Shown here: positions 1 to 64,000 of the stretch, one piece after another | Numbering within the stretch: position 1 is the first letter of the stretch | Layout of the letters: the number at the start of each line of letters is the position of its first letter | Made by a program: the position numbers and the translations under genes | Notes under the pieces: model-generated | Seen by the model: the letters and a program-made list of their open reading frames with translations, nothing else | Told to the model about the DNA's origin: nothing | Database searches by the model: none | IMG/VR virus record: IMGVR_UViG_3300032820_000003 | Location: 1 to 64,000 of that record | Reading direction: 5' to 3' (one strand) | Length of the DNA stretch: 64,000 nucleotides | DNA from: a virus

Positions 1-3000
1 GTTTCAAATTTCTTAGAATTGTCATAATAGAGTTGTACTTCTGCTGAAGTATCAAATATAGCAGATGTATGACTAGAGTCTTGTATTTTTATATCTGCTG
101 TACCGCCCCCATCAATAATATTGGTAGTCCCATCGTGATAAATTTTGAAGTCTTGAGAATCCCCAAATTCTATTTTCCCATTATCTGCAAAACCAATATT
201 GCCTACGGTCATTTTGTTAGTAGAAGCGTTGTAAGTCCAATCACTATCTACTCGTATATTCTCATTACCTGAAGTAGCATCTACAAAAGTTGGATAATAA
301 GTTACGTTACCTGAACCATGTAATGTAACGGTAGTAGCTACATCCGCAGTACCAGTTAAATTACCTGTAAATGTAGCAGCCCTAACTGTACCACTAGCTG
401 TTGTATCTATTGAGTAAGCACCGGGACTTCCTGTACCAACTCCCAATCTATTATTAGTAGCATCCCAAAAGATGGCATTGTTATCAGAACTGAATCCACC
501 ACTACCATCAGCGAATTGGATATGTCCTGCTGTACCAGATGATTGGGATGTAGACGAAGCCATATCTAATCTAGAAATGGTGATAAATGTACTATCATCA
601 TTATTCCCAATTGCATTTAAAGCGGCCCCACTATTTTGATATAATTGAACCGTTAAATAATCAGCTACATCATCTACATAGAAAACCGTACTACCACCTG
701 AAACAGATGTCGTTTGAGCAGATGGAGATATAATTCTATCCCTAAGAATTACATTTGTCGTATTACTATTAGAAGTATCTGTATGGGTAACTCGCATTTC
801 TCTATAACCAGCTGAGTCAGCCTCCCATTCATGTTGTATATTTATTAAGAAATATCCCGTTTGCCCAAAAGTAAATCTATCTGTATTAGTACTACCATCA
901 TGGAACGCACCAACATCATAAGATTCCGTCCATGCAGTAACAGTTGTTCCCGCACCAGAATTAGTATTATTAGAAATTGATAGATTAGCACCTGTTGAAT
1001 ATGCCTTAACGCCTTTAAAAGCCCCACCACCAGCTAATGAACCAGCAGAAGTGATTTTAGTTTCGTTTCCTCCGTCATCTTTATAATAGAGTTCATTATC
1101 TGTTTTTGCATATAATGTTCCAAATCCTGAAGTAGCGTTTGGTGCTGACATTTCTTTTAGTGCTAATGCAGCATTTTTAATTTGAACATTGGCTGCGGCA
1201 GCGAAGTTATTACTGTTATTATATTGTAATTCAGTTCCTGAACCAACTGCCTGTCCACTAATCCCCAAACTTCCCGGTTTAGCCTTCTTTAAAACCTGAT
1301 CAGTCGCATCCCAAACTAACATAAAGTCATTAGATGCATCTACATTACCGCTAGTTAATTCAGTCCTACCGCTAATATTGTCTTCATGTAACATAGCAGC
1401 TTGAACAGCATTACTGGCAATCGTTAAAGCAGTAGCTACATCACTACCACCATTAACACTCCCACTACCTGTTACATCACCTGTAAATGAAAGTGTTCTA
1501 GCGGTTGTCCACGTTGCTGCTGAAGTAGCAGTTGAAGCGTTTCCTGTTAAGGCTCCTTCAAACGTTGTAGCAACTATCGTTCCAGCAGTTCCTGAAACAA
1601 CTTCACTATTAATAGTAGCATCGGGAACAAAAGTAAACTTACCCGTAGAATCATCGTAACCAAAAAATCCAATTTTCGCCGCCGAACCATTGTGCCACCT
1701 AAATGAAATTCCTCTATCTTTATTATCATCAGAACTTGGGGCTGATGTTCCCCCTAAATTAAATACTGGATCAGCTATAGTAACTGTAGTACTATTAACA
1801 GTTGTTGTTGTTCCACCAACAGTTAAATTACCGGGAATTGATACTGTAGTATTAGAAGCCCCCATTGTTAATGTGTTTGCTCCAACTGTATCAAATATTG
1901 TTTTGTTACCCGCTGTTAAATCCAAATCTGTTAATGCTGTTAAAGCCGTTATCGTTCCACCTAATGAGGTAGCCGTACCACCAATAGTAATAGCACTATT
2001 TGATAAAGAACTGTTCCCTATATTTGAGAGAGTATTACTTGAGCCACTAATTGTTTTATTTGTTAAAGTATCTGTTGTTGCTCTTCCAACAAGTGTATCT
2101 GTACCCGTTGGTAAAGTAATCGTCCCGCTATTAGAAATACTTGAAATAGCTGGAGTAGTTAAAGTTTTATTTGTAAATGTTTCGTTACCCGCTAATGTAG
2201 CGAGTGTACCAGTTGTAGGTAAAGTAACATTGGTTGTATTACTAGTTGTTAAAGTTATGGCATCATCACCAGAGGTTGTAAAAGCACCTGAAAGAGTTAA
2301 ATCTCCCCCAATAGTTAATGTTCTTGCAGCATTCTTAGGATCAATTGCTATGGCTCTATTAGCTGTTAAGGTTGTTGATCCAGCCGCTAATTGAACTTCG
2401 TAAGCTGTTGCAGCTTGTTTTATACCAAATGATGTAAGTAAATTAGCAGTACCACTATCTATATTTACATTTGTTAAAGCATAATTTCCAAAGTTCTGAG
2501 CCGCCCCCCAAGTTAAACCAGTTCCTATACTAGCCCCATTAATCGTAACAGCAGAGGCCCCTCCAAGAGTAGTTCCGTCAATGGCTCCACCATCTATATC
2601 AAAAGCGGAACCTTCAATTTCATTACTACCCGCAGTTAATTTACCGCCTAAAGTGAAAGCATTAATATTAGTAGCGACAATTGTTGGTACTTGCAATGAA
2701 TTAGCACTTGCATCATATGTAAAACCAGCTTCACCAGTAATTAAACCATTTGTTCCTGCGTATAAAACACGGGCTGCGGTTAATCCATCAGCGGTTAATG
2801 ATGCTGCTCTAAAACCATGCGCCCCAATATCTAAATCTCCTATTGCTGTTAAAGCAGTAACTCTATAAAGACTTACGGCATCATCAGAATTATCTCCAAT
2901 GGCAATCGCATTATTATCGCCATGAATAGCATCAACCGTTAAATTACCAATATTTAAAACTGATTTATCACCAAAATCAAGGTTAGTAGTTGCGGCAAAA

Positions 3001-3926
3001 TTAATTGCTCCAGTCGAACTAATTGTATCTCCATTAATTGTTATATTATCAACAGTAAGTTGTCCACCTGTGATTGTACCTGTTGTAGTGATATTCGATG
3101 CTCCAGTATCGATAGAACCGAAGCCACTCGTAATTGATCCGCTGTTTAAGGCCCCTGTGGAGGTCAGAGAGGAGTTTATAACGCTTGCCCCTAGTGTAGT
3201 ACTGGACAGCATAGAAACGTTGTTTATTTTAAAGATTTTGCCAGAAGCAAGATTCCAATGTTCACTTGATGTCCAATTGGTATTTGAACTATCCCAAATA
3301 ATAGTTTTATCTGTAGCACCTTTAAGGGTTATTCCACCACCGTTTGCTGTAGTATTTGTAGGAGTTCCAACAGAACCCATTGTAATATTTTTATCATCTA
3401 CATCCAATGTAGTTGAATTAACTGTTGTTGACGTTCCTTGAATATCAACATCACCAGTAATTACTACTTTACCAGACCCTTTCGGCTCAAGACGTAAATC
3501 AATATTTGTATCAGTTCCTAAAGCTTTTAATATTGGAGGATTATTTGCAGCACTATTTGTAATTTGTAAATAGTTAACTGCGCTACTGACGGGAGCCAAT
3601 ATAAGTTGTTCATTTCCATTAGCATCTAAAATTGTAGTTAGAACAGGGTTAACATAAGTTTTATTCGTTAGGGTTTGAGTTGCAGTCGTTATGACCATCT
3701 CACCGTCAGCAGACAATGCAGGAATTGTAGCCGTGTAATGTTGGCTAGCCCCAGATGTGTCTCCATGACCTAAGTAAATACCATATGTCTCACTAGCAGT
3801 TTTTAATAATAAATCTGCATTAAGAACAAGACTATCTATTTCAGCAAAATCAAAAAAACCGGGTCGGTCAAATAAATTACCGCCCGCTCCTGATGATAAG
3901 CCACCCATTCCTCTACGAATTGGCAT
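1..3926 (-). CDS. Long tail fibre / receptor-binding protein (>1300 aa; 3' end runs off the left edge)
   Basis: Absent from the ORF track because no stop codon falls inside the window. ATG at 3926 (MPIRRGMGGLSSGAGG...). The same frame at the edge reads ...DTSAEVQLYYDNSKKFE. G/S/T/A/N-rich with TLTNKT/TFTNKT repeats typical of phage fibres. I checked both ends and sampled the middle, not every codon. Confidence 0.85.
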   Translation of the reverse strand, partial: MPIRRGMGGLSSGAGGNLFDRPGFFDFAEIDSLVLNADLLLKTASETYGIYLGHGDTSGASQHYTATIPALSADGEMVITTATQTLTNKTYVNPVLTTILDANGNEQLILAPVSSAVNYLQITNSAANNPPILKALGTDTNIDLRLEPKGSGKVVITGDVDIQGTSTTVNSTTLDVDDKNITMGSVGTPTNTTANGGGITLKGATDKTIIWDSSNTNWTSSEHWNLASGKIFKINNVSMLSSTTLGASVINSSLTSTGALNSGSITSGFGSIDTGASNITTTGTITGGQLTVDNITINGDTISSTGAINFAATTNLDFGDKSVLNIGNLTVDAIHGDNNAIAIGDNSDDAVSLYRVTALTAIGDLDIGAHGFRAASLTADGLTAARVLYAGTNGLITGEAGFTYDASANSLQVPTIVATNINAFTLGGKLTAGSNEIEGSAFDIDGGAIDGTTLGGASAVTINGASIGTGLTWGAAQNFGNYALTNVNIDSGTANLLTSFGIKQAATAYEVQLAAGSTTLTANRAIAIDPKNAARTLTIGGDLTLSGAFTTSGDDAITLTTSNTTNVTLPTTGTLATLAGNETFTNKTLTTPAISSISNSGTITLPTGTDTLVGRATTDTLTNKTISGSSNTLSNIGNSSLSNSAITIGGTATSLGGTITALTALTDLDLTAGNKTIFDTVGANTLTMGASNTTVSIPGNLTVGGTTTTVNSTTVTIADPVFNLGGTSAPSSDDNKDRGISFRWHNGSAAKIGFFGYDDSTGKFTFVPDATINSEVVSGTAGTIVATTFEGALTGNASTATSAATWTTARTLSFTGDVTGSGSVNGGSDVATALTIASNAVQAAMLHEDNISGRTELTSGNVDASNDFMLVWDATDQVLKKAKPGSLGISGQAVGSGTELQYNNSNNFAAAANVQIKNAALALKEMSAPNATSGFGTLYAKTDNELYYKDDGGNETKITSAGSLAGGGAFKGVKAYSTGANLSISNNTNSGAGTTVTAWTESYDVGAFHDGSTNTDRFTFGQTGYFLINIQHEWEADSAGYREMRVTHTDTSNSNTTNVILRDRIISPSAQTTSVSGGSTVFYVDDVADYLTVQLYQNSGAALNAIGNNDDSTFITISRLDMASSTSQSSGTAGHIQFADGSGGFSSDNNAIFWDATNNRLGVGTGSPGAYSIDTTASGTVRAATFTGNLTGTADVATTVTLHGSGNVTYYPTFVDATSGNENIRVDSDWTYNASTNKMTVGNIGFADNGKIEFGDSQDFKIYHDGTTNIIDGGGTADIKIQDSSHTSAIFDTSAEVQLYYDNSKKFE

Positions 3927-3929
3927 TGT

Positions 3930-4259
3930 TTATCTCCCCCAAATTATACCACGAATACGAACATTTGTTCCACTAGCACGGAGAATACTAATCTTACTTC
4001 CAATATAAATGGAGTCGTCAAAATATCCTTCGTCTTGTGGGACGAACATAGATGTATTTACGGCATCACCATCGAACTCAATATATGCATCACCAAGTTC
4101 AACGATTAAAGAAACTTTATTTGCTTCTTCCATAGATGCAGCAATATCTACCGCCGTCTCTGCATTTGCAGATGACGTAGTATAAGTAAATGTTTTATGT
4201 TTGCTATAGTTTTGGAGCAGTTCAATTTCCTGTCTCCAAGGTCTATTCTTCGTTGTCAT
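3930..4259 (-). CDS. Small beta-rich virion protein, paralogue of the terminal parts of 36406..37341
   Basis: 109 aa; C-terminus KISILRASGTNVRIRGIIWG resembles KVSIVAASGTPVVHGVIWG of the capsid-adjacent protein. Confidence 0.6.
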   Translation of the reverse strand: MTTKNRPWRQEIELLQNYSKHKTFTYTTSSANAETAVDIAASMEEANKVSLIVELGDAYIEFDGDAVNTSMFVPQDEGYFDDSIYIGSKISILRASGTNVRIRGIIWGR

Positions 4260-5274
4260 CCTGTTTCTCCCTCGATTTAAATTTTAATAGTGTAGGTCGT
4301 CCATTACCTAGATAAAGTTTATTCATATTTATAGCCTCACCTAGACTTGGCATTTCAAAACCTTCGGCCCTTTGAATTGCCCCCATAGACATGTAATGAG
4401 GTTTACTAGCCTCTGCTTTTAATTTTGTATTAACAGTCATTAAATATTGCTGTTCAGAAATTAAATCTTCAATTGTTTGACCCATTTCTTTAACAACTTT
4501 TTTCGTATCTGCTAATTGTTTTCTATTCCCCTTTCCTCTTGTTTGTTCAGTAGAATTTTGATTTTCTAAGACACTTATCCATTCATGTAATCGTTGTTCC
4601 ACTTCTTGAAAGCCATCAACTTGATCTGCTAATAACCCTGCTTGAGTTTTCCAATAATGTACTTCATCTTTCGTATCATTATAAATCTGTTCTACCTTCA
4701 AATATTTAGTTCCAACGTCTTCAATAGAACCAGTTAATTGCGTTACTGTATCTTGTACAGAATTAAACTCTTTTGATAAACTATTGTAGTTCGTCTCTGC
4801 TTGTTCAGTTCGCTGACTAAGTTCTTCGTTACTACTTACCAGTTCCTTATTATTATGCAATAACCTATCTATCTCAGTCTGTTGTTTAATGCTACTTCTT
4901 TGTGCTGTAGCTAAAGTTTCATTAAACGAATTCACTTGACTCGTTAAACTTTTAATAGTTTGAACAGCCTGATCATATTCAATTTTTATATCCTCTAAAT
5001 CTTTTACAGTTTTTTCCTGTAATGCTAACCTCTCTCCAACTGTCTCTGCTTCTAATTTCACATCTCTAAGTGTTGATTCACCGTTATTTAAGGCCAATCT
5101 TAAACTTTCATTTTCGATCTCAATGCCTTCAAAAGTTTGAAGCTGTAATTCTAATTCATTTATTCTAGTTTCTAACTGTTCCTCTTTAACACTATTTGTT
5201 AATTCAAAGACTGGTTGGTTTCTAGAAACAACAGCTGGCTTACTAAAAAACTGATTAAGTTTCATACGTCTCAT
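4243..5274 (-). CDS. Long coiled-coil protein
   Basis: 343 aa, E/Q/L/K heptad pattern over most of the length; start may be ATG 5265. Confidence 0.7.
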   Translation of the reverse strand: MRRMKLNQFFSKPAVVSRNQPVFELTNSVKEEQLETRINELELQLQTFEGIEIENESLRLALNNGESTLRDVKLEAETVGERLALQEKTVKDLEDIKIEYDQAVQTIKSLTSQVNSFNETLATAQRSSIKQQTEIDRLLHNNKELVSSNEELSQRTEQAETNYNSLSKEFNSVQDTVTQLTGSIEDVGTKYLKVEQIYNDTKDEVHYWKTQAGLLADQVDGFQEVEQRLHEWISVLENQNSTEQTRGKGNRKQLADTKKVVKEMGQTIEDLISEQQYLMTVNTKLKAEASKPHYMSMGAIQRAEGFEMPSLGEAINMNKLYLGNGRPTLLKFKSREKQDDNEE

Positions 5275-5680
5275 ATACAGCTTCTGCTTCTAAGGCGTAA
5301 TAATCGCCACCAAAGGTTGCTTGATGCAATCCTTGTATCCATTCTTTCTTTGCTTCATATCTAGAGATAAATGTTTTCTTTCCTTCTTCATCTTCAATCA
5401 TTATATCTCCCATCATAAATCCTTCAATATCACTAGCGAATTGAGGGGCTAATGTATCTATACCTATTTCATCTTCTAACTCTGAATAGTATAAAGTCCC
5501 AGCGAAAACATCTTTTGCTAATGGTTCATTTCGTTCATATAATCTAACAAACCATTTACGAGGGTCTTTAAACTCTTCTTTTTCTTCTTCAACCACTTCT
5601 TCTTCTTTTTCCTCTACTTCCTCTTCAACCGCCTCCTCTTCCAAAGTGATAACTTTACCTTCAAATTGTTCTTTTGCCAT
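5255..5680 (-). CDS. Hypothetical acidic protein
   Basis: 141 aa, AGGAG RBS, Glu-rich N-terminus. Confidence 0.7.
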   Translation of the reverse strand: MAKEQFEGKVITLEEEAVEEEVEEKEEEVVEEEKEEFKDPRKWFVRLYERNEPLAKDVFAGTLYYSELEDEIGIDTLAPQFASDIEGFMMGDIMIEDEEGKKTFISRYEAKKEWIQGLHQATFGGDYYALEAEAVYETYET

Positions 5681-5696
5681 AATACTCTCCTATACT

Positions 5697-6698
5697 TTAT
5701 TTTGCTTTTGGCGGTGTATGATGCGGTCTAACTGATCCAGTATCAGCAGTACCTTTAAAGCGTCTGCCTGATTCTACCAATCGAGTTTTACCTCTACCAT
5801 GCCCTGCAATTGATCGTTCATGAACACCTGTACCTGTACCACGAATTCTCTTTTTACCTTGTGTTTCAGTTACACTATGTCCAACATTTTCAGGTTTTAC
5901 CCATCGATGTTTAACAGCATCCCACATTTCCCCAACTCTTGGAGGACTTGCAGCATGATCCTTTTGTATATTCACCCCGTTTTTAACAGGTGAACGTCTA
6001 ATATAAGTATCTGAATCATCATAAAAAGTTTTTAGTTGAGCCATTGAAGTATTAGAATCTTCAGACTTCCTACGCATTTTATTTCGCATGGCTCGTTCTA
6101 CTGCTCTTCGTTCCGCAGCAGATAAAGTTCGTTCCCATTCCCTAGCTTGCTGATCTGACATTTGTCCTCTAGGATTACCACCACCAGCACGTACAATATC
6201 ATCACTTAATACCCAACCAGCGGCTGCTGACATTAGGTTTGCTAATGAAGTACTAAGTTTCTGTATCGGTGTTGCTTCTTTAAGCATTTTTTCAGTTTTA
6301 GGTTTTGGAGGGGCTGATGCTCCTTCATAATAAGAATCTTTAGACCCTTTAGAACCCGGCCCATGTTTCTTATCTATCTGTTCCGCATACCAATTTCGAT
6401 ATTGTTTACCTCGACTACCTTCTGAAAAATCTGTAATACCATGTAATTTAGTTACTAACCATGAGGCAAGGGCAAAAGTATCTCTACGAGCATATGTAGC
6501 TTTTTCAACATTCATATCCTCTTTATATTCATTCTTTCGTTCAATCATTTCCATAATCTCTTTAGCCCGTTCATGGGCATCGCTTTCAGAATGACCTTCA
6601 TCAGAAGCTTCTTTCAAAGCATTATCAAAATCATCTGCTTTCGCAATTGATTCCTTTAAGAGTCTATTGTAATAATTTTGTAGCTTAGAGAAACTCAT
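5697..6698 (-). CDS. Putative internal head protein
   Basis: 333 aa, GGAGG RBS, late-type promoter upstream; repeated hydrophobic-x-K motifs (IAKA, VEKA, IQKL, IQKD). Confidence 0.6.
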   Translation of the reverse strand: MSFSKLQNYYNRLLKESIAKADDFDNALKEASDEGHSESDAHERAKEIMEMIERKNEYKEDMNVEKATYARRDTFALASWLVTKLHGITDFSEGSRGKQYRNWYAEQIDKKHGPGSKGSKDSYYEGASAPPKPKTEKMLKEATPIQKLSTSLANLMSAAAGWVLSDDIVRAGGGNPRGQMSDQQAREWERTLSAAERRAVERAMRNKMRRKSEDSNTSMAQLKTFYDDSDTYIRRSPVKNGVNIQKDHAASPPRVGEMWDAVKHRWVKPENVGHSVTETQGKKRIRGTGTGVHERSIAGHGRGKTRLVESGRRFKGTADTGSVRPHHTPPKAK

Positions 6699-6717
6699 AA
6701 TTCCCTCCTCCTTAATA

Positions 6718-6727
6718 TATTATACTA
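6718..6727 (-). promoter_or_regulatory. Putative late promoter TAGTATAATA
   Basis: The same 10-mer precedes several structural genes and lacks a TTGACA -35. Confidence 0.6.
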
Positions 6728-6743
6728 TCGTCAACTGTTTAAT

Positions 6744-9700
6744 TTAGAAACTACTACTATCGCTTCCACCCCTAATTCGTTTTGCCGCCTCTTCTTGTAA
6801 TTGAGAAATCTTACTATGTGTAGCAGCCTTCTCTGCCGCATTTTCTGCATGAATCTCTCGTTTACGCTGTCTACCTTTTTCTCCAAATCCTTTAAATGGA
6901 CTATATCGAAGTAATTCACGTTTAGCACTCGGTTTTACATCGGGGTCATTTGCACGTTCCCCTCTACTAGCTGCTTTATATCCTGATCCCGTAATATGTC
7001 GTTCTCTACCTTGACGAATTGCTCGTAATGCTTCACCAGCAGATGGTAGCTTTCCAAGAATTTTTTGATCAATACCACCTGATGTGGCAGAATCACCCGC
7101 TGCTTTACTACCCATTCGTTTTAACCAGTCTCTGGCTCCTTTATATTTAGGAATCTTTTGTCCTGAATCTGTTGTAATATTTTCAGGATGACTACCAAAT
7201 TTATCTAAATGTATCCCTTGATCTTTTAGATATTTTGTTGCAACTAGATCATGTGATCCGTCCTCAGATTTTGTTACCGCTCCATCATTTTGAGCCTGTT
7301 GGAAGGCTGAATGTAAGGCAGCAGACATAACGCCTTCAGAGCCTAACCCGTCACCATGATCTGCTTGGAAGCTATCAGCATCTTGTACATTAAACATGTT
7401 TCCGCCATGTCCTGCGGTCATTCCACCGTGTTCATCTCCGGGGAAGAAAGCCACATTACCATTAGCAGCTGCATTTGCTCCAGCATCAAAGTTTTCCTTC
7501 TTAACCCAATTTCTCCCTTTACCACAACGCCATACCATTGGATTACCATCTGCATCAGTTGGAGGTACTTCACCTTCAGGTGGCCCACATTTTCCATGTT
7601 CCTCTTTCATGGAAGCTGGACTTTTACCTAACTCATCATGATGGAGATGTTCAGGTGGAACTTTTGCTTTTTCAGCAGCATCATGTGCTTTATTATGCTC
7701 ATCATTTAATCTACGTCCTTCATTATCATGCTCTATTATTTTACCATTATATTTTTCACGAATTTCGTTTTTACCTTTTTCATAATCCTCTATAATTTTA
7801 TTTTTCTGGTTCTCAGTATTATCAAAAATAGTTTGTGCTTTCTCTTTACTACTAGCTTTCCAATCCCCCTTTTCTTGTGCATGATTAGCTTCTTCCTGAT
7901 TATGTGCTTCAAAATTCTCTTTATGGAATTGTTCCATACGTTCCATCTGTTCAGCATGATCAACTTCTTTATCTCTTCTTCTGGCTGCATGGTCATTTAT
8001 TACTTGTTGTCTATGCCATTTAGAAGCAGGGAATTCGACTCCCGCATCTATATCAGCTAACGCACTTTGTAAATCAGAATCTAATTCATCTAACTCAGAT
8101 TGATGTTTCTCTTTCTGAGCATCTATACTGCTGCGGGAGTCGGACAGACGATCTACATAAGGTTTAATTCTTTCTTTATGGTCTTTATCCATTGCCAACC
8201 CTTCAGCCAATAATTTACCTTGTAAATCTCGATGTGCCTTCTGAGAAGCATTTGTTAAACGTTTTGCTTTATTAGCAGAGTTTGTTTCATGCTCTTGCAA
8301 TTCCTTTGTTTGATCATGGGCATGTTGATCGTAATCATATTCCCCATGAGACTTGAAATCAGTTTTTGCTCTATGTAATTTTTCATACGCCTCTCTTTGT
8401 TCAGGTGTATGATCTAAATGAAGTGGAGCATGTGAATGGGTTCCAGCTTTATTCCAATCCTCGCCGTGTTCTGGATGGTCACCGTGAGTATGATCCTCAG
8501 TAATTAACTTACCTTTTTCATCATAACTAGTTTTATGAGAAGATTTCATTTTTCCATCTTTGTCATGAACACTATGTCGATTTGGGTGGAAGCCGGGATC
8601 ATTATGGGCAGCATCTAAATGCTCTCTAATTTTACCCATTGTAGCTTCATGAGCAGCAGTTGCTTTTTCATGTTCTTCTGCGGCTCTAGCAGCTTCTTCT
8701 TGTCTATAAGCATGATGTTCATCACTACCAATTTCAATGCCTCGTTTTTGAACTGCATCTAAATGATGTAGAACTGAATCTCCATCAGCCCCATTTCGTT
8801 CTAATTGTTTAAGGGCTTTTTCAATACCTTCTTTATGTTCAGCATCCAAATGATGTTTATTTTGAATTGACAGGCTAACTAAATCGATATAATGTTCAGT
8901 AGCTTCGTCAGAAGTCATATTCTCTATTTCATTTATATTATCTACCGCAGCATTAACTTTTGATTGTCCAATATTTCTAGTAGCTTGCTTTTCACGAGCA
9001 GCTACTTGAGAACGTTCATTGTTTCGTTGACTATCTCTAGTGTTCCTTTGAGATTTTATGGCAGCCTTTAATTCAGATGTATCATCAAATTCATGATCAT
9101 CCATTACGTCTTCTAATTGTGCTTGTGTAAAATCTTTCCCATGTTTAAGTGTTGCTAATCGTTTAAACATTTTTTCTTTAATAGCTGAGTCATCTCGTCC
9201 GTCTGAACTACCTTTGTTTTTTCGTTGATTATCATAATGTGCTTTTAAATGATCACGAATTTCATCATCGTTTAAAAAGTCAGCTTCGTCTTGAGACATA
9301 TAACCATTATCAATTAATGTTTTACGCCATGCATCAGCAGGATTCGGAGGTGGTGGTGGGGTGTCTGGGGTTCCTCTTTGAGGCAACGCTCCCGGAGTAG
9401 GAGTTCTTTGTCCTTCAGGCATTCCTTCCGAAGTAGGCACTTCTGAAGATTCTTCATTTACAGGTGGAGCCTCTTCTGAAGTTTTTTCCCCACTCTCCGT
9501 TCTTCTTCCAGCAGGAACTAAAGAGGTTCCAGAACCTTGGTCATCACCTTCTTGTGTTCGATCTTCAGGTGTTACGATCTCTTGACCCAAACGGCCTTGT
9601 TGTTCACCTCGTTGTCGTGTAGCCGATGCACCGGGTTCGCCCTGAACACCTTCTCCTCGTGCAGCTTCTTGACCCGGAGTACGTTCTCCAAAATCTCCTT

Positions 9701-11684
9701 CATCACCAAACATGTCAGGTTCAGGATTTTCAGGCGTAGGTTCAGGAGTACTACTTCTATCCCCTCCTCCTTGTTGATCTTGTTGTTGATTATTAGTATT
9801 AACACCGTCTTCATATGACCATTGCTCATCTTGAGGAATATCGGGAAGAGATGGTCTAGCCTGTGAATAGGCTTCAACATCAGCCCCTCTTAAAAAGTTA
9901 TAGTCTTGCCCACCTTCATGTAAAAAGTGCGCCTGTACTACTCCAGATTGATTTCCAGCCTGTCCTGCTCCAATGGCTCCAGCCAATTCATGGGCTGAAA
10001 GATCAGTAGGGCTTTCTCCTAAAGTATTCTCTTCGACATCTTCGTTACGAGTAACATTTCCATCATCATCAACGTCATGGGTTCGATTGATCGGATTTTC
10101 AGGATTTCTTGCGTTATAGTTATTAATATAATGTCCTAGGGCTGTACCCGTAACATTACCGTTCCACTTTCTGGGTTCCCCAACTTTCCCTTTAGGACTA
10201 ACACGTTGTTGAAGTCCAGACATGTTAAGTAGATTATCATTATAAAGACCTTCAGCTTCTTCCATGTTTGCTTGGATATTATCAAAGATTGCATTACCTA
10301 AGTCAGTAGGTTCTTGAGTCTCTGCATCAAATAGACCGAACTCTATAGCATCTTTTTTACCTGAATCAATATCATAACTTTTATCAGGAAGGTCTAATTT
10401 ATTATTCCCAAGATCGGCATTAACTGGTGAATCTGGATCATCTGGAATTTTTTCTTCTTCTCCATCTGATTCCGTACTACCTGAATCGCTATCAGAAGAT
10501 TCCCAAGCATTTTCAGGAGGTGTGCCAGAAGCTGATTTCATCCAACCTTTTCTCGCCCCTTTTGGAGTGAATGCTGATGCATCACCAGAGATGTCATTAT
10601 CAGCCTCAAATTTTTTAGCCCAATCATCTAATGCTTTACCAGCTGGAATTTTACCGTTCTTATTTCGTTCTCCATGTTCATTCATATGGGCCAGAACATC
10701 CTCTTCTGAATGAGGACTATTTTCATTAGCATAATGATCTAAGAACTGTCTATGCTTATCTCCTATATTTCCTCTATATAGATTTAAGGGGCCTTCATCT
10801 TCTTCAGATGTGTCAGATTCCTCTTGATCAGTATCAGTTGTAGATGCACTAGCTGAACTACTTCCTCCACCCATCAAACCTTCAGAAGAATAATCTTCTT
10901 GAGCATAGTGATTATCAAGAATTTCTTTCATTCTACTTAAATTCTCTTCATCAACATTATCCTCACTTAATTGTCCTGAAAGGTAATTTAATTCATCTTT
11001 CTCATCACCGTCAGGAATTGCAGTAAAGATATTAGATTCTTTACGAGCCTCTCTAAGCATTTGTTGATTAAAAGAATTCCAATTAGTACTTGAAGAACCT
11101 CCACCACTTCCGGGTCTACCACGACTACCACCACTTGTACTTATAGTTCCTCGTTGTCCTACTGCATTAGGTTGATTTCTAGGATCGTCAATAGTAAGCA
11201 ATGCCCGTCTCCAATCCATATCAGATATTGGTTCAAAATCATCTGAAGGTGTGGGAACATCATCACTAAAGATTGGAGTTTTATCTTCAGCTTTTGCTCC
11301 ACGATCATGTTCTGAAGCCCATTTATGGGCTAATTGTATCTGCTGTTCTGGGCTTGCATTCGCAAATTGCGATGTAAAGCGTCCGAATAGTTCCTTTGTA
11401 CTCTCATTTTGCATAGCATTATATACTTGCATTTGATAGTTTTTAGCATCTTCAGTTGAATAATCAGCTTTTGCAAAAGCCGTTAATTTTTGTAAGGGGG
11501 AGGACTTCTCTATTGCCATTGATAAGGCTTCCGCATTATTTCGCTTTTGGCGTTCTCTATCGTCAGCTAAGACTACATCTTCAAGGGATTGCTGTTCTTC
11601 TAAAGATATTTCAACGGTATCAGTAGACAAGTTTAAATACTCTTTTAATTTGCGAATATTTTCACTAGGTTCTTTAATTACCAT
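6744..11684 (-). CDS. Very large, mostly disordered acidic/His-rich protein, probably virion-internal
   Basis: 1646 aa ORF with AGGAG RBS and late promoter; D/E/G/P/S-rich N-half, His-rich and coiled-coil C-half; no recognisable enzyme motif. Confidence 0.7.
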   Translation of the reverse strand: MVIKEPSENIRKLKEYLNLSTDTVEISLEEQQSLEDVVLADDRERQKRNNAEALSMAIEKSSPLQKLTAFAKADYSTEDAKNYQMQVYNAMQNESTKELFGRFTSQFANASPEQQIQLAHKWASEHDRGAKAEDKTPIFSDDVPTPSDDFEPISDMDWRRALLTIDDPRNQPNAVGQRGTISTSGGSRGRPGSGGGSSSTNWNSFNQQMLREARKESNIFTAIPDGDEKDELNYLSGQLSEDNVDEENLSRMKEILDNHYAQEDYSSEGLMGGGSSSASASTTDTDQEESDTSEEDEGPLNLYRGNIGDKHRQFLDHYANENSPHSEEDVLAHMNEHGERNKNGKIPAGKALDDWAKKFEADNDISGDASAFTPKGARKGWMKSASGTPPENAWESSDSDSGSTESDGEEEKIPDDPDSPVNADLGNNKLDLPDKSYDIDSGKKDAIEFGLFDAETQEPTDLGNAIFDNIQANMEEAEGLYNDNLLNMSGLQQRVSPKGKVGEPRKWNGNVTGTALGHYINNYNARNPENPINRTHDVDDDGNVTRNEDVEENTLGESPTDLSAHELAGAIGAGQAGNQSGVVQAHFLHEGGQDYNFLRGADVEAYSQARPSLPDIPQDEQWSYEDGVNTNNQQQDQQGGGDRSSTPEPTPENPEPDMFGDEGDFGERTPGQEAARGEGVQGEPGASATRQRGEQQGRLGQEIVTPEDRTQEGDDQGSGTSLVPAGRRTESGEKTSEEAPPVNEESSEVPTSEGMPEGQRTPTPGALPQRGTPDTPPPPPNPADAWRKTLIDNGYMSQDEADFLNDDEIRDHLKAHYDNQRKNKGSSDGRDDSAIKEKMFKRLATLKHGKDFTQAQLEDVMDDHEFDDTSELKAAIKSQRNTRDSQRNNERSQVAAREKQATRNIGQSKVNAAVDNINEIENMTSDEATEHYIDLVSLSIQNKHHLDAEHKEGIEKALKQLERNGADGDSVLHHLDAVQKRGIEIGSDEHHAYRQEEAARAAEEHEKATAAHEATMGKIREHLDAAHNDPGFHPNRHSVHDKDGKMKSSHKTSYDEKGKLITEDHTHGDHPEHGEDWNKAGTHSHAPLHLDHTPEQREAYEKLHRAKTDFKSHGEYDYDQHAHDQTKELQEHETNSANKAKRLTNASQKAHRDLQGKLLAEGLAMDKDHKERIKPYVDRLSDSRSSIDAQKEKHQSELDELDSDLQSALADIDAGVEFPASKWHRQQVINDHAARRRDKEVDHAEQMERMEQFHKENFEAHNQEEANHAQEKGDWKASSKEKAQTIFDNTENQKNKIIEDYEKGKNEIREKYNGKIIEHDNEGRRLNDEHNKAHDAAEKAKVPPEHLHHDELGKSPASMKEEHGKCGPPEGEVPPTDADGNPMVWRCGKGRNWVKKENFDAGANAAANGNVAFFPGDEHGGMTAGHGGNMFNVQDADSFQADHGDGLGSEGVMSAALHSAFQQAQNDGAVTKSEDGSHDLVATKYLKDQGIHLDKFGSHPENITTDSGQKIPKYKGARDWLKRMGSKAAGDSATSGGIDQKILGKLPSAGEALRAIRQGRERHITGSGYKAASRGERANDPDVKPSAKRELLRYSPFKGFGEKGRQRKREIHAENAAEKAATHSKISQLQEEAAKRIRGGSDSSSF

Positions 11685-11715
11685 AAATAACTCCTACAGG
11701 AAATCCACCCTGTAT

Positions 11716-11725
11716 TATTATACTA
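11716..11725 (-). promoter_or_regulatory. Putative late promoter TAGTATAATA
   Basis: Exact motif ~30 bp upstream of the 1646-aa gene. Confidence 0.6.
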
Positions 11726-11993
11726 TACTTTCCAGTATTTTTTCTCGTGTATTTAAACGTTTTCCTTGGGTTACTCTTAACCATTCTCTAGAAGGTACAT
11801 CTTGTTGTATCTGATAATACAATAGAATATTCATAGATGCATCATTATATCCTTGTAAATATCCTTCTTCTCTACCTTTAGTAATAAATGGTTTATGCAT
11901 TAAATAACTCTTATTGAATATAATTCTCAATATTATATTGAAAAGAGTTATAACTATTACCCAAAACATTATATCTTTTATTAATTCAATCAT
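11718..11993 (-). CDS. Small membrane protein
   Basis: 91 aa, N-terminal hydrophobic helix, AAGGAG RBS. Confidence 0.6.
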   Translation of the reverse strand: MIELIKDIMFWVIVITLFNIILRIIFNKSYLMHKPFITKGREEGYLQGYNDASMNILLYYQIQQDVPSREWLRVTQGKRLNTREKILESIV

Positions 11994-12051
11994 TACTTAC
12001 TCCTTATGCTTATAACTTATATGATTATGGGGAATTTGCCAGTCTTAAAAC

Positions 12052-12321
12052 TTAGCAAGTTCTTGGTTTATCCCCATCCTCTAATTTCTCTTCTATCGCC
12101 ATTGATATTCCGTTGTTAGCCGTATATTCGTCCAAGGTGAACACGGGGCGGCAGCCCGAAATTTTTTTAATGTGATCTAGAACATCCATCATATCATCAA
12201 ACTCCCTATGATAGATAACCTCAGTCATATCCGCTCCTACCTTCACTAGGAAACCATTGTCAGTCTCCCATGTAAAATCACCATTGGATTTAAAGACTAA
12301 TTCGTTATACTCCTGTGTCAT
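12052..12321 (-). CDS. Hypothetical protein
   Basis: 89 aa ORF overlapping the upstream gene end. Confidence 0.55.
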   Translation of the reverse strand: MTQEYNELVFKSNGDFTWETDNGFLVKVGADMTEVIYHREFDDMMDVLDHIKKISGCRPVFTLDEYTANNGISMAIEEKLEDGDKPRTC

Positions 12322-12553
12322 CTACAATGATCGGCCCGCTGGCTTCTCGCAAAATTTTATCACAAAAATCAACTGCCTCCTCTGGAGTATTTCCCTGATC
12401 AACTAAAGTCTCTACCGATTTAATGTAGGAATAGACTCCTTTTGATCCATCGTTACTACGATGAATTCCAATCAAAGCATTTATTATGGGATCAATAACT
12501 GATTCATAATCTTCCTGTAACAGAATATCTCTCATTCTCATTTCCTTACTCAT
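12305..12553 (-). CDS. Hypothetical phage protein
   Basis: 82 aa, GGAGG RBS, late promoter upstream. Confidence 0.65.
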   Translation of the reverse strand: MSKEMRMRDILLQEDYESVIDPIINALIGIHRSNDGSKGVYSYIKSVETLVDQGNTPEEAVDFCDKILREASGPIIVDDTGV

Positions 12554-12593
12554 TACATACTAACCTCCACTAGAGTAAATTAACTCCTTGATT

Positions 12594-12603
12594 TATTATA
12601 CTA
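12594..12603 (-). promoter_or_regulatory. Putative late promoter TAGTATAATA
   Basis: Exact motif upstream of 12305..12553. Confidence 0.6.
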
Positions 12604-12729
12604 AGAAGACTCAACTTACCCGCACAAATCATAAAGCATGAAGTACCTTTCATGTATTAATATACAGATAAGCGATTTTCAGAAAAAATAATTTTTTAAA
12701 AGAATCTATAGGAGGCTATATGGTTACCT

Positions 12730-13005
12730 TATACCCCCCTCTTAGTACAACCGGGGGGGTCTATATCTTGTATCACAACAATAAAAAACCCCTACCCATA
12801 GTGGATTCGTGACTACGACAGTAATTCATCATTGATATAAAAGCTTATTGTTATCAGTAATTAATAGTTATTTGGATATTGCGAAGGGGGTAGGGGTTTA
12901 GACATGGTAAATGGGGTTGCCGTATGTACCCCCCTCCCCTCAAAATGGGGTCTGGCATACCCTCCCATCCTAGACTCTCTGGACTAGATTTAATGGGAGG
13001 GATTG
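12730..13005. repeat. Non-coding cluster of GC-rich inverted repeats at the late/early boundary
   Basis: ACCCCCC..GGGGGGT; AAACCCCTACCC (~12786) / GGGTAGGGGTTT (~12888-12899); CCCTCCCAT..ATGGGAGGG (~12960-13001). Confidence 0.7.
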
Positions 13006-13011
13006 GCTGGA

Positions 13012-13326
13012 TCACATTAGCTTTCTGATCCTCTCATGGTAAGCTTGCATCGTAGCCTTAATGACTTCTGGCTCGTCTAGCTTTGCGGTAGTGGAGAGAT
13101 AGCGGTCAAGCTGTTCTCTGATCTTATCCCGCTCCAGCCTGAGAGCCTGATAGTCTACCCTAGCAGTCACCTTGGCTACGCTCTCGGTGAGGTCGGCAGA
13201 CACTCTAATGACCGTATCAAAGAACTCGTCAAGGTCGATTAAACCTTCATCAAATTGTTCGCTAGCCATTGCTAGCCGTTTGATCCTAGCCATCGCCTCT
13301 ATTCTAGTAAATGATTGTTCTCCCAT
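13012..13326 (-). CDS. Hypothetical helical protein, divergent from the + strand cassette array
   Basis: 104 aa, AGGAGG RBS, followed by a hairpin. Confidence 0.7.
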   Translation of the reverse strand: MGEQSFTRIEAMARIKRLAMASEQFDEGLIDLDEFFDTVIRVSADLTESVAKVTARVDYQALRLERDKIREQLDRYLSTTAKLDEPEVIKATMQAYHERIRKLM

Positions 13327-13382
13327 ATCAAACCTCCTAAAGGTTTATTGTTTTAGTCCAGAACGTCTCTGAACATGGAACT

Positions 13383-13481
13383 ATTATATAGGACTGACAG
13401 AGGAATGCAACTATTTTGCAGTTTTATCAACTCGCCCCAGACTGCAAAAGATTTGACATGAGTAGGCAAATAATATAACAT
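13383..13481. promoter_or_regulatory. Divergent sigma70-type promoter pair
   Basis: + strand TTGACA 13453-58 / TAACAT 13476-81; - strand TTGCAT..TATAAT (13410-13383); inverted TTTTGCAG..CTGCAAAA around TTATCAAC. Confidence 0.6.
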
Positions 13482-13514
13482 AGTTGCACAACAAATAAGA
13501 ACAGGAGAAACCAA

Positions 13515-13796
13515 ATGTTAAAAGTAGAGATGCAGACAATAGAAAATTATGCAGATAATCCTTCCGATAACTATTGGAAGTTTAAAGGCGGAAATACCAT
13601 TGGTATCTTCGGATCAGATGACCGCCCTGCCAATGCAATAGCGTCCTTATTGGTAGAGAAAAAAGACGCTATTTTTAAGGAATTCCCATTTCATTGGGAA
13701 GTAATTAGAAATGGAAACGTGGATGACATTGATCTATTTTTCCGTTACGAATCTGATGGATCATTAAAACGCATCGTAGATGTTAAAGGAGCTTAA
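13515..13796 (+). CDS. Early hypothetical protein
   Basis: 93 aa, AGGAG RBS. Confidence 0.75.
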   Translation: MLKVEMQTIENYADNPSDNYWKFKGGNTIGIFGSDDRPANAIASLLVEKKDAIFKEFPFHWEVIRNGNVDDIDLFFRYESDGSLKRIVDVKGA

Positions 13797-13800
13797 TAAA

Positions 13801-14157
13801 ATGGAAGCATTAATAAATATCATTAGTCACGATCTAGTAGGTGGTTTGGCTGTAGGTTTATTGTTTGGTAGTGTGCTGAATTGGTACACTATCAAACACT
13901 ACACAATCAAACTAGTAAAGTCTGATGTGGCTAGGTTATGCGATAGCTACGAATTAGAATTAATCAAAGAGTATAAAAATGATGGTATGTTATGCAAATT
14001 CTGCGATAGGTTTAATCCATTGGTATGGGTACAAATTGAAGGTAGGCATCCTGTATGTCATGGTTTAACATCTAAAGACCATAAGGATAAAGGATTTAGT
14101 CGGATGTTACCATTTGACGGTCAAACATATCCTGATGTTTATAAGGTATATAAGTAA
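13801..14157 (+). CDS. Early membrane protein with Cys motif
   Basis: AAGGAG RBS before ATG 13801; TM helix then CKFC...CH. Confidence 0.65.
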   Translation: MEALINIISHDLVGGLAVGLLFGSVLNWYTIKHYTIKLVKSDVARLCDSYELELIKEYKNDGMLCKFCDRFNPLVWVQIEGRHPVCHGLTSKDHKDKGFSRMLPFDGQTYPDVYKVYK

Positions 14158-14212
14158 GTAGCCATAGAGGTAGCTAGCCTCCCGAATGGGAGGTTTAGCT
14201 AGGAGTAGTAGT

Positions 14213-14326
14213 ATGAAACCATTAGTTATAAAAATAAATCGCTTAAACGGCAGGAGATGGAAAGTTTATAAGATTCATGGATGGTTAGGTAGAGTTGTAA
14301 TTTATACCTATCACGAAAAACCATAG
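14213..14326 (+). CDS. Small basic protein (37 aa)
   Basis: AGGAG RBS; MKPLVIKINRLNGRRWKVYKIHGWLGRVVIYTYHEKP; below the ORF-track cutoff. Confidence 0.5.
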   Translation: MKPLVIKINRLNGRRWKVYKIHGWLGRVVIYTYHEKP

Positions 14327-14338
14327 GAGTAATAATAT

Positions 14339-14569
14339 ATGGCTAGGAGAAAAAAGAATAAGCCAGTTTTGAAATGGAATGAACAAGTATTTAATAATCA
14401 ATATTATGTAGGTAGTAAATTAGGAGGCACGTTTATAGGAAATGATGAGATAGGTTATATACACAAGTCTACTGTAATGGGAGGTAATGGCTACAGTAGA
14501 ACATATAGAGAAATGATTAATCAATTAAGAAATCAATATTGGTATAGGAGATTTGGAAATGGTAGCTAG
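14339..14569 (+). CDS. Early hypothetical protein
   Basis: 76 aa, AGGAG RBS. Confidence 0.65.
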   Translation: MARRKKNKPVLKWNEQVFNNQYYVGSKLGGTFIGNDEIGYIHKSTVMGGNGYSRTYREMINQLRNQYWYRRFGNGS

Positions 14570-14774
14570 TAAATATATATGTACAGGTAAAACGAAAGTA
14601 CATCATTTTATTGTAGATTCTCCCGCAGGAGAGCCAACAGTAAATGCTAAATGTAAATATTGTCAGTATCAAAGAATTCATAATATTACACCTGTAGATG
14701 TAATGGCATCAGGTAGAAAAGCTAATCAAGAAAAAATGAAAGCTAGAAGGCGAGGTGCAGATATAAAATTATAA
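14553..14774 (+). CDS. Small Zn-finger-like protein
   Basis: C..HHFIVD..CKYC motif, similar to the C-terminus of 19752..20042; start may be ATG 14559. Confidence 0.65.
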   Translation: MEMVASKYICTGKTKVHHFIVDSPAGEPTVNAKCKYCQYQRIHNITPVDVMASGRKANQEKMKARRRGADIKL

Positions 14775-14787
14775 ATCTAATATATAA

Positions 14788-14822
14788 ATATACCTTCAAT
14801 TATTTGAGGGTATATTTTTATA
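14788..14822 (+). terminator. Intrinsic terminator
   Basis: AATATACCTTCAA-TTAT-TTGAGGGTATATT followed by T run. Confidence 0.65.
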
Positions 14823-14926
14823 CATGGTAATTTTATCAACTCCACGAACTGCAAAAAACTTGTATTATATACTCAGTCATATATAATACCTTCAGGAGCA
14901 AAAAACAAATAAGTAAAGGAAATGAG

Positions 14927-15391
14927 ATGAAAATACATAACACAACCGAGCCTATCAGCAAGTTCAATTGGACTATTCACAATATGGCATCCGCTCCAAG
15001 TAGAGATGCAGATTCTACAGGTGGCGATGTACCACAATCTTTAATAGGTGAAATTATTTCGGGAGCCGTTAAAGAATCAGGTGCTAAATGGGTATTGTCG
15101 CCTGTAGGTAGAATGTGGGTAGATTGCATGAATCTTGATATAGATACTAAGGTTTTCTATAACAATATGATTGCTAGCGGTTATCCACATTGCCAACCAT
15201 GTTCAATGGATAACTGGAAACTGGAAGGTAATCTAGATAAGTTAGATTCTACCTTATCAGTTAAACCATGTTTTGATTGTGACTCCGAGGAAGTTTTAAA
15301 ACAATTGGCAATACGCCAAGCACGAAACGATAAAAAACGTGGTGGCAAAAACAAGACTGATAATTTGATTAAAAAATATATGCGGAATTAA
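14927..15391 (+). CDS. Early hypothetical protein with two CxxC motifs
   Basis: 154 aa; CQPC and CFDC; own promoter (TTGTAT 14860, TATAAT 14882). Confidence 0.7.
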   Translation: MKIHNTTEPISKFNWTIHNMASAPSRDADSTGGDVPQSLIGEIISGAVKESGAKWVLSPVGRMWVDCMNLDIDTKVFYNNMIASGYPHCQPCSMDNWKLEGNLDKLDSTLSVKPCFDCDSEEVLKQLAIRQARNDKKRGGKNKTDNLIKKYMRN

Positions 15392-15399
15392 GCCGTATA

Positions 15400-15585
15400 T
15401 ACCCCGCCCCCAGAGTTGCCACTCCTCTTCTCTGGGGGCATTTTGCCCCTTGATAAAATTAGATTTGATAACTTAGGCATTCCATTATTCCAGTCTTTCC
15501 ATGTTTCCGTATCCAATAGTGGGACATGATAGGAGTTGATAACTTGCAAATTAGTTGACCCTTATATGTGAATAGTATACAATAG
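15400..15585 (+). repeat. Composite inter-cassette element, copy 1
   Basis: GCCCCCAGAG..TCTGGGGGC hairpin, TTGATAA x2, TTCC repeats, GGGACATGATA (15521), TGCAAA, TTGACC-17-TACAAT. Confidence 0.8.
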
Positions 15586-15607
15586 TAACAAATCAAAGGA
15601 GATTAAT

Positions 15608-15859
15608 ATGGTAAATGCAGAAACACACAACACGGCAATGTGGTTAAGAAACCATTCTAAAGGTATGGAACAAACCATCTTACGGATAATGAGGGGACAG
15701 TCTCCAACTAAGTTTGCAGATAACCTTGAAACCTATGTGGGAATATTATGGGGAGACAGAACTCCAGATGGATACAGTTTAAAACCTGTTGATTGGGTTG
15801 AAATTTCAGACTCATGGTTAAATGAATATGGTATGGATTGGGAACAGTCTCCCCCCTAA
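15608..15859 (+). CDS. Early hypothetical phage protein
   Basis: 83 aa, AAGGAG RBS; stop codon lies in the loop of the downstream CCCCCC-TAAA-GGGGAG hairpin. Confidence 0.75.
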   Translation: MVNAETHNTAMWLRNHSKGMEQTILRIMRGQSPTKFADNLETYVGILWGDRTPDGYSLKPVDWVEISDSWLNEYGMDWEQSPP

Positions 15860-16013
15860 AGGGGAGGCTACCTTCTTATCAGGTCGCAAAATGCGACTTG
15901 GTAATTCCATTCTTTCCACTATTCCTTCCTTCCGTTTCCACCCATAAGGGGGACATGATAGAAATATTAACTCTAACAAAATACTTGTTTACTCGTATGT
16001 AATTTGCTATAAT
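15849..16013 (+). repeat. Composite inter-cassette element, copy 2
   Basis: CCCCCCTAAAGGGGAG, TTATCAGGTCGCAAAATGCGACTTGGTAA palindrome, TTCC repeats, GGACATGATA (15951), TTGTTT-17-TATAAT. Confidence 0.85.
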
Positions 16014-16041
16014 GTATATATCTTATAAAGGAGGTAGTCAT

Positions 16042-16134
16042 ATGAGTAAGGATGTTAGAAGCATCCGTTCAGTAGACAATCGGAAGTATTGCAAAGTTTG
16101 CAAACGCTTGACGGTAGTCTGTTGGAAGTGGTAG
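16042..16134 (+). CDS. 30-aa Cys-containing peptide
   Basis: AAGGAGGT RBS; MSKDVRSIRSVDNRKYCKVCKRLTVVCWKW. Confidence 0.5.
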   Translation: MSKDVRSIRSVDNRKYCKVCKRLTVVCWKW

Positions 16135-16214
16135 TCTTTCATTACTCTATTAAGTGTTATCCTGTGAGATAGCAATAGAGTATATTAATTAAGTAGTGAA
16201 AAAAGAGGTTTAAT

Positions 16215-16475
16215 ATGACAATCGGATTTTCAGAACAAGAAACAATACATGACGGAATTAGAAGGAAATACACCTTTGAAAATTCATATGGTGCTTCAGT
16301 AATAAGTCATAGCGGATCATATGGCGGGAAGTTTGGTTTGTGGGAATTAGCAGTTCTGTATAATGATGAATTATGTTATACTACACCTATTACTAATGAT
16401 GTTATAGGTTGGTTAAATGATGAGGATTTACAAGGAGTGCTTAATAAAATTAAAGCCTTACCTGACCCCCCCTAA
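16215..16475 (+). CDS. Conserved phage hypothetical protein (FxNxYGASVI..SYGG..GLWELAVL type)
   Basis: 86 aa; recognisable widespread phage motif; stop codon inside the downstream hairpin. Confidence 0.8.
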   Translation: MTIGFSEQETIHDGIRRKYTFENSYGASVISHSGSYGGKFGLWELAVLYNDELCYTTPITNDVIGWLNDEDLQGVLNKIKALPDPP

Positions 16476-16637
16476 AGGGGGGTTGCCCTTTTATCAGGTC
16501 GCCTTTTGCGACTAGATAATTCCGTTTCTTTCCAATCATTCCACCCTTTCCATTATTCCCCTCTATATTCCGGGGACATGATAAGACTTGATAAGACTGC
16601 AATATAATTGACTACACCCCCTAAATTGATATATACT
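16466..16637 (+). repeat. Composite inter-cassette element, copy 3
   Basis: CCCCCCCTAAAGGGGGG, TTATCAGGTCGCCTTTTGCGACTAGATAA, six TTCC, GGGGACATGATAA, CTGCAA, TTGACT-18-TATACT. Confidence 0.85.
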
Positions 16638-16692
16638 GTATTCATCAAGTCGAGAGGGGGCATCCTCTCATAAACAAAAAGGAGATTTTAAA

Positions 16693-16950
16693 ATGGCAGA
16701 TGTAATAGACTTCAACGGTGATACGGAAAAGATCAAGGCTTATCAGTTAACCACCTTGTACAGGGCTGTTGAGTTGGAAGGAAAGACAGGCATGAAACTG
16801 TCCTCTAGAGGTTCAGCTTTATCAGTAGCCAAAAAACAATGGGGTTTCAAAGGCAGTAGAATAAAAATTCTAAGTCAGATTCATTACACCATTAGAGGTA
16901 TGGGGTATCCTCACCGAGGCCCCCTAGATGCCTACAGACAAGACAAGTAG
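16693..16950 (+). CDS. Early hypothetical phage protein
   Basis: 85 aa, AAGGAG RBS. Confidence 0.75.
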   Translation: MADVIDFNGDTEKIKAYQLTTLYRAVELEGKTGMKLSSRGSALSVAKKQWGFKGSRIKILSQIHYTIRGMGYPHRGPLDAYRQDK

Positions 16951-16956
16951 CAATCT

Positions 16957-17147
16957 CCTCCCCCCTTATGCCCAAGGGGGGTTTTCACCCCAATAGGCTT
17001 ATCAAGTCTAACAGCGATTAGACCTGATAATTCCGCCTTTCCAGTTATTTCCAGTTTCCAAGCCTTCCCATAGTTCGACATGATAGAATTATCAACCCCC
17101 GGCAAAACTGCAAAAAACTTGAACAATGGTATGGCATATGGCATAAT
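16957..17147 (+). repeat. Composite inter-cassette element, copy 4
   Basis: CCCCCCTT..AAGGGGGG-TTTT, TTATCAAGTCTAA..TTAGACCTGATAA, five TTCC, GACATGATA (17077), CTGCAAAA, TTGAAC-17-CATAAT. Confidence 0.85.
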
Positions 17148-17195
17148 TAAAGAGTCGAAGGAAACAAACAAGCCAACGGACTTAGGAGGTTCAAT

Positions 17196-17438
17196 ATGGC
17201 AAAGAAAAAAGAATTTAGCGAAGGTTTCGGAATCGAAAGAAATGACAAGGGTGAGGCAACTCACATAGTCGCAAGGTTACCCATTGAGGATGGGGCGACC
17301 ACGGCATCAGGATTGACAAGGTACTTCACCTGTCAAAACTACAACGAAGGGGATCATGAATTGCATGATTCAAAAGAGGATAGGTTGGTCGTATCGATGA
17401 CCGCCTATCAGGGAAAACCGAGGAAGGCTAAGAAATAG
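17196..17438 (+). CDS. Early hypothetical protein
   Basis: 80 aa, AGGAGGT RBS. Confidence 0.75.
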   Translation: MAKKKEFSEGFGIERNDKGEATHIVARLPIEDGATTASGLTRYFTCQNYNEGDHELHDSKEDRLVVSMTAYQGKPRKAKK

Positions 17439-17439
17439 C

Positions 17440-17765
17440 CCCTCACCCCCCTAGGTAACCTTCGACCCTAGGGGGGGTTTTATCCCCTCTAGTTTTTATC
17501 AAAACTATTATTAAGTCTAATTTTATCAACTCCCTTTCCAATGCTTCCAAGGGAGGGAGGCTTTCCAAAGGGTTCCAGTAATCCTTTCCGCCCCTCATCC
17601 TAGAGTTGGTAAAACCTTTATCAACCCTATTTCCTTCCAGTTTCCATCCAGTCGCTTTCCTTCCTTCCCTAATAGTTCTACATGATAAGAATAAGAAGCT
17701 TCCTTCCTCTGTAGGAAAAGGGACATGATAAGGACTCCCTCTATATATTTATCATGTACGGAAAT
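17440..17765. repeat. Expanded terminal copy of the element at the convergence of the two early transcription units
   Basis: CCCCCCTAGG..CCTAGGGGGG-TTTT hairpin, several TTTATCAA, >10 TTCC, ACATGATA at 17680 and 17723 plus an inverted copy at 17750; no promoter follows. Confidence 0.8.
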
Positions 17766-17770
17766 CAAAT

Positions 17771-17816
17771 AAAAAAACAACCTCGCTACTAAGTATTTAT
17801 CCTAGTAGCAAGGCTC
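17771..17816 (-). terminator. Intrinsic terminator of the leftward early region
   Basis: GCCTTGCTACTAG..TAGTAGCGAGGT-TGTTTTTTT on the minus strand. Confidence 0.75.
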
Positions 17817-17827
17817 TTATATTATTC

Positions 17828-18442
17828 CTAGAAGATTTCCTCTTTTGCAATTCCTATATTTTTCCTATGCTGTACCCATGTAGTAGCTTGCAATGTATGT
17901 ACTGGAATTCCTAGATTCTTACTAGCTTTTTTATAGGCTACCTGTATTCGCTTCATGATTCTCTTACTACCAAATACTTTATTTAATTCTTGTTTAGTAG
18001 GAATCTTGCCGTAGTAGACTGCTATTGCATGTCTATCTATTACTGCATTTGTATTACTAGTAGGTTGCATGATTGCATGGAAAAAAGCTGTTACTTTTTG
18101 TCCGCCCAATATACTAGTAGGCTCTGCACCGTTCTTTATTGCTAGTGCTTTATTATTATTTATTTTAGTTTGTCGTGGTGACCATCCCTCTAATACTATT
18201 CGCCATGCTTCTATAATATTAGAATCCCAGTCCATTTGTGGACTCATCACCGCTAGTAGTCCCGCACCCATACTAGTATTACCAGAACCGATCTGGTCAG
18301 CAATCATCCTAGCATTAGGATACCAGTCTTTACCCTCTTCTATACTAGACTCGCTAGCTAGTAGGTAAGCCATCTCGATATTATCGGCTGATCCCTTTAC
18401 TATATTATCTGACTTGTAGTATTTTCTCTGCTTAGTAGTCAT
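17828..18442 (-). CDS. DUF7178-type phage protein (predicted HhH-GPD glycosylase-like fold)
   Basis: Motifs G.DWY, AVMSPQ..W..N, G.KV.AF, VIDRHA, LQATTW; start moved to ATG 18442 (GGAG RBS; promoter lies in the longer ORF's 5' extension). Confidence 0.6.
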   Translation of the reverse strand: MTTKQRKYYKSDNIVKGSADNIEMAYLLASESSIEEGKDWYPNARMIADQIGSGNTSMGAGLLAVMSPQMDWDSNIIEAWRIVLEGWSPRQTKINNNKALAIKNGAEPTSILGGQKVTAFFHAIMQPTSNTNAVIDRHAIAVYYGKIPTKQELNKVFGSKRIMKRIQVAYKKASKNLGIPVHTLQATTWVQHRKNIGIAKEEIF

Positions 18443-18482
18443 TGCGTTTCTCCGCTGTTGGCTATTTTCTCGACCTGTGAAT

Positions 18483-18512
18483 ATCTTAGCATAGCCATAA
18501 AACACAGGTCAA
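18483..18512 (-). promoter_or_regulatory. Early sigma70-type promoter
   Basis: TTGACC-18-TAAGAT with extended TG. Confidence 0.75.
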
Positions 18513-18530
18513 GTCTTTTGCAGTTTACGA

Positions 18531-18794
18531 CTACCATACTTTTCTATAGTAGTCTGCAACTTCTCCCATTAGTAGTTGTTTTCTAGTCTTGGGAGCGACT
18601 GGTTTAACAGCCTTCTTATTAATAAACTTAGATAGTGGATTACTAGTAACCACTTTAACTCTTCCATTCCTACCACCCTTACTAGTAGTCCTAGACTTTC
18701 CTCTAGCTACTAGGTATCCATCCTTCCCATTTCTTTTAGGATAGGGAAGTACATCCTGTAAGCCATCCATAGTAGGGTCTATATACTTAGGCAT
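18531..18794 (-). CDS. Basic early hypothetical protein
   Basis: 87 aa, AGGAG RBS, own promoter. Confidence 0.7.
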   Translation of the reverse strand: MPKYIDPTMDGLQDVLPYPKRNGKDGYLVARGKSRTTSKGGRNGRVKVVTSNPLSKFINKKAVKPVAPKTRKQLLMGEVADYYRKVW

Positions 18795-18831
18795 TCCTGA
18801 ACTCCTGTGTTCACTTGTTTTCGTTTCCTCA

Positions 18832-18861
18832 ATTGTAGCATAGCCTTGAAAGGCTTGTCAA
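18832..18861 (-). promoter_or_regulatory. Early sigma70-type promoter
   Basis: TTGACA-18-TACAAT, extended TG, downstream CGAAAACAAG. Confidence 0.8.
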
Positions 18862-19052
18862 CATATTTGCAGACCTTTGGTATATTAATATATTTATTCA
18901 CTATATATAGATATATCTGTTTAGCGTACACTATATGTTGTATCCCTTATATAGGAAGGGATTAGGGATATATAGGAGAGGTTATTTTGTTTCCTTCTTT
19001 TAGTTGTATTCCTAGGTATATCCCTATTGTTTTATTGTAATTCTAGTATATT

Positions 19053-19469
19053 CTATACTGTTACTTCCTTAGTGTTACCTGTTATATAGTCTTTATATAC
19101 TAGGGTGTTTGAATCTTTTAATTCACACCGCCCACAAGTACAATCATATCCAGTTACTATCTGACAATAGGAACAGTTACAGCTAAAGTCTTCCTCATTA
19201 GGATCATCATAATCAGGTACTCTATGAGTAATCTTCTCTATCCCTGTTATATTATCTTTGAGAGTTTGGCAGTCAAAGCAACTCCAACTTCCCCCCATTT
19301 TTCGTTGGGCAGATATATTGGATTCTACTTGTCTAACAAACTCACTCCACTCAGGCATATAGTCTATAACCAAATGTCCAACTGGACTATTAAAATCCAT
19401 AGGCTTGCCCTCTAGTATAGACAGTAGCAATTCATATTTTTGCGTTTCGTTTAGTTCTAGTATTTTCAT
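19053..19469 (-). CDS. Cys-rich early protein
   Basis: 138 aa; CFDC, CNCSYC, CTCGRC. Confidence 0.7.
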   Translation of the reverse strand: MKILELNETQKYELLLSILEGKPMDFNSPVGHLVIDYMPEWSEFVRQVESNISAQRKMGGSWSCFDCQTLKDNITGIEKITHRVPDYDDPNEEDFSCNCSYCQIVTGYDCTCGRCELKDSNTLVYKDYITGNTKEVTV

Positions 19470-19506
19470 ATCCTAACCTCGTGGCTTGTTTTTCTGACTC
19501 CCCCAA

Positions 19507-19536
19507 ATCTTAACATGGGGGAAATTTAGTTGTCAA
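19507..19536 (-). promoter_or_regulatory. Early sigma70-type promoter
   Basis: TTGACA-18-TAAGAT, extended TG. Confidence 0.8.
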
Positions 19537-19750
19537 GCCCCTCTTCAAACTTAGTAAATTCTGCGTCTAGTCTTTGACCATACTCTAACATTTCTATAAT
19601 AACTGCTTGACCTTGACCCTCACTCACTCCTGATTTAGTAAGTTCTATAGCAAACCTAAACATCTGTTGCCAGTTAGGTTCTACTGTTATAGTTCTAGGG
19701 TTTGGATGCTTCTTTAATATAGGCTGTTCATCTTTAAATGATAAGGTCAT
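19526..19750 (-). CDS. Early hypothetical protein
   Basis: Start at ATG 19750 (AAGGAG RBS). Confidence 0.65.
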   Translation of the reverse strand: MTLSFKDEQPILKKHPNPRTITVEPNWQQMFRFAIELTKSGVSEGQGQAVIIEMLEYGQRLDAEFTKFEEGLDN

Positions 19751-19751
19751 T

Positions 19752-20042
19752 TTATGCTCCTTCCTGATTAGGAATATTATTAAATTGTTTACCGCCCCCA
19801 CAGATTCTACACATCCCGATTGCATTAACTCCCCTAGTAGGGATCACAAAATGATGGGTACAATCCTCTGCTAACTCAGGTAGAATAAGTCCATCCTCAG
19901 ACTTAGTTATTTTAGCCAATACTTTCTCATCTATATCATAGTTGATGGCTACTGGCTCGTCTACTTCTTCAGTAGTATCTACTACTTCTTCAGTAGGCTC
20001 TTCTACTTTTGCTTTGTTCATAGCTTTTAATAAAGGATTCAT
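19752..20042 (-). CDS. Protein with C-terminal CxHH..CxxC Zn finger
   Basis: CTHHFVIP..GMCRICG; ATG 20042 downstream of promoter and AGGAG. Confidence 0.7.
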   Translation of the reverse strand: MNPLLKAMNKAKVEEPTEEVVDTTEEVDEPVAINYDIDEKVLAKITKSEDGLILPELAEDCTHHFVIPTRGVNAIGMCRICGGGKQFNNIPNQEGA

Positions 20043-20076
20043 ATCTCTGCTCCTCACTTGTTTTCGATTTGAGTCA

Positions 20077-20106
20077 ATCATAGCACAGGTTAAATTTGCC
20101 TGTCAA
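20077..20106 (-). promoter_or_regulatory. Early sigma70-type promoter
   Basis: TTGACA-18-TATGAT, extended TG, downstream TCGAAAACAAG. Confidence 0.8.
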
Positions 20107-20118
20107 ACTTTTTGCAAT

Positions 20119-20691
20119 TTACCAATCTTCATTTCTGTATATATGGGATGGTGAACCATTCATTTCTGCTACATACTGTTCTAATCTCATATCAAGTAAT
20201 TCTTGATTAAAGACAGTCTTTACCCAATCCCATGAATATCCAAATTGTTCAATATCATTAAAGTGGACAACCCCACTACCTAACCAATTAAAGAAGCCTT
20301 GTACTAGTATTGCAATCCCATCATCATCACGCCAAGGCTTTGTAACTTCTAGTCTTTTATAGACCCGATCTCTAAAACCATACTGGTATGCTATATAGTT
20401 AAGGGCTTCCCCCACAACTTCATGACTAGGAAATCGGATATCATTATAAGTAGCTTCATCTTCTGGATGAAATGCCTTAAAGATAACATCTTTGATTTCT
20501 CTTAAAGTAGTATCAACTTCCCAATTAGTAATCTCTCCTACAACATATCTACACACTCCCCCACCTACACAGTAGTCTTCGGGATCACCCCCACTTTTAT
20601 CTGCTGATACAGGATAAGGGTAATAACTTTTTAAGGTATTCATATGTTCTTCTGCTGTCGCTGAAGCAAATGGAAATGTTAATCTTGTCAT
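20119..20691 (-). CDS. Early hypothetical protein
   Basis: ATG 20691 with GGAG RBS; YCVGG motif. Confidence 0.7.
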   Translation of the reverse strand: MTRLTFPFASATAEEHMNTLKSYYPYPVSADKSGGDPEDYCVGGGVCRYVVGEITNWEVDTTLREIKDVIFKAFHPEDEATYNDIRFPSHEVVGEALNYIAYQYGFRDRVYKRLEVTKPWRDDDGIAILVQGFFNWLGSGVVHFNDIEQFGYSWDWVKTVFNQELLDMRLEQYVAEMNGSPSHIYRNEDW

Positions 20692-20727
20692 TGTTTTCTC
20701 CGCTGACTTGTTTTTCGATCTGCCCAA

Positions 20728-20757
20728 ATCTTAACACAGGCTGAAAAACCTTGTCAA
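20728..20757 (-). promoter_or_regulatory. Early sigma70-type promoter
   Basis: TTGACA-18-TAAGAT, downstream TCGAAAAACAAG. Confidence 0.8.
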
Positions 20758-20762
20758 GTTTT

Positions 20763-20850
20763 TGGTAGGGTGGGTAGGATTCAAACCTACGAATCTATTT
20801 AAAGAGACAGTTTTACAGACTGTTGCATTTAATCACTCTGCCACCACCCT
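20763..20850 (-). tRNA. tRNA-Tyr(GTA)
   Basis: Acceptor AGGGTGG/CCACCCT-A-CCA; anticodon arm ACAGT-CTGTAAA-ACTGT; long variable arm; T arm GTAGG-TTTGAAT-CCTAC. Confidence 0.9.
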
Positions 20851-20856
20851 ATGTAT

Positions 20857-21026
20857 TGAAAGGGCAGAGAGGAATCGAACCTCTCTTCTTATGGCTCATA
20901 GACCGCCTTGCGTCTCCCACAGCAATTAGAAGTCTAAGTGGAGAACTAACTATTCTAGTGACCGTAGTCTAAATGTATTCACAACCTAGCTTACACTAGC
21001 ATACCACAAGTATCTACCAGTACCCT
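20857..21026 (-). ncRNA. tRNA-like structured RNA with ~105-nt internal insert
   Basis: 5' AGGGTA pairs with TGCCCT; T arm GAGAGG-TTCGATT-CCTCTC; helix CTTGTGGT/GCCATAAG closes an internal domain; no D stem or clear anticodon arm. Confidence 0.6.
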
Positions 21027-21030
21027 ATGT

Positions 21031-21237
21031 TTAATATACTAAATCTGATATATCGGCTTCACAGACTGGACACTCCCAACCTGTAAATTCAGCACATGCT
21101 CCACACATACCATCTACATGTTCATGTTCATATGCTCCACAGCATCCACTAACTGGATCAGCATGATAGCCATCTACGCAATCCATCATCTGTGCGTAGT
21201 CAGCTTCTTCCTGTTCGTATTGTTCATCAGTCAACAT
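21031..21237 (-). CDS. Small Cys-rich acidic protein
   Basis: SGCCGA..CGAC..CPVC; ATG 21237 with GGAG RBS. Confidence 0.65.
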   Translation of the reverse strand: MLTDEQYEQEEADYAQMMDCVDGYHADPVSGCCGAYEHEHVDGMCGACAEFTGWECPVCEADISDLVY

Positions 21238-21238
21238 A

Positions 21239-21562
21239 TTAAGACTCCACTTGTATATTAGAATATCTACCGTCTTGACTTGCTCCCCCCTGTATACACC
21301 AAGCATCAAACTTCTCAGGACTTCCGTAAGTAACAACTGGAAGTTCATTATATATAAACTCACATATGTTCCTAAGTCTAAGTACATGATTACTGTCTGC
21401 TCTACCTACAGCACCCATTAAATCATTCTCTAATACTTTCTGTAGGAATCCACCTGTAGCAATCCCATACTCAAAGTATCTTTGGAATGCCCCCTTACAA
21501 CATTCACAATCTAACTTATCGTAATCTAACTTTTCTATATATGTTGGAAAGTTCGTAACCAT
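21239..21562 (-). CDS. Conserved phage hypothetical protein (GGFL..VL.NDL..A..RAD..N type)
   Basis: 107 aa, recognisable widespread phage motif. Confidence 0.75.
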   Translation of the reverse strand: MVTNFPTYIEKLDYDKLDCECCKGAFQRYFEYGIATGGFLQKVLENDLMGAVGRADSNHVLRLRNICEFIYNELPVVTYGSPEKFDAWCIQGGASQDGRYSNIQVES

Positions 21563-21565
21563 TAT

Positions 21566-21796
21566 CTATCTCCCATATTTGTATAGACTTGCTTTCGTTT
21601 CGACCTGAGAAAATCTTAACACAGTCTCAAAACTGGTGTCAAGTTCTTTGCTTTTTCGTAACTCTTTTTCTTTTATATCTTTAGCTTTCTTTTCTAAGAT
21701 ACGTTCTATATTACGAACTGACTTTCTATTATCAGTTTTAAAAGACTTTCTTTTTTTAAGTTTCCTATCTCTAGATAACCAATCTCTAGCCATCAA
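21566..21796 (-). CDS. Small Lys/Arg-rich protein
   Basis: 76 aa; AAGGAG RBS; 3' part overlaps the next promoter. Confidence 0.55.
   Translation of the reverse strand: MMARDWLSRDRKLKKRKSFKTDNRKSVRNIERILEKKAKDIKEKELRKSKELDTSFETVLRFSQVETKASLYKYGR
21613..21642 (-). promoter_or_regulatory. Early sigma70-type promoter
   Basis: TTGACA-18-TAAGAT, extended TG. Confidence 0.75.
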
Positions 21797-22088
21797 TATC
21801 TCCTTCTGTAAATAGGTGGGGTTGTCCCCCTGTGATTATTAGTACCGCTTCCTGACCTAAGTCTAACATATATTGGGCAAGGTTGCCAAGTATTTCAGAA
21901 TAGTCCTCTACACTAAATATTTCATGTATACTAACAGACTCTTCTTCACCTCTCCATACTCCTGTAGCTGTATAGATAGTCCCACCATTTTTCATGAGTT
22001 GCTCATAATACTCATAGTCTTTTAGGCTATCCATTAAAACTGTTGGAATATAAACTTTGTATTGTATTGGAAGTATCTCAATGTGCAT
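21786..22088 (-). CDS. Ferredoxin-fold DUF3574-like protein
   Basis: GGT...A.G.W...E.V and GQEAVL motifs; start ATG 22088, promoter TTGACA-18-TATGCT at 22151-22122. Confidence 0.5.
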   Translation of the reverse strand: MHIEILPIQYKVYIPTVLMDSLKDYEYYEQLMKNGGTIYTATGVWRGEEESVSIHEIFSVEDYSEILGNLAQYMLDLGQEAVLIITGGQPHLFTEGDIDG

Positions 22089-22321
22089 ATACGTTCTCCC
22101 TGTTCTGCTCGATTTGCTCAAAGCATATCAAAGTTTTCAGACAGTTGTCAAGTTATCCACAAACTGCCCATATAAACATAACTAGAAAGAAGAGTATAAC
22201 AGCAGGAAGTATACTATGTTTCTTTTCGTTCATACAGCCCCCTTATATTAAGTACAGTATCTATACTTAGCTTTCCTATATACTCTTCTCTATGGGGCTT
22301 GTAGACCCCTTCATAGCTAAT

Positions 22322-22450
22322 CTATTTAATGACCTTCAATTCAAAATTACAGTTTTCGCAATCCAATAAGTTCCCTGAGTATTTACTAGGCTTGTCGCCT
22401 TTAACAGGTTTCTTATATTCAGTACAAAACTTATTAGGACATTGATACAT
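22322..22450 (-). CDS. 42-aa Zn-ribbon peptide
   Basis: MYQCPNKFC...DCENC; fills the gap between genes. Confidence 0.45.
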   Translation of the reverse strand: MYQCPNKFCTEYKKPVKGDKPSKYSGNLLDCENCNFELKVIK

Positions 22451-22461
22451 TTTCTCAGCTT

Positions 22462-22710
22462 TTACTTTTGCCATTGTTCTGTCACCTCACTTGGTACAGT
22501 ATACAGTTCATCAGGGAAGTTGTAAAGTTCATCTCGTAGATATTTCATATCAGAGATATTACTAACTTCTCTATATGGACTTGGAACTTTTTCAAGTTCT
22601 TTAATTGCATAGAATAAAGCCTGTCCTAGAATGTAGTTTCCTCTAAGACTCTCTGCAAACGCTATAGCTTTATCCAGTTCTTTTGTACTAGTCGTTGTAT
22701 TTCTAGCCAT
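22462..22710 (-). CDS. Early hypothetical protein
   Basis: 82 aa, AAGGAG RBS. Confidence 0.75.
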   Translation of the reverse strand: MARNTTTSTKELDKAIAFAESLRGNYILGQALFYAIKELEKVPSPYREVSNISDMKYLRDELYNFPDELYTVPSEVTEQWQK

Positions 22711-22830
22711 TATAATCTCCTTTGATTATATGGACAAGGAACGGTGGCATGGCTCTCTGGCACTCCTACCGCACAACTGCCGTCCCTTCCTTTTTAGTAA
22801 AGTTGTCTTACTACCTTGCCCATGTAAGTT

Positions 22831-23061
22831 CTAATAATTTAATATATCTTGGGCTTGAGGAATGTAGTCATCCTCTAGTCTCTGGGCAGAGTCAACTGCA
22901 TCATCAATATAATTTAAGGCAGTCTCTAAAGTAGCATTAGCATCTTCTATGTTAGAGATAACTTCTTCTATGTCATCTTTCTTGTATCCAAGATTTCTAA
23001 TATTCTCTTCTGCATCTTGCATTACATTTCTCAACTCTTCTGCAAAACTTGAGTAGTCCAT
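22831..23061 (-). CDS. Acidic helical/coiled-coil protein
   Basis: 76 aa, AAGGAG RBS, promoter TTGACA-18-TACGAT at 23130-23101. Confidence 0.75.
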   Translation of the reverse strand: MDYSSFAEELRNVMQDAEENIRNLGYKKDDIEEVISNIEDANATLETALNYIDDAVDSAQRLEDDYIPQAQDILNY

Positions 23062-23126
23062 TTAATTCTCCTTATTGAACTTGTTTTTCGATCTCGTTAA
23101 ATCGTACCATGTGGGTCTTGCCCTTG

Positions 23127-23612
23127 TCAACCGTAGGCACATTCTCCACATTTCATACCACCAAATACTCTATCGTCATCAGGTTTATATTCTCCACACT
23201 CCCCACATAATGTACTTCTAAGATAGTCTGTAATATCAAACCATTGGCTTGTATCTACTATCCATTGATCTACACCTGTACCATTCACATCATCTATATC
23301 TCTTTCTATAGGATACAATACTATATGGGGTTTAGTATTTGGATTCGGGATACAGTCTACACCCTCTCCATGATACAGACAATTCTCATCTTCATCCATC
23401 CATATATTTATATCTATACAGTCTGTACAATCTTCGGGGTGGTCACTTGTATGTAGACTACCCCACCAATCACTTTCCCTACCACCATCTTCCCATCTAT
23501 AATATTCATCTACTAGTGTAAGCATATCAATATATTTAGGTAACCATCCAGTATCTTGTTCTTTTAAATCGTCAACTGTTGGCGAATAGGTATAAGTATT
23601 ATTTACTACCAA
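23127..23612 (-). CDS. Acidic protein with C-terminal Zn ribbon
   Basis: 161 aa; CGEC..CGEC. Confidence 0.7.
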   Translation of the reverse strand: MVVNNTYTYSPTVDDLKEQDTGWLPKYIDMLTLVDEYYRWEDGGRESDWWGSLHTSDHPEDCTDCIDINIWMDEDENCLYHGEGVDCIPNPNTKPHIVLYPIERDIDDVNGTGVDQWIVDTSQWFDITDYLRSTLCGECGEYKPDDDRVFGGMKCGECAYG

Positions 23613-24010
23613 GGTAGGTCATCTCCTTCTTCTATTTGTGCATCACTATATGTATCAGCATTGTAATCTGTTATAGCTACGGCTTCTCGTTCTAATGGAA
23701 GCTGAGTGCTATAGCATTTATCGTAGGCATCTTTAACTTCATTCATAGTAATAGGAGTTTCAATAGGTTCGCTACCTAGAGTCTTAAACTCTACACTAGC
23801 TAGTTTCCTAATGGCTTTACTAGTCTCCCATACAGTTTCTACTAGTTCTTTGGCTTCTTTTAAACCAATCCCAAACTCTGCTCTAACATGTTTAATAGTA
23901 TTAATCTTGTTGACCATAGCTACATCATGATCTTCTATAAAGCTGTATATCTCAGCAGAAGTTATCTGTGGGTAGGTTATAGTTACTTCTCTAGTCTCTT
24001 GAATAATCAT
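23606..24010 (-). CDS. Protein containing a ribosomal protein bL12 C-terminal-like domain
   Basis: NKINTIKHVRAEFGIGLKEAKELVE matches the bL12 CTD signature K+..IK.VR...G+GLKEAK.+VE; ATG 24010 with AAGGAG. Confidence 0.7.
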   Translation of the reverse strand: MIIQETREVTITYPQITSAEIYSFIEDHDVAMVNKINTIKHVRAEFGIGLKEAKELVETVWETSKAIRKLASVEFKTLGSEPIETPITMNEVKDAYDKCYSTQLPLEREAVAITDYNADTYSDAQIEEGDDLPW

Positions 24011-24011
24011 T

Positions 24012-24218
24012 CTAATTCTCTCCTTGTACTGTTGAATATTTGCTCTCCGAATCAATTGCTGACAGTATAGCATCCGTAAACTGGTCTTTGCAAGTCCTGT
24101 CCGAACAACAATAAACTAAATCATTACCTAGTTTTATTGTGGTTACTGTTGTCCAGTTACAGACTACACACTTACCAAACTTATTACTAACCATACTTGT
24201 ACCATTTCTCATATGCAT
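24012..24218 (-). CDS. Small Cys-rich protein
   Basis: CVVC..CCSDRTC; promoter TTGACA-18-TAAGAT at 24285-24256. Confidence 0.6.
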   Translation of the reverse strand: MHMRNGTSMVSNKFGKCVVCNWTTVTTIKLGNDLVYCCSDRTCKDQFTDAILSAIDSESKYSTVQGEN

Positions 24219-24289
24219 CTCCTATATGAATGTGGGTTTTGCTCGACTCAAGTGAATCTTAGCACAGTCTGAAAACTGCTGTCAACCCC

Positions 24290-24487
24290 TTAGTTATATG
24301 CTTCATACTCCTTATGGTGAATCTTCCAGTAAGCTGTTAACTTTTTACAGGCATCATTATAATCTTGTATCTCCTGTACTATTGTGCTTGGTAATGTAAC
24401 CACCTCACAGTCAGGATTTACGCAGACATAGAAACCATCCTCAAAGTCTAGTATCCCACTACACATACATATAGCTTCAGTAGTCAT
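24290..24487 (-). CDS. Zn-ribbon protein
   Basis: CMC..CVNPDC. Confidence 0.6.
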   Translation of the reverse strand: MTTEAICMCSGILDFEDGFYVCVNPDCEVVTLPSTIVQEIQDYNDACKKLTAYWKIHHKEYEAYN

Positions 24488-25131
24488 TATAGATACCCTG
24501 CCATCTCTACACCTTCTTCCCTATAGAACCAACTAATAGTAAGGTCAGGAAACTTGTCTACTAAGAAAGCATGAATACCTTCAGGTGGACACCATGCAGT
24601 ATCAAAATCATATCTTAAATAGTCATCGTCATCTTCCAACCAAACATCACTAACATCCCATTTAGTTCCCCAATTTTCATATGACCAATCATACCAGTTA
24701 TTAAATCCAAATGTATTTATAAGATAGTCTGAATATTCTCTAGTCATAGCTTGTGATATAATTTGTTTTGCAAATGCACTACCAGTATCATCTTCTCTGC
24801 TTTTAATATATTCATCTAGTTCTTCCTGTGTCTCATAGATTCTAGCAGGAGAAGTTGTATGTTCTAACTCTTTAGGCATAGGTAATATAGAACGGAAGCT
24901 AAACTCGCTCCGCTTTTTATCGCAAGTGTCTAGGAATTCCTCTTCCCCACAATAGTCGGGATTAGATTTATATTCTCCCCAAGGTGGTTCTGTAGCATCT
25001 TTATTGACTACCCATATCTCTTGTCTACCACACTTGTCATGATACCATTCACCATAACAATACTCTTTAAATTCTTTTAGCTTATCTTCATCACCAAATA
25101 CGGTAACTTCATTCTGACACCAGTTCGGCAT
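24487..25131 (-). CDS. DUF1281/Api92(YubB)-type ferredoxin-like protein
   Basis: MPNWC.N, WYDW...NWGTKWD, FDTAW.PP signature. Confidence 0.85.
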   Translation of the reverse strand: MPNWCQNEVTVFGDEDKLKEFKEYCYGEWYHDKCGRQEIWVVNKDATEPPWGEYKSNPDYCGEEEFLDTCDKKRSEFSFRSILPMPKELEHTTSPARIYETQEELDEYIKSREDDTGSAFAKQIISQAMTREYSDYLINTFGFNNWYDWSYENWGTKWDVSDVWLEDDDDYLRYDFDTAWCPPEGIHAFLVDKFPDLTISWFYREEGVEMAGYL

Positions 25132-25363
25132 TACTATCCTCCTTTAATCCAAAGGGATCATCTAGATCAATGAACCCATCTACTATGTCTTGACTATATA
25201 TTTGTATTACTATTCTATAACATTTTATGTGAACGAACCTTTCGATTGGATCACCGTCTCTACAATCTATCCAGTCTTTCTCTATTAAGACAGTCTGTAA
25301 ACCATAGGCTTCGCCCTCTCCTATTGTTTCATTACACATATCACATATTAAATTAATAGACAT
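25109..25363 (-). CDS. Hypothetical Zn-binding protein
   Basis: CDMC..HIKC. Confidence 0.6.
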   Translation of the reverse strand: MSINLICDMCNETIGEGEAYGLQTVLIEKDWIDCRDGDPIERFVHIKCYRIVIQIYSQDIVDGFIDLDDPFGLKEDSNAELVSE

Positions 25364-25684
25364 TTACTCTTCTCCATACTCCCCCAATCCTTGGGGAAAA
25401 CTATACTCTTCTTCTTTAGTAGTGGCATTAACATACTGCTCTCTACTAACCACTTCGTAATCGGTAAACTCCCAATCTTCGTGAACAGAGTCTACACCAT
25501 AATCCCATGTCAGGTCAAATAGATCAAAGTCAGAGTTTTGAACTTTCTCTATTGAACCGTCCATATACATTTCATATCCTTTAGGGTTTCCTTCTTCATC
25601 AAATATATGTGGGAAATTTTCACTATCTATATAACTGTAGTAGGTTGCCAAACTAGTGGCTCTAACCCTATAATACTTTCCCAT
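25364..25684 (-). CDS. Early hypothetical protein
   Basis: 106 aa, GGAGG RBS. Confidence 0.65.
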   Translation of the reverse strand: MGKYYRVRATSLATYYSYIDSENFPHIFDEEGNPKGYEMYMDGSIEKVQNSDFDLFDLTWDYGVDSVHEDWEFTDYEVVSREQYVNATTKEEEYSFPQGLGEYGEE

Positions 25685-25685
25685 A

Positions 25686-25898
25686 TTAATCCTCCAATAA
25701 ATCTAACATGGCATCCATGTCTTCTTCCCTCTCAGTTTCTCGTAACCAAGAAAAGGCATGATCTTCCATAGATTCTTCAAAGTCTTGTTTTAATGCTTCT
25801 TGTGAATAATCACCGTTAATTAAATCTGTGATTATTTCTACCCATTCACTTTCACTAGTAATCCATTCAGCTACTAGTTCATGTGTTGCCTGTACCAT
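25686..25898 (-). CDS. Small acidic protein
   Basis: 70 aa, AAGGAG RBS. Confidence 0.65.
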   Translation of the reverse strand: MVQATHELVAEWITSESEWVEIITDLINGDYSQEALKQDFEESMEDHAFSWLRETEREEDMDAMLDLLED

Positions 25899-25909
25899 AC
25901 TATTCTCCT

Positions 25910-26110
25910 TTATCCGAATATCTTTGTTTTAGGTGTATTCATTTCTAGAAACTCTCCCCATTGTCTTGCGAAAGTCTCAGGGTTGTGTCTCCAATATTCT
26001 TTCATACCATCTATAGCTACTTCTTTAAAAGAATCAGGAAGTCCCTCAGATGCTTGGATTTCATGATCTATAAAGTAATTAGCTAATATTGTCATTGCTT
26101 CATCAGTCAT
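25910..26110 (-). CDS. Early hypothetical protein
   Basis: 66 aa, GAGG RBS. Confidence 0.6.
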   Translation of the reverse strand: MTDEAMTILANYFIDHEIQASEGLPDSFKEVAIDGMKEYWRHNPETFARQWGEFLEMNTPKTKIFG

Positions 26111-26296
26111 TTATAACCTCTTTCTTTACATTTATAATCGCTTCTATAACTTGTCTTAATTTATACATCCTACTTTCTAAATGTTTAATGTTCTGTTCAA
26201 TAGATTCTAATTCTTCGATTACTTCTAAGATTTCATCTTCAACAGTTTTCATTCGTCCTCCGTTATTATATGACAGTCGTTAAAGAACTGTCAAGG

Positions 26297-26620
26297 TTAG
26301 TTGAGATTTTTACGGTAAGGGTATCCTGATATCCAAGGTCTACTTTCACCAGTTCTAAAATTCATTTCTTCAACTGTGCCTAGTTTAAAAGGGTCTTTCT
26401 CAGATTCAATCTTTGCGTCTTTAAAAATATTATAGGCTTCTTCAGTTGCAAACATTTGAAAAAATGATGCTACTGTAGAATCAATTAACCAATCAGGTAA
26501 TCCATAAGGTAGTTGATTACGAAAGGCACGACAAGCTAGACTAAAATGATCAGGAAAAAAATCCCTTAACATCTCAATCCACTCCTCCATTTCATTTGGG
26601 TTCTCCATTTCGTATGCCAT
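26297..26620 (-). CDS. Hypothetical protein
   Basis: ATG 26620 with AGGAG RBS; upstream extension is a long hairpin. Confidence 0.65.
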   Translation of the reverse strand: MAYEMENPNEMEEWIEMLRDFFPDHFSLACRAFRNQLPYGLPDWLIDSTVASFFQMFATEEAYNIFKDAKIESEKDPFKLGTVEEMNFRTGESRPWISGYPYRKNLN

Positions 26621-26720
26621 GTTATATCTCCTAAATAAATAAAGAGGGGACTTACAATAACTGATGTACTCAAACCTATGCATCGGTACAGTTATATGCC
26701 CGCTCTTATTTTATATTATA

Positions 26721-27776
26721 CTATTTTACAAATGAGAAGGCAGTTTGGAAAGCCCTAGCTTTCGTCTCTGCTCTCATGCCAAATAGGGCAGTAGAAGAAT
26801 CTTTATGACCCTTCCTATAGTCTTCTGTTTCTACAACAGCTTGCCATATCGCCCAAGGAGTATTAGCTAGGTTAGAGTGTTCTTCATTAAAGATATGGAA
26901 TCTATCTCTTGCTCCATCTCTAATAGTCTTAACTCTATCCTGTCTTCGCTCCCACTCTTCTACTAAGTCTTTACGATCCAGTAAAAGATTTGTCCACACT
27001 TCTTTAGGTACATCATCAGCAGTAATCTGATTTGATATAGTTAGTCTGCGTGGCTTTGATGCATCAGGGTATGCACTTGTCAATACCTTTTCTACATCCT
27101 TCTCTTCAATTGTAACGGTAGCTAGAGAATCCATCATTGGAATAACTGTCTCTTTAGCTGATACCATTTTATTAAACAGACCCATGAACCACTCAGCATC
27201 TTTCTCAATGTTTCGTGTATGAGTAAGTCTAACATTTACTTTAGCAGATGACAGACCTGATGTCAATGTATTCTGACATACTACTCGTACTGGAGTAAAA
27301 GCCATTTGTAATGACCCCACACCTGTTCGATGATCTGTTACTAAGTAGTAGAGGTTATGGTCTTCCCCTGCTATCTTAGACTCTCCTGCATCAAGAGTCA
27401 TAAATATCTGCTCCCCATAACCTAACGCTCCTATAGTTTCTACAGGATATTGTTCGGTAATTGGGTCTAGCATTTTTGCTAGAGTCTTAGTCTGTATAGG
27501 AGTCCACTCCTTACCTACTATAGATAGTATCCGATGAATAGGATCATCGTCTACAGGTTCTCTAACAACTGCAAAGTTTCCTGTAGCTATAACATCTGTT
27601 GACCCATCCTCATTTTCTATATGAGCATAAGCAGGATGTTTATCAATAGAGAAATCTATCTTTGCTCTCTCTACTGCCTGTGTCATAGTTAGGGGTTCAT
27701 CAAAGACTTCTCCTAATCTATGCCATGCTGGTTCTCTTCTTCCTAAGAACCTATCTCCAAATATACTTGCTGGCAT
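26721..27776 (-). CDS. DUF932 family phage/plasmid protein (TIGR03299-like)
   Basis: EPAWHRLG, ETIGAL..G, TPVRVVCQNTL motifs; promoter TTGACA-17-TAAACT at 27853-27825. Confidence 0.85.
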   Translation of the reverse strand: MPASIFGDRFLGRREPAWHRLGEVFDEPLTMTQAVERAKIDFSIDKHPAYAHIENEDGSTDVIATGNFAVVREPVDDDPIHRILSIVGKEWTPIQTKTLAKMLDPITEQYPVETIGALGYGEQIFMTLDAGESKIAGEDHNLYYLVTDHRTGVGSLQMAFTPVRVVCQNTLTSGLSSAKVNVRLTHTRNIEKDAEWFMGLFNKMVSAKETVIPMMDSLATVTIEEKDVEKVLTSAYPDASKPRRLTISNQITADDVPKEVWTNLLLDRKDLVEEWERRQDRVKTIRDGARDRFHIFNEEHSNLANTPWAIWQAVVETEDYRKGHKDSSTALFGMRAETKARAFQTAFSFVK

Positions 27777-27839
27777 TAGTACCTCCTTATTTATACGGTT
27801 GCCTTCTTTTTTCGACTTGCCCCAAGTTTAACGCAATCA

Positions 27840-28037
27840 TTAAACCTTGTCAAGTAACTCTTCACTCACTTGTTTTATCGCTATTGTTTCTCTTTTAATC
27901 TCTATAGTTTCAACAAGTAGTTCAACACTTACTTGTAATATATCTTTAGAGACTACGTATATTCTATAGTTAATCCAACTAATGTATATCATTAAGATGA
28001 ATGTTACAAATAGAACTACAAGAATTAAACTATCCAT
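27840..28037 (-). CDS. Small membrane protein
   Basis: N-terminal TM helix then coiled coil. Confidence 0.6.
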   Translation of the reverse strand: MDSLILVVLFVTFILMIYISWINYRIYVVSKDILQVSVELLVETIEIKRETIAIKQVSEELLDKV

Positions 28038-28230
28038 ATATATCTATTAACCTCTTCGGCTGTTGATGTTGATCAGGATCAATTAAATGTAAACTAATAT
28101 GTAAGTAATCATCTTCTATATCCCAATTATAATCCCAAGCATCTCCTATTGCTTTTATTAAATACGTATCTAATCCATCTAAAAAAGCATCTAATTTTGG
28201 TGACTCACTATCTCTATACTTATCTTTCAT
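28030..28230 (-). CDS. Hypothetical protein
   Basis: 66 aa in tightly packed operon. Confidence 0.6.
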   Translation of the reverse strand: MKDKYRDSESPKLDAFLDGLDTYLIKAIGDAWDYNWDIEDDYLHISLHLIDPDQHQQPKRLIDIYG

Positions 28231-28231
28231 A

Positions 28232-28564
28232 CTAAACCTCTAAATTTACTAACTGAAGTTGAACTCCATGTTCTTCTATTGTTTCATATAATTTTTGTTC
28301 TATGGGATTTAAATCGTCCCATGTAATAAATTCTAAGTCTTGTGACAGCACAAAGATATTTTTACCGTAGGCATTAATAGCTGATACATTAAAATCTGAA
28401 TCATGTTCATAGTCAGGAAATTCATCCACAGCTTGTTCTAATATTAGTAGTGGGAAATGTGAAACATCTAACCATCCTATATCTGACCACACTCCATAAT
28501 ATTCATCTAATTCTTCATGCACAAGAGATCGAGCAAATGTTCTACTTTGTAAGGATTGCTTCAT
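28232..28564 (-). CDS. Acidic hypothetical protein
   Basis: 110 aa in operon. Confidence 0.6.
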   Translation of the reverse strand: MKQSLQSRTFARSLVHEELDEYYGVWSDIGWLDVSHFPLLILEQAVDEFPDYEHDSDFNVSAINAYGKNIFVLSQDLEFITWDDLNPIEQKLYETIEEHGVQLQLVNLEV

Positions 28565-29012
28565 TCTCTTCCTCCTTTAGAGTACCATCTTCAAACTCCT
28601 TTATCTCTGAGTTAATTATAAATCTTGCTTGGTCTTCTACTGACTCCCCAACCTTCCGTAAAAACTTTACATTAGAAAGGGCAGTTACATTTGTTGATAA
28701 ACCAATGTGTAAAAAGATTTCTTTTAAAGATGGATTACGATCTTTTAATACTTTACCATCGTCAGTTTTCCCACCTGTTAGAAAACATATCCCTGCCTGT
28801 TCTAACATTTTATATCTACGATGGACATCTCTATAATTCTTTTTAGTAATCCTGCTAACTCCGATAGACATACTTCCCCAAATTAATACATCTGTAATAG
28901 GGTTAAGCCTAACTCGGTCAGGATGAACGATACCTTTTTCATCTATGGTATCAGGAATAAAACATAATTGTTTAAAATCTTCAATATTGGATACGTCCCA
29001 ATTTAACGACAT
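28542..29012 (-). CDS. Conserved phage hypothetical protein (MSLNW..HIGL.TNV type)
   Basis: 156 aa, AAGGAGG RBS, promoter TTGACA-18-TATAAT at 29071-29042. Confidence 0.75.
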   Translation of the reverse strand: MSLNWDVSNIEDFKQLCFIPDTIDEKGIVHPDRVRLNPITDVLIWGSMSIGVSRITKKNYRDVHRRYKMLEQAGICFLTGGKTDDGKVLKDRNPSLKEIFLHIGLSTNVTALSNVKFLRKVGESVEDQARFIINSEIKEFEDGTLKEEENEAILTK

Positions 29013-29075
29013 AATATCCTCCTTTTCTTTTCTGTGCGTTAATTATAACACAGTCTTAAACTTAGTGTCAAGGGT

Positions 29076-29103
29076 AAAAAATATCCCCCTAGGAAGGGGG
29101 TAT
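29076..29103 (-). terminator. Intrinsic terminator
   Basis: ATACCCCCT-TCCT-AGGGGGATAT-TTTTT on the minus strand. Confidence 0.75.
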
Positions 29104-29109
29104 GAATTT

Positions 29110-29556
29110 TTAGAGTTCTGTATTTAAACCCTGTAATAATTTCTCAGCTATACTATCATTCATTGTTTGTGTATATGAGGATTCATGTAGACACTTAGCT
29201 ATCTTTCTTTTTAAATTATAACCTACTGGCTCTTCTCCAATTTTAACATATGATTGAGCCACTTCTCTCATTGCCAATAAATCACTTGTACTAAATTTTA
29301 CTTCAGCTTCTTTACCTTCATTTTTAGGATCGGTTGTAAATAATACAGCATGTCCAATTCTTTCTATAAAATCATATGGAACTGCGATCCCGGCTGAAGG
29401 ACTAACTCCTCTCATAGTAAGAGGGGGTTTACCTTCCCCGTCCATGTCGATCATTATACTGCAACTGTCGTCTAAGTACAATGCTTCATTTCGGGTTAAG
29501 TAAAGCGTATGATAACTTTCATTCTCTATAAGATCAAGAAATTCATCTTCCATCAA
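29110..29556 (-). CDS. Hypothetical protein
   Basis: 148 aa, GGAGGTG RBS; two similar motifs (LTRNEALYL / FSTSDLLAM). Confidence 0.7.
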   Translation of the reverse strand: MMEDEFLDLIENESYHTLYLTRNEALYLDDSCSIMIDMDGEGKPPLTMRGVSPSAGIAVPYDFIERIGHAVLFTTDPKNEGKEAEVKFSTSDLLAMREVAQSYVKIGEEPVGYNLKRKIAKCLHESSYTQTMNDSIAEKLLQGLNTEL

Positions 29557-29674
29557 TTCACCTCCGTAATAACAATATCACATATAGCACATCTTAAAGT
29601 ATCAAAGTTTTTATTCTCCCACACTTCAACGACTGTAGCTTTATGTGTCTTCTTTAATTTACAATAAAGTCTTC

Positions 29675-29863
29675 TTAAACATTTTCCCATTCTAACTCTT
29701 CCTGTATTCTTCGTTTCTTTTTATACTCAGCGTTACGTTTTTTATGTGTAGACTCTTTTGATTTTTCTTTAAAGGGTCTATCGTAACTCCTGTCTTTTCT
29801 TCTCTTACTTGTTTTGCGATCTCGTGTTACCCACTTCATCTTCGTTTTATAATTTCCTCCCAT
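29675..29863 (-). CDS. Small Lys/Arg-rich protein
   Basis: 62 aa, highly basic; loosely resembles 21566..21796. Confidence 0.5.
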   Translation of the reverse strand: MGGNYKTKMKWVTRDRKTSKRRKDRSYDRPFKEKSKESTHKKRNAEYKKKRRIQEELEWENV

Positions 29864-30117
29864 ACTAAATGTGCTGTTACTTGAGTACCATCTTCAATTG
29901 GTTTATGACTTTTACAGTTAGTCCATGTCATTTGTTTAACATAACCCTCTTCTAAAAGGGACTTTAAGTGATTAATAAATCGGTATGAATCTGCTTCGTT
30001 ACGACTAGCCACATCGCATTTAATGCAATAGCTTATGCTAATCGCCTTATTCGGTTTCTCCGTAGTCATTAAAAACCTCCGCTCCTTTATTATACTCGAT
30101 TCGTTCAACAATTTCAA
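29836..30117 (-). CDS. Hypothetical protein
   Basis: CIKC motif; true start probably the internal MTTEK. Confidence 0.55.
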   Translation of the reverse strand: MKLLNESSIIKERRFLMTTEKPNKAISISYCIKCDVASRNEADSYRFINHLKSLLEEGYVKQMTWTNCKSHKPIEDGTQVTAHLVWEEIIKRR

Positions 30118-30235
30118 GTATCTTTAAGAGCATGTCATAAGTTTCTCTATGCTGTTCTCTAACTAAATTTTCTATAAACTCACTTCGTTGCTGAAACTGT
30201 TCAGCATATAGCATCATTTGTTCGGTAACACTCAT
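30047..30235 (-). CDS. Small helical protein
   Basis: 62 aa, coupled to the upstream stop. Confidence 0.55.
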   Translation of the reverse strand: MSVTEQMMLYAEQFQQRSEFIENLVREQHRETYDMLLKILEIVERIEYNKGAEVFNDYGETE

Positions 30236-30615
30236 TATACTTTCCCCCTATGTACTTTGCGTCTAACGTAAGATCGTTTCTCAGGTCTATCAGGATCATA
30301 CCACATCGGCTGTGGGCCTCCTAGGAATTGTAAGAGATTCTTTATATGTCCGTATGTACCTTTATATACCCCTGTAGATTTGTTTAATCTCGACACCCAA
30401 CCACCTGACCCAACAAGCCAAGTCTCTTCAGTCTGGTTATCTTCTACAGATATAGTGTGTAATAGAAAAGATTTATTTCTTCTTAGGAAACTCTTAATCC
30501 TTTTCTGTACACCTTTAGTTCTTTTATATTTTGGATTGTATTTTAATTCAGGTCGGGGAGGGCGATGTGTTTCAATCCACTCCTCCCAAGCCGACCATTT
30601 ATTTTCTGCGGTCAT
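30235..30615 (-). CDS. Basic hypothetical protein
   Basis: 126 aa, GAGG RBS. Confidence 0.65.
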   Translation of the reverse strand: MTAENKWSAWEEWIETHRPPRPELKYNPKYKRTKGVQKRIKSFLRRNKSFLLHTISVEDNQTEETWLVGSGGWVSRLNKSTGVYKGTYGHIKNLLQFLGGPQPMWYDPDRPEKRSYVRRKVHRGKV

Positions 30616-30624
30616 TATTATCCT

Positions 30625-30813
30625 CTATCTAGGATTATCTGTACCTCTTGCAATACGCTTGAGGTCTTCTTTACCGATCTTTATATCGTTTAGTAATTGC
30701 TTACCATTACGATCTATTACTTGTAACCAATAGGAGTGTTCAAATCCTCCACTTCGATTATCAATAAATTGGATCGTATAGCCACCTAGACCGCCACTAA
30801 CTTCAAATTTCAT
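30625..30813 (-). CDS. Hypothetical protein
   Basis: 62 aa, AGGAGG RBS. Confidence 0.65.
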   Translation of the reverse strand: MKFEVSGGLGGYTIQFIDNRSGGFEHSYWLQVIDRNGKQLLNDIKIGKEDLKRIARGTDNPR

Positions 30814-30893
30814 ATTAGCCTCCTAATACTAAATAAATAAATGTAACCCATACCCCCGAACAAATACCGACATTCGTTGTCATTAAAACTCGG

Positions 30894-31139
30894 TTAACCA
30901 TTTTGTACCTCCTTTAACTTTGCTTCTAGTTCTTTAATCTCTACTCTAAGTAAGCCATTTAAATGTTTATGTTCATTATTGATGAAATTTAATTCTTTAA
31001 GTCTCATCCTTAATTTCCTATTTTCAAACTTATAAGTAGCGAGTTTAGAACTTATCTCTGTAAACTTTTCTAAGTTCTGTTCTCGCTGTTCATATAACCA
31101 AACAGGATTCATACAATCATGATTATTATTCAATAACAA
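30894..31139 (-). CDS. Coiled-coil protein
   Basis: 81 aa heptad pattern. Confidence 0.55.
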   Translation of the reverse strand: MLLNNNHDCMNPVWLYEQREQNLEKFTEISSKLATYKFENRKLRMRLKELNFINNEHKHLNGLLRVEIKELEAKLKEVQNG

Positions 31140-31407
31140 TGTACGTCTCTCCGTTTGCTCTCAGTCTAGTAATACCATCTATGCTAACCATACGGTAGCC
31201 TTTAGCGATCATATCATATACTGGTAATAGGTCTTTCTCTTTTGCATTATACTTTAAACCTTCGCCAGTAATGTATTTAGAAACTCCTACACGAGCCGTC
31301 ATATTTCTCAACTCGCCAGTAGTTCTTTTCTTAAACTCTACGTTAAAGAATTGACCATTGGTATTACTAACTATCTCTCTTACTTTATCTCTTGTTATAG
31401 TTTGCAT
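31126..31407 (-). CDS. SH3/WYL-like beta-barrel phage protein
   Basis: FFNVEFKKRTTGELRNMTAR..VYD...GYR.V signature. Confidence 0.75.
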   Translation of the reverse strand: MQTITRDKVREIVSNTNGQFFNVEFKKRTTGELRNMTARVGVSKYITGEGLKYNAKEKDLLPVYDMIAKGYRMVSIDGITRLRANGETYIVIE

Positions 31408-31565
31408 ATTCTCTCCTTTACTTTTTCTTAATTAGTTGGTATCGGTTCACCACTTATAATAGCTATAAGACTACCTAGTATTATAAATGTAATGAATGCA
31501 CCGAGTGGATTCGTTATAAATATATCCGTGTACCTCCTTCGTTCATATTGCCAATCATAAGTCAT

Positions 31566-32030
31566 TTAACTCACCTTTGTCAAGGGGTGATATATCTTTC
31601 TAGCTTGTAGTATTTCAGGTGTTTCGTGCCACCCTCTATCAGAATCTTTACCACGTTTGTAATTGTTAGGTGAAACTATTTTTAAGGCTTTGGTAAAATC
31701 TTTACCGTGCCATCTCTTAGTGGGATCGTAGTCACATAAGAATTGTATTATATGAGCAATCTCATGTCGAACAACTCTTTTAGCTTCTTTATCAGATGCT
31801 AGTATCCATTTAGACATTTCAAGAACTGGAAGTTCATCTGGATATGTACTGTTTAACCATATCTGTCCTGCGGTATTTACACCACAAGTATCACTAATCA
31901 TAATCTCAGGACTCCAATCCTTAATGTCTTTATAGGGAAATCGTGAAACACTAGCCTTTAAATAGTTTTGGATATGAGGTCGATAAAAAACCTCATCGGC
32001 ATACTTCTTTAATGTTGCTTCTTTAATCAA
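31566..32030 (-). CDS. SprT-like Zn metallopeptidase domain protein
   Basis: AG, HEIAH, WHGKDF motifs; promoter TTGACT-18-TACGAT at 32107-32078. Confidence 0.75.
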   Translation of the reverse strand: MIKEATLKKYADEVFYRPHIQNYLKASVSRFPYKDIKDWSPEIMISDTCGVNTAGQIWLNSTYPDELPVLEMSKWILASDKEAKRVVRHEIAHIIQFLCDYDPTKRWHGKDFTKALKIVSPNNYKRGKDSDRGWHETPEILQARKIYHPLTKVS

Positions 32031-32123
32031 ATAATTCGTCTCCTTTCTGCATTAGTCACTCTCCGAGTGCTGATGTAATCGTACCACAGCGAAAGATTCG
32101 GAGTCAAATTTTTTGGTGCGAAT

Positions 32124-32133
32124 TAGTATAATA
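32124..32133 (+). promoter_or_regulatory. Putative late promoter TAGTATAATA
   Basis: Exact motif directly upstream of the HNH gene RBS. Confidence 0.55.
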
Positions 32134-32142
32134 ATATAGGAG

Positions 32143-32538
32143 GTGCTTAGAATGCGACAACGAAATATAATTAAAACAGAAGGGCGACATCCCTTTACTA
32201 CTAAATATGATGTTCAACGTCTACAAAAGACTAGGGACATTTCCGATTACCTTTCCAATAAGGTTCCAATGCAATCTGATAAATTAAAGATTCGCTTAAT
32301 AAATGAAGGATACTTAGACCCTGTATGTGATATCTGTCGCAGATCACTATGGGTTGGTGAGGACATTCCATTGCAATTAGATCATGTAAATGGGAACAAT
32401 GACGATAATAGTCTTAAAAATCTTCGCCTATTGTGTCCTAACTGTCATGCACAAACACCACAGTATAGATTAAAGAATGAGTTTAAGGACAGTACTTATT
32501 CCAATAAGGATAAGGAAAATCCAAATACTGATCAGTAA
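32143..32538 (+). CDS. HNH endonuclease
   Basis: CDIC..LQLDHVNG...DN...NLRLLCPNCHAQT. Confidence 0.9.
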   Translation: MLRMRQRNIIKTEGRHPFTTKYDVQRLQKTRDISDYLSNKVPMQSDKLKIRLINEGYLDPVCDICRRSLWVGEDIPLQLDHVNGNNDDNSLKNLRLLCPNCHAQTPQYRLKNEFKDSTYSNKDKENPNTDQ

Positions 32539-32586
32539 GTCAAGTCTAGTATAGACCCTCTGTTAATATTTTGTCTAAGCACCCTC

Positions 32587-32787
32587 CTAACAGCAATTAC
32601 AAGAATCGGTTTTCCTAACCTTATTCCAAATAATGCGGGCTAATCCTATTCCGCCTACCACAACTGAAGTCCACGCAATAATCTGTAAGGTTAAAATATC
32701 TTCACCGAAACCATGTCGGGAAAGATCAGCTATAATCCCACCGAATAATATTAAGGGGATCGGAAAATAATCTCTTAGGTATTTCAT
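32587..32787 (-). CDS. Small two-TM membrane protein
   Basis: Two hydrophobic helices, C-terminal CNCC. Confidence 0.65.
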   Translation of the reverse strand: MKYLRDYFPIPLILFGGIIADLSRHGFGEDILTLQIIAWTSVVVGGIGLARIIWNKVRKTDSCNCC

Positions 32788-32978
32788 TAAGTACTCCTTT
32801 TGTTATGTGGTTGCCAAGTTATTAAATCGGAACCACAATTATGACAGGTTAATTTTATGTCATTTGGAACAAGTTGTAAGACATTATAAACATAACAATC
32901 CTTTTCTTGACATCTCAATTCAAGATATCTATCTTCACATATAGAACCTTCAAACATAAATTTACTTCCTCCAAACAA
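32787..32978 (-). CDS. Zn-ribbon protein
   Basis: CQEKDC..CHNCG. Confidence 0.55.
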   Translation of the reverse strand: MFGGSKFMFEGSICEDRYLELRCQEKDCYVYNVLQLVPNDIKLTCHNCGSDLITWQPHNKRST

Positions 32979-33060
32979 ACGTTTAATTCCATTCCCTATA
33001 CCTATATACTTCTTCTCTCTATAAACCTCTCTATGAGCCTCACAGAGGGCTTAAAACGGA

Positions 33061-33321
33061 TTATATTTTAGCTAAAATGTTCTCAATAACTTCAGCTAGA
33101 ACAATTCCATGTTCAGACAAGATAATGTTATTCCTATCTGGACATGACACTTTCCACATACATCCACTAGAATCTCTCTCTTTCCAATTACTTATGCTAG
33201 CATTCCATCGAACTCTGTATAATATTTCGATGGCTTGTAGGTCTTTTTGTGTTAACTGAATACCTACAAGTTTATCATTGCCCTCCGTAATTTCCATACT
33301 GTCTATTATCACCATAACCAC
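33061..33321 (-). CDS. Hypothetical protein
   Basis: 86 aa ORF; start uncertain. Confidence 0.45.
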   Translation of the reverse strand: MVMVIIDSMEITEGNDKLVGIQLTQKDLQAIEILYRVRWNASISNWKERDSSGCMWKVSCPDRNNIILSEHGIVLAEVIENILAKI

Positions 33322-33610
33322 TCTTTCCTAAGTCTTTTAATACTTCATTAAAACTAGAATGATCTGACATGATTGTTCTCATTTCATTCTCCATGACAGA
33401 ATCAATTCGTTCTAATTCTACCACTCTTTCACTTAGTTTATCAAGTGCTTCCCATAGTTCAGTATCATCAAACTCTTCAATACTTTCTATAGCCGTAGTA
33501 TTATTGCTTACCGTAGAATCAAGCTGGGCTACATACCAAATGATTCCAAATGCCTGTGCTATGATAGCTATAACTATTCCAATTGATACTTTCATATTTT
33601 TAATATCCAT
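33275..33610 (-). CDS. Membrane-anchored coiled-coil protein
   Basis: TM helix then heptads; possibly lysis-related. Confidence 0.7.
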   Translation of the reverse strand: MDIKNMKVSIGIVIAIIAQAFGIIWYVAQLDSTVSNNTTAIESIEEFDDTELWEALDKLSERVVELERIDSVMENEMRTIMSDHSSFNEVLKDLGKSGYGDNRQYGNYGGQ

Positions 33611-33840
33611 TTACATCCTTCACTTTAATTGTTGTAATTGGTTCTGAATACTCTTCCTCCCACACTTCTGTCGCTATAATCTCCGCCCATTGCTTACTTA
33701 AAGCCTTAATAGGTATTTCTTTCTTAGCAATGTACTCAATCTCAACGATATAATCATGATCCATTAAATGGGCCTCCTAAATACTTATATGGAATTAGAT
33801 ACGACAAAATTAGACTTGATAAAAATATTGTAATAAAAAT

Positions 33841-34050
33841 CTATATTTTAAATTTTTTCTTATATAAGCCCTGACAGAATGCATCAGAACCGGGATTTAA
33901 TCCCCCCATTCCAAATCCTGAACAGAGATAATGGTTATACTGTGCTAACATCATTGTTGTAGGTTGTCCACAAATGATGCAGTATCCTTGAGTACCTACA
34001 TCCCTGTAGGAATGGAGCCAATGTTTCTTACTCAGGAATGTTAATACCAT
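33841..34050 (-). CDS. Cys-containing hypothetical protein
   Basis: CIICG..LCS..FC. Confidence 0.5.
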   Translation of the reverse strand: MVLTFLSKKHWLHSYRDVGTQGYCIICGQPTTMMLAQYNHYLCSGFGMGGLNPGSDAFCQGLYKKKFKI

Positions 34051-34262
34051 CCAGTAAATCTATTGCTGATTTGCTGAACTCTCGTAATTCTTTAACTAGT
34101 GCCTTCTTTTCCGCTGCGGTAATTTTATTATCTTTAGCAGCTGCTGCCATAGTTTGAATCACATCCATCCCCTCTTTAAAAACATGCTTGGCTTGGGCTG
34201 ATTGTCCTGCGTTCAGTTTAAAATACATCATTGCCATCTGCATTATTGCTATTGGGTTCATA
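34028..34262 (-). CDS. Small helical protein
   Basis: Likely start MNPIAIMQ near 34262 (AAGGAGG RBS). Confidence 0.6.
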
Positions 34263-34272
34263 TTACGCCTCC

Positions 34273-34524
34273 TTAAATTTGATATTCGGGCGAGTCCCAT
34301 TGCCCACATTGACAATTTCCTCCGCAAGGACACCCTACTTCTTTTGCCATTTCTTCATTTGTGATAATTAAATAACTCTGCATATCATCACAATCTTCGC
34401 ATTCACATTCTAATCCACAATCACATGCTTGTAAATTGTAGCACATACATTGATTCTGTATCTTACAACTACAAGCGGGTCTATCATTCCAATGATTGTT
34501 TTTGTTTGGTGAAAATGAAGTCAT
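34273..34524 (-). CDS. Metallothionein-like Cys-rich protein
   Basis: 83 aa, 13 Cys mostly as CxC (CSC, CMC, CDC, CEC, CPC, CQC). Confidence 0.6.
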   Translation of the reverse strand: MTSFSPNKNNHWNDRPACSCKIQNQCMCYNLQACDCGLECECEDCDDMQSYLIITNEEMAKEVGCPCGGNCQCGQWDSPEYQI

Positions 34525-34676
34525 TATTCGTTCTCCAGTACTTTCATTCCAAGAGCAATTATACCACCAATTGTAGCGGTTGCTAACTCTGGGATTCCTT
34601 CCATCGCCCCAATCCCTGCTAATACGCCAAGAACTATAATCGATAAAAATATCTGCGGTCTAAGTTTTCCTATCAT
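34524..34676 (-). CDS. 50-aa two-TM membrane protein (holin-like size)
   Basis: MIGKLRPQIFLSIIVLGVLAGIGAMEGIPELATATIGGIIALGMKVLENE; AAGGAGG RBS; TAATG overlap with the next gene. Confidence 0.7.
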   Translation of the reverse strand: MIGKLRPQIFLSIIVLGVLAGIGAMEGIPELATATIGGIIALGMKVLENE

Positions 34677-34848
34677 GCTTGCCTCCTTCTAAATCGTCAG
34701 TACCATCTATCCCTCCGTTCATATGGATCATAAAACCTTTTGGGTTTTGGTTTTACATGTTCTATCTGTTCCCAATATTCTATAGTGTTGAAAGAGTTCC
34801 CCCAACCTATGCCATTTATCCATTGACCAATGGTACTAATTAATCTCC

Positions 34849-36396
34849 TCAATCGTCATTGTCCTCCTTATCGTCTGCTTTATTCATCCAATCTAAGAAT
34901 GATTTTGTTAATTTACTATAACCCGGAGAGTCTTCATTTAAACGCTCTCCTAAATGTTCTCCAGCTTCGTTAGTAACCCACGGTGGTTTGTGATGAATCG
35001 GTATGCCGAACATATCCGTTTCCACTTCCACAACTGGAGTGTATCTCATTCCTTCAGGCGGTTGCTCTGATGGGAATCCATACTCTCTTAATAACTGATG
35101 ATGCTCTGCATCCCTTCCCTCATAGTTTTCAAGTGTTGGGAAAGATGCTCCATCATTAGCATCAGTCTTATATCGTTGATCTTCAGCCTTTGCGACTTTC
35201 TCAGATCGTTCTCGATGTCCATATTGTTCCAAATACTCTTCAGAATATGGTTCATTCTTATCAGCTTTTACTAGACCATGATCTCGTGTGGATTGCATTC
35301 CACTCCCTTCAGTAGTCCATTCAGTATTAGCTTCCATCCAAGCGTCAAAAGACTTTTTAAAATCTATGTCACCTTTATCATTTGCCATTAGTGTCACCTC
35401 AATTACTTTTGTTGGGCCTCTATCATTATTGAATTCATCTGGTGTATCTTCTTCATGCGTTGCGTATAACTTACACCACATATCCTCATCAATATTTCCT
35501 ACCACAACAGAACAACTATCGCCTGTATAAAATTTACATGTACCACATTTAATATTAGCTTCTTGTTCTACGTCAGTAGCATGTCGATATCCTGCTGCTT
35601 CTTGATCTATCTTTCCATCTTGTTTTTCTAGAGGGATAAGACAGCTGCCGTCCACACAGGAATGATCTGGAGAGTTATGCCCCTTTATAATATCAAATCC
35701 AGCAGCTTGGTTTACTCCCTTCTCACAGATCGTAACCTCTGCTAGTTCCATTGCGTCTACCTGAAGATATTTCTGTAGACCTTTTTCCATATTTTGCGTC
35801 TTAGTGGCTGATCCAGCAATTGAATAAGAACGTAACTTACCATCATTAACTTGTTCAGCTACTCGTTTTGATATTTTTGTGTCATCTCGTAGTTCCGTAA
35901 TAAAGAATAATCCTTTATCATCCACACCACTTTTAAAAATTTGTCCGCTTTTAGTTATATAACATGGCAAAGCCCATCCAACTTGTACATCAGAATGGAG
36001 TACCATTGCATTTCTAGTACGGAAATTTCCCATATACTTCTCAAAGGCTTCTTCCAATGCCTTCGTCATAATCATATGACCTTCTCTATCAACGACCTCT
36101 ACGGATGCTGGGCCGCCAACCACAATAACGTCATCAGGGTCAATGCCAGTTGCAGCTTTTTGAAAGTCATCATTATCTGGGAAAGCACGAGCCAATGTAA
36201 GAATCTCTCCCTTAGAAGCAATCCCTGCTTTAAATAACCGTAAATATTCATCTAACCCCTTCGCTATTTTCTCTAGAGAGGTGCGACCAATTTGTTGCTT
36301 TTCCAGCATCGTAATACTAGAATCTTCAGCAACAAAATTATAAAAGTCCGAATCTTTCCTTACAGAAAATAAAGCTTCATCAAATAGTGTTGTCAT
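34849..36396 (-). CDS. Prohead (capsid maturation) protease with HiPIP-like C-terminal domain
   Basis: G.AS...VDR.G, H...VG, SYSIAG, EL.EV.+....N HK97/herpes-type serine protease motifs; lies downstream of capsid. Confidence 0.85.
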   Translation of the reverse strand: MTTLFDEALFSVRKDSDFYNFVAEDSSITMLEKQQIGRTSLEKIAKGLDEYLRLFKAGIASKGEILTLARAFPDNDDFQKAATGIDPDDVIVVGGPASVEVVDREGHMIMTKALEEAFEKYMGNFRTRNAMVLHSDVQVGWALPCYITKSGQIFKSGVDDKGLFFITELRDDTKISKRVAEQVNDGKLRSYSIAGSATKTQNMEKGLQKYLQVDAMELAEVTICEKGVNQAAGFDIIKGHNSPDHSCVDGSCLIPLEKQDGKIDQEAAGYRHATDVEQEANIKCGTCKFYTGDSCSVVVGNIDEDMWCKLYATHEEDTPDEFNNDRGPTKVIEVTLMANDKGDIDFKKSFDAWMEANTEWTTEGSGMQSTRDHGLVKADKNEPYSEEYLEQYGHRERSEKVAKAEDQRYKTDANDGASFPTLENYEGRDAEHHQLLREYGFPSEQPPEGMRYTPVVEVETDMFGIPIHHKPPWVTNEAGEHLGERLNEDSPGYSKLTKSFLDWMNKADDKEDNDD

Positions 36397-36405
36397 AAAA
36401 ACTCC

Positions 36406-37341
36406 TTATATATGACTGCCCCAAATAACTCCATGTACAACTGGAGTACCTGATGCAGCTACTATCGAAACCTTGTCCCTGAAATCTAAGGCGGGCATTC
36501 CTGTTTCAAAAGTATCTGTACCTGAAACTCTAATACCTGTTGTAGCAGATGCTACTGTATCAAAAGCAACATATACGGGAATTGTAGCGTGTTGATTAGT
36601 TATTTTAATACCTTTAATTACAATTAAGTCAGATTTCTTTTTAGAGGTTGATAGGTTTGCTGCTCCTGCCCATGAATAATTTACACCCAAACCACCATCT
36701 ATATAATCAGAAACTGAGTTATCAGTTCGTATTTCACACATAATCTTATCAACATAGAAATCTATATTGTGGTTTGCAACTGTTAAGACTTTCATTAAAT
36801 ACTGTGTAGTATTTGTGGAAGCTGGAACAGCATATGTCGCTGTAATACGTTGAAAACTTGTTGATAAACTTGTAGTTGCGGATGTTGCTAGAACAGTATG
36901 TGAAGCAGTAACGGCTTCATTATCAGTAATCATAATAGCTACATCACCACTTGCAGATGCTCCTCGTACTTCAGCTTGAACTGTAATATATTGAACATCT
37001 ATATTATATGGAACATTTGGAATACTCCAATAAAATCCTTCTCCCCCAGCACTATTACCGGGATTTACTAAAAGTGAATTAGTTCCAGAAGCTGCTTGAG
37101 CCGAACTTCTAGATATTGCTGAACCTACAGCTGTAAATTCTGTAATATTAGTCCCTTCAATACTAGGGTTTTTAACTAGGTTAACCGCTGGTTTAGTCGC
37201 AGCCGCTGTTACAAGGGTCTGGGCTGTTGTTGATAGCGTTTCTTCAAAAGGAACGTAACGTGTCATTGGATGAACAGATTGTCTAGTTGACGAATCTACA
37301 TCCCATTCTCTTGCATCAGTATGTCGTATGTTATCACTCAT
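36406..37341 (-). CDS. Capsid-associated protein with inserted carbohydrate-binding (CBM4/9-like) domain
   Basis: NLVKNPSIE..FYVDKI beta-sandwich signature; T/S/A-rich. Confidence 0.65.
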   Translation of the reverse strand: MSDNIRHTDAREWDVDSSTRQSVHPMTRYVPFEETLSTTAQTLVTAAATKPAVNLVKNPSIEGTNITEFTAVGSAISRSSAQAASGTNSLLVNPGNSAGGEGFYWSIPNVPYNIDVQYITVQAEVRGASASGDVAIMITDNEAVTASHTVLATSATTSLSTSFQRITATYAVPASTNTTQYLMKVLTVANHNIDFYVDKIMCEIRTDNSVSDYIDGGLGVNYSWAGAANLSTSKKKSDLIVIKGIKITNQHATIPVYVAFDTVASATTGIRVSGTDTFETGMPALDFRDKVSIVAASGTPVVHGVIWGSHI

Positions 37342-37359
37342 TTAATTAATTTCTCCTTA

Positions 37360-37623
37360 TTAATCGCCAAAGCCAAAATGGGCTATGCCTATAAAACTTA
37401 CCATTACGGCTGACGTATGCAATATAAGAAGACCAACAGCTACTAGTCCAGTTTTTGCTCCTAAAACTCTTGACCTCCAAATCTGCATTTCATTCACATC
37501 ATCTTGTATTTTTTCTACTCTCGCACTTAATGTTTCATTTAATGCTGTTTGACTTTCTATGTATGCATCCAACCGTTCCATGTAAGTTGCCAGATTGACA
37601 ACTACTTCTTTTTCGGTGGACAT
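37360..37623 (-). CDS. Coiled-coil protein with C-terminal TM helix
   Basis: 87 aa, AAGGAG RBS. Confidence 0.65.
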   Translation of the reverse strand: MSTEKEVVVNLATYMERLDAYIESQTALNETLSARVEKIQDDVNEMQIWRSRVLGAKTGLVAVGLLILHTSAVMVSFIGIAHFGFGD

Positions 37624-37649
37624 ATAATTTACCTCTTTGTATTTTTAAT

Positions 37650-37688
37650 GAAAGAGAGGGGGAGGGTATTTCTCCCTCACCCCTCAAA
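37650..37688 (-). terminator. Terminator after the major capsid gene
   Basis: GAGGGGTGAGGG-AGAAATA-CCCTCCCCCTC-TCTTTC. Confidence 0.7.
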
Positions 37689-37695
37689 GTTAAGA

Positions 37696-39069
37696 CTAGG
37701 ACGTAGCGTTCAAGTCACCAATCTTGGACTGTACCCAGATATTTCTGCATCGCATTTCACCCATTGTGTAGAGTAGACCTCTAACAACAAGTGCATTGGC
37801 GGCGAAGTAATCTCTGTTCTCTACATACTGCGTGGGTTGCGCTATGGCAATTTCCATGTAGTCTGTATCAAGTACATAGATGTTTGACCCAAGAACTGAG
37901 TCATCGGCGGCTACTGAACTTGGTACATCCGCATCTGGTAGAATTGGGATACCTTGATAAGTAGCGAGGACTAGTCCAGTTCGTGTACCGGGGAAGGTTC
38001 TTTCAGAACCGACTCCAACCTGATACTCTTCCTGTCCCATGTACCTCTGATTGCTATTAAGCAACCTTTCCAAGTTAAAGTACTGGTCGTGACCAAGTAG
38101 GATCAACTTAGGCTCACCACCATTCTGCCTGATATTCTGTATAGCTGTATCAAGCAAAGTAAGGGTGAGGTTTCGTCCAACACCAGCATTCATGCTGACG
38201 TTAGCGGATGCGTTCCATTGTCCTGCGGCCCTACCACCAAAGGTAAGGTCATAGGCTCGGATACCACCATTTGCTGCGAAGTTAGCATTAGGAGTACCGC
38301 CAATAAAGTTTTGACCGTCCTCTGCTACTACGTCATCAAGTGATGTCATTCCAGCCCTGCTGTAAATAGCAACTCCGTCACCATCGGCAAAAGCTGTACC
38401 GCTTGCCAAGGTAACAACACCAGTAGTAGTATTAACAGCCGAGACTGTTCGTCCTACTTCACCTGTAATCCAGTTATTAGCTGAAGTGTCGTATTGTGCT
38501 ACTGTGTCACCAACTTTAAAGCTGGCTGCCATAGATGCTGGAACTGTAAAAGAAGTTGTTCCACCAGCAGATGTAATCATTGCTGCGGGGGACAATAGTT
38601 CCTCGTTAATTTCTTTGATGTGGTCAAGCTGTGCATTTTCGTTTTCCAACGCCAACACATCTCCTACGCCACCCTCAAGCTGTGCAGTAAAGACGGACTT
38701 TACCGATGCTCCGAAAGTGGTTGCTACGATTCGGGGTAAACTCGATACCGTTGCGATGTTTGAGATATCAACATCTGGAAGGGTTCCTGTTTCTGTAACA
38801 GGGCGGGATCGTCCTGAACCACGATCAGTTCTGACCCTCCAACCAGCTGTATTTCCCCAGACAGTTCTGGGAATGGCATTGAAGAAACGAGTTTGGTTAT
38901 TCAAAGCTTGCCATACTTTTCGTCCATACGTAGTATTAAAAATACCAGTTGCAGTATCGACTGTGAAATATGATTGTTTCATCATATACTCAGGGCCAAA
39001 TACGCTCTGATACAAACCACGCTGAGACTGTGCTACATATTCACTAAGTGATGGGTTTGACATACTCAT
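37696..39069 (-). CDS. Major capsid protein (HK97 fold) with beta-rich insertion
   Basis: 457 aa after scaffold; V.ETG.LP, G.P..IL, YQGIPI..D, IY.LDT motifs; followed by terminator. Confidence 0.85.
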   Translation of the reverse strand: MSMSNPSLSEYVAQSQRGLYQSVFGPEYMMKQSYFTVDTATGIFNTTYGRKVWQALNNQTRFFNAIPRTVWGNTAGWRVRTDRGSGRSRPVTETGTLPDVDISNIATVSSLPRIVATTFGASVKSVFTAQLEGGVGDVLALENENAQLDHIKEINEELLSPAAMITSAGGTTSFTVPASMAASFKVGDTVAQYDTSANNWITGEVGRTVSAVNTTTGVVTLASGTAFADGDGVAIYSRAGMTSLDDVVAEDGQNFIGGTPNANFAANGGIRAYDLTFGGRAAGQWNASANVSMNAGVGRNLTLTLLDTAIQNIRQNGGEPKLILLGHDQYFNLERLLNSNQRYMGQEEYQVGVGSERTFPGTRTGLVLATYQGIPILPDADVPSSVAADDSVLGSNIYVLDTDYMEIAIAQPTQYVENRDYFAANALVVRGLLYTMGEMRCRNIWVQSKIGDLNATS

Positions 39070-39093
39070 TCCTCCTATAATTTTTTAGTGTTA

Positions 39094-39978
39094 TTAGTTT
39101 ATTAATTCTCTTGGAACTCCATCTGTTTTGCCCATTTCAATATCGGCTTGCAGATTTCGTAGTTCTTTCCAAGAAAGATTCATTAATTGCTCGACAGTAT
39201 CACCGTCACCAGCGGACTTCGCTATAGGCGTAGTTCCATCGGTTCCGATTCCTGCGTCAATCATTCTAGGCCCTTGCAAGGAAGTTTCCTCTCGGAAGCC
39301 CATCTTGCGTAACCTCTCTTCACTTTCGTTCTGAATGGCTTTTTCCATGTTAGCCTCATACGAAGCGACCTGTTTCTTCAGATCGTCTAGTCTTTTCCTC
39401 ATCTCTGCCATTTCATCATCGTCTTCTTCGGCATCATCTTCGCCTTCCTTTCTCATCTCTGCTGCTTTACCTTCTTCCTCTTCTTCGTCCATAGGATAAT
39501 CATCTTCGCCCTTTTTAGCGTATTTTGCGCCTTCAACGGCTTCGTCATCCTCTTCTTCTTCATGATTCTCTTTGAGCATAGCCTGAATAGTTGCCTGAAC
39601 TGACTCAGTCTTACTATCAATACTAGCTTTCTTTTCGGAGTCATCGGCATTACCAGCAGACTTACCAGTACTAGAAGCATTATTTACTTTAGTACCATCT
39701 ACATCCATACCATTATCTCCTTTGATCATCGAAACTACTGCACCAGCTATTTCTTTAACGAGTGCTGTATGTTCCGCATTGGCTGCATCTTCTTCAGCCT
39801 TTCTCAATTCAGCTTCTTCAGTTGCTGAAAAGCGGGAATCCATCTTCTGTAGAACCTCGGCGACTGCCGCTAGAGCCAAGTTGGTTCCCTCCATTTGCTT
39901 CTCCACTCTTGTCATTATTTCATCTGACATAGGGATCACCTCCATTTTATTTTTGCTCCAACGGTTGGTCTTAGCCAT
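39094..39978 (-). CDS. Scaffolding protein
   Basis: Acidic/coiled-coil, immediately upstream of capsid; true start probably MSDEIM (~39930). Confidence 0.75.
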   Translation of the reverse strand: MAKTNRWSKNKMEVIPMSDEIMTRVEKQMEGTNLALAAVAEVLQKMDSRFSATEEAELRKAEEDAANAEHTALVKEIAGAVVSMIKGDNGMDVDGTKVNNASSTGKSAGNADDSEKKASIDSKTESVQATIQAMLKENHEEEEDDEAVEGAKYAKKGEDDYPMDEEEEEGKAAEMRKEGEDDAEEDDDEMAEMRKRLDDLKKQVASYEANMEKAIQNESEERLRKMGFREETSLQGPRMIDAGIGTDGTTPIAKSAGDGDTVEQLMNLSWKELRNLQADIEMGKTDGVPRELIN

Positions 39979-40033
39979 CCGACCATTAGATTATATAGAA
40001 ACCTATATTGTGATTTATATATTAACCACATTT

Positions 40034-40043
40034 TATTATACTA
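40034..40043 (-). promoter_or_regulatory. Putative late promoter TAGTATAATA
   Basis: Exact motif upstream of scaffold-capsid operon. Confidence 0.65.
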
Positions 40044-40065
40044 TTTTTATAGAAAAATCCTAACG

Positions 40066-40275
40066 TTAATCGTCTATTGGGGGTACTTCTCCAGCCGATA
40101 GACGTAATATATCGTTTCTAAAGTCATATAAAGGAACTTGAACCAGTTTTTTAAACTTTTCACATTGTGTTCCTTCAGGTAATGAAGCTTCAACTAAGTC
40201 TAAAACTTTACCTACCATACGTGAATGTCTTGCCACGATAAATTCTTGTTCTTTTGTTACATTTAAATCTGCCAT
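40066..40275 (-). CDS. Hypothetical protein
   Basis: 69 aa, GAGG RBS. Confidence 0.7.
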   Translation of the reverse strand: MADLNVTKEQEFIVARHSRMVGKVLDLVEASLPEGTQCEKFKKLVQVPLYDFRNDILRLSAGEVPPIDD

Positions 40276-40290
40276 TCTTTTCTAACCTCT

Positions 40291-40779
40291 TTATACTTTT
40301 GTTTTAAAAGTAGTACTAACTAATTCTTTGACAATATTATTCTCAGAAAACCATTTATCTGCTACGGTTTGTAGGATTGGATTCCCTTGTACCGCAGGAA
40401 TAGTATCTACTATTGCCCAATTTCCATCAGGCATTAAAACTGGTTTCTGATTTTTATATGTTCGTCTATGTTTTCTAACAGTCGTATTTCTACTCCCGGT
40501 TTTTCTTCTATGCCGTTTTACATTCTGTACATATGTTCCTGACACAGGTTCGGCGGGCCTTCCATTAGTCAATAAATCCATGTCAGGATGGTTGTAACCA
40601 TAGTTTATCCCATCATTTGTTTTATTAATAAATTCAGACGCTCGTATATTTCGTTGTGTGTCTGAAGGAATGGAAGAATTTGCTATCCATTGATTCGTTT
40701 CTCTAATAGCTTTATCAGTTAGTTTCTCTATAGCTTTTTCCATAGCCAATCTAGCTATTTTTGCTTTAATATTAGCCAT
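40291..40779 (-). CDS. Putative head-tail/neck-type basic protein
   Basis: 162 aa with VKRHRR..VRKHRR repeats; late-like promoter at 40805-40814. Confidence 0.5.
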   Translation of the reverse strand: MANIKAKIARLAMEKAIEKLTDKAIRETNQWIANSSIPSDTQRNIRASEFINKTNDGINYGYNHPDMDLLTNGRPAEPVSGTYVQNVKRHRRKTGSRNTTVRKHRRTYKNQKPVLMPDGNWAIVDTIPAVQGNPILQTVADKWFSENNIVKELVSTTFKTKV

Positions 40780-40837
40780 AAAGTACCTATCCCCCCTATA
40801 ATATAATTATACTAAGTAAAACGAAATTTCCTGTTAT

Positions 40838-42136
40838 TTAATTATTAACCCATAATTCAGGCAATACGTCTACGAATTTATCGCCACTATTATCATATCT
40901 ATTCAAATATAATACCTCTTTACCTATACATCCATACTGTGGATGCCAGTATGTAGCTATTTGTTTAGGACGAGTAATTGCAGTTAATCTCTGTAATGCA
41001 AACTCATCTCCCCCCTTCATTGTTCCACAGATATGTATTTCACCTGTTCCTATATCAATCTCATCTACTCGATGAAAATGACCTATCATAACAGAATCAA
41101 AATTGTCAGGAAGATTCCCTGCTACTCCAAGTTCCTCTCTCAAGGCTCGTTGGTATTCAAATACAGAACGCATCTTTGTAATATTATTCTGAATAGCTGT
41201 TCCTGATCCTGCTCCCGAAATAGCATCTCCATGCATTATTAAGACTTTTCGATCATATACATCAAATGTTGTTGCATAACTCTTTGGTATATGAAATTTT
41301 ATATTCTTCTGATCTCGACAGAAAGTTGCTACCCATTGATACAACATGTAATCCCAATCCATAAACTTGTCTTTCATTGGAGGTTTCCTAGTCATACGAC
41401 CATGATTACCTACAACACATGGTACTTCAATTTCGGAAAAGTGTGGGGCAAAAAACATTAAGGCTTGGGCTATTAAATTAGCCCCTCTAATCATCTGTCC
41501 CATACAGTTATCAATATTAGTACGGGCTAACTCTTCATGGATATCTCCACTAATCATATCTCCTAACATAGGAATAATCAACTTATTAATTGGAGATGCT
41601 TTACGCCTTAACTCTACTAATTGTAATAATTGATTGGCCCATCCATATAATCGTTCATTAAAAATATCAATATTATATTCATTTAATCCGACCATTTGGT
41701 CGATTTCAACTTTATCCCCAACATGAGTGTCCGATAACGGAGCGACCATAGTCTGCTCCCTGCCCTGTCCCGAAACCTTTTTAGGTTTAGGAATCGCCAC
41801 AGAACGAATTGCGGGAGCAAGAGTCCGTATCGAATCCTCAAACACTTCATTTTTAACTTGATTTTTAATTGATTGTTCATATAGTTTCTTCCAATAAACT
41901 GCTTCTGTCTTAAACGTTTGAAGTTTTTTATCTAATTTAATCCTATCTGAACCATCTAAATCATGTACTGCGTCAGCGATTTCTTCTGAAAAGATTTCCC
42001 TGTCGTACCACCTTTGAACTGTTGTTCGATGTACTTCCACTCCATACTCCTCCGCTAACCACCTCGTTATTCCCGTCCATGTCTGTCCTAGTTGTCTCTT
42101 TCTTACGATTTCTGATCTTGCCTGTTCTGGAATCAT
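40838..42136 (-). CDS. Calcineurin-like metallophosphoesterase with N-terminal HTH
   Basis: SDTHVG, LGDM, GNHGR, HGD, GHFH motifs. Confidence 0.88.
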   Translation of the reverse strand: MIPEQARSEIVRKRQLGQTWTGITRWLAEEYGVEVHRTTVQRWYDREIFSEEIADAVHDLDGSDRIKLDKKLQTFKTEAVYWKKLYEQSIKNQVKNEVFEDSIRTLAPAIRSVAIPKPKKVSGQGREQTMVAPLSDTHVGDKVEIDQMVGLNEYNIDIFNERLYGWANQLLQLVELRRKASPINKLIIPMLGDMISGDIHEELARTNIDNCMGQMIRGANLIAQALMFFAPHFSEIEVPCVVGNHGRMTRKPPMKDKFMDWDYMLYQWVATFCRDQKNIKFHIPKSYATTFDVYDRKVLIMHGDAISGAGSGTAIQNNITKMRSVFEYQRALREELGVAGNLPDNFDSVMIGHFHRVDEIDIGTGEIHICGTMKGGDEFALQRLTAITRPKQIATYWHPQYGCIGKEVLYLNRYDNSGDKFVDVLPELWVNN

Positions 42137-42251
42137 AATCCCTCCTAATCTCTAAATAAATAATTTTTCCACATATCACACAGAGTAAATCCTTATCTGA
42201 ATTTAAATACATAGCCCCTTCACATTTGGGGCATAATTTATGAGTTATCAT
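41973..42251 (-). CDS. Zn-ribbon protein
   Basis: CPKC..CVICG; 3' part overlaps the phosphoesterase gene. Confidence 0.5.
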   Translation of the reverse strand: MITHKLCPKCEGAMYLNSDKDLLCVICGKIIYLEIRRDYDSRTGKIRNRKKETTRTDMDGNNEVVSGGVWSGSTSNNSSKVVRQGNLFRRNR

Positions 42252-42858
42252 CTTCTAAGAGATGCATAATCTTCTGTATGTTTGTTGTACGACCATGATA
42301 CGCCTCTTCCATTAGGTTGTCAAGGTCTTTCATTAATGATACTATCTCTGCTGATGGATCAACACTATCCGATACCGCTGATTCTCTAGAGCGTCTATCT
42401 TTCTGTTCTCCATCTTTAATTTGTTCTACTTGCATTACGTACTCTTGTTCAGCTTCCGCAGCTGTATTATCCATTTCAGATGGAAACTCTGATACTTTAG
42501 GAGTATCGTTTTCCATATGTCGTTGATCTAGTGCTTTTTTAAGAGTCTCATATTTCTTTTCAACCTTCTTCTTTTTCTTGTTACCCCCACCATAAGTCGG
42601 TGTAAAGAATCCTGAATCAGTTGAGGTTGCTACAGCCCCACCAAATCCTCCGCCATCGCCTCCATTCTCTTTTTGGAGGTCTGCTGTATCTTCATTCCAC
42701 GATTGCTGTAGTGTATCGACATCCGTTAAAAGCATCTGCTGTTGTTCAGTAGATAAAAGTATTTTTGTTTTATGGAAGAGGTCTAAAAATTCCATATAGC
42801 CTTTCTTTTCAAAAACTTTTAAAAGACCTTTATACGCTCGTTCTTGTATTTTATCCAT
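42238..42858 (-). CDS. Putative head-associated protein
   Basis: 206 aa in portal operon; LQKE motif followed by a Gly-rich tract. Confidence 0.6.
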   Translation of the reverse strand: MDKIQERAYKGLLKVFEKKGYMEFLDLFHKTKILLSTEQQQMLLTDVDTLQQSWNEDTADLQKENGGDGGGFGGAVATSTDSGFFTPTYGGGNKKKKKVEKKYETLKKALDQRHMENDTPKVSEFPSEMDNTAAEAEQEYVMQVEQIKDGEQKDRRSRESAVSDSVDPSAEIVSLMKDLDNLMEEAYHGRTTNIQKIMHLLEDDNS

Positions 42859-45212
42859 TAATCACGCTCCCCGTAAAGTAACCATTTAAAATCTGTATCA
42901 TCAGGAACAGTCTTAAATGTCTCTTTATTATACTTGATATAATCCTCTGGGTCAATAGTAACAGGTGGTCTACGTCCACCAATTTCAAATTGTTTTAGTT
43001 CCCCGTTCTCAAAAGCGTCTAGATTTATTTTACCATGAAACCTATTCCATGAATTAGCTTTTAATCCAGCCGCTACTTCTCGATTTCCTGACGCTTTAGA
43101 TTGAGCCTTTACCGTCTCATTACTATTAGCATGTGTTCCGATTGCCATATAATGAAGGAAATCTTTCATAACAGCCTCATGATCATCAGTATGTAATAAA
43201 TTCAGAATCTCTTTACGAGCAGCTTTAGGACTATCATTATTCTTTGCTAATGCCCATCGAGCAAAAGTCGGCATGACATGCCCATAACCTACATAAGAAG
43301 TTAAATGTTCTAGATTAGCGGCTTCTTCTCTTGAAGCTGCTTTAATATCATTCCCATACCGATTAGATAGTATAATATGGGATACTGCTTCTGTCGGAGC
43401 CTCGTCCATAAAGACTTCAAAATGTTTAGTATCAAACTTCATCTCCTTATTAGAAGCGTTTGAAAAAGGACTCTTCATACCAAATCTTTTTACGTGTTGA
43501 ATGCCTGTAATATCTCCCTTCATCAAACCCGCCATCCAATGAGAATCCCGTTTCCCCTCTCCATGTGCTGCTGCATGTACCATTTCATGTGTAAGAGTAT
43601 GCATTGCATCAAAAAACAAAGTATCATCATCACCATATAAATCAGCTACCATATAAGGATTCAAAGTAATATGATGGTCACTTGGTGTATAATAACCACC
43701 TAAGTGTTTATCTTCAACTTCTAATTTCATCTGATTCTTTTCCCAATCCATAAATTCCTTAGTAAGAAAAGCAGCTTCCTTATCTTTATCTGGATTAGCT
43801 TTTAAGTAATCATCAATAAAATTTTGCCCCCATTTAGAGTTTTCAAATGTCTCTCTTGCCTTTCTTCGTACCCTACTTTCAAACCTATATTTATTACCTA
43901 TATAATGCGTCTTCCCATCTATGTCTTCATATTCCTCATGATTAAGTTGTACATCCGCTTGCATGTCTATTTCAACCCCATCCACTTTAGGTTTAGAACT
44001 AAATAATTTAATTAATTGCTCAACACCCTCATTCATTAATTTTTCTTGTGCTAGTAGAGCCTGTTCGTGGTCAGAGTGTGCTTTATCCAAAGCACTTTCA
44101 GTTCGTGTTACATCTGGAAAATCTAGTACGGTTTTATTATAAGCTTCCACACTTTCAAATATACTACTCTCTAAATCCTCTAATGAGTTAGCCATACGAT
44201 ATGCACTTGAAAGAGAAGCCTTCTCTGCCTCCTTTATTTTCTCAACTAAGGGTGCTATATGGTCTGCATGATATGTTTTTAATTGGTCAGAAATCTCTTC
44301 AAATTTTCGACCAGCTTCATGATATGCTGGATCAAAATTCGCTCCATCGGGTGTAGGATCACCTATGTAATATAAACCTTTTCTCGGCCCCCGAATAATT
44401 TTAGTTCCTTCAGGGGCTTGACTAACGTCTCGTATTTGAACCTTGTCTTCAGGCATTGGCCCCATTGTAGTGGTATCCCAATCCATTATTGTTCCTGTCT
44501 CAGTATCATCTGGAGAATCATCTACAACAACAGATTGATCAGCTGAAGTCTCAGCATCAGGCTTTTCAATTTCTTCCTCATCCTCACCCGCTTTTAAGAT
44601 AACCTCTAAACCTCGTTGTCGAGCAATATCAATAAACTTAGATAACCAAAAATCGGGCATATCAAATAGATCAACTTGTTTTTGAACGTTCTTTTCTACA
44701 AACTCTGTAGGTTGAGTATTACGTTTCTTTTTCCAATCAATACGTTTTGGGCCAAGTAAACCTCCATGTGTAGGAGGATATGATGGATGATTAGTACTTC
44801 TACCTTGTTGATAGTTCATTAGTTTTTGAACAGCACTTTCTTCCTTGTCATCATCTTCAACCTGTTCATCCCAATAAGCACCACGTTTTAAAGAATCACC
44901 TTGAGGGTTACCAAAGGAAAGGTCTTTATCAAGCTTCCTATTTTTACTGCGGGCGATAGTAGGTTTGGTTCCTTCTTGTTGACCACCTCGGCCCCAACCA
45001 CCCATAGCTTTCTTATAACGAAAACCTTGTTGACGTTCTTCATCAGCATTACCATGTTTATCATCGTCTGTAGAACCACGAGGATTAGTTAGCCATGCTT
45101 TTGTATAGCCTGAAGCGTAAGCAGCTTGAGCAACTTCCTCTGCCTTCTGCTTAGAATCGAATGGGCCTTGCTTACCCCAATACCATTTACCATCCTTTTT
45201 TCGGACTGGCAT
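42858..45212 (-). CDS. Multi-domain putative internal virion protein with C-terminal zincin (HExxH) metallopeptidase
   Basis: Directly after portal; GGYY....HITL, THEMVH, downstream DEAPTE. Confidence 0.7.
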   Translation of the reverse strand: MPVRKKDGKWYWGKQGPFDSKQKAEEVAQAAYASGYTKAWLTNPRGSTDDDKHGNADEERQQGFRYKKAMGGWGRGGQQEGTKPTIARSKNRKLDKDLSFGNPQGDSLKRGAYWDEQVEDDDKEESAVQKLMNYQQGRSTNHPSYPPTHGGLLGPKRIDWKKKRNTQPTEFVEKNVQKQVDLFDMPDFWLSKFIDIARQRGLEVILKAGEDEEEIEKPDAETSADQSVVVDDSPDDTETGTIMDWDTTTMGPMPEDKVQIRDVSQAPEGTKIIRGPRKGLYYIGDPTPDGANFDPAYHEAGRKFEEISDQLKTYHADHIAPLVEKIKEAEKASLSSAYRMANSLEDLESSIFESVEAYNKTVLDFPDVTRTESALDKAHSDHEQALLAQEKLMNEGVEQLIKLFSSKPKVDGVEIDMQADVQLNHEEYEDIDGKTHYIGNKYRFESRVRRKARETFENSKWGQNFIDDYLKANPDKDKEAAFLTKEFMDWEKNQMKLEVEDKHLGGYYTPSDHHITLNPYMVADLYGDDDTLFFDAMHTLTHEMVHAAAHGEGKRDSHWMAGLMKGDITGIQHVKRFGMKSPFSNASNKEMKFDTKHFEVFMDEAPTEAVSHIILSNRYGNDIKAASREEAANLEHLTSYVGYGHVMPTFARWALAKNNDSPKAARKEILNLLHTDDHEAVMKDFLHYMAIGTHANSNETVKAQSKASGNREVAAGLKANSWNRFHGKINLDAFENGELKQFEIGGRRPPVTIDPEDYIKYNKETFKTVPDDTDFKWLLYGERD

Positions 45213-45213
45213 A

Positions 45214-47187
45214 TTAAATGTCCTCTGTAATATCTATAACAGATGGGGTTTCATCAATTGGTGTCTTAGGTCGTTCAGGTTTAGTATTACTGAAAGTAGC
45301 TTTCTCTACTGATAATACTCCATGCATTCCAAGATCGGCTACATAATCAATACCATTCTGTAAGAACCATAGTTTTGTACCATCAGGACTTATCTGTTTA
45401 ACGACAGGACTAGAAAAACCTTTGTTCATTAAGTCTCCCATCCATGTCTTATTCATTGCCCCACCAACTTCTTTATATCCGAACTGACGATTCTCTGCTT
45501 TCTTGGCTCGTGCCTCTGCATACTCATCAATATCACGTTCTTCATTGGGGGCTTTATCATGCCAGTCAGGAGTTCGTCCTGCGGTTCGTCCTTCAAACTT
45601 TCCATCAGCTTTAAGCATTGCCTGAATAGGGGTTCCTTCTTCGCCACTCGGAGGGGCAGGAAGTCCACCTTCACCTCCACCTTGAGTAGCTGCCATCTGT
45701 TGTTCCTGCATCTGCTGTTGGGCTTGAGCCATTTGATATTGTTGTTCTTGTTGAGCCAACTGCATAGCTTGTTGTTCAGCTTGCATCTGAGCAGCAGGAA
45801 CCATTTCACCGCTAATAATAAATTCGGCATCCTCCATTGGAACACCTTCTTCTTTTAAGGTAAACATAAATCCTAGTTGTGACATAGTTTGCATTACTTG
45901 CGCCCGTTGCTGAATAAAACTGATTTTCGTAGCTTCAGCTTTTTCTTCAGGATTTGGCATCTCCAATGTCCAATCAGTTACACCGAAAGCCTCTAATAAA
46001 GCAGGAACAACCTTTTGATGAATCAATCGTTGATCACTCTCTACTACTCGACTCATAACAACTAATTGTTGGGTTTGTGTTGATAGTCCGCCGAAAGCTT
46101 CAGGTGCGCCTTGCCATGCAGGAGTAACACCCCACATAGCAGCAATTCGTTCTCGTATTTCCTCTCTAACAGGTAAATAGTCCATCTCTTGTAATGTATG
46201 GAATAGCCTTACAAGGTCTACTCGACCCCTCTGACTTCTAGCAGATACGGCTACCATTGGAATAAAGTTAGGATCAATACGAGTTTGGGCTGCGATATGT
46301 TCTCGTTCTCTACGTAAGCTTTCAGGATCATCAGTTGTTACCATGATCATAGAAGCGGGCATTTTCCTCTCAAAGAAATAACGGTATAGATTTTTATCCA
46401 TACCAATTAAAGTTAACCCTTTTTCAAAGATCGTAAGAATCGGACTCCAACCATAAGTTTCTGAAGGAGCGAACTTAGATACGTGGATAACTTCGTGTTC
46501 CAACAAATACAGGTGTTGATTTCTATGATAGTATTTATACATGACTGGTTGCAGTTCTCTCTTACAACCGATTTCTTCACAAGTTCCCGGCCCTTCTGAG
46601 AGTTCTTCTCTGTGGATTGGGCATATAAAATGTGCGTTTTTAGGTAAGCCAGCTGTGTCAAGGTCAAACTCGACAAGGGCTGGATTAAGTCGTCTGATCT
46701 CTTTGACTTTGGATCGGAGGACATCCCCATCACTATAATACTCCTTTGCAATATATAGGAACGCATCATCAATTGAATTCAAATCAAAATGGAATTGTCT
46801 CATAACTTCTTCCAAACTCTGGGAGAAGATATTACAATTCTTCATAAATTTGTCAAGTAAATCTTTTTGTTCAGTATCAGGATCATCAGTTAAAGCTTTC
46901 CACTCTAAGCCCCTCCTAAAAACCTCATTTGTAATATGGTTTAAAGGAGATCGTATTTCCTGTACCGACATAACAATAGTTTGTAAGTCCATAACTAATT
47001 GTTGTCTGTAAGCCATTTGGTGGCGTACCCAAGTATTGACTACGTGATCAAGTCCTATACTTGGAGCCGTTCCAGTCTCTGCACCATTACTAGCTTTCAT
47101 TAACTGCATCATATCAATCTGTTGATTTAGATTAGTTAATTGTTGTGCTAGTTGTGGCACTTCTGGTAAATATTCTGATAATTTCAT
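45214..47187 (-). CDS. Portal protein
   Basis: 657 aa; EVIH, YGWSPI, YF....P, RE.IAA.WGV.P motifs; Q-rich tail. Confidence 0.85.
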   Translation of the reverse strand: MKLSEYLPEVPQLAQQLTNLNQQIDMMQLMKASNGAETGTAPSIGLDHVVNTWVRHQMAYRQQLVMDLQTIVMSVQEIRSPLNHITNEVFRRGLEWKALTDDPDTEQKDLLDKFMKNCNIFSQSLEEVMRQFHFDLNSIDDAFLYIAKEYYSDGDVLRSKVKEIRRLNPALVEFDLDTAGLPKNAHFICPIHREELSEGPGTCEEIGCKRELQPVMYKYYHRNQHLYLLEHEVIHVSKFAPSETYGWSPILTIFEKGLTLIGMDKNLYRYFFERKMPASMIMVTTDDPESLRREREHIAAQTRIDPNFIPMVAVSARSQRGRVDLVRLFHTLQEMDYLPVREEIRERIAAMWGVTPAWQGAPEAFGGLSTQTQQLVVMSRVVESDQRLIHQKVVPALLEAFGVTDWTLEMPNPEEKAEATKISFIQQRAQVMQTMSQLGFMFTLKEEGVPMEDAEFIISGEMVPAAQMQAEQQAMQLAQQEQQYQMAQAQQQMQEQQMAATQGGGEGGLPAPPSGEEGTPIQAMLKADGKFEGRTAGRTPDWHDKAPNEERDIDEYAEARAKKAENRQFGYKEVGGAMNKTWMGDLMNKGFSSPVVKQISPDGTKLWFLQNGIDYVADLGMHGVLSVEKATFSNTKPERPKTPIDETPSVIDITEDI

Positions 47188-47190
47188 TTA

Positions 47191-47631
47191 TTATTCCCTA
47201 CCTAAATTAGTCATATCTTGCATTGATACTAATTTTAGAATTGATTGCATTGCTTTTTCCTTCAATTCATAATCTTCTGAATGAGAGACATCTCTAAGTA
47301 CTTGAGATTTTCTTTCTTCCAAAAGTAAAATTTGTTCATGTAATTTTTGTATCTCCTGATCTTTTTCTAAGATCGTAGCTTCTAGTTCCGCTTCACCCGT
47401 TCCAAAATTAGCGTTTGCTAAAACTCCTGTTCGGGCTGCCTCTTTAACGATTGAGATAAATTCTCCTTCCGTTAATATCTTTACTGCTTCACTATCATCA
47501 TCGATTTCATCTTCAGGCTGTAAAGATTTTAAATCTTCGTGCCATGTATCTAATATACGCCATGTATTTGTAAGATCATCCTTAATTGCTACATATTGTA
47601 CTTCTCTATCTCTTAACATATTCCCTATCAT
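47191..47631 (-). CDS. Hypothetical protein with coiled coil
   Basis: 146 aa, AAGGAG RBS. Confidence 0.7.
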   Translation of the reverse strand: MIGNMLRDREVQYVAIKDDLTNTWRILDTWHEDLKSLQPEDEIDDDSEAVKILTEGEFISIVKEAARTGVLANANFGTGEAELEATILEKDQEIQKLHEQILLLEERKSQVLRDVSHSEDYELKEKAMQSILKLVSMQDMTNLGRE

Positions 47632-47650
47632 TTTACTTCTCTCCTTAAAT

Positions 47651-47881
47651 CTATTCTAAAGCTGCTGTTAATTTCTGCGGACTAAAGCCCACAATCATTG
47701 TCTCCTTATCAATTACAGTTACTGGTGTAACTCTAAATCCCATTCGTACTAAATCATCTGCATACTCAGGATTTGTTGAAACATTGTATTCTGTAAAATC
47801 GTACTTCCTATCTTTTAACCACATCTTGGTCATAGCACATGGGCCTCAACCATTTGATGTAAAGACGGTTATATTCTTCAT
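47651..47881 (-). CDS. nrdH: NrdH/glutaredoxin-like redoxin, probable selenoprotein (UGPC)
   Basis: AAGGAGG RBS + ATG 47881; MKNITVFTSNG-[TGA]-GPC-AMTKMWL...TPV...VGFSP; TGA at 47848-47846 occupies the first Cys position. Confidence 0.85.
47808..47835 (-). promoter_or_regulatory. Putative bacterial-type SECIS hairpin
   Basis: CUAU-GACCA-[AGAUG]-UGGUU-(AAAAG)-AUAG; loop starts 19 nt after the UGA, G at loop position 2. Confidence 0.6.
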
Positions 47882-47988
47882 TGCGCCTCCTTACGTTGTT
47901 TTCTCTCACAAACATAACATAGTCTGCGTTCTTTCTTCACATGTAGTTTAACACCACATTTACATTTTGTCCAGTTTCTTCTAGCCAT
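47878..47988 (-). CDS. 36-aa Zn-ribbon peptide
   Basis: MARRNWTKCKCGVKLHVKKERRLCYVCERKQRKEAQ; ATGA overlap with the redoxin start. Confidence 0.55.
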   Translation of the reverse strand: MARRNWTKCKCGVKLHVKKERRLCYVCERKQRKEAQ

Positions 47989-48088
47989 TTAACACCTCTG
48001 ATACAATAGTTCCTACTAAAACTAAGACGGCGATGAGGACTGTTACTTGTATTAACAGCCCCCATAAATCTGAGTTCTTCCAACCCAT
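47981..48088 (-). CDS. 35-aa single-TM peptide
   Basis: MGWKNSDLWGLLIQVTVLIAVLVLVGTIVSEVLNG. Confidence 0.45.
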   Translation of the reverse strand: MGWKNSDLWGLLIQVTVLIAVLVLVGTIVSEVLNG

Positions 48089-48096
48089 AATACCAT

Positions 48097-49536
48097 CTAC
48101 TCGTTAGTTAATGTTTCAGTAGGTGCGCCAATAGCAACTTCAACGTTGTCAGATACATTCCAATTGGCTGCTGTCACACTTTGATGTATCTTAAATTCCT
48201 TAGTAGCAAATCCGTCTGAGGCTCCAGCATTACCACCGCCCCCTATTTCATTAAGTTTAATAGTCATAGTACCAACTTTCATTCGGTCAAATATACAAGC
48301 ACCACCTTCCGTATACAAATTACTTAAAGTTAGCTTATCTATCTTACCATTTTTTGCACTTGTAGGGGCATCGATATGGATTCTATCGTACGATCCGCCT
48401 GAAGTCACCATTGCTTCAGCCTGATGATGACCTCCACCGACTGCCCTCATTCTTGAGGTTCCCGGTGTAGTATTTATTGATTGACCATCTGAAGCGTTTC
48501 CAAGTACGTTGATCGTATGCGCTGTTATATTATCAAAATACATCATCGTACATCTTGACTTTTCGATCAGTAATTCTCCTACCTCTAGGAAGGTAGGGAC
48601 AGCGTTCTCTCCAGCTACTACTGTACCCCCAATCAATACTGCTGTAGCCGAAGCCGCAGTACCGCCAGCAGACGTATGTGCTGATGAAGGTATAGCTGAA
48701 CCGTTATATACAGTTCCTACAGATACATTCTCTATTTTAATTTCTCTTACTGGTGTATCAGATAGAACAATTCGTAACGTATTATCTTCTTTATTCTCTT
48801 TCCTCCACGCCATTGTTTGTTCTAATGTAGGAGATGGATGTTCAGCGGGAGCAGCATATATGCCTGAGTCTCCATTTGTGAAGCTTCTATCGGCTAAGAC
48901 CGTCTCATTTACAACAACTCCAGTACCCGCAGTACCACCTACTGCTAATAAACCAATAGCCATCTGTGGGCTTAGACCCATCATTCTCAAGAACGAATAT
49001 GGAGACATCATAATTTTAAAGGTTGTCTTCCATTTCGCTGACTCAGAATTCAAATATTCAATCTTGGCTAATAGCCAATTTCTCCATACGGTAATCTTTC
49101 TATATAGAGCAATTGGTGATCTAATAACTGCCATTGGAGCAGCTTTAATTGTTTGCCACCACGCTCTGAAATTACTTACATGTAATAGTAATCCAAGTAC
49201 AATTAAACCTGACGATGCAGCAACTGTATTTATTAGATTTGCTTGTAAGTAAACAACAAAATCAAAAAGCCTATTTGCTATACTAAGGGATATATAAGGG
49301 GCGAGTGCAGGGATCGGATTAATATACGAACACAGCAAACCAAAACCGCCCATTAATACTAATAATGCCGTATTTATCGCCCCCAAAGTTGTAGCTATCC
49401 GTTTTACAGGAAGAACCAACGTTGGTAAGGTAATATGTGGCAAACTAAAACTAATCTTTGGTAACTTAATAGTCGGCATTTTAAATTCAGGTATTGCTAT
49501 AACTGATAAAATACTCTTTAAAAACCGTTGTATCAT
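48097..49536 (-). CDS. Membrane protein with beta-rich C-terminal domain
   Basis: 479 aa; ~3 hydrophobic segments then G/S/T-rich beta domain; late promoter at 49583-49592. Confidence 0.65.
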   Translation of the reverse strand: MIQRFLKSILSVIAIPEFKMPTIKLPKISFSLPHITLPTLVLPVKRIATTLGAINTALLVLMGGFGLLCSYINPIPALAPYISLSIANRLFDFVVYLQANLINTVAASSGLIVLGLLLHVSNFRAWWQTIKAAPMAVIRSPIALYRKITVWRNWLLAKIEYLNSESAKWKTTFKIMMSPYSFLRMMGLSPQMAIGLLAVGGTAGTGVVVNETVLADRSFTNGDSGIYAAPAEHPSPTLEQTMAWRKENKEDNTLRIVLSDTPVREIKIENVSVGTVYNGSAIPSSAHTSAGGTAASATAVLIGGTVVAGENAVPTFLEVGELLIEKSRCTMMYFDNITAHTINVLGNASDGQSINTTPGTSRMRAVGGGHHQAEAMVTSGGSYDRIHIDAPTSAKNGKIDKLTLSNLYTEGGACIFDRMKVGTMTIKLNEIGGGGNAGASDGFATKEFKIHQSVTAANWNVSDNVEVAIGAPTETLTNE

Positions 49537-49604
49537 GCTCTCACCTCTCTTTCAGTACTAGGAAATAATAAATTCCCTACTTTATTATACTAGATAACTC
49601 CGAA

Positions 49605-51494
49605 TTATGCAATTTCACAAGCACTCCAATCACAAGATAAGCACTTATGACAACCGCTTTCATATATAATATTTGGATTTTCACAACAATCAAACGTCAT
49701 CTCTTCATTTTTAGTCCCTTTTACAAGGATTTCTTTTTCTCGACTTCCAGCCCTATAGACTGTAATTCCTTTACAATCAGTCTTCCATGCTAACATATAC
49801 GTCTCATATACATCCTCAATAGTTGCATCATTTGGCATATTAATAGTTTTAGAGATTCCTGAATCAACATGAGGTTGAAATGCTGCTTGCATTAAAACAT
49901 GTTCAGCAGGAGTTAGTTCTGGAGATGTAATATAGATTCGTTTTACATCATCAGGAACATCATCTCGATCTTGAAGACTACCCCCTTCAGCTAAAAAGTC
50001 CATTAAATCTTCTGAATAAAACTCTCGTTCTTTAGCTTCTTGCTCAAAGTATTTATTTACATACATTAATGTTTGAGCCTCTCCTGTCTCCTCTTTTAAA
50101 ATATTTTGTTTTCTCCATGCCAATGCAAACGTAGGTTCTATACCTGATGAACAGTCTGCTAACATAGATATAGTTCCTGTTGGAGCCACAGTCATACGAC
50201 AAGCATTTCGATACGCCTCAGTTACATGATTAAATGAACTCTGTTCCCATGCAGGAAAGGTTCCTCTTTTCGCTGCAAGATCGAGGGATGCTAAATCAGC
50301 TTCTCGTGTTATATATTGTATAAGTAATCCTGCAATCTTTCTTGCATCTTCACTATTATAAGGCACTCTTAATTGTATTAATAGATCAGCAAATCCCATT
50401 ATACCTACGCCAATCTTGCGAGTTGCTTTAGTCATCTGTTCAATTTCAGGAGTAGCATAATAATTTGCATCGATAACATTATCTAAGAAATTTACAGACA
50501 GTCTTGTAACTTTAGCTAATCGTTGCCAATCAATATGTTCCTCCCATGATAATGAACTATCCTCTGATACTAAACCTGATGCATCATAACTTGCAGCTTT
50601 CTGATAAAACTTGGCAACATTAATTGATCCTAAATTACATGATTCATTTCCAAGAAGTGGCTGTTCACCACATGGATTTGTTGCAATCATTTCACCATAT
50701 TGCCCTATAACTTTATTATCCCTATTAACTTGATCTAAGAAAATCATTCCGGGTTCACCGTTTCTCCATGCCCCCTCAACTATCTTATTAAAAACATATC
50801 TAGCAGAAACAGTATCGACTAAATGATTAGTATGTGGATCAATTAATCCATATGTCATATCATATTCAACCATTTTCATAAATCTAGAATCGACTCCGAC
50901 TGAAATATTGAAGTTATGAATGTCTCCTTCAGTAGCTTTACAAGCAATGAAATCTAAAATATCGGGATGATATACTGACATTACTGCCATATTAGCACCG
51001 TCACGTTTCCCAGCTTGCGTGACCATAGAAGATACTCGTGAAAGAGTCTTTAATACTTCAATCGGGCCACAGGCTTTACCATGAGTTGTTTTAATGCTAG
51101 TTCCTGCGGGACGTAAATGAGATAATGAAAAACCTGTCCCTCCTCCAAACTTCTGAACCATTGCCATATCATGAGCAGTTTTCATAATGTCCTGCATACT
51201 ATCCTCTAAAGGTAGTACAAAACATGCTGATAAAGTTCCTTGTTCAGTTCCAGCATTCATTAAAGTTGGAGAGTTTGGAACAAATTCTAATTTCTCCATT
51301 ATATCTATAAATTCCTGTTTAAGTAAATCCTTTTCAACAGGTAAAGTAAGGTAGTCATCTTCGACTTTCGCAATTGCTTCAGCCACCCGACTAAATAAAT
51401 CGTTTCCATCTTCGACAGTTTCCCCTTTATTATTTTTTAAATAGTAACGATTCCTCGCCACAGTTTCAGCATGTGGTGCTAACGTAGTTGTCAT
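49605..51494 (-). CDS. nrdJ: Class II (adenosylcobalamin-dependent) ribonucleotide reductase
   Basis: PNSPTLMNAG, LSACFV, TNPCGEQPL..ESCNLGS, APTGTIS, KGITVYR; no ATP cone; C-terminal Cys cluster; no NrdB in window. Confidence 0.92.
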   Translation of the reverse strand: MTTTLAPHAETVARNRYYLKNNKGETVEDGNDLFSRVAEAIAKVEDDYLTLPVEKDLLKQEFIDIMEKLEFVPNSPTLMNAGTEQGTLSACFVLPLEDSMQDIMKTAHDMAMVQKFGGGTGFSLSHLRPAGTSIKTTHGKACGPIEVLKTLSRVSSMVTQAGKRDGANMAVMSVYHPDILDFIACKATEGDIHNFNISVGVDSRFMKMVEYDMTYGLIDPHTNHLVDTVSARYVFNKIVEGAWRNGEPGMIFLDQVNRDNKVIGQYGEMIATNPCGEQPLLGNESCNLGSINVAKFYQKAASYDASGLVSEDSSLSWEEHIDWQRLAKVTRLSVNFLDNVIDANYYATPEIEQMTKATRKIGVGIMGFADLLIQLRVPYNSEDARKIAGLLIQYITREADLASLDLAAKRGTFPAWEQSSFNHVTEAYRNACRMTVAPTGTISMLADCSSGIEPTFALAWRKQNILKEETGEAQTLMYVNKYFEQEAKEREFYSEDLMDFLAEGGSLQDRDDVPDDVKRIYITSPELTPAEHVLMQAAFQPHVDSGISKTINMPNDATIEDVYETYMLAWKTDCKGITVYRAGSREKEILVKGTKNEEMTFDCCENPNIIYESGCHKCLSCDWSACEIA

Positions 51495-51515
51495 ATGTAT
51501 AAATCCTCCTTAAAA

Positions 51516-53204
51516 TTATCCTCGATATCCACAGTAGAGACATAAATTGTTTGCTTTAACCCAAAACGATTCGACACAGATGCTTTCTTGACAGTCAGGA
51601 TTTGGAGCAGTCGCCCCAAGTTGATTCGTATCATTCCATGATAACTGAGTGTCTCCTGATTCTAAATCTTCTATTCCATCTTTTTTGCCACGTAATGTAG
51701 CTTCTATTTGTACGCTTGCCTTTGGTGCTGATTGTTCTCCGGGCGATACCGCCTCTAACCAATCTGTAGCACTCCCTACTGTTGTATAAACATCTTGCGA
51801 TAATTCATGACATGCTTGTAATGCCATTGCAACTGAGAAGAATGCGTCTCCGTGTCCCATAGGTGTTTCAGGTGCTTTCAATTCGTTACTTACAGATAAA
51901 ATCTGTTGAGTTTGTCGTTCATCTTGAAGCAGTTTTAAATTCCCAGAATGTACGAACTGCTCAAATATATGAGCCATCGTATTCTTAGATTTTAATGTAA
52001 ACGACATAGATCGCCATTTATGGTCTAATCCTCTATCCTCTAATTCTCCACGAGTATTATCTACATAACCCCGTGTAATATTAAAGTTTTCTGCCACTTC
52101 GTTCAGATACTCTACTTGATCTGAATAACTCCAACCATCTAACCATGATTGGTGTATCTGCTCCACTTTATCTCCAATCTTTCTGAAAATAACGAGATGT
52201 GATGGGTGTCTCTTTTTCCCCACATCAAACCCAGCGAATATTTGTTCATCAACCGATTCTGTATACGGTTTAGTTGTAGGTAGATTCCTCAACTCTGGGT
52301 CTTCTAAATTTTCTATATCTTCCTTATCAAAATATGATTCAGTCGAAAAATGTGGTACTAACAAAAACTCTGAAGCAAAAGACTTAGGTCTTGCTTTTTG
52401 TTGCTGTAGTAACCATTCTTCTGAGTATAACTCAGGCATTAAAACTCGCCTATTTGGGGCAGGGTCTAATGCTGGTAAGACTCTAGATTTAAATCTATCA
52501 TCTTTTTGTAACTTTGTCAAGAGGTCACCCGGCATCATGGGGGTTCCTAATACAATAGTAGGTACACCTTTTAAGGGAATGAATAAACTTTCCGTCATAA
52601 AATGGTCTTCTACTTTTGTAATCTGCCCCGTATTTAAAGGATTTTCAGGGTCACGTAAAACGTCATCTGCAATTAATGCCCCATTAACGTGCATACCTCT
52701 TTTAAAAGAAAACAATCCTCCATGCATAATTTCAATAGGTTTATTCTGTAAATAATACCTAAATGAATAATCAGCTTTTGGAGTCCTATTTACCATCATC
52801 TCTGAAAGAATAGGATTCCTAGAGATTTCTTTATTGATTTCAGATATATGATACTTAGCCATACCATCACTATAAGATAAATATAAGACTGACATGTCTC
52901 GTGTCGATTGTAATAATCTCCAAACACTAAAGGCATGTCCTAATATGGTTGACTTAAAATGAAACCGTGGTAACACAGCTACATAATTTAAGCCTTCCTG
53001 TAAACATTCTTCTATATCTTCTGCTACTTGTCCAACGTGCCATGCTTGAAAATATTCTGGGTGGTCAAATCCTTGCGACCATATGTCCCTAAGAAACTCC
53101 CAAAAGCTTCCAATACGAGTTGTTGTATGTGTAGTTAAGCCGTCAGATAATAATTCAAAAGCTTTACTAAATGTTGTTACATCGTTTGATTTAACCATCT
53201 CCAT
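51516..53204 (-). CDS. terL: Terminase large subunit
   Basis: PRFHFKS Walker A variant, IADD Walker B, GTP, GFDVG nuclease start, HGDAF. Confidence 0.88.
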   Translation of the reverse strand: MEMVKSNDVTTFSKAFELLSDGLTTHTTTRIGSFWEFLRDIWSQGFDHPEYFQAWHVGQVAEDIEECLQEGLNYVAVLPRFHFKSTILGHAFSVWRLLQSTRDMSVLYLSYSDGMAKYHISEINKEISRNPILSEMMVNRTPKADYSFRYYLQNKPIEIMHGGLFSFKRGMHVNGALIADDVLRDPENPLNTGQITKVEDHFMTESLFIPLKGVPTIVLGTPMMPGDLLTKLQKDDRFKSRVLPALDPAPNRRVLMPELYSEEWLLQQQKARPKSFASEFLLVPHFSTESYFDKEDIENLEDPELRNLPTTKPYTESVDEQIFAGFDVGKKRHPSHLVIFRKIGDKVEQIHQSWLDGWSYSDQVEYLNEVAENFNITRGYVDNTRGELEDRGLDHKWRSMSFTLKSKNTMAHIFEQFVHSGNLKLLQDERQTQQILSVSNELKAPETPMGHGDAFFSVAMALQACHELSQDVYTTVGSATDWLEAVSPGEQSAPKASVQIEATLRGKKDGIEDLESGDTQLSWNDTNQLGATAPNPDCQESICVESFWVKANNLCLYCGYRG

Positions 53205-53721
53205 CCTTTTGTACTAATGTTTTTAATTTAAAAGCAACTCGTTGTAATAAATCAGGGTCTTGAATTTCATCAATTAATACAGACATAACATCCTGTACAA
53301 ATTGAAGATTAATTAAACCTTCCATTACATGCCGCTCCCCTTGAATACTTAAATCTAATGCTTTAGCGGCATCAAAAGCACGATTAAAAGTTAAAGTACC
53401 TAATTCATTTACAGCTTTATGTCGTAATGATTCATATTCATTTAAATGCTCTTCTTGTAATCTCGCATATCGCTGTGTTTCAGATTCCTGTACTTTTGTT
53501 ATAGCATCAGCACGGGTGGCTAATTTTGTATCTTTCCACCCGTCTGACTTAATCCATGAATAAACTGTTGAGGTGGCTACCTTAACATTAAATTCTTTAC
53601 TTAATTCATCAGAGATTGTTTCTGCGGTATTATCCCCAGCTAAGTACAATTCTAACGCTTTAAGTTTTACCTCTTCAGGTAGTTTCTTAGGCATTACCTG
53701 ATCCAAATGCGTATCCGCCAC
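53191..53721 (-). CDS. terS: Terminase small subunit (HTH)
   Basis: N-terminal HTH (ALELY..TVYSW..GW), directly upstream of TerL. Confidence 0.7.
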   Translation of the reverse strand: MADTHLDQVMPKKLPEEVKLKALELYLAGDNTAETISDELSKEFNVKVATSTVYSWIKSDGWKDTKLATRADAITKVQESETQRYARLQEEHLNEYESLRHKAVNELGTLTFNRAFDAAKALDLSIQGERHVMEGLINLQFVQDVMSVLIDEIQDPDLLQRVAFKLKTLVQKDGDG

Positions 53722-54175
53722 CGTATTTTCCTACAGCTTGCGAATCTATATTTCCTCCATATGGAGAACCATCAGCTTGCATAAGTCTAGAAAAATCTAT
53801 ATGACCTGTTTTACCGTTTTTTGCAGCTACATGACAATAAGGTACATCTACTTTACCGCCTGTCGTATTACGTACAGGTCTATGCCTAATTACAATTTCA
53901 TCTTCTCTACCACATATTCGTGAAAAAATAGCTTCTTGCTCGTTGAGTGGTTTAAAATGTTTATTTCCCTGAACAGTTCCTTGAGTTCTTTGATAATCAA
54001 CTACTCGTTTGTTCCAAAAACAATCTTTAAATTCACACCAAACAATCTTGCCAAATTCGTTTTTCATATCTTCTTCTGTTACCCCTTCAGGTAACTTATC
54101 TTTATATTCCAGTCTTTCATGATATGATTCATTATATTGAATTCTAATCTGATCTGGGCTATTCTTGGGTTCCAT
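53687..54175 (-). CDS. Hypothetical Cys-containing protein
   Basis: 162 aa; C....C.WN..C..C. Confidence 0.65.
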   Translation of the reverse strand: MEPKNSPDQIRIQYNESYHERLEYKDKLPEGVTEEDMKNEFGKIVWCEFKDCFWNKRVVDYQRTQGTVQGNKHFKPLNEQEAIFSRICGREDEIVIRHRPVRNTTGGKVDVPYCHVAAKNGKTGHIDFSRLMQADGSPYGGNIDSQAVGKYGGGYAFGSGNA

Positions 54176-54674
54176 TTATATCCTCCTGTTTCTTCCATAG
54201 TGCAATACAAGCAGCGTCTGCAAAGTCTTGCTCTTTAAATACTTCACCCCACTTGTCTATTGCATACTGTTTAATTTCTTTTTTTGAACAGTTTCCTTTT
54301 CCTACTATTTGCCTTTTCCATTTTGTATTGTCAACATAACAACAATTTATGTTTAGTATATCACACACAAAACGGACAACTCCAATTACTGAAGCAATGG
54401 AAATGGTGGCCTTGGGATTCTGGATAAAAATCGCAGATTCCACAGCAGCTAACATATCATTCCTTAATAAAAGGGTATGTTTTATTGTACTAAGTTCAGC
54501 CAAAAATTCCCTACTAAAAGATTGGAAACGGCTATCAAAATCTTTCTCTTTGCTACCCCATTTATACTGAGCAACAATCTCTTCGTTCTGGTTAATTATT
54601 ACGCCATGAATTGCTTTACTAGAACAGTCTAAACCTAAATAATATTTATTAACTATTGTTTCTTGATTCCCCAT
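54159..54674 (-). CDS. ruvC: RuvC-like Holliday junction resolvase
   Basis: LGLD, VE, WK...G.GN..K, D.ADA motifs. Confidence 0.85.
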   Translation of the reverse strand: MGNQETIVNKYYLGLDCSSKAIHGVIINQNEEIVAQYKWGSKEKDFDSRFQSFSREFLAELSTIKHTLLLRNDMLAAVESAIFIQNPKATISIASVIGVVRFVCDILNINCCYVDNTKWKRQIVGKGNCSKKEIKQYAIDKWGEVFKEQDFADAACIALWKKQEDINGTQE

Positions 54675-55167
54675 AAGTCCTCAAAGTTACTATTCTAGAA
54701 ACTGCGTCATAGGCAGATTTATAGGCGTTTAATAAACCTCCCATTTTCTGATGTAGGGCTGACTGTTCTATTATTTCTTGGCGTAATTCTTTTAGAGAAG
54801 GGTACTTACTAAGAGCAGCACCTCTAACTTCTTCTCTGGTTAACTTTTTCTGCCCCCCATCTTCTCGTTCTTCTGCAATTCTAAAAATGGCAGTTGCATA
54901 TCCTTCATCAAAAGCAGCTTCTAAGGCTTTTCGTTTAGCTTCACAATCAGCTACTTGGGCTTCTAAATATGCTTTATATCCACCGTAAGCAATTAAAAAT
55001 TCTTCTAGCTTACGATTATCATGATTCATTAAATTTGCAAACTCTAAATCGTCCCTATCAGATAAATCTGTTTTAAACTGTGGTATATTTAATGTACGTA
55101 GTTCATTTTCTGCATTTGCTAACGCTTTAATTGGACTCCATGCTGTTTGCTTTGTTTCTATTTTCAT
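54649..55167 (-). CDS. Helical protein, possible UvsY-like recombination mediator
   Basis: Long helices ending SR..T.R; sits in the recombination cluster. Confidence 0.45.
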   Translation of the reverse strand: MKIETKQTAWSPIKALANAENELRTLNIPQFKTDLSDRDDLEFANLMNHDNRKLEEFLIAYGGYKAYLEAQVADCEAKRKALEAAFDEGYATAIFRIAEEREDGGQKKLTREEVRGAALSKYPSLKELRQEIIEQSALHQKMGGLLNAYKSAYDAVSRIVTLRTYGESRNNS

Positions 55168-55867
55168 CTTTTACCTCCCTACAAGCACAATAAAATTCAC
55201 CTGTACATTCAAGAGGAACTTCATTCGGAGTCATATTCATAATACGAATACACCTCTCTAATATTTCGTCCCATACTTTCTTGTCTTTAACTATTTTAAA
55301 GGCTTTCATATCTTGATCATTTTTATTTTCGTACACTACAATTCCATTTTTTAATCCCATTAGGTTTAAATATATCTGTAATTGTATAACGTGTTCAGGT
55401 TTGGGCTGATCGATTAAATTTTCAAACCCTCGTGCATTAATAGTTTTTAACTCTACTATTGCTCTATCTGTATCTTTATACCGTATTAAAAAGTCGTATC
55501 GTCCTGAAATAGGTGGATTATCAAACTTTAATGTTTGTTCAGCAGCTAAAAATAATCCTGCTTTTCTTAAATATTTCTCCATCCTAGTCTCAAACGCCCC
55601 ACCCGTATCAAATATACGCTGTGTTTGTGGGGTTACTTCCTGTGCGGGTAATCCACCGTGATAAGCAAAATATAAATATCGATCACATCTATTCCCTAAT
55701 GCAGATGGGTAAAACTTCTGAACAGCTTTCCACGGTCTAGTATAACCTAATACGCTGTCTATCTGCTTTAGAAACCACCTATCTTGATTCTTAACTCTGG
55801 GTTTAGAAGATTTCGCTCTCGGCTTCTTTTTCTTTTGTTGTTTTACAAGTTGTCTAATGCTTGCCAT
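55127..55867 (-). CDS. Cas4-like PD-(D/E)xK exonuclease
   Basis: PSAL..C.R, GRYD, ELKT, QLQIY, C-terminal C....C.C. Confidence 0.85.
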   Translation of the reverse strand: MASIRQLVKQQKKKKPRAKSSKPRVKNQDRWFLKQIDSVLGYTRPWKAVQKFYPSALGNRCDRYLYFAYHGGLPAQEVTPQTQRIFDTGGAFETRMEKYLRKAGLFLAAEQTLKFDNPPISGRYDFLIRYKDTDRAIVELKTINARGFENLIDQPKPEHVIQLQIYLNLMGLKNGIVVYENKNDQDMKAFKIVKDKKVWDEILERCIRIMNMTPNEVPLECTGEFYCACREVKDENRNKANSMESN

Positions 55868-56196
55868 AAAACCTTTTTAATCTCCTCCTTATTTGTTTCC
55901 TTAATATGTAATACGTTTGTAATAGCTGGTATCTCTAATAATTCCATATCACGTTTTACATCTCGTTTTTTAAGATGCCCGTAAACCCCATCCGCTTCAA
56001 TAACTAATCCAATTTCAGCAATCCAGAAATCTACTATATAATTAATAAATGAATATTGTGTGTCATATCGTAACCCACATTCATCAAGTAAATGTTGAAT
56101 ATGCTGCTCTTGTTGAGTATAGTCTTTAGGCCGCAAGTTCACTTTTAAGCACCTCAAACAAGTCTGGGTTCTCTGTAAATAATTTACGGACTCCAT
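55843..56196 (-). CDS. DUF559/Vsr-like endonuclease
   Basis: YIVDF....LVIEADG..H...D..RD; true start probably ~56136. Confidence 0.8.
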   Translation of the reverse strand: MESVNYLQRTQTCLRCLKVNLRPKDYTQQEQHIQHLLDECGLRYDTQYSFINYIVDFWIAEIGLVIEADGVYGHLKKRDVKRDMELLEIPAITNVLHIKETNKEEIKKVLWQALDNL

Positions 56197-57067
56197 TCAA
56201 ACCCATAGCTTTCTGTTCTTTATATGCATACCACGGGCCTGATTGAGTAATTAATTTTGCCTCAATCCCATCTCGGATATAACTTTCAGTAACATCAATT
56301 CCACCTTCCACTCTAAATGGTACGGTAGCTGAATTCCAATTCTCGCCCCCAACTTTACTCTTACGTAATCGGACTTCCATATCAAAACCAACATTAGTAG
56401 TTCCTTCTTTAATCCAACCACTTCGTCTGACTTGTAATAAGAAGTGGGCAAAGAAAGCTTGGGCTAACCCACCCGGCATATTATCTAAGGCTACAGGCCC
56501 AATACTACTTCTAACTTGGTTAATAGCTACTAAAGCTGAACCGTGTTTTAAATTAGGTAGTATTCTAGGCAATGAACTATTTACAAATCGTGCTTGCCAT
56601 GCCATTGGATTATAAGAAAAGTCTTCATCATGTACTGCTGTAGGAACTAGTCCTGCAATACTGTCTAAAACTATTACGTCTACTCCTGCCCTCATTAATT
56701 CTCTAGCTGTATCCATTGCTTCTTCACCATTGATCGGTTGGGCAACCATAACCTTTGATGAATCAATACCACATTTCTCAACCCAAGCTGAGTCCCATGA
56801 TAATTCTGTATCTATCCACGCTGTAGTCCCTCCATTTCTCTGTGCATTTGCGACAACCTGAGAGGCTAAATATGACTTACCTACATTAGTTGGGCCATAT
56901 AAAATGGTCATTCTCTTTTTAGGTATGCCACCACCAGTAAGATTATCAAGAACAGGGATATTGAAAGGGATTCTTCCAAAAGAAAAGTCGTCACTATCTC
57001 CCCTCCTTAAATTCATTGTTTTGTTTTGTAATAATGATTCTATTACATCTTCAGCACTATTTTTCAT
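56126..57067 (-). CDS. recA: RecA/UvsX recombinase
   Basis: GGGIP, GPTNVGKS, IDTE, DSIA.L.P, QAR, INQVR, PGG. Confidence 0.93.
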   Translation of the reverse strand: MKNSAEDVIESLLQNKTMNLRRGDSDDFSFGRIPFNIPVLDNLTGGGIPKKRMTILYGPTNVGKSYLASQVVANAQRNGGTTAWIDTELSWDSAWVEKCGIDSSKVMVAQPINGEEAMDTARELMRAGVDVIVLDSIAGLVPTAVHDEDFSYNPMAWQARFVNSSLPRILPNLKHGSALVAINQVRSSIGPVALDNMPGGLAQAFFAHFLLQVRRSGWIKEGTTNVGFDMEVRLRKSKVGGENWNSATVPFRVEGGIDVTESYIRDGIEAKLITQSGPWYAYKEQKAMGLNGVRKLFTENPDLFEVLKSELAA

Positions 57068-57334
57068 TTAACCCTCCTTACGTTGATGGATCGCTTCTGC
57101 CCATGCAAAATATACAGCACAGGCTTGAATAATCTCCTCGTACATATTTTCATCGTCTTTTTCCCAAATGGCTCGTGCTACTTCACCATTCTCTTCTGTT
57201 GCTATGACATTCCAATATTCATCTGAATGTCCTGATTGGTTACCATACATTGTATCTTGACGCTCTCTTTCTGCAAGAACTGCCTCTAAGACTATTGCCC
57301 TAGTAACCTCGTTTTTAATTGCTTGATCCTTCAT
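57068..57334 (-). CDS. MazG-like NTP pyrophosphohydrolase
   Basis: ER.RQ...G.Q, EE.GEVA, EE+IQ..AV. Confidence 0.8.
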   Translation of the reverse strand: MKDQAIKNEVTRAIVLEAVLAERERQDTMYGNQSGHSDEYWNVIATEENGEVARAIWEKDDENMYEEIIQACAVYFAWAEAIHQRKEG

Positions 57335-57539
57335 CTAATACCTCTGTTATTTTATTATCGACTTCATCCTTCATATACCCCCAGATTTGATTAGCGGTAT
57401 CTTTAACCTCGGCTAATTGAACATCAACCGGGACTTCGGTGTCGATTTGATCTACATTCAAGTCTATCCTAGCATATTGATTTGTTGCTAAGTCTCCAAC
57501 TCTAAATGTAAACCCTAAATGCATACTTACTTTTGCCAT
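57315..57539 (-). CDS. Conserved phage hypothetical protein
   Basis: 74 aa; V...LGFT...G..Y.RID. Confidence 0.7.
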   Translation of the reverse strand: MAKVSMHLGFTFRVGDLATNQYARIDLNVDQIDTEVPVDVQLAEVKDTANQIWGYMKDEVDNKITEVLDEGSSN

Positions 57540-57838
57540 TCTTGTTCCTCCTCTAATTTAAGTGTAAAACATTCTCTTTGTAGCATTAAACCAATTATAG
57601 CATATCCTGCTATATCAGTAAAGCTATCTTCTATTGCTTCATGTTTAGGCGTTTTAGCTGTCCATAACAAGTGTTTTAATCTGCCTATTTTGTCCCATAG
57701 GCGGACGATTAAGCCCTGTTCTTTGAAAACTAGTATATTATCAGGGCCGTAGTCTTTATGCTTCTCTATGACCGTCCTAGCCACCTCTAAAGCGATGTTA
57801 CGACACGCCTGATCAAATGTACCCTCACTCTGTCGCAT
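57527..57838 (-). CDS. Nucleotide-modification-associated domain 1 (Nmad1/DUF1599-like)
   Basis: K..DYG, VRL.DK..RL, E.IED...D+AGY signature. Confidence 0.85.
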   Translation of the reverse strand: MRQSEGTFDQACRNIALEVARTVIEKHKDYGPDNILVFKEQGLIVRLWDKIGRLKHLLWTAKTPKHEAIEDSFTDIAGYAIIGLMLQRECFTLKLEEEQEWQK

Positions 57839-58151
57839 CTTCCTTCTCCCATTTCTGAACCTTATCTAATACATATACATGTAAATCTGCTCCAAGTCCT
57901 GATGCAAAAGCAGCTAAACGTATTACATTATCTAATGTTTCTGAATATAACTCTCTATGTTCTTTACTATTTTCATCTGCTCTGTACCATGAATTTTGAA
58001 TCGCTTTTATCCTATCATCTAAATCCTGTATTCTTGTAGCTATCTCTAATTTATCTCCCCATTGAGGATTGTCTTTTAAAGATGCGGTTCCATGTGGAGT
58101 ATTAACTATTTCTGTCATAACTACCTCGTTTTTTACCATAATTATAATCAA
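57825..58151 (-). CDS. Helical protein, possibly degenerate MazG-like
   Basis: E.....IRL...A...G.DL......K pattern; acidic catalytic EExxE not evident. Confidence 0.45.
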   Translation of the reverse strand: MIIIMVKNEVVMTEIVNTPHGTASLKDNPQWGDKLEIATRIQDLDDRIKAIQNSWYRADENSKEHRELYSETLDNVIRLAAFASGLGADLHVYVLDKVQKWEKEDATE

Positions 58152-58335
58152 TAGGATGTGGAATAGAATCTATCTCTGTTTTTAACTCTTTATATTCGTT
58201 ATAACGTTTATTAGCTTTATAGGTAGCATATGCACCTCCAACAATTCCAGCTGCTCCGCCAATTACTCCTGCCACAATCCCAAATATTTTTCTCTTTTTC
58301 ATATCTTTCACTCCCAATCTATATAATTTTCGCAT
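58102..58335 (-). CDS. Small membrane protein
   Basis: Gly/Ala-rich TM helix. Confidence 0.55.
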   Translation of the reverse strand: MRKLYRLGVKDMKKRKIFGIVAGVIGGAAGIVGGAYATYKANKRYNEYKELKTEIDSIPHPIDYNYGKKRGSYDRNS

Positions 58336-60266
58336 GATTCTTTTACGACTGGTTCATACATAAAGTCTTTTTTAGTCGCCCATGATGGCGAACATTCTTC
58401 CATATCTACATATAATGGTATATCTAAACTATTTTGCTCTAATAAAGATTTAATTTGGTTAGGTACTTCTTCTAACTCGGAGTTATCTATTTCACAAATG
58501 ATCTCATCATGAACTTGTAATAACATTCTGCTTTTCTTATCAGCTAAGTATTGAGCAACTGAAATCATTCGTTCACTTAATATATCAGCACTTGTGCCTT
58601 GAACAAGGTAATTAACTCCTTTATAGCCTAACTCTTTTTTAATCCTATATAAGCGTCCATATCTATTTCGTATCCATCCTCTACTCTCTACCGTACTAAC
58701 TACAGAATCAAAAAATTCTTTTGACCCTTTCAACCCTGCAAAATACTGCTTTTTATACCGTCCTGCCTCAATAGGAGTAGTTCCTAATTGTACAGCGAGT
58801 TTATTACGCCCAATTCCATATATAGTTCCAAAGGTAATCGCTTTCGCCATTTGCCTATAAAACTTAAAGTCCTTAGACTCCTCATCAACATTAAAAGCTA
58901 ATTTAGCTGCTTCACCATGAAAATCAGTATCTGATCTTTTAAGTAACTCATTAATCTCCTCGTTCTGTAAATAACTTAAAAAGACTCTAACTTCCATTTG
59001 AGAATAGTCAAAACCAATTAATGTTTTTTCAGGTCGGGATATAAATAATCTACGAATAGCTATTTGAGTAGGATCAGTATCATCATAATATTCATCCCCT
59101 AAATATCCCCATGTTTGAATCACATTATCAGATAAATCGGTTTGAGACGAGCCACCTTTAGATGCTATCAAAGCTGATACCCTAGACCGTACATCTCGCA
59201 ACTGATCTTCTGTTAATTCCTCATTTGACAATCTAAAATAGTTTCGGGGAATATTTTGAAGGTTAGGTTCTCGTGATGAAAGCCTACCAGTTAACGTACC
59301 CCAATTACAAAAAGATGTATGCATAACAGGTTTCTCTAAATAAGGTTCTATATATGTAGACCTTAATTTTTCTAATGTCCTATATTGCCTAACTAGTCCT
59401 GCAAGAGGATGATTAATTTGAATCAACGCAGCTTCACCCCAAGATTGCTTACCTTTAGGTGTAGTTTCTGGTGAAAAAATACCATTGTTGTTAAATACCT
59501 CACCTAACTGTGCCGTACTATTTATATTAAACTCTCCAACATCACTATATATCTGCCTTTCTATTTCACTTTTACGCTGTTCAATCTTTCCCATAACATA
59601 TTCTGCATATTTAGTATCTACTGAGATTCCAGACTCTTCCATATTTAATAAAACTTTAGTTAAAGCTTTCTCCATTTCAAAAATATCCATTTGATTAGTA
59701 GCTTCTAACTTAGCTAATCTATCATTATATAATGTTCTAGTCCACTCAACATCTTTTATACAATAAGGGCCTAGTATAGTAGGTGGGGCTAACGAAAAGT
59801 CTTTATTCCATTTATTGGAACGCAACACTTTTTTAGTTTCTATATCATAAGCCCCTGCCTCATCACCATAACTACGTTTTAAAGTGCTTGTTAAATCTAA
59901 ATCTTTCACTACAGCGGGTTCTGTTAATCTAACCATTACTAATACATCAATTAATTCTATATTAGTTACATCTAAACCGTCCTGCTGTAAAAAGTGAAGA
60001 TCGAATTTAACATTATAACCAATTAAACTCTTTCTTAAATTCATTACATCTATTAATTCTTTTAATGCTGTAGGAGGTAGATTTGTTCCTTGTTGATGCC
60101 TTACAGGAAAGTAATACGCTGCATTTTCTACTGCGATCCCAATCCCACATATCTGATTCATACCAAAATAATCTAAACCATTTGTCTCAACATCTACTAT
60201 CCACGTATCTGAAGAACGTAACTGAGTTAATACTTCTGCAAAATCTGTTAAATTATCAACTATCAT
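58308..60266 (-). CDS. polA: Family A DNA polymerase with 3'-5' exonuclease
   Basis: DVETNGL, NVKFD, TGRLSS..PNLQNIP, DYSQMEVR, R..AKAITFG..YG, QGTSAD, QVHDE. Confidence 0.95.
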   Translation of the reverse strand: MIVDNLTDFAEVLTQLRSSDTWIVDVETNGLDYFGMNQICGIGIAVENAAYYFPVRHQQGTNLPPTALKELIDVMNLRKSLIGYNVKFDLHFLQQDGLDVTNIELIDVLVMVRLTEPAVVKDLDLTSTLKRSYGDEAGAYDIETKKVLRSNKWNKDFSLAPPTILGPYCIKDVEWTRTLYNDRLAKLEATNQMDIFEMEKALTKVLLNMEESGISVDTKYAEYVMGKIEQRKSEIERQIYSDVGEFNINSTAQLGEVFNNNGIFSPETTPKGKQSWGEAALIQINHPLAGLVRQYRTLEKLRSTYIEPYLEKPVMHTSFCNWGTLTGRLSSREPNLQNIPRNYFRLSNEELTEDQLRDVRSRVSALIASKGGSSQTDLSDNVIQTWGYLGDEYYDDTDPTQIAIRRLFISRPEKTLIGFDYSQMEVRVFLSYLQNEEINELLKRSDTDFHGEAAKLAFNVDEESKDFKFYRQMAKAITFGTIYGIGRNKLAVQLGTTPIEAGRYKKQYFAGLKGSKEFFDSVVSTVESRGWIRNRYGRLYRIKKELGYKGVNYLVQGTSADILSERMISVAQYLADKKSRMLLQVHDEIICEIDNSELEEVPNQIKSLLEQNSLDIPLYVDMEECSPSWATKKDFMYEPVVKESCENYIDWE

Positions 60267-60373
60267 TATTTCTCCTTAGTAGGCTTTCAGGTATAGCCTT
60301 TACAGCAAGCCTTGCCACGATCGGTGAGCGGTAAAATCCCTTTAAACCATACTCCGTATCTTGTCTGTGCATA

Positions 60374-61081
60374 TTAACTAAACAAGTTTTCCTTGTCAGT
60401 AGTTAGATTTACTACTTCAGCACTAGCTGACCCGTTGAGAGACGGGGCGGGTGTACCACCGTATCGCTCTCTAAAGTAACCTTTAATAGTTGGCAGATCA
60501 TCAATCTCTGTCAACTTATCGGCAGGGATTTCCTCACTACGAGCAGTAGCTGCTAGAGTATATGATGTGTCATACATTCCAGTACCAGTCCTCTTAATTC
60601 GCATTACACCTTTATCCAAGGCTCCCCAATCGTTGTATATATCCACTAACTGGTTCCATATGTAGTTAGATCGTCCAAAAGTTAGAGCAATAACTCTGAA
60701 GTCATTAACCTCTTCCTTATAAAGTTTCCTTCCACTTGGCCCCTGTATTTCCATCCACGACTCATTACGTCTTTCTGGGTGCAGAATTTCATGTACATAT
60801 GCCCAAAAAGCGAATTTATGTGCGGGCCTAGTGTTTTCAGGAATGTCACTAGTATCAATCCCATCATCGGACAGCTTGTTTGTCCAACGATTATCTACTC
60901 TATACGTATACATATAGATTTCATCAAATCTCTCATCACCCTCTTCGCCAGTTGCGACAGGTGTTAAGAAGGCTTGATCACCATCTCTAAACCAAACTTC
61001 CCTTCCGGGAGTTCCTCCACCCGAATTTCCACTTCCTATATTCTCTTGTTTTTGTGCTATTCTTGCAATACCACTTGTCAT
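60374..61081 (-). CDS. Single-stranded DNA-binding protein (putative)
   Basis: Between primase and polymerase; IKRTGTG..T.Y motif; C-terminal LF. Confidence 0.7.
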   Translation of the reverse strand: MTSGIARIAQKQENIGSGNSGGGTPGREVWFRDGDQAFLTPVATGEEGDERFDEIYMYTYRVDNRWTNKLSDDGIDTSDIPENTRPAHKFAFWAYVHEILHPERRNESWMEIQGPSGRKLYKEEVNDFRVIALTFGRSNYIWNQLVDIYNDWGALDKGVMRIKRTGTGMYDTSYTLAATARSEEIPADKLTEIDDLPTIKGYFRERYGGTPAPSLNGSASAEVVNLTTDKENLFS

Positions 61082-61100
61082 AATAAATTCCTCCTTTATA

Positions 61101-61958
61101 TTACCAAAATGTTCTTGTATTTATTATTTGTTGTAACTGTTCTTTATTTCTAATGTCCTGCACATCTTTATATTCAGTTGGCAACTGTGTATATGATATC
61201 ACAAAGCGTTTAGAGATGCAAGTACTAATTTTCTCACTTCCCATACGTCCTGCTTCATCATTATCTAAACATAATACTAATTCATTTGTGGGTAGTTTCA
61301 CTAAAAGTTCCTCTTGGATTTTAGACATATGTGCGCCTAATAAAGCTACAGAATTAAATCCATTTTGATTTAACCACATAGTATCCAGAGTACCTTCAGT
61401 AATACAGACAAAATCACATTTAGATATTTTATGACTGCCAAATAAAACTTTAGATTTCTTTAGACCTTTAGAATATAAATATTTAGGTTCTTGTTTATGC
61501 TGTCGGGTTACCCATCCGACCTCTCTACTATTATTATCATGAATGGGAATGACTAGATTTCTATATGTATCTATTCCACACTCCCATTCTAATAATGTTT
61601 GCTTATCAAAGCCTCGTTCAAAAATCCAATCGGGGACATATCCTTTCTGATAAGGTATTTCAATCTCATCTAACTCCTGATCCTCAACGTCAAAACCATC
61701 AAATGAACAAAGTTCTATCTGTATACCATTTTTAAGTAGGTACTGTTCTACTTCGTCAGAATTAAAGTTTAAGTACTGTCCTATAAAAGACTTCAAACTC
61801 CCTTGCCCACATCCTCTAAAACAAATCCACATTCCTTTTTCAATATTAATTGAACATGAAGGTCGTGAATCATTATGGAAAGGGCAAGGAATCTGAAACT
61901 CATCTCTATCAGATGGTGTATCTATTCCCATATCTAATAGAATACTTCCCCAATCCAT
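61101..61958 (-). CDS. DNA primase (CHC2 Zn finger + TOPRIM)
   Basis: CPFH.D..PS, CF.GC, KYL, EG..D, LDNDEAG, KD. Confidence 0.92.
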   Translation of the reverse strand: MDWGSILLDMGIDTPSDRDEFQIPCPFHNDSRPSCSINIEKGMWICFRGCGQGSLKSFIGQYLNFNSDEVEQYLLKNGIQIELCSFDGFDVEDQELDEIEIPYQKGYVPDWIFERGFDKQTLLEWECGIDTYRNLVIPIHDNNSREVGWVTRQHKQEPKYLYSKGLKKSKVLFGSHKISKCDFVCITEGTLDTMWLNQNGFNSVALLGAHMSKIQEELLVKLPTNELVLCLDNDEAGRMGSEKISTCISKRFVISYTQLPTEYKDVQDIRNKEQLQQIINTRTFW

Positions 61959-62170
61959 TATTTCTTGCCTTTTCGTAAGAATAAAACCACATCGCTAGTA
62001 TATCCAGTAGTATCAGTTACTTTGCCACTACGAATATTTCCCACGGTAAGTGCTACCTGTTCTGCTGTGGGGCCTTTACTTTTTACAGTTCTCACTATAA
62101 TCCCATCTTCATTGTGATCATGTTTATGCTCTTCTTTATGAGAACCTAAAAACCAATTAATTAAACTCAT
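61958..62170 (-). CDS. Hypothetical protein
   Basis: 70 aa, AAGGAGG RBS. Confidence 0.6.
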   Translation of the reverse strand: MSLINWFLGSHKEEHKHDHNEDGIIVRTVKSKGPTAEQVALTVGNIRSGKVTDTTGYTSDVVLFLRKGKK

Positions 62171-62181
62171 GCTATCCTCCT

Positions 62182-63426
62182 TTAATATAATCCACCGAAT
62201 GTGGTTTCATGAACTTCTCCGCTATCGACATTCCATTGCATGGCAGTTGTCTCTATTGGAAGAATTCCATCTCTGTACTTTTGAAATTGTACTAATCGTT
62301 TATTATCTTCATCTTCTACTAATGACATAGCCATAGCTACGTCTGAAGCCCTAATTAAAGCGTCCCCAAAGGCTACTTGATCAGGACGAGGTGGAGAATA
62401 CATATGTGCCGCATCTCTATTCGCCTGAGTAGAAACAAATATTGGGGTGTTTGTTGTTTGGGCTAAGTTCTTCATCCCATAAAAAACAGAATGTGACTGT
62501 TCCCACATAGCCTTCCTATTACCTACTCCTGTATTAATAAGATATATACCATCAATAACGACTAATTCGGGCTTATGTTTCCTAATTAATCCTGCAATAT
62601 TCTCTACAGATATACTTGTTGCCCCTTCTATATGGTCACAAATCAATAATTGTTGATCATGAATAGCATCAAGGAATCGTTGGTACTCTCCCTCATCTAT
62701 CTGATCTCCTGATCTTATAGCTTTATGCGATAAATTAAATCCCATCATATTAGCAAGCACCACATCAGTCCGTAAACTGATTTGATTAGTTGGCATCTCA
62801 GTAGAAATTAACAAGGTTCTAAAACCTTTTGCAACTGCTGTAGCTGCGGCATGAACACACATCCATGTTTTTCCTACTGTAGGTCTAGCGTATACCGAGA
62901 TTAGTTCTCCCGGAAGCCATCCAATACCTGTAGAGTTGACACTAGGGAAACTTGTAGGTACTCCCATAATACCATCGCCTAATTTACGGCGTTCCTTTCG
63001 GGATCGCCACTCATCTAATCTCGATCCTGATGATTTTGTATAACTTTGTATATCATCATCATGCAAGACCTCTAAATCCTGTAGACCCGCCATAATCTTA
63101 GTCATTGCATTCTTAGGTTCGGTATGAATTAAATCCCTATTAGAGTTAATTAATCCAACCATTTTCCTATACAAAACTTGATTACCAAATATCTTAGTAG
63201 CATATTCCCATTTTAAGGATTGTGCTGACGGATCAAGGCTAGGAAAATTCTCCACTAATGTAGCTTCACTAGGGAACTCCCCATAATCATCAAAATATTT
63301 TATTACAAATCTATAAGCATCACCATGAACAGAAAAATCCACAGAATGCTTATTAAATGTTCTAAGATTATTTTTAGTATCTAACCCAAAAATAATACCA
63401 GACTCAATATAATCAAAACTCTCCAT
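62182..63426 (-). CDS. dnaB: DnaB-like replicative helicase
   Basis: ARPTVGKT, STEM, IDGIYL, QANR, KYRDG. Confidence 0.92.
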   Translation of the reverse strand: MESFDYIESGIIFGLDTKNNLRTFNKHSVDFSVHGDAYRFVIKYFDDYGEFPSEATLVENFPSLDPSAQSLKWEYATKIFGNQVLYRKMVGLINSNRDLIHTEPKNAMTKIMAGLQDLEVLHDDDIQSYTKSSGSRLDEWRSRKERRKLGDGIMGVPTSFPSVNSTGIGWLPGELISVYARPTVGKTWMCVHAAATAVAKGFRTLLISTEMPTNQISLRTDVVLANMMGFNLSHKAIRSGDQIDEGEYQRFLDAIHDQQLLICDHIEGATSISVENIAGLIRKHKPELVVIDGIYLINTGVGNRKAMWEQSHSVFYGMKNLAQTTNTPIFVSTQANRDAAHMYSPPRPDQVAFGDALIRASDVAMAMSLVEDEDNKRLVQFQKYRDGILPIETTAMQWNVDSGEVHETTFGGLY

Positions 63427-63428
63427 TC

Positions 63429-63659
63429 TTATCTCTCCTCTCGATATACAGTTCGATTAGCATCAGTATAAACTGATAATATTATCTTTCGATCTGTAAT
63501 CTTATTTAACTTTTCTTTCACTTCACTTACTGTATTAAACGTTCCATAACGAATAACTTCTTCAGTTTCATGTTTTACACCGACAATTGTATAGGTTGTC
63601 GAATCATCTGTCAAGCGAGTTTTAAATAATCCAAAATCTTGCTTTTTACTTCCCAGCAT
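63429..63659 (-). CDS. Hypothetical protein
   Basis: 76 aa in operon. Confidence 0.6.
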   Translation of the reverse strand: MLGSKKQDFGLFKTRLTDDSTTYTIVGVKHETEEVIRYGTFNTVSEVKEKLNKITDRKIILSVYTDANRTVYREER

Positions 63660-64000
63660 CTAGTAAATACTCCAACCTAATTTTTAAACTATCTTTAATT
63701 TTATAAGCAGAACTCTTTAAATCCTCTGTAATTTCTTCCATTGTTAACCCCTCAATACGTAATAAGATATATTTACGCTCCTCTTCAGTTAAATCTAAAG
63801 AATCTAATAATTCTCTTAGTTCTAAATCATTGTCTACATCTATTCCTACAGCCAAAGAATCAGCTAACTGATCTAATAAAGGCTGCTCATCATCATAATA
63901 TACAGCGTCTAAGCTTATAGGCTGTTGATGACGCTGTGCTTTAGAGATTAAAGTTCGTAATGTATTAACCATTGAGGTATGGAGGTATGTATGAAATATA
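63646..64000 (-). CDS. RNA polymerase sigma factor (5' end beyond the right edge)
   Basis: Frame open to the edge: ..FHTYLHTSMVN (region 2-like), ISLD, LT.EE...LR.EG.T..EI (region 4 HTH). Confidence 0.75.
   Translation of the reverse strand, partial: IFHTYLHTSMVNTLRTLISKAQRHQQPISLDAVYYDDEQPLLDQLADSLAVGIDVDNDLELRELLDSLDLTEEERKYILLRIEGLTMEEITEDLKSSAYKIKDSLKIRLEYLLDAGK

Follow-up and report, generated by a model that had tools for sequence, protein, structure and literature searches.

Organization of the island

The window analysed here comprises positions 1-64,000 of the IMG/VR record IMGVR_UViG_3300032820_000003 (85 kb in its complete form), which belongs to a lineage of uncultured marine phages with a family A polymerase and an SU10-type capsid protein. 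Our search of the complete record revealed that a composite element, consisting of a GC hairpin, TTATCA/TGATAA motifs, a strand-specific TTCC tract, a ACATGATAA box and a sigma70-like promoter, is confined to a + strand island at 13.5-17.8 kb. The island is probably the hyperplastic gene region of an apparently lytic phage; its promoters, terminators and probable 'early' timing are predicted from the sequence alone, and none of the RNA runs matched against this sequence contains it. An array of such spacers had been described in the original prediction, and all its positions proved correct.

The island opens with a divergent promoter region (13327..13514, + strand), which carries only the promoter-side half of the element, without the TTCC tract: TTATCAAC at 13424, CTGCAAAA at 13442, a -35 at 13453 and a -10 ending at 13481 on the + strand, and a mirrored CTGCAAAA (13408-13422) that serves the - strand gene. 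The polycistronic left part (13515..14774, + strand) contains five small ORFan genes (93, 125, 46, 76 and 73 aa), between which full spacers are absent. It is followed by a promoter-only spacer (14775..14926, + strand), also devoid of the TTCC tract, with an AT-rich hairpin and T run (14781-14822), a box variant TACATGGTAA at 14821, TTATCAAC at 14833, CTGCAAAA at 14849, a -35 TTGTAT (14860) and a -10 TATAAT (14882). The partial copies formerly placed at 13420 and 14821 are present, as the promoter-side half only.

The remaining genes and spacers are likewise on the + strand. A cargo gene of 154 aa without a family match (14927..15391) precedes spacer 1 (15392..15607), in which a GC hairpin (15406-15439) is followed by direct TGATAA units at 15451 and 15466, a TTCC tract (15480-15508), the box (15523-15531), a unit GTTGATAA at 15535, a -35 at 15555 and a -10 ending at 15583. 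The next cargo gene (83 aa, 15608..15859) has its last codons and stop codon inside the GC hairpin (15846-15869) of spacer 2 (15860..16042), which continues with an inverted unit pair (15876-15904), a tract (15905-15939), the box (15952-15960), a -35 TTGTTT (15985) and a -10 TATAAT (16008-16013). A replaceable cassette (16017..16485) comprises a 5' UTR, a 30-40-aa ORF and a phrog_4074 gene (86 aa, 16215-16475) with its own GC hairpin (16463-16485). Spacer 3 (16486..16692) contains an inverted unit pair (16491-16519), a tract (16520-16571), the box (16575-16583), a unit TTGATAAG at 16588, a -35 at 16608 and a -10 ending at 16637; it leads to an 85-aa gene of phrog_19182 (unknown function, 16693..16950). 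In spacer 4 (16951..17195) we found a GC hairpin with TTTT (16960-16986), an inverted unit pair (16999-17030) whose inner stem differs, a tract (17031-17068), the box (17077-17085), TTATCAAC at 17089, CTGCAAAA at 17108, a -35 at 17119 and a -10 ending at 17147, upstream of the last cargo gene (80 aa, family F2, with a basic tail; 17196..17438).

The expanded copy predicted at 17440-17765 is real and corresponds to a terminal module (17439..17778, + strand), which lies at a convergent junction with no promoter downstream. It contains hairpins (17443-17492), units at 17496, 17523 and 17618, TTCC tracts at 17536-17590, 17631-17669 and 17700-17708, boxes at 17680 and 17722, and the sole inverted box, TTATCATGT (17749-17757). 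Beyond it lie a predicted strong intrinsic terminator (17779..17815, - strand) and the gene to which it belongs, a DUF7178 gene (17828-18505, - strand) that converges on the island.

About a dozen related uncultured marine phages yielded 70 distinct copies of the element, and as many as 13 cassettes can follow one another. Matches to the composite number 103 in 0.33 Mb of family loci vs 4 in 2.33 Mb of unrelated DNA, the latter being due to chance. The order of parts, originally noted as conserved between spacers, is also kept in distant relatives in which the flanking DUF7178 protein is only 46-54% identical.

One unit and its variants

The motifs originally listed as separate parts are present, but a single 12-13-bp unit, TTATCA[A/T]NTCTAA, underlies the arms of the second palindrome, TGATAA, TTATCAAC and the GACATGATA box, all of them variants of it in one or the other orientation; the PWMs of the forward unit, the reverse unit and the box coincide. 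CTGCAAA is likewise present, but it is specific to this lineage. Each spacer holds two to five units in direct or inverted order. The palindrome, TTATCA-RGTC..GACY-WGATAA, occurs at 15876, 16491 and 16999, while in spacer 1, where it had been called degenerate, the two direct TGATAA units stand in its place. Its inner stem has 43 extra pairs vs 9.2 +/- 3.3 in shuffled sequences (0 of 2000 reach 43).

GACATGATA occurs five times in the window vs 1.05 expected (none of 100 shuffles reaches five), namely at the four positions given in the original prediction (15523, 15952, 16575 and 17077) and at 17722, always on the + strand and inside the island; the 85-kb genome contains it nowhere else. The box accompanies promoters at steps of ~10 bp from the -35, with distances clustering at 3, 20-23, 31-32, 40-43 and 52, a phasing based on approximately six independent classes of distance and on promoter predictions. 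Almost all relatives for which the island end was captured have an inverted box pair there; none was seen in L178.

The TTCC tract

The predicted TTCC tracts were confirmed as arrays of 4-6 units without GGAA in spacers 1-4, with three more at 17536-17708, but the spacing of 8-10 bp is a property of this lineage only, the family having mostly 4-6. TTCC is 5.3-fold over the expectation from composition (423 vs 84.5 +/- 8), while TCTC, CTCC and CCTC are depleted, which points to motif-specific recognition or microsatellite dynamics. The tract is 47 +/- 18 nt long (T 41%, C 38%, A 14%, G 6.5%) and is on the sense strand in all 70 copies, its strand relative to the box being fixed by how the copies were collected.

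The tract tracks transcription-unit 3' ends. None of the three first promoters examined (in the window, L171 and L165) has it, although those in L171 and L165 keep the box, and it is present, in multiplied form, at terminal modules without a promoter downstream; hence it belongs to 3' ends. L136-type relatives have one extra module between genes that lie on the opposite strand, where local transcripts would read GGAA. For a rut site C-rich, G-poor RNA would suffice, yet TTCC as such is enriched. Published rut descriptors are a pyrimidine-rich, G-poor character and a footprint of ~57 nt (PMC6144790, PMC12350095), and the composition and length of the tract fit them.

Cargo genes and cassette exchange

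The cargo genes are mutually unrelated, as noted from the outset. Cargo comprises 141 families among 218 ORFs, and its turnover is almost complete. Comparison of contigs, from which all exchanges and rearrangements were read, revealed that the window differs from its 86-89% identical relatives L005 and L200 by exactly one cassette: homology stops at 16016, and in both relatives the 16017..16485 slot is filled by another cassette, whose hairpin differs and whose gene encodes 122-128 aa. The replaced segment begins immediately downstream of the -10 and ends immediately downstream of the GC hairpin; in other exchange events the breakpoints lie elsewhere in the spacer. The phrog_19182 gene of the window is also present in L005 and L200 (63% aa identity). 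In distant relatives the spacer grammar is kept and the cargo almost wholly different, so that cargo identity does change between conserved spacers, which the original prediction had proposed as its own test. Tandem duplications also occur in the family (F4|F10|F4, F5|F5, F0|F0 and F2|F2).

Comparison of the window with L200 gave identities of 97-100% for unit pairs and 93-100% for boxes vs 59-94% for cargo coding sequences; the 154-aa gene shows 59% nucleotide identity and its flanking spacers 82-96%. F2 or a small beta protein, F0, is encoded near the island end in every relative; these are the only cargo kept in every lineage, they lie near the terminal inverted boxes, and in many relatives an other-strand copy of F0/F2 is flanked by two modules. 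The confidently predicted, all-beta structure of F0 has no structural match, including among known nucleic-acid-binding folds, and comparison of F0 with F2 did not establish homology. We regard F2 as a candidate binder of the unit.

Possible function of the spacers

The palindrome, the TTCC tract and the box are still not explained by promoter or terminator function, as originally remarked, and the roles offered here are putative. We propose, with modest confidence, that the spacers are punctuation resembling promoter-early stem-loop (PeSL) cassettes, which combines terminator, insulator and promoter and also drives homologous shuffling of cassettes. Every small gene in the right half of the island would be an autonomous transcription unit, in agreement with the predicted sigma70-like promoters and GC hairpins, and each 130-250-bp spacer would be assembled from reusable parts: a GC-rich 3' hairpin that moves together with the cargo, two to five direct or inverted units, a strand-specific, G-poor TTCC tract of ~50 nt between units, and a sigma70-type promoter preceded, in steps of ~10 bp, by the ACATGATAA variant of the unit. 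The unit could be recognized by a single sequence-specific DNA-binding protein with which early transcription is controlled or blocked, bound singly at promoters and in pairs at the island end, akin to mycobacteriophage stoperators. The tract would enter the RNA only when a polymerase reads through the hairpin, and it may there form an unstructured stretch of pyrimidines on which a termination factor is loaded, as at a Rho-type rut site, so that each cassette would be insulated and convergent genes protected. Since spacers stay nearly identical while cargo drifts, they could serve as portable homology, with which the general recombination of the phage would replace, duplicate and reorder cassettes without a dedicated integrase.

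It is possible, though rather unlikely, that the spacers act at the DNA level, as a nucleoprotein insulator or silencer in which a phage protein (e.g. F0 or F2) coats TTCC between anchor units, shutting off early promoters and blocking read-through without Rho or any role of RNA. The motif specificity of TTCC beyond pyrimidine richness, its constant bracketing by units, the conservation of units and tract above that of cargo, the phased box-to-(-35) spacing, and the ubiquity and location of F0/F2, including its other-strand copies between two modules, argue for such a structure, as does the extra module of L136, which keeps its own internal orientation regardless of local transcription. However, the irregular 4-10-bp spacing of TTCC units would be unusual in a duplex-binding array, the strict strand asymmetry of the tract and its lack at first promoters suit a transcript-level role equally, and F0 has neither a known nucleic-acid-binding fold nor established homology to F2. 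We give little credence to a site-specific platform that borrows a host Xer-like tyrosine recombinase, a phage counterpart of pdif/attC in which the 12-bp units are recombinase-binding arms and the hairpin-forming inverted pairs are recombination substrates. The box-type unit is an arm of a palindrome, ACATGATAA-N6/7-TTATCATGT, and 16 of 120 bacterial matches, all with N = 6-7 and from several phyla (Nitrospirota, Rhodobacteraceae, Acidobacteriaceae, Arthrobacter and others), lie 0-1550 nt from an Xer-like recombinase gene (15 within 800 nt, often within 30 nt). The phage pairs, like attC sites, have conserved arms and a variable self-complementary centre, one cassette was swapped cleanly, and modules that are flanked by Xer sites but lack a recombinase are known (PMC6449649, PMC13141974). 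Yet inward-facing phage units are spaced by 0-4 or at least 11 bp with no enrichment at 6-7, the arm polarity of the hairpin pairs is opposite to that of the bacterial site, most spacers hold single units or direct repeats, and, as there are many site families, a match of 9-12 bp to one of them may be fortuitous. The complete 85-kb genome encodes no tyrosine or serine recombinase, which bears out the earlier remark that no integrase was visible in the window. Integron-like capture gains no support, given this lack, the promoter in every cassette, the variable breakpoints and the absence of a 6-7-bp core between inverted units; of the originally suggested capture and shuffling platform, shuffling is supported by the cargo swap and site-specific capture is not.

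A reiterated replication origin (iteron) or packaging/genome-end module, with units as initiator or terminase sites and the expanded terminal copy as the functional one, seems highly improbable. Some relatives have iteron-like direct arrays with a pitch of 13-16 bp, the terminal module is the largest and sits at the convergent junction with its inverted box pair, and in L136 arrays of oriented short motifs run on past it; against this, up to 13 consecutive copies are each tied to the terminator and promoter of a gene, the parts segregate with transcript ends and promoters, and an adjacent initiator gene is absent. The repetition also makes the originally suggested origin unlikely, and the original interpretation as a whole is partly supported. 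Hardly credible is a function of the antisense strand, whose leftward GGA/AGGAA transcripts would be a sponge for a CsrA/RsmA-type host regulator. The commonest tract words do reverse-complement to AGGAA or TGGAA, but the CsrC-like Rfam match (17410-17632, - strand, E 0.011) scores 19 bits, far below the 61-bit gathering threshold, the island has no evident leftward promoter, the only incoming - strand unit is closed by the strong terminator at 17779-17815, and the GGA motifs are not in hairpin loops.

Comparison with known systems

In the pdif modules of Acinetobacter (Xer) and in attC arrays, rows of unrelated small modules are bounded by a repeated short site, and for pdif the host supplies the recombinase (PMC6449649, PMC13141974). 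The phage unit is identical to the arm of a dif-like palindrome found beside bacterial Xer-like recombinase genes, but the phage has neither 6-bp-spaced full sites nor an integrase, each of its cassettes carries a promoter and terminator, and its exchange breakpoints are not fixed. Rho terminators share with the spacers an untranslated, pyrimidine-rich, G-poor sense-strand tract of ~50 nt that directly follows a stem-loop and has a YC dinucleotide every 4-10 nt (PMC6144790, PMC12350095); natural rut sites, in contrast, have no fixed word, whereas TTCC is specifically enriched in the phage tract, for which a role of Rho is putative. The stoperators of Cluster A mycobacteriophages (PMC9283540, PMC6550527) are also asymmetric 12-14-bp words that a single phage carries many times in its short intergenic regions, at promoters and between genes, with a fixed orientation relative to transcription. 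They are spread genome-wide in temperate phages with a known repressor, whereas the word described here belongs to an apparently lytic phage, in which it is restricted to a single island and occurs in both orientations upstream of the tract.

The analogy with the PeSL cassettes of T4-like phages (Arbiol et al. 2010, PMC2839356; Comeau et al. 2014, PMC4122927), drawn in the original prediction, fits, as cargo differs between conserved spacers. In both systems a polyG/polyC stem-loop terminator is combined with a strong sigma70-like promoter, the composite recurs between the ORFan genes of a hyperplastic region, and the indels and replacements that distinguish related phages have their endpoints within the repeated motif, with no dedicated recombinase involved. 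The spacers of this family A polymerase, SU10-type marine lineage differ in being two to three times longer, in having a special terminal module, and in adding the multi-copy 12-13-bp unit and the strand-specific TTCC tract to the PeSL plan.

Setting of the island in the phage genome

The complete virus record comprises 85,063 bp, of which the window covers bases 1-64000, and codes for a family A DNA polymerase, a DnaB-like helicase, a ribonucleotide reductase, a terminase, a portal and an SU10-type capsid protein. Nearly all genes of the window lie on the - strand; the exception is a + strand island (13515-17438), bordered on the left by a divergent promoter region (13327-13514) and on the right by a convergent junction (17439-17827), beyond which lies the gene for a DUF7178 protein (17828-18505). 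Searches of the complete record with the tyrosine and serine recombinase profiles PF00589 and PF00239 gave no match, with positive controls, so that the absence of an integrase noted for the window extends to the whole 85-kb genome. A search for relatives of a neighboring protein of 1646 aa found none. The closest cultured relatives of the capsid protein (37696-39069) are the haloarchaeal siphoviruses HVTV-1, HCTV-1 and HCTV-5 (27-30% over about half of its length), and the GenBank phage set contains no closer bacterial phage. This kinship raised the possibility of an archaeal host, which we rejected because of the canonical -35/-10 promoters, the Shine-Dalgarno sites and the bacterial-type replication genes.

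Anatomy of the spacers

The original prediction described the spacers between the island genes as a fixed order of hairpin, second palindrome, TTCC units, box and promoter, and these parts were recovered by our analysis. The box GACATGATA occurs five times in the window, always in the island and on the + strand (1.05 copies expected), and is absent from the rest of the 85-kb genome; its orientation is uniform in all five copies, the sole exceptions being inverted partners at the island ends. Each of four spacers contains 4-6 TTCC and zero GGAA, and three such tracts are found in the terminal region. The palindrome is present at 15876, 16491 and 16999, and the promoter-like sites and hairpins were found at the positions initially proposed. 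One element of the description has to be revised: according to position frequencies a single unit, TTATCA[A/T]NTCTAA, underlies both the TTATCA/TGATAA words and the box (read in reverse complement), the box being its T-G variant. The box-anchored consensus across the elements of the phage family is TT(a/c)gACATGATAAgAaT.

In the family spacers the stretch from the GC hairpin to the TTCC tract always consists of TTATCA/TGATAA words. Their arrangement varies: some spacers have the inverted pair first described as a palindrome, some an inverted pair with reversed polarity, and others two or three direct repeats. The variable centre of 23 distinct inverted pairs adds 43 base pairs to the stem vs. 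9.2 +/- 3.3 in shuffles, and at least five different inner stems occur with pairing kept, hence the pairing is maintained by compensatory change, as had been suggested from fewer copies. The hairpin is not universal, since the centre is unpaired, and shared, in six of the inverted-pair copies, and direct repeats take the place of the pair in many spacers. A C-run/G-run stem-loop, predicted to be a terminator, lies upstream of each full spacer, and RNA folds of the spacers show two hairpins followed by an unpaired tract. On sequence evidence, the -35/-10 pairs at 13453, 15555, 16608 and 17119 score 9-10 of 12, and TGnTATAAT occurs at 16005-16013; across the family a promoter score of at least 9 of 12 was obtained for 39 of 70 elements. 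An Rfam search gave zero matches above threshold. As explanations of the unit, DnaA boxes, IHF, Fur, FNR, LexA, NarL/BvgA-type heptads, N4-type hairpin promoters and lambda nut/boxB were considered unlikely, because their motifs appear to differ from it.

The tract is composed of 41% T, 38% C, 14% A and 6.5% G, is 47 +/- 18 nt long (70 elements), and ends about 12 nt before the box. Its TTCC words are mostly spaced by 4-6, with spacings of 8-10 mainly in the lineage of the window, and are 5.3-fold more frequent than expected from composition, whereas the other tetramers made of the same pyrimidines are depleted. Nowhere in the island except in the spacers does C exceed G on the sense strand.

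Distribution among related phages

A blastn search of GenBank phages with the island revealed no similar sequence, and cultured relatives of the flanking DUF7178 protein show at most 34% identity to it. Searches with this protein identified a close relative, L005 (86%), and an alignment of its homologs retrieved the viral contigs L136-L139 (46%) and 49 metagenome loci. In the relatives with 46-54% identity, as well as in L005 and the other close relative L200, a TTCC array followed by a ACATGATAA box recurs about every 500 bp on the opposite strand downstream of the DUF7178 gene, with 13 such arrays in L171, 11 in L174, 10 in L170, 9 in L166 and 8 in L156. Relatives with 35-39% identity lack both the motifs and an opposite-strand island. 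After removal of duplicates, the family loci provided 70 distinct tract-plus-box elements. Matches to the composite signature numbered 103 in the family loci (0.33 Mb) vs. 4 in unrelated loci (2.33 Mb), which included some picked for the presence of the box.

Among simpler patterns, ACATGATARGANTTGATAA retrieved only the contig of L005, while two others were discarded: TTATCAGGTCGCNNNNGCGAC gave four chance matches in viral contigs, which fell within coding sequence of a phage unrelated to the family, and TTATCAAC..ACTGCAAAA was unspecific, with more than 119 single matches. Short low-depth contigs from the sequencing runs X4, X16 and X19 match the region 13300-17900 only in the spacer motifs and carry tract sequences resembling those of L156; the presence of such tracts in the same marine plankton samples implies that several members of the phage family co-occur.

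Association of the parts with transcript ends and promoters

The first promoter of an island receives no sense transcription from upstream. In the three cases examined (the window, L171 and L165) it has no tract, yet the box is kept in L171 and L165. Conversely, no promoter follows the terminal modules, in which one to three tracts accompany the hairpins, units and boxes. Together, the tract-less first promoters and the promoter-less terminal modules indicate that the tract and its upstream units belong to predicted transcript 3' ends, and the box to predicted promoters. One spacer of the window (14775-14926) has no tract and combines a promoter and a variant of the box with an AT-rich terminator that includes a T run. 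The distances from the box to the predicted -35 fall into a few independent classes (3, 20-23, 31-32, 40-43 and 52) separated by steps of about 10 bp, and steps of this kind, in this small number of classes, could reflect the requirement of a protein that faces RNA polymerase. At the DUF7178-proximal end of the island the box faces an inverted box, 3-27 bp away, in nearly every relative for which this end was captured; such a pair was not seen in L178. Past the terminal module of the L136-type relatives, the oriented words CTGCCCT, CTCTGTA and CTGTAG are densely packed over about 400 bp (L136 ~13330-12880, - strand).

Constraint on the spacers and turnover of the cargo

Between the window and L200 the unit pairs are 97-100% identical, the boxes 93-100%, the tracts 81-98% and the promoters 85-90%, vs. 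59-94% for the cargo genes, i.e. the non-coding parts are held tighter than several of the genes that they separate. The genes themselves are unrelated to one another, as originally stated: about eleven ORFs of the island show no mutual similarity, and two of them match PHROG families of unknown function. Most cargo has no family match, and PHROGs and Pfam searches of cargo and neighbors returned only phrog_4074 and phrog_19182, whose function is unknown. Across 20 loci, 218 cargo ORFs fall into 141 families, 100 of which are singletons, and tandem duplicates are present.

The identity and order of the cargo between conserved spacers differ among relatives. A single cassette distinguishes the window from L005 and L200: homology ends at 16016, just past the -10, and restarts at 16486, past the GC hairpin and ahead of the unit pair, so that the exchanged piece is a transcribed unit together with its own hairpin. 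In L170 and L171, whose flanks are 93% identical, cassettes have been duplicated, reordered and replaced, with one right-hand breakpoint within the tract. The window and L136 share both flanks and none of the island cargo. Variable breakpoints in conserved repeats and the absence of a recombinase fit homologous exchange in the manner of the promoter/stem-loop cassettes (PeSLs), where breakpoints likewise lie in conserved repeats (PMC2839356, PMC4122927).

The island is intact in contigs from four DNA runs, although assembled contigs cannot reveal circles such as the cassette mini-circles of PeSLs; apparent "joints" in these contigs turned out to be short cross-matches from co-occurring relatives rather than excised forms. 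The first island gene of the window (13515-13796) is 44% identical over 45 aa to L136:11141-11467 (+), which lies outside the island of L136 and on the other strand. The first cassette of L156 (read on the - strand) and that of L005 show 70-74% nucleotide identity in the promoter, 5' UTR and terminator hairpin, while similarity of their proteins (~128 aa) is undetectable; this could be due either to extreme divergence or to replacement of the ORF only.

Conserved small proteins at the island end

The sole island cargo retained across all lineages consists of two families of small proteins, F0 and F2: one or the other lies near the terminal module in every lineage, close to the terminal inverted boxes, and both together occur in none of the loci seen. 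F0 proteins have 60-70 aa, often with a lysine-rich tail, and are often encoded in two copies, one of them on the other strand between two modules (in L136, 14528-14728 (-) and 13464-13694 (+)). The predicted fold of F0 is six-stranded, all-beta and confident (pLDDT 88.7). It had no match in Pfam, PDB sequences, Foldseek or VIA, only viral hypothetical clusters in the Atlas, and a search of viral contigs found the phage of L136 alone. F2, present in the window at 17196-17438, gave a low-confidence model (pLDDT 50) and no match in the Atlas; the profile comparison between F0 and F2 is weak, and F2 is a possible analog of F0. Neither F0 nor F2 matches a known fold or family. By position alone, F0/F2 is a candidate binder of the unit.

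The word as part of a putative dif-like site in bacteria

A scan for ACATGATAA-N2-8-TTATCATGT in prokaryotic genomes, with each species represented once, identified more than 120 matches. Among those listed, 16 adjoin a gene for a Xer-like tyrosine recombinase, often within 30 nt, all with a centre of 6-7 nt and in several phyla; the bacteria include Nitrospirota, Rhodobacteraceae, Acidobacteriaceae, Arthrobacter and others (bacterial loci L204:193-216, L212:1395-1418, L211:5793-5817, L268:6472-6496 and 12 more). This adjacency suggests that in those bacteria the word is an arm of a dif-like site, and ACATGATAA-N6/7-TTATCATGT looks like an undescribed site of this kind with its recombinase. 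In Rhodobacteraceae, a nearby protein has weak, mostly sub-threshold matches to the Pfam families HTH_13, MarR_2 and DUF1403, and in two of three loci examined this HTH-like protein is encoded directly beside the palindrome. In many Veillonella genomes (L236:151-173 and about 20 other loci) the palindrome recurs with a 5-bp centre; its distance from the start of the record is about 150 bp in a complete chromosome.

Possible mechanisms

Sequence comparison establishes the grammar of the element, how far it is conserved and specific, the link of individual parts to predicted transcript ends or promoters, and the exchange of cassettes at spacers. Non-coding parts more conserved than the genes they separate must be recognized by something, and identification of this factor would open a way to study how early genes are controlled in phages that so far could not be cultivated. 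By analogy with stoperators (PMC9283540), we propose that a single protein binds the unit and either regulates early transcription or acts as a roadblock to it; as in a set of stoperators, one asymmetric site, here the box, recurs many times in an orientation linked to transcription. Once transcribed, the tract would form an unstructured UC-rich RNA downstream of a 3' hairpin and might recruit Rho-type termination (PMC6144790, PMC12350095), since it resembles a rut site in being an untranslated, unstructured stretch of the sense strand, rich in C (38%) and poor in G (6.5%). The specificity for TTCC counts against regarding this reading of the tract as settled, and the main alternative is a nucleoprotein insulator acting purely at the DNA level.

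The bacterial palindromes raise another explanation, namely that the 12-bp unit is a recombinase arm and the island a cassette platform of a recombinase-less phage, run by a Xer-like enzyme of the host acting on hairpin-folded unit pairs, with exchange as in pdif modules (PMC6449649, PMC13141974). The 16 loci in which the arm sequence adjoins Xer-like genes speak for it, but a full Xer/pdif site has inverted arms around a 6-8-bp centre, which the inward pairs of the phages do not reproduce: in 13 phage islands inward-facing units are separated by 0-4 or at least 11, with a spacing of 7 in only two cases. Moreover, the hairpin pairs of the phages have the opposite polarity and single units dominate. 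We therefore consider such host-driven exchange very improbable; if true, integrons and pdif modules would have their first counterpart in a phage, and a marine phage family would obtain exchangeable genes for host takeover in this way.

Comparison with known systems

The anti-host and anti-defence genes of phages originate and turn over in accessory ("ORFan") regions. To our knowledge, the organization and exchange of these regions are known in detail only for T4-like phages. The integron analogy proposed originally is not supported, as integrons (IntI/attC) have an integrase beside the array, of which the complete 85-kb record contains none, and promoterless cassettes under a common promoter, whereas here a promoter-like site, a ribosome-binding site and a hairpin accompany every single cassette. 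An iteron origin has one array of direct repeats beside an AT-rich unwinding region and an initiator gene; direct unit arrays exist in some relatives, they recur in every spacer, and no initiator gene is adjacent. The PeSL-type cassette agrees with the observations: there, as here, each repeat contains a strong sigma70-like promoter (predicted in our case) and an adjacent G/C-run stem-loop (here a predicted terminator), and indels or replacements between relatives end in the repeats that flank ORFans. The element is real, widespread and strongly constrained, and represents a more elaborate version of the PeSL from a new phage family. It extends the PeSL principle of self-contained cassettes with conserved punctuation to unrelated, widespread, uncultured marine (largely deep-water) phages, and its spacers are a practical sequence marker by which such islands, with their cargo, can be located in metagenomes. 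Compared with the T4-like version its grammar is much richer: a TTCC tract is linked to predicted transcript ends, and one word of 12-13 bp serves at promoters, downstream of terminators and, paired in inverted order, at the border of the island.

Follow-up and report, generated by a model that had tools for sequence, protein, structure and literature searches.

A phage glutaredoxin-like gene with a conserved UGA codon at its redox-active position: a probable selenoprotein gene beside a B12-dependent ribonucleotide reductase

The redoxin gene and its neighbours

The window analysed here is a stretch of 64,000 nt, positions 1-64,000 of the virus record IMGVR_UViG_3300032820_000003. The source record is complete, with a length of 85,063 bp and direct terminal repeats. 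The following features of the window are relevant, in order of descending coordinates.

51516..53204, (-) strand: large terminase (phrog_38, E 1.4e-24)
49605..51494, (-) strand: class II adenosylcobalamin-dependent ribonucleotide reductase (RNR) NrdJ (TIGR02504, 649.5 bits, cut-off 399.95; Pfam RNR barrel domain)
48097..49536, (-) strand: 479-aa protein between NrdJ and the redoxin; no Pfam or PHROG match; syntenic
47878..47988, (-) strand: 36-codon CxC...CxxC ORF, the TGA stop of which overlaps the ATG of the redoxin gene as ATGA; kept in relatives
47886..47892, (-) strand: Shine-Dalgarno sequence AAGGAGG, 4 nt upstream of the ATG at 47881-47879
47651..47881, (-) strand: predicted selenocysteine (Sec)-containing glutaredoxin/NrdH-like gene, 76 codons plus a TAG stop (47653-47651); active site U12-G-P-C15
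47846..47848, (-) strand: in-frame UGA, the proposed Sec codon 12 and the sole in-frame TGA of the gene
47816..47832, (-) strand: SECIS-like hairpin, stem 47832-47827 with 47821-47816, loop AGAUG at 47826-47822
45214..47187, (-) strand: portal protein (phrog_18178, E 1.2e-40)

An initial annotation of this DNA had extended a 60-aa ORF upstream through one TGA to the ATG at 47881, giving a 76-aa product with the active site U-G-P-C, preceded by AAGGAGG and overlapping the upstream ORF by ATGA. Our analysis confirmed each of these elements, and the score of the neighbouring RNR leaves its earlier identification as the B12-dependent NrdJ intact. The order TerL, NrdJ, 479-aa protein, small Zn-ribbon-like ORF, Sec-redoxin, 146-aa protein and portal is kept in relatives.

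The 479-aa protein has hydrophobic N-terminal segments and is 74-92% identical in relatives. The product of the 36-codon ORF is basic and Zn-ribbon-like, has no family match and is found in most relatives; at one locus (L006) another Cys-rich, metallothionein-like ORF takes its place. At the C-terminus of NrdJ (49605-49700) a Cys-rich tail, CC...CxxCxxC...C, was observed. It resembles the zinc-finger redox tail present in many class II RNRs, which accepts electrons from proteins of the thioredoxin type.

For profile searches of the redoxin, Cys was substituted for U12. The protein proved to be a member of the Pfam Glutaredoxin family (PF00462; 49.5 bits, cut-off 22.9, E 4.8e-13) and matched PHROG 22 'thioredoxin domain' (E 7e-17). 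An AlphaFold model with a mean pLDDT of 87.5 showed a b1-a1-b2-a2-b3-b4-a3 glutaredoxin fold, in which U12 immediately precedes helix 1 (residues 13-24), at its N-terminus; the top structural matches were NrdH proteins and cGrx1 (TM 0.8-0.9). Profile and model thus agree with the glutaredoxin/NrdH fold that had been assigned initially. The name NrdH itself was too specific. The redoxin is NrdH-like, the NrdH subfamily model TIGR02194 being its top NCBIfam model, but its 66.5 bits are under the cut-off of 85.75, and in an alignment to E. coli NrdH the CVQC active site and the WSGFRP sequence, which we take as the defining NrdH motifs, were absent, with UGPC and VGFSP found instead. The predicted protein is filed here as a Sec-containing glutaredoxin-like redoxin, 'NrdH-like' but failing the tests for NrdH membership on both score and motifs. 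The Uxx-star glutaredoxin-like selenoprotein family (NF041212) was rejected as well: the redoxin scored 46.3 bits against a cut-off of 66, and this family needs Sec three residues from the C-terminus, whereas the redoxin gene ends with TAG and has no C-terminal UGA.

Sec-glutaredoxins (PF00462, UxxC) are an accepted bacterial selenoprotein family (PMC13188914), and cGrx1 of Clostridium (Alkaliphilus) oremlandii (PDB 7c10) is a native selenoprotein glutaredoxin (PMC7642778). This protein was the best PDB sequence match of the redoxin (E 3.6e-10, 34% identical; TM 0.90 to the model), and both have a glutaredoxin fold of ~75-85 residues with Sec (predicted for the redoxin) first in U-x-x-C. However, cGrx1 is cellular, has U-P-x-C and is proposed to reduce the selenoprotein MsrA, whereas the redoxin is encoded by a phage, in linkage with NrdJ, and its U-G-P-C is the thioredoxin motif. 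The NrdH-redoxins of E. coli (1h75), M. tuberculosis (4hs1) and C. glutamicum (4fiw) resemble it in their C-x-x-C-x-x-T-K and G-F-R-x-x-P-V signatures, but NrdH serves the class Ib NrdEF and the neighbour of the redoxin is the class II NrdJ. NrdH is an RNR reductant with a thioredoxin-like activity profile; we know of no NrdH that contains Sec. Similar in setting are the redoxins that accompany phage RNRs (T4 NrdC; PHROG 22), also small thioredoxin (Trx)-fold proteins encoded near a phage RNR. Cys homologues of the redoxin are present in 449 isolated phages, all <60% identical to it, and the Sec form is specific to the marine clade. A DNA search of isolated phages gave no match.

The in-frame TGA and translation across it

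In this phage, TGA terminates ORFs with lengths from 104 to 652 aa, among them those at 13012, 23127 and 34849, which the initial annotation had cited against code reassignment. Seven of the 8 long TGA-terminated ORFs are real genes, and none of the large phage genes contains an in-frame TGA. The window and four relatives end the 36-codon upstream ORF with TGA, seven further relatives with TAA; this alternation indicates that TGA is a stop in the phage and, with the ORF ends, upholds the exclusion of a changed code. A sense meaning of TGA in phage or host (code 4 or 25), for which the W at this position in some database gene calls might be quoted, is effectively refuted by the same observations, and in functional terms neither W nor G would make sense as the first residue of CxxC. 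A scan of the phage for a second Sec gene, as a TGA between two long open parts, gave no convincing candidate.

Searching IMG/VR and marine metagenomes yielded 39 loci, at which the redoxin gene occurs in 20 distinct DNA versions. TGA was present at codon 12 in all 20, at protein identities of 50-90%. In a database of 5.8 billion proteins, 78 clusters were obtained at ≥68% identity, of which 78 were consistent with TGA and 0 with Cys; their gene calls were either 59-61 aa long and started at Met16, or full-length with W12 (code 4). Among the ~100 variants formed by the DNA versions and protein clusters, TGY was never found at codon 12. More distant homologues carry CGPC or CPFC where the phage has UGPC. 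A UGA aligned with the redox Cys of homologues is a criterion for a bacterial selenoprotein gene, and by alignment the redoxin gene meets it.

Contigs assembled independently from four marine plankton runs were identical to the window over 47400-48100, although the runs may include the source sample of the window. The initial annotation had named an assembly error at the TGA and a lone nonsense allele as findings that would overturn it; neither was encountered, since the relatives and the four-run assemblies agree on the TGA and every relative carries it. Beyond the presence of the stop codon itself, nothing speaks for a pseudogene or a sequencing artefact, and both are refuted by the comparative data, that is by the identical assemblies, by the TGA in 20 diverged versions under purifying selection and by the kept synteny. 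The exact 60-aa (Met16) call was seen on 102 contigs and the call of one relative on 153, so the phage lineage is widespread. The phage was listed in 20 sequencing runs of marine samples, none of them an RNA run.

Substitutions were compared in 18 phage versions of the gene. Upstream of the TGA (codons 4-11) pS was 0.43 and pN 0.12, and downstream of it (codons 13-56) these values were 0.57 and 0.18, so that pN/pS was ~0.3 on both sides. This substitution pattern shows that the upstream codons share the purifying selection acting downstream and, as far as such a pattern can, that translation crosses the TGA. Nearly all relatives have a GGAG-type Shine-Dalgarno sequence ahead of the start codon, which is ATG, GTG or TTG. 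Several relatives encode Ala at residue 16 and hence have no Met16 start codon.

The conserved upstream codons are hard to reconcile with the possibility that the TGA is a real stop, the upstream part being a regulatory leader peptide, and the true product being either the 60-aa ORF from Met16 (47833) or an 11-residue leader. Gene callers do predict exactly that 60-aa ORF, and an ATG follows closely after the TGA, but strand 1 and the entire CxxC site, both needed by the fold, would be missing from that protein, and the Ala at residue 16 removes its start in several relatives. Moreover, on both sides of the stop (xITVFTSxG upstream, G-P-C downstream) the protein sequence is conserved while synonymous changes occur, and the Shine-Dalgarno sequence precedes the ATG at 47881 and not Met16. 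We regard a product of this kind as very unlikely. On the comparative evidence, the redoxin gene is a real, conserved phage gene with a recoded UGA, and all public gene calls for it, judged by the same alignments, are wrong, being either shortened to Met16 or given Trp at the UGA. The shortened or mistranslated database entries expose a systematic annotation error.

The stem-loop downstream of the UGA

The hairpin of the window, UGACCA / AGAUG / UGGUUA, has 6 bp with one G-U pair. It begins 13 nt past the UGA, and its loop begins 19 nt past the UGA with a G at loop position 2. Core stem, loop distance and loop G had been described correctly in the initial annotation; the lower stem CUAU/AUAG that it added is not kept in relatives and was dropped. 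Stability was evaluated against synonymous recodings drawn under the codon usage of the phage itself. Taken alone, the window hairpin is weak (-4.8 kcal/mol), with 10% of the recodings folding equally well (p 0.10), but in relatives the native hairpin was more stable than the recoded ones (p 0.0005-0.03). The significance of the window hairpin therefore rests on the comparison with its relatives, not on its own stability.

In the comparison of 18 phage sequences, with columns numbered so that the UGA is 1-3, a consensus helix of 6 bp was formed by columns 17-22 with 28-33, enclosing a 5-nt loop that reads AGAUG, AGUCU, AGGUG or AGGCU. Some phage relatives have the helix lengthened to 8-9 bp. 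Pairing was found in 85.9% of the cells of the helix, compared to at most 48% when the 3' partner was slid by 1-3 columns. Pair 17:33, which is UA in nine sequences, CG in six and CA in three, is the one covarying pair, and its covariation links an Ala/Met change to a synonymous UUA/UUG choice. The hairpin was thus kept in relatives, a further point on which the initial annotation could have failed. The fixed stem codons are rare in the phage (ACC makes up 8% of the Thr codons and AAG 27% of the Lys codons). The conserved residues T-K-x-W-L also constrain much of the stem.

An Rfam scan of 47600-47950 (E up to 10) gave only a chance snoRNA match and no SECIS family; given the poor coverage of short bacterial SECIS hairpins, this null result is uninformative. 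Compared to the SECIS of E. coli fdhF, the phage hairpin is likewise a stem-loop within the ORF, just 3' of the UGA, with a G near the 5' side of the loop; the fdhF loop begins 18 nt after the UGA, against 19 in the phage. However, the phage stem is shorter (5-9 bp), there is no evident bulged U and the loop letters are different.

Over the codons that form the phage stem, the cellular relatives L017, L040, L059, L060 and L064 have another stem, GUGAAAG/CUUUCAC, of 7-8 bp. Structure is therefore retained in the cellular UGPC genes, with other letters and other residues. A single structure for the phage and cellular clades was impossible, the stems being offset by 3 nt, and the clades were analysed apart. 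The stem in Dehalococcoidia is unlike that of the phage in sequence, and recognition of both by the same SelB has not been shown. For a bacterial SECIS one expects a conserved stem-loop just 3' of the UGA at SECIS spacing; this criterion is met by the predicted structure, in the absence of SelB-binding data.

Selenocysteine insertion, host and function

In the phage, SelB, SelD and tRNA-Sec were not found (SelA was not part of the search), and its only tRNA is a tRNA-Tyr. Without Sec genes of its own the phage must rely on those of its host. The GTDB species genomes contained one match to the redoxin, in a Dehalococcoidia MAG (G001), whose UGPC gene, at 49% identity, has ThiI-like, LexA-like and DtxR-like genes in its chromosomal surroundings. 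All parts of the Sec machinery were found in this MAG over curated cut-offs (SelB 357 bits, SelA 545, SelD 382 and tRNA-Sec 70). The closest cellular UGPC lineage is therefore Sec-competent, as the initial annotation required of the host, although the phage host itself has not been identified. The UGPC homologue L017 lies on a bacterial contig beside rpoC. The UGPC genes of marine Dehalococcoidia (L040/L058, L059, L017) share the U-G-P-C site and ~50% identity with the phage gene and likewise have a hairpin over the codons that follow the UGA, but they are chromosomal and not linked to NrdJ, and their 7-bp stem is encoded by V-K-x-F/Y-L-S instead of T-K-x-W-L.

A homologue was detected in 65 of 301 sampled Dehalococcoidia genomes, roughly half of these having one TGA in the match. 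When the best 12 of the 65 loci were inspected, the first Cys position held TGA in 5 (UGPC, UAPC, UPHC, UPYC) and Cys in 7 (CGYC, CAPC, CPPC). Many Dehalococcoidia frames of ~170-240 aa (L062-L068) were seen to start with the Grx domain of the redoxin; UPHC or UPYC is found in some of them and CGYC in others, an alternation of Sec and Cys inside a single class. In a maximum-likelihood tree of 35 Grx sequences the phage sequences formed a cluster, and the nearest cellular rows were Dehalococcoidia Sec forms, with weak support. These sequences are too short to resolve and long branches attract, and no direction of transfer is claimed.

Taken together, the tests that could have refuted the initial reading, on assembly, lone allele, hairpin and Sec machinery, came out in its favour, and the reading is upheld. 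We put the probability that the redoxin gene encodes a selenoprotein made with host machinery at about 0.8; direct selenium or expression evidence is lacking and the inserted residue is inferred. In the proposed mechanism, translation would start at the ATG at 47881, and the hairpin within the 30 nt after the UGA (47848-47846) would recruit host SelB with Sec-tRNA(Sec), in the manner of a bacterial in-ORF SECIS. Sec would then be inserted at the UGA instead of termination, giving U-G-P-C with selenocysteine as the attacking residue, and for this step the phage would rely on a Sec-competent bacterial host.

What has been shown is translation across the TGA and not the residue inserted there. 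With a small hairpin and a host that is not identified, read-through without Sec remains conceivable, by a near-cognate tRNA-Trp or tRNA-Cys or a suppressor, the hairpin merely slowing termination. Yet the TGA falls on the very codon of the redox Cys, a position at which members of this family are known to carry Sec (PMC13188914; PMC7642778), and with Trp in that place the CxxC site could no longer work. A need for Cys could be satisfied by a single mutation to TGY, which is nevertheless absent in the ~100 variants; in addition, the cellular homologues with the same TGA sit in genomes with full Sec machinery. We consider read-through of this type unlikely, and insertion of Sec remains the preferred reading.

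No published bacteriophage selenoprotein was found in the literature searched. A 2021 review of viral recoding lists only the poxvirus glutathione peroxidase (GPx) genes and no phage case (PMC8310308), phages and viruses go unmentioned in a 2026 review of the prokaryotic selenoproteome (PMC13188914), and a marine trace-element survey reported few or no viral sequences in selenoprotein families. For Bacillus phages, one paper describes a tRNA-SeC gene without reporting a selenoprotein. Viral selenoproteins have so far been documented only in a few poxviruses. The GPx selenoproteins of molluscum contagiosum and fowlpox resemble the proposed case in being virus-encoded and dependent on host Sec machinery only, but they belong to eukaryotic viruses and have a eukaryotic SECIS and the GPx fold (PMC8310308). 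A Sec gene that is fixed across a widespread lineage of marine phages would show that phages exploit the UGA-recoding apparatus of their hosts, would add selenium to the trace elements able to limit viral replication in the ocean and, as a simple sequence marker, would restrict the candidate hosts to bacteria that use Sec.

As to function, RNRs need a reductant of the Trx-fold type. Because of this, and because phage Trx-fold proteins are commonly encoded beside RNR genes, the redoxin probably re-reduces NrdJ. This is its most likely role, inferred only from conserved linkage and analogy. The 76-residue product would then be a thiol-disulfide oxidoreductase that re-reduces the B12-dependent NrdJ during dNTP synthesis, and may itself be reduced by host thioredoxin reductase.

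Two phage genes bear on the host. One codes for a sigma-70 region 2 protein, the family of which matched bacterial control genomes only; the other is the tRNA-Tyr (88 nt), whose long variable arm is of the bacterial type. They indicate a bacterial host. An archaeal host, suggested by the matches of the portal protein to haloarchaeal viruses, was rejected on the same grounds. Among 50,697 isolated phage records, the only relatives of the portal were those of the haloarchaeal HVTV-1, HCTV-1 and HCTV-5, at 27% identity. Eight small-genome Dehalococcoidia, including G001, have an NrdJ with 58-61% identity to that of the phage, and for the rest of the Dehalococcoidia the identity is at most 50%; this comparison was confined to the class and did not include other phyla. 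SelB was over cut-off in 3 of 5 tested genomes with a phage-like NrdJ. Within the limits of a class-internal sequence comparison, this points to small-genome Dehalococcoidia as host or gene donor. Marine Dehalococcoidia of the G001 lineage are the best host candidate by inference, their Sec competence being deduced from the nearest cellular homologues.

A wider hypothesis can only be offered tentatively, and we rate it at somewhat less than even odds: phages of this entire, abundant marine lineage would make a selenoprotein of their own, the Sec-redoxin would be a dedicated NrdJ reductant, phage DNA synthesis, probably in SAR202-type Dehalococcoidia, would need host Sec machinery, selenium and cobalamin, and UGA and SECIS would act as a host-range gate. 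If true, active enzyme would be obtained from Sec-competent hosts only.

Two details of the Dehalococcoidia genomes are also recorded here. On G193:C6, G160:C19 and G143:C1, which carry the NrdJ closest to that of the phage, selB and nrdJ lie ~13-21 kb apart on the same contig. The SelD gene of G001 (L070, G001:C12:31289-32212) itself has an in-frame TGA, and a 7-bp hairpin with the loop GGAU starts ~13 nt downstream of it.
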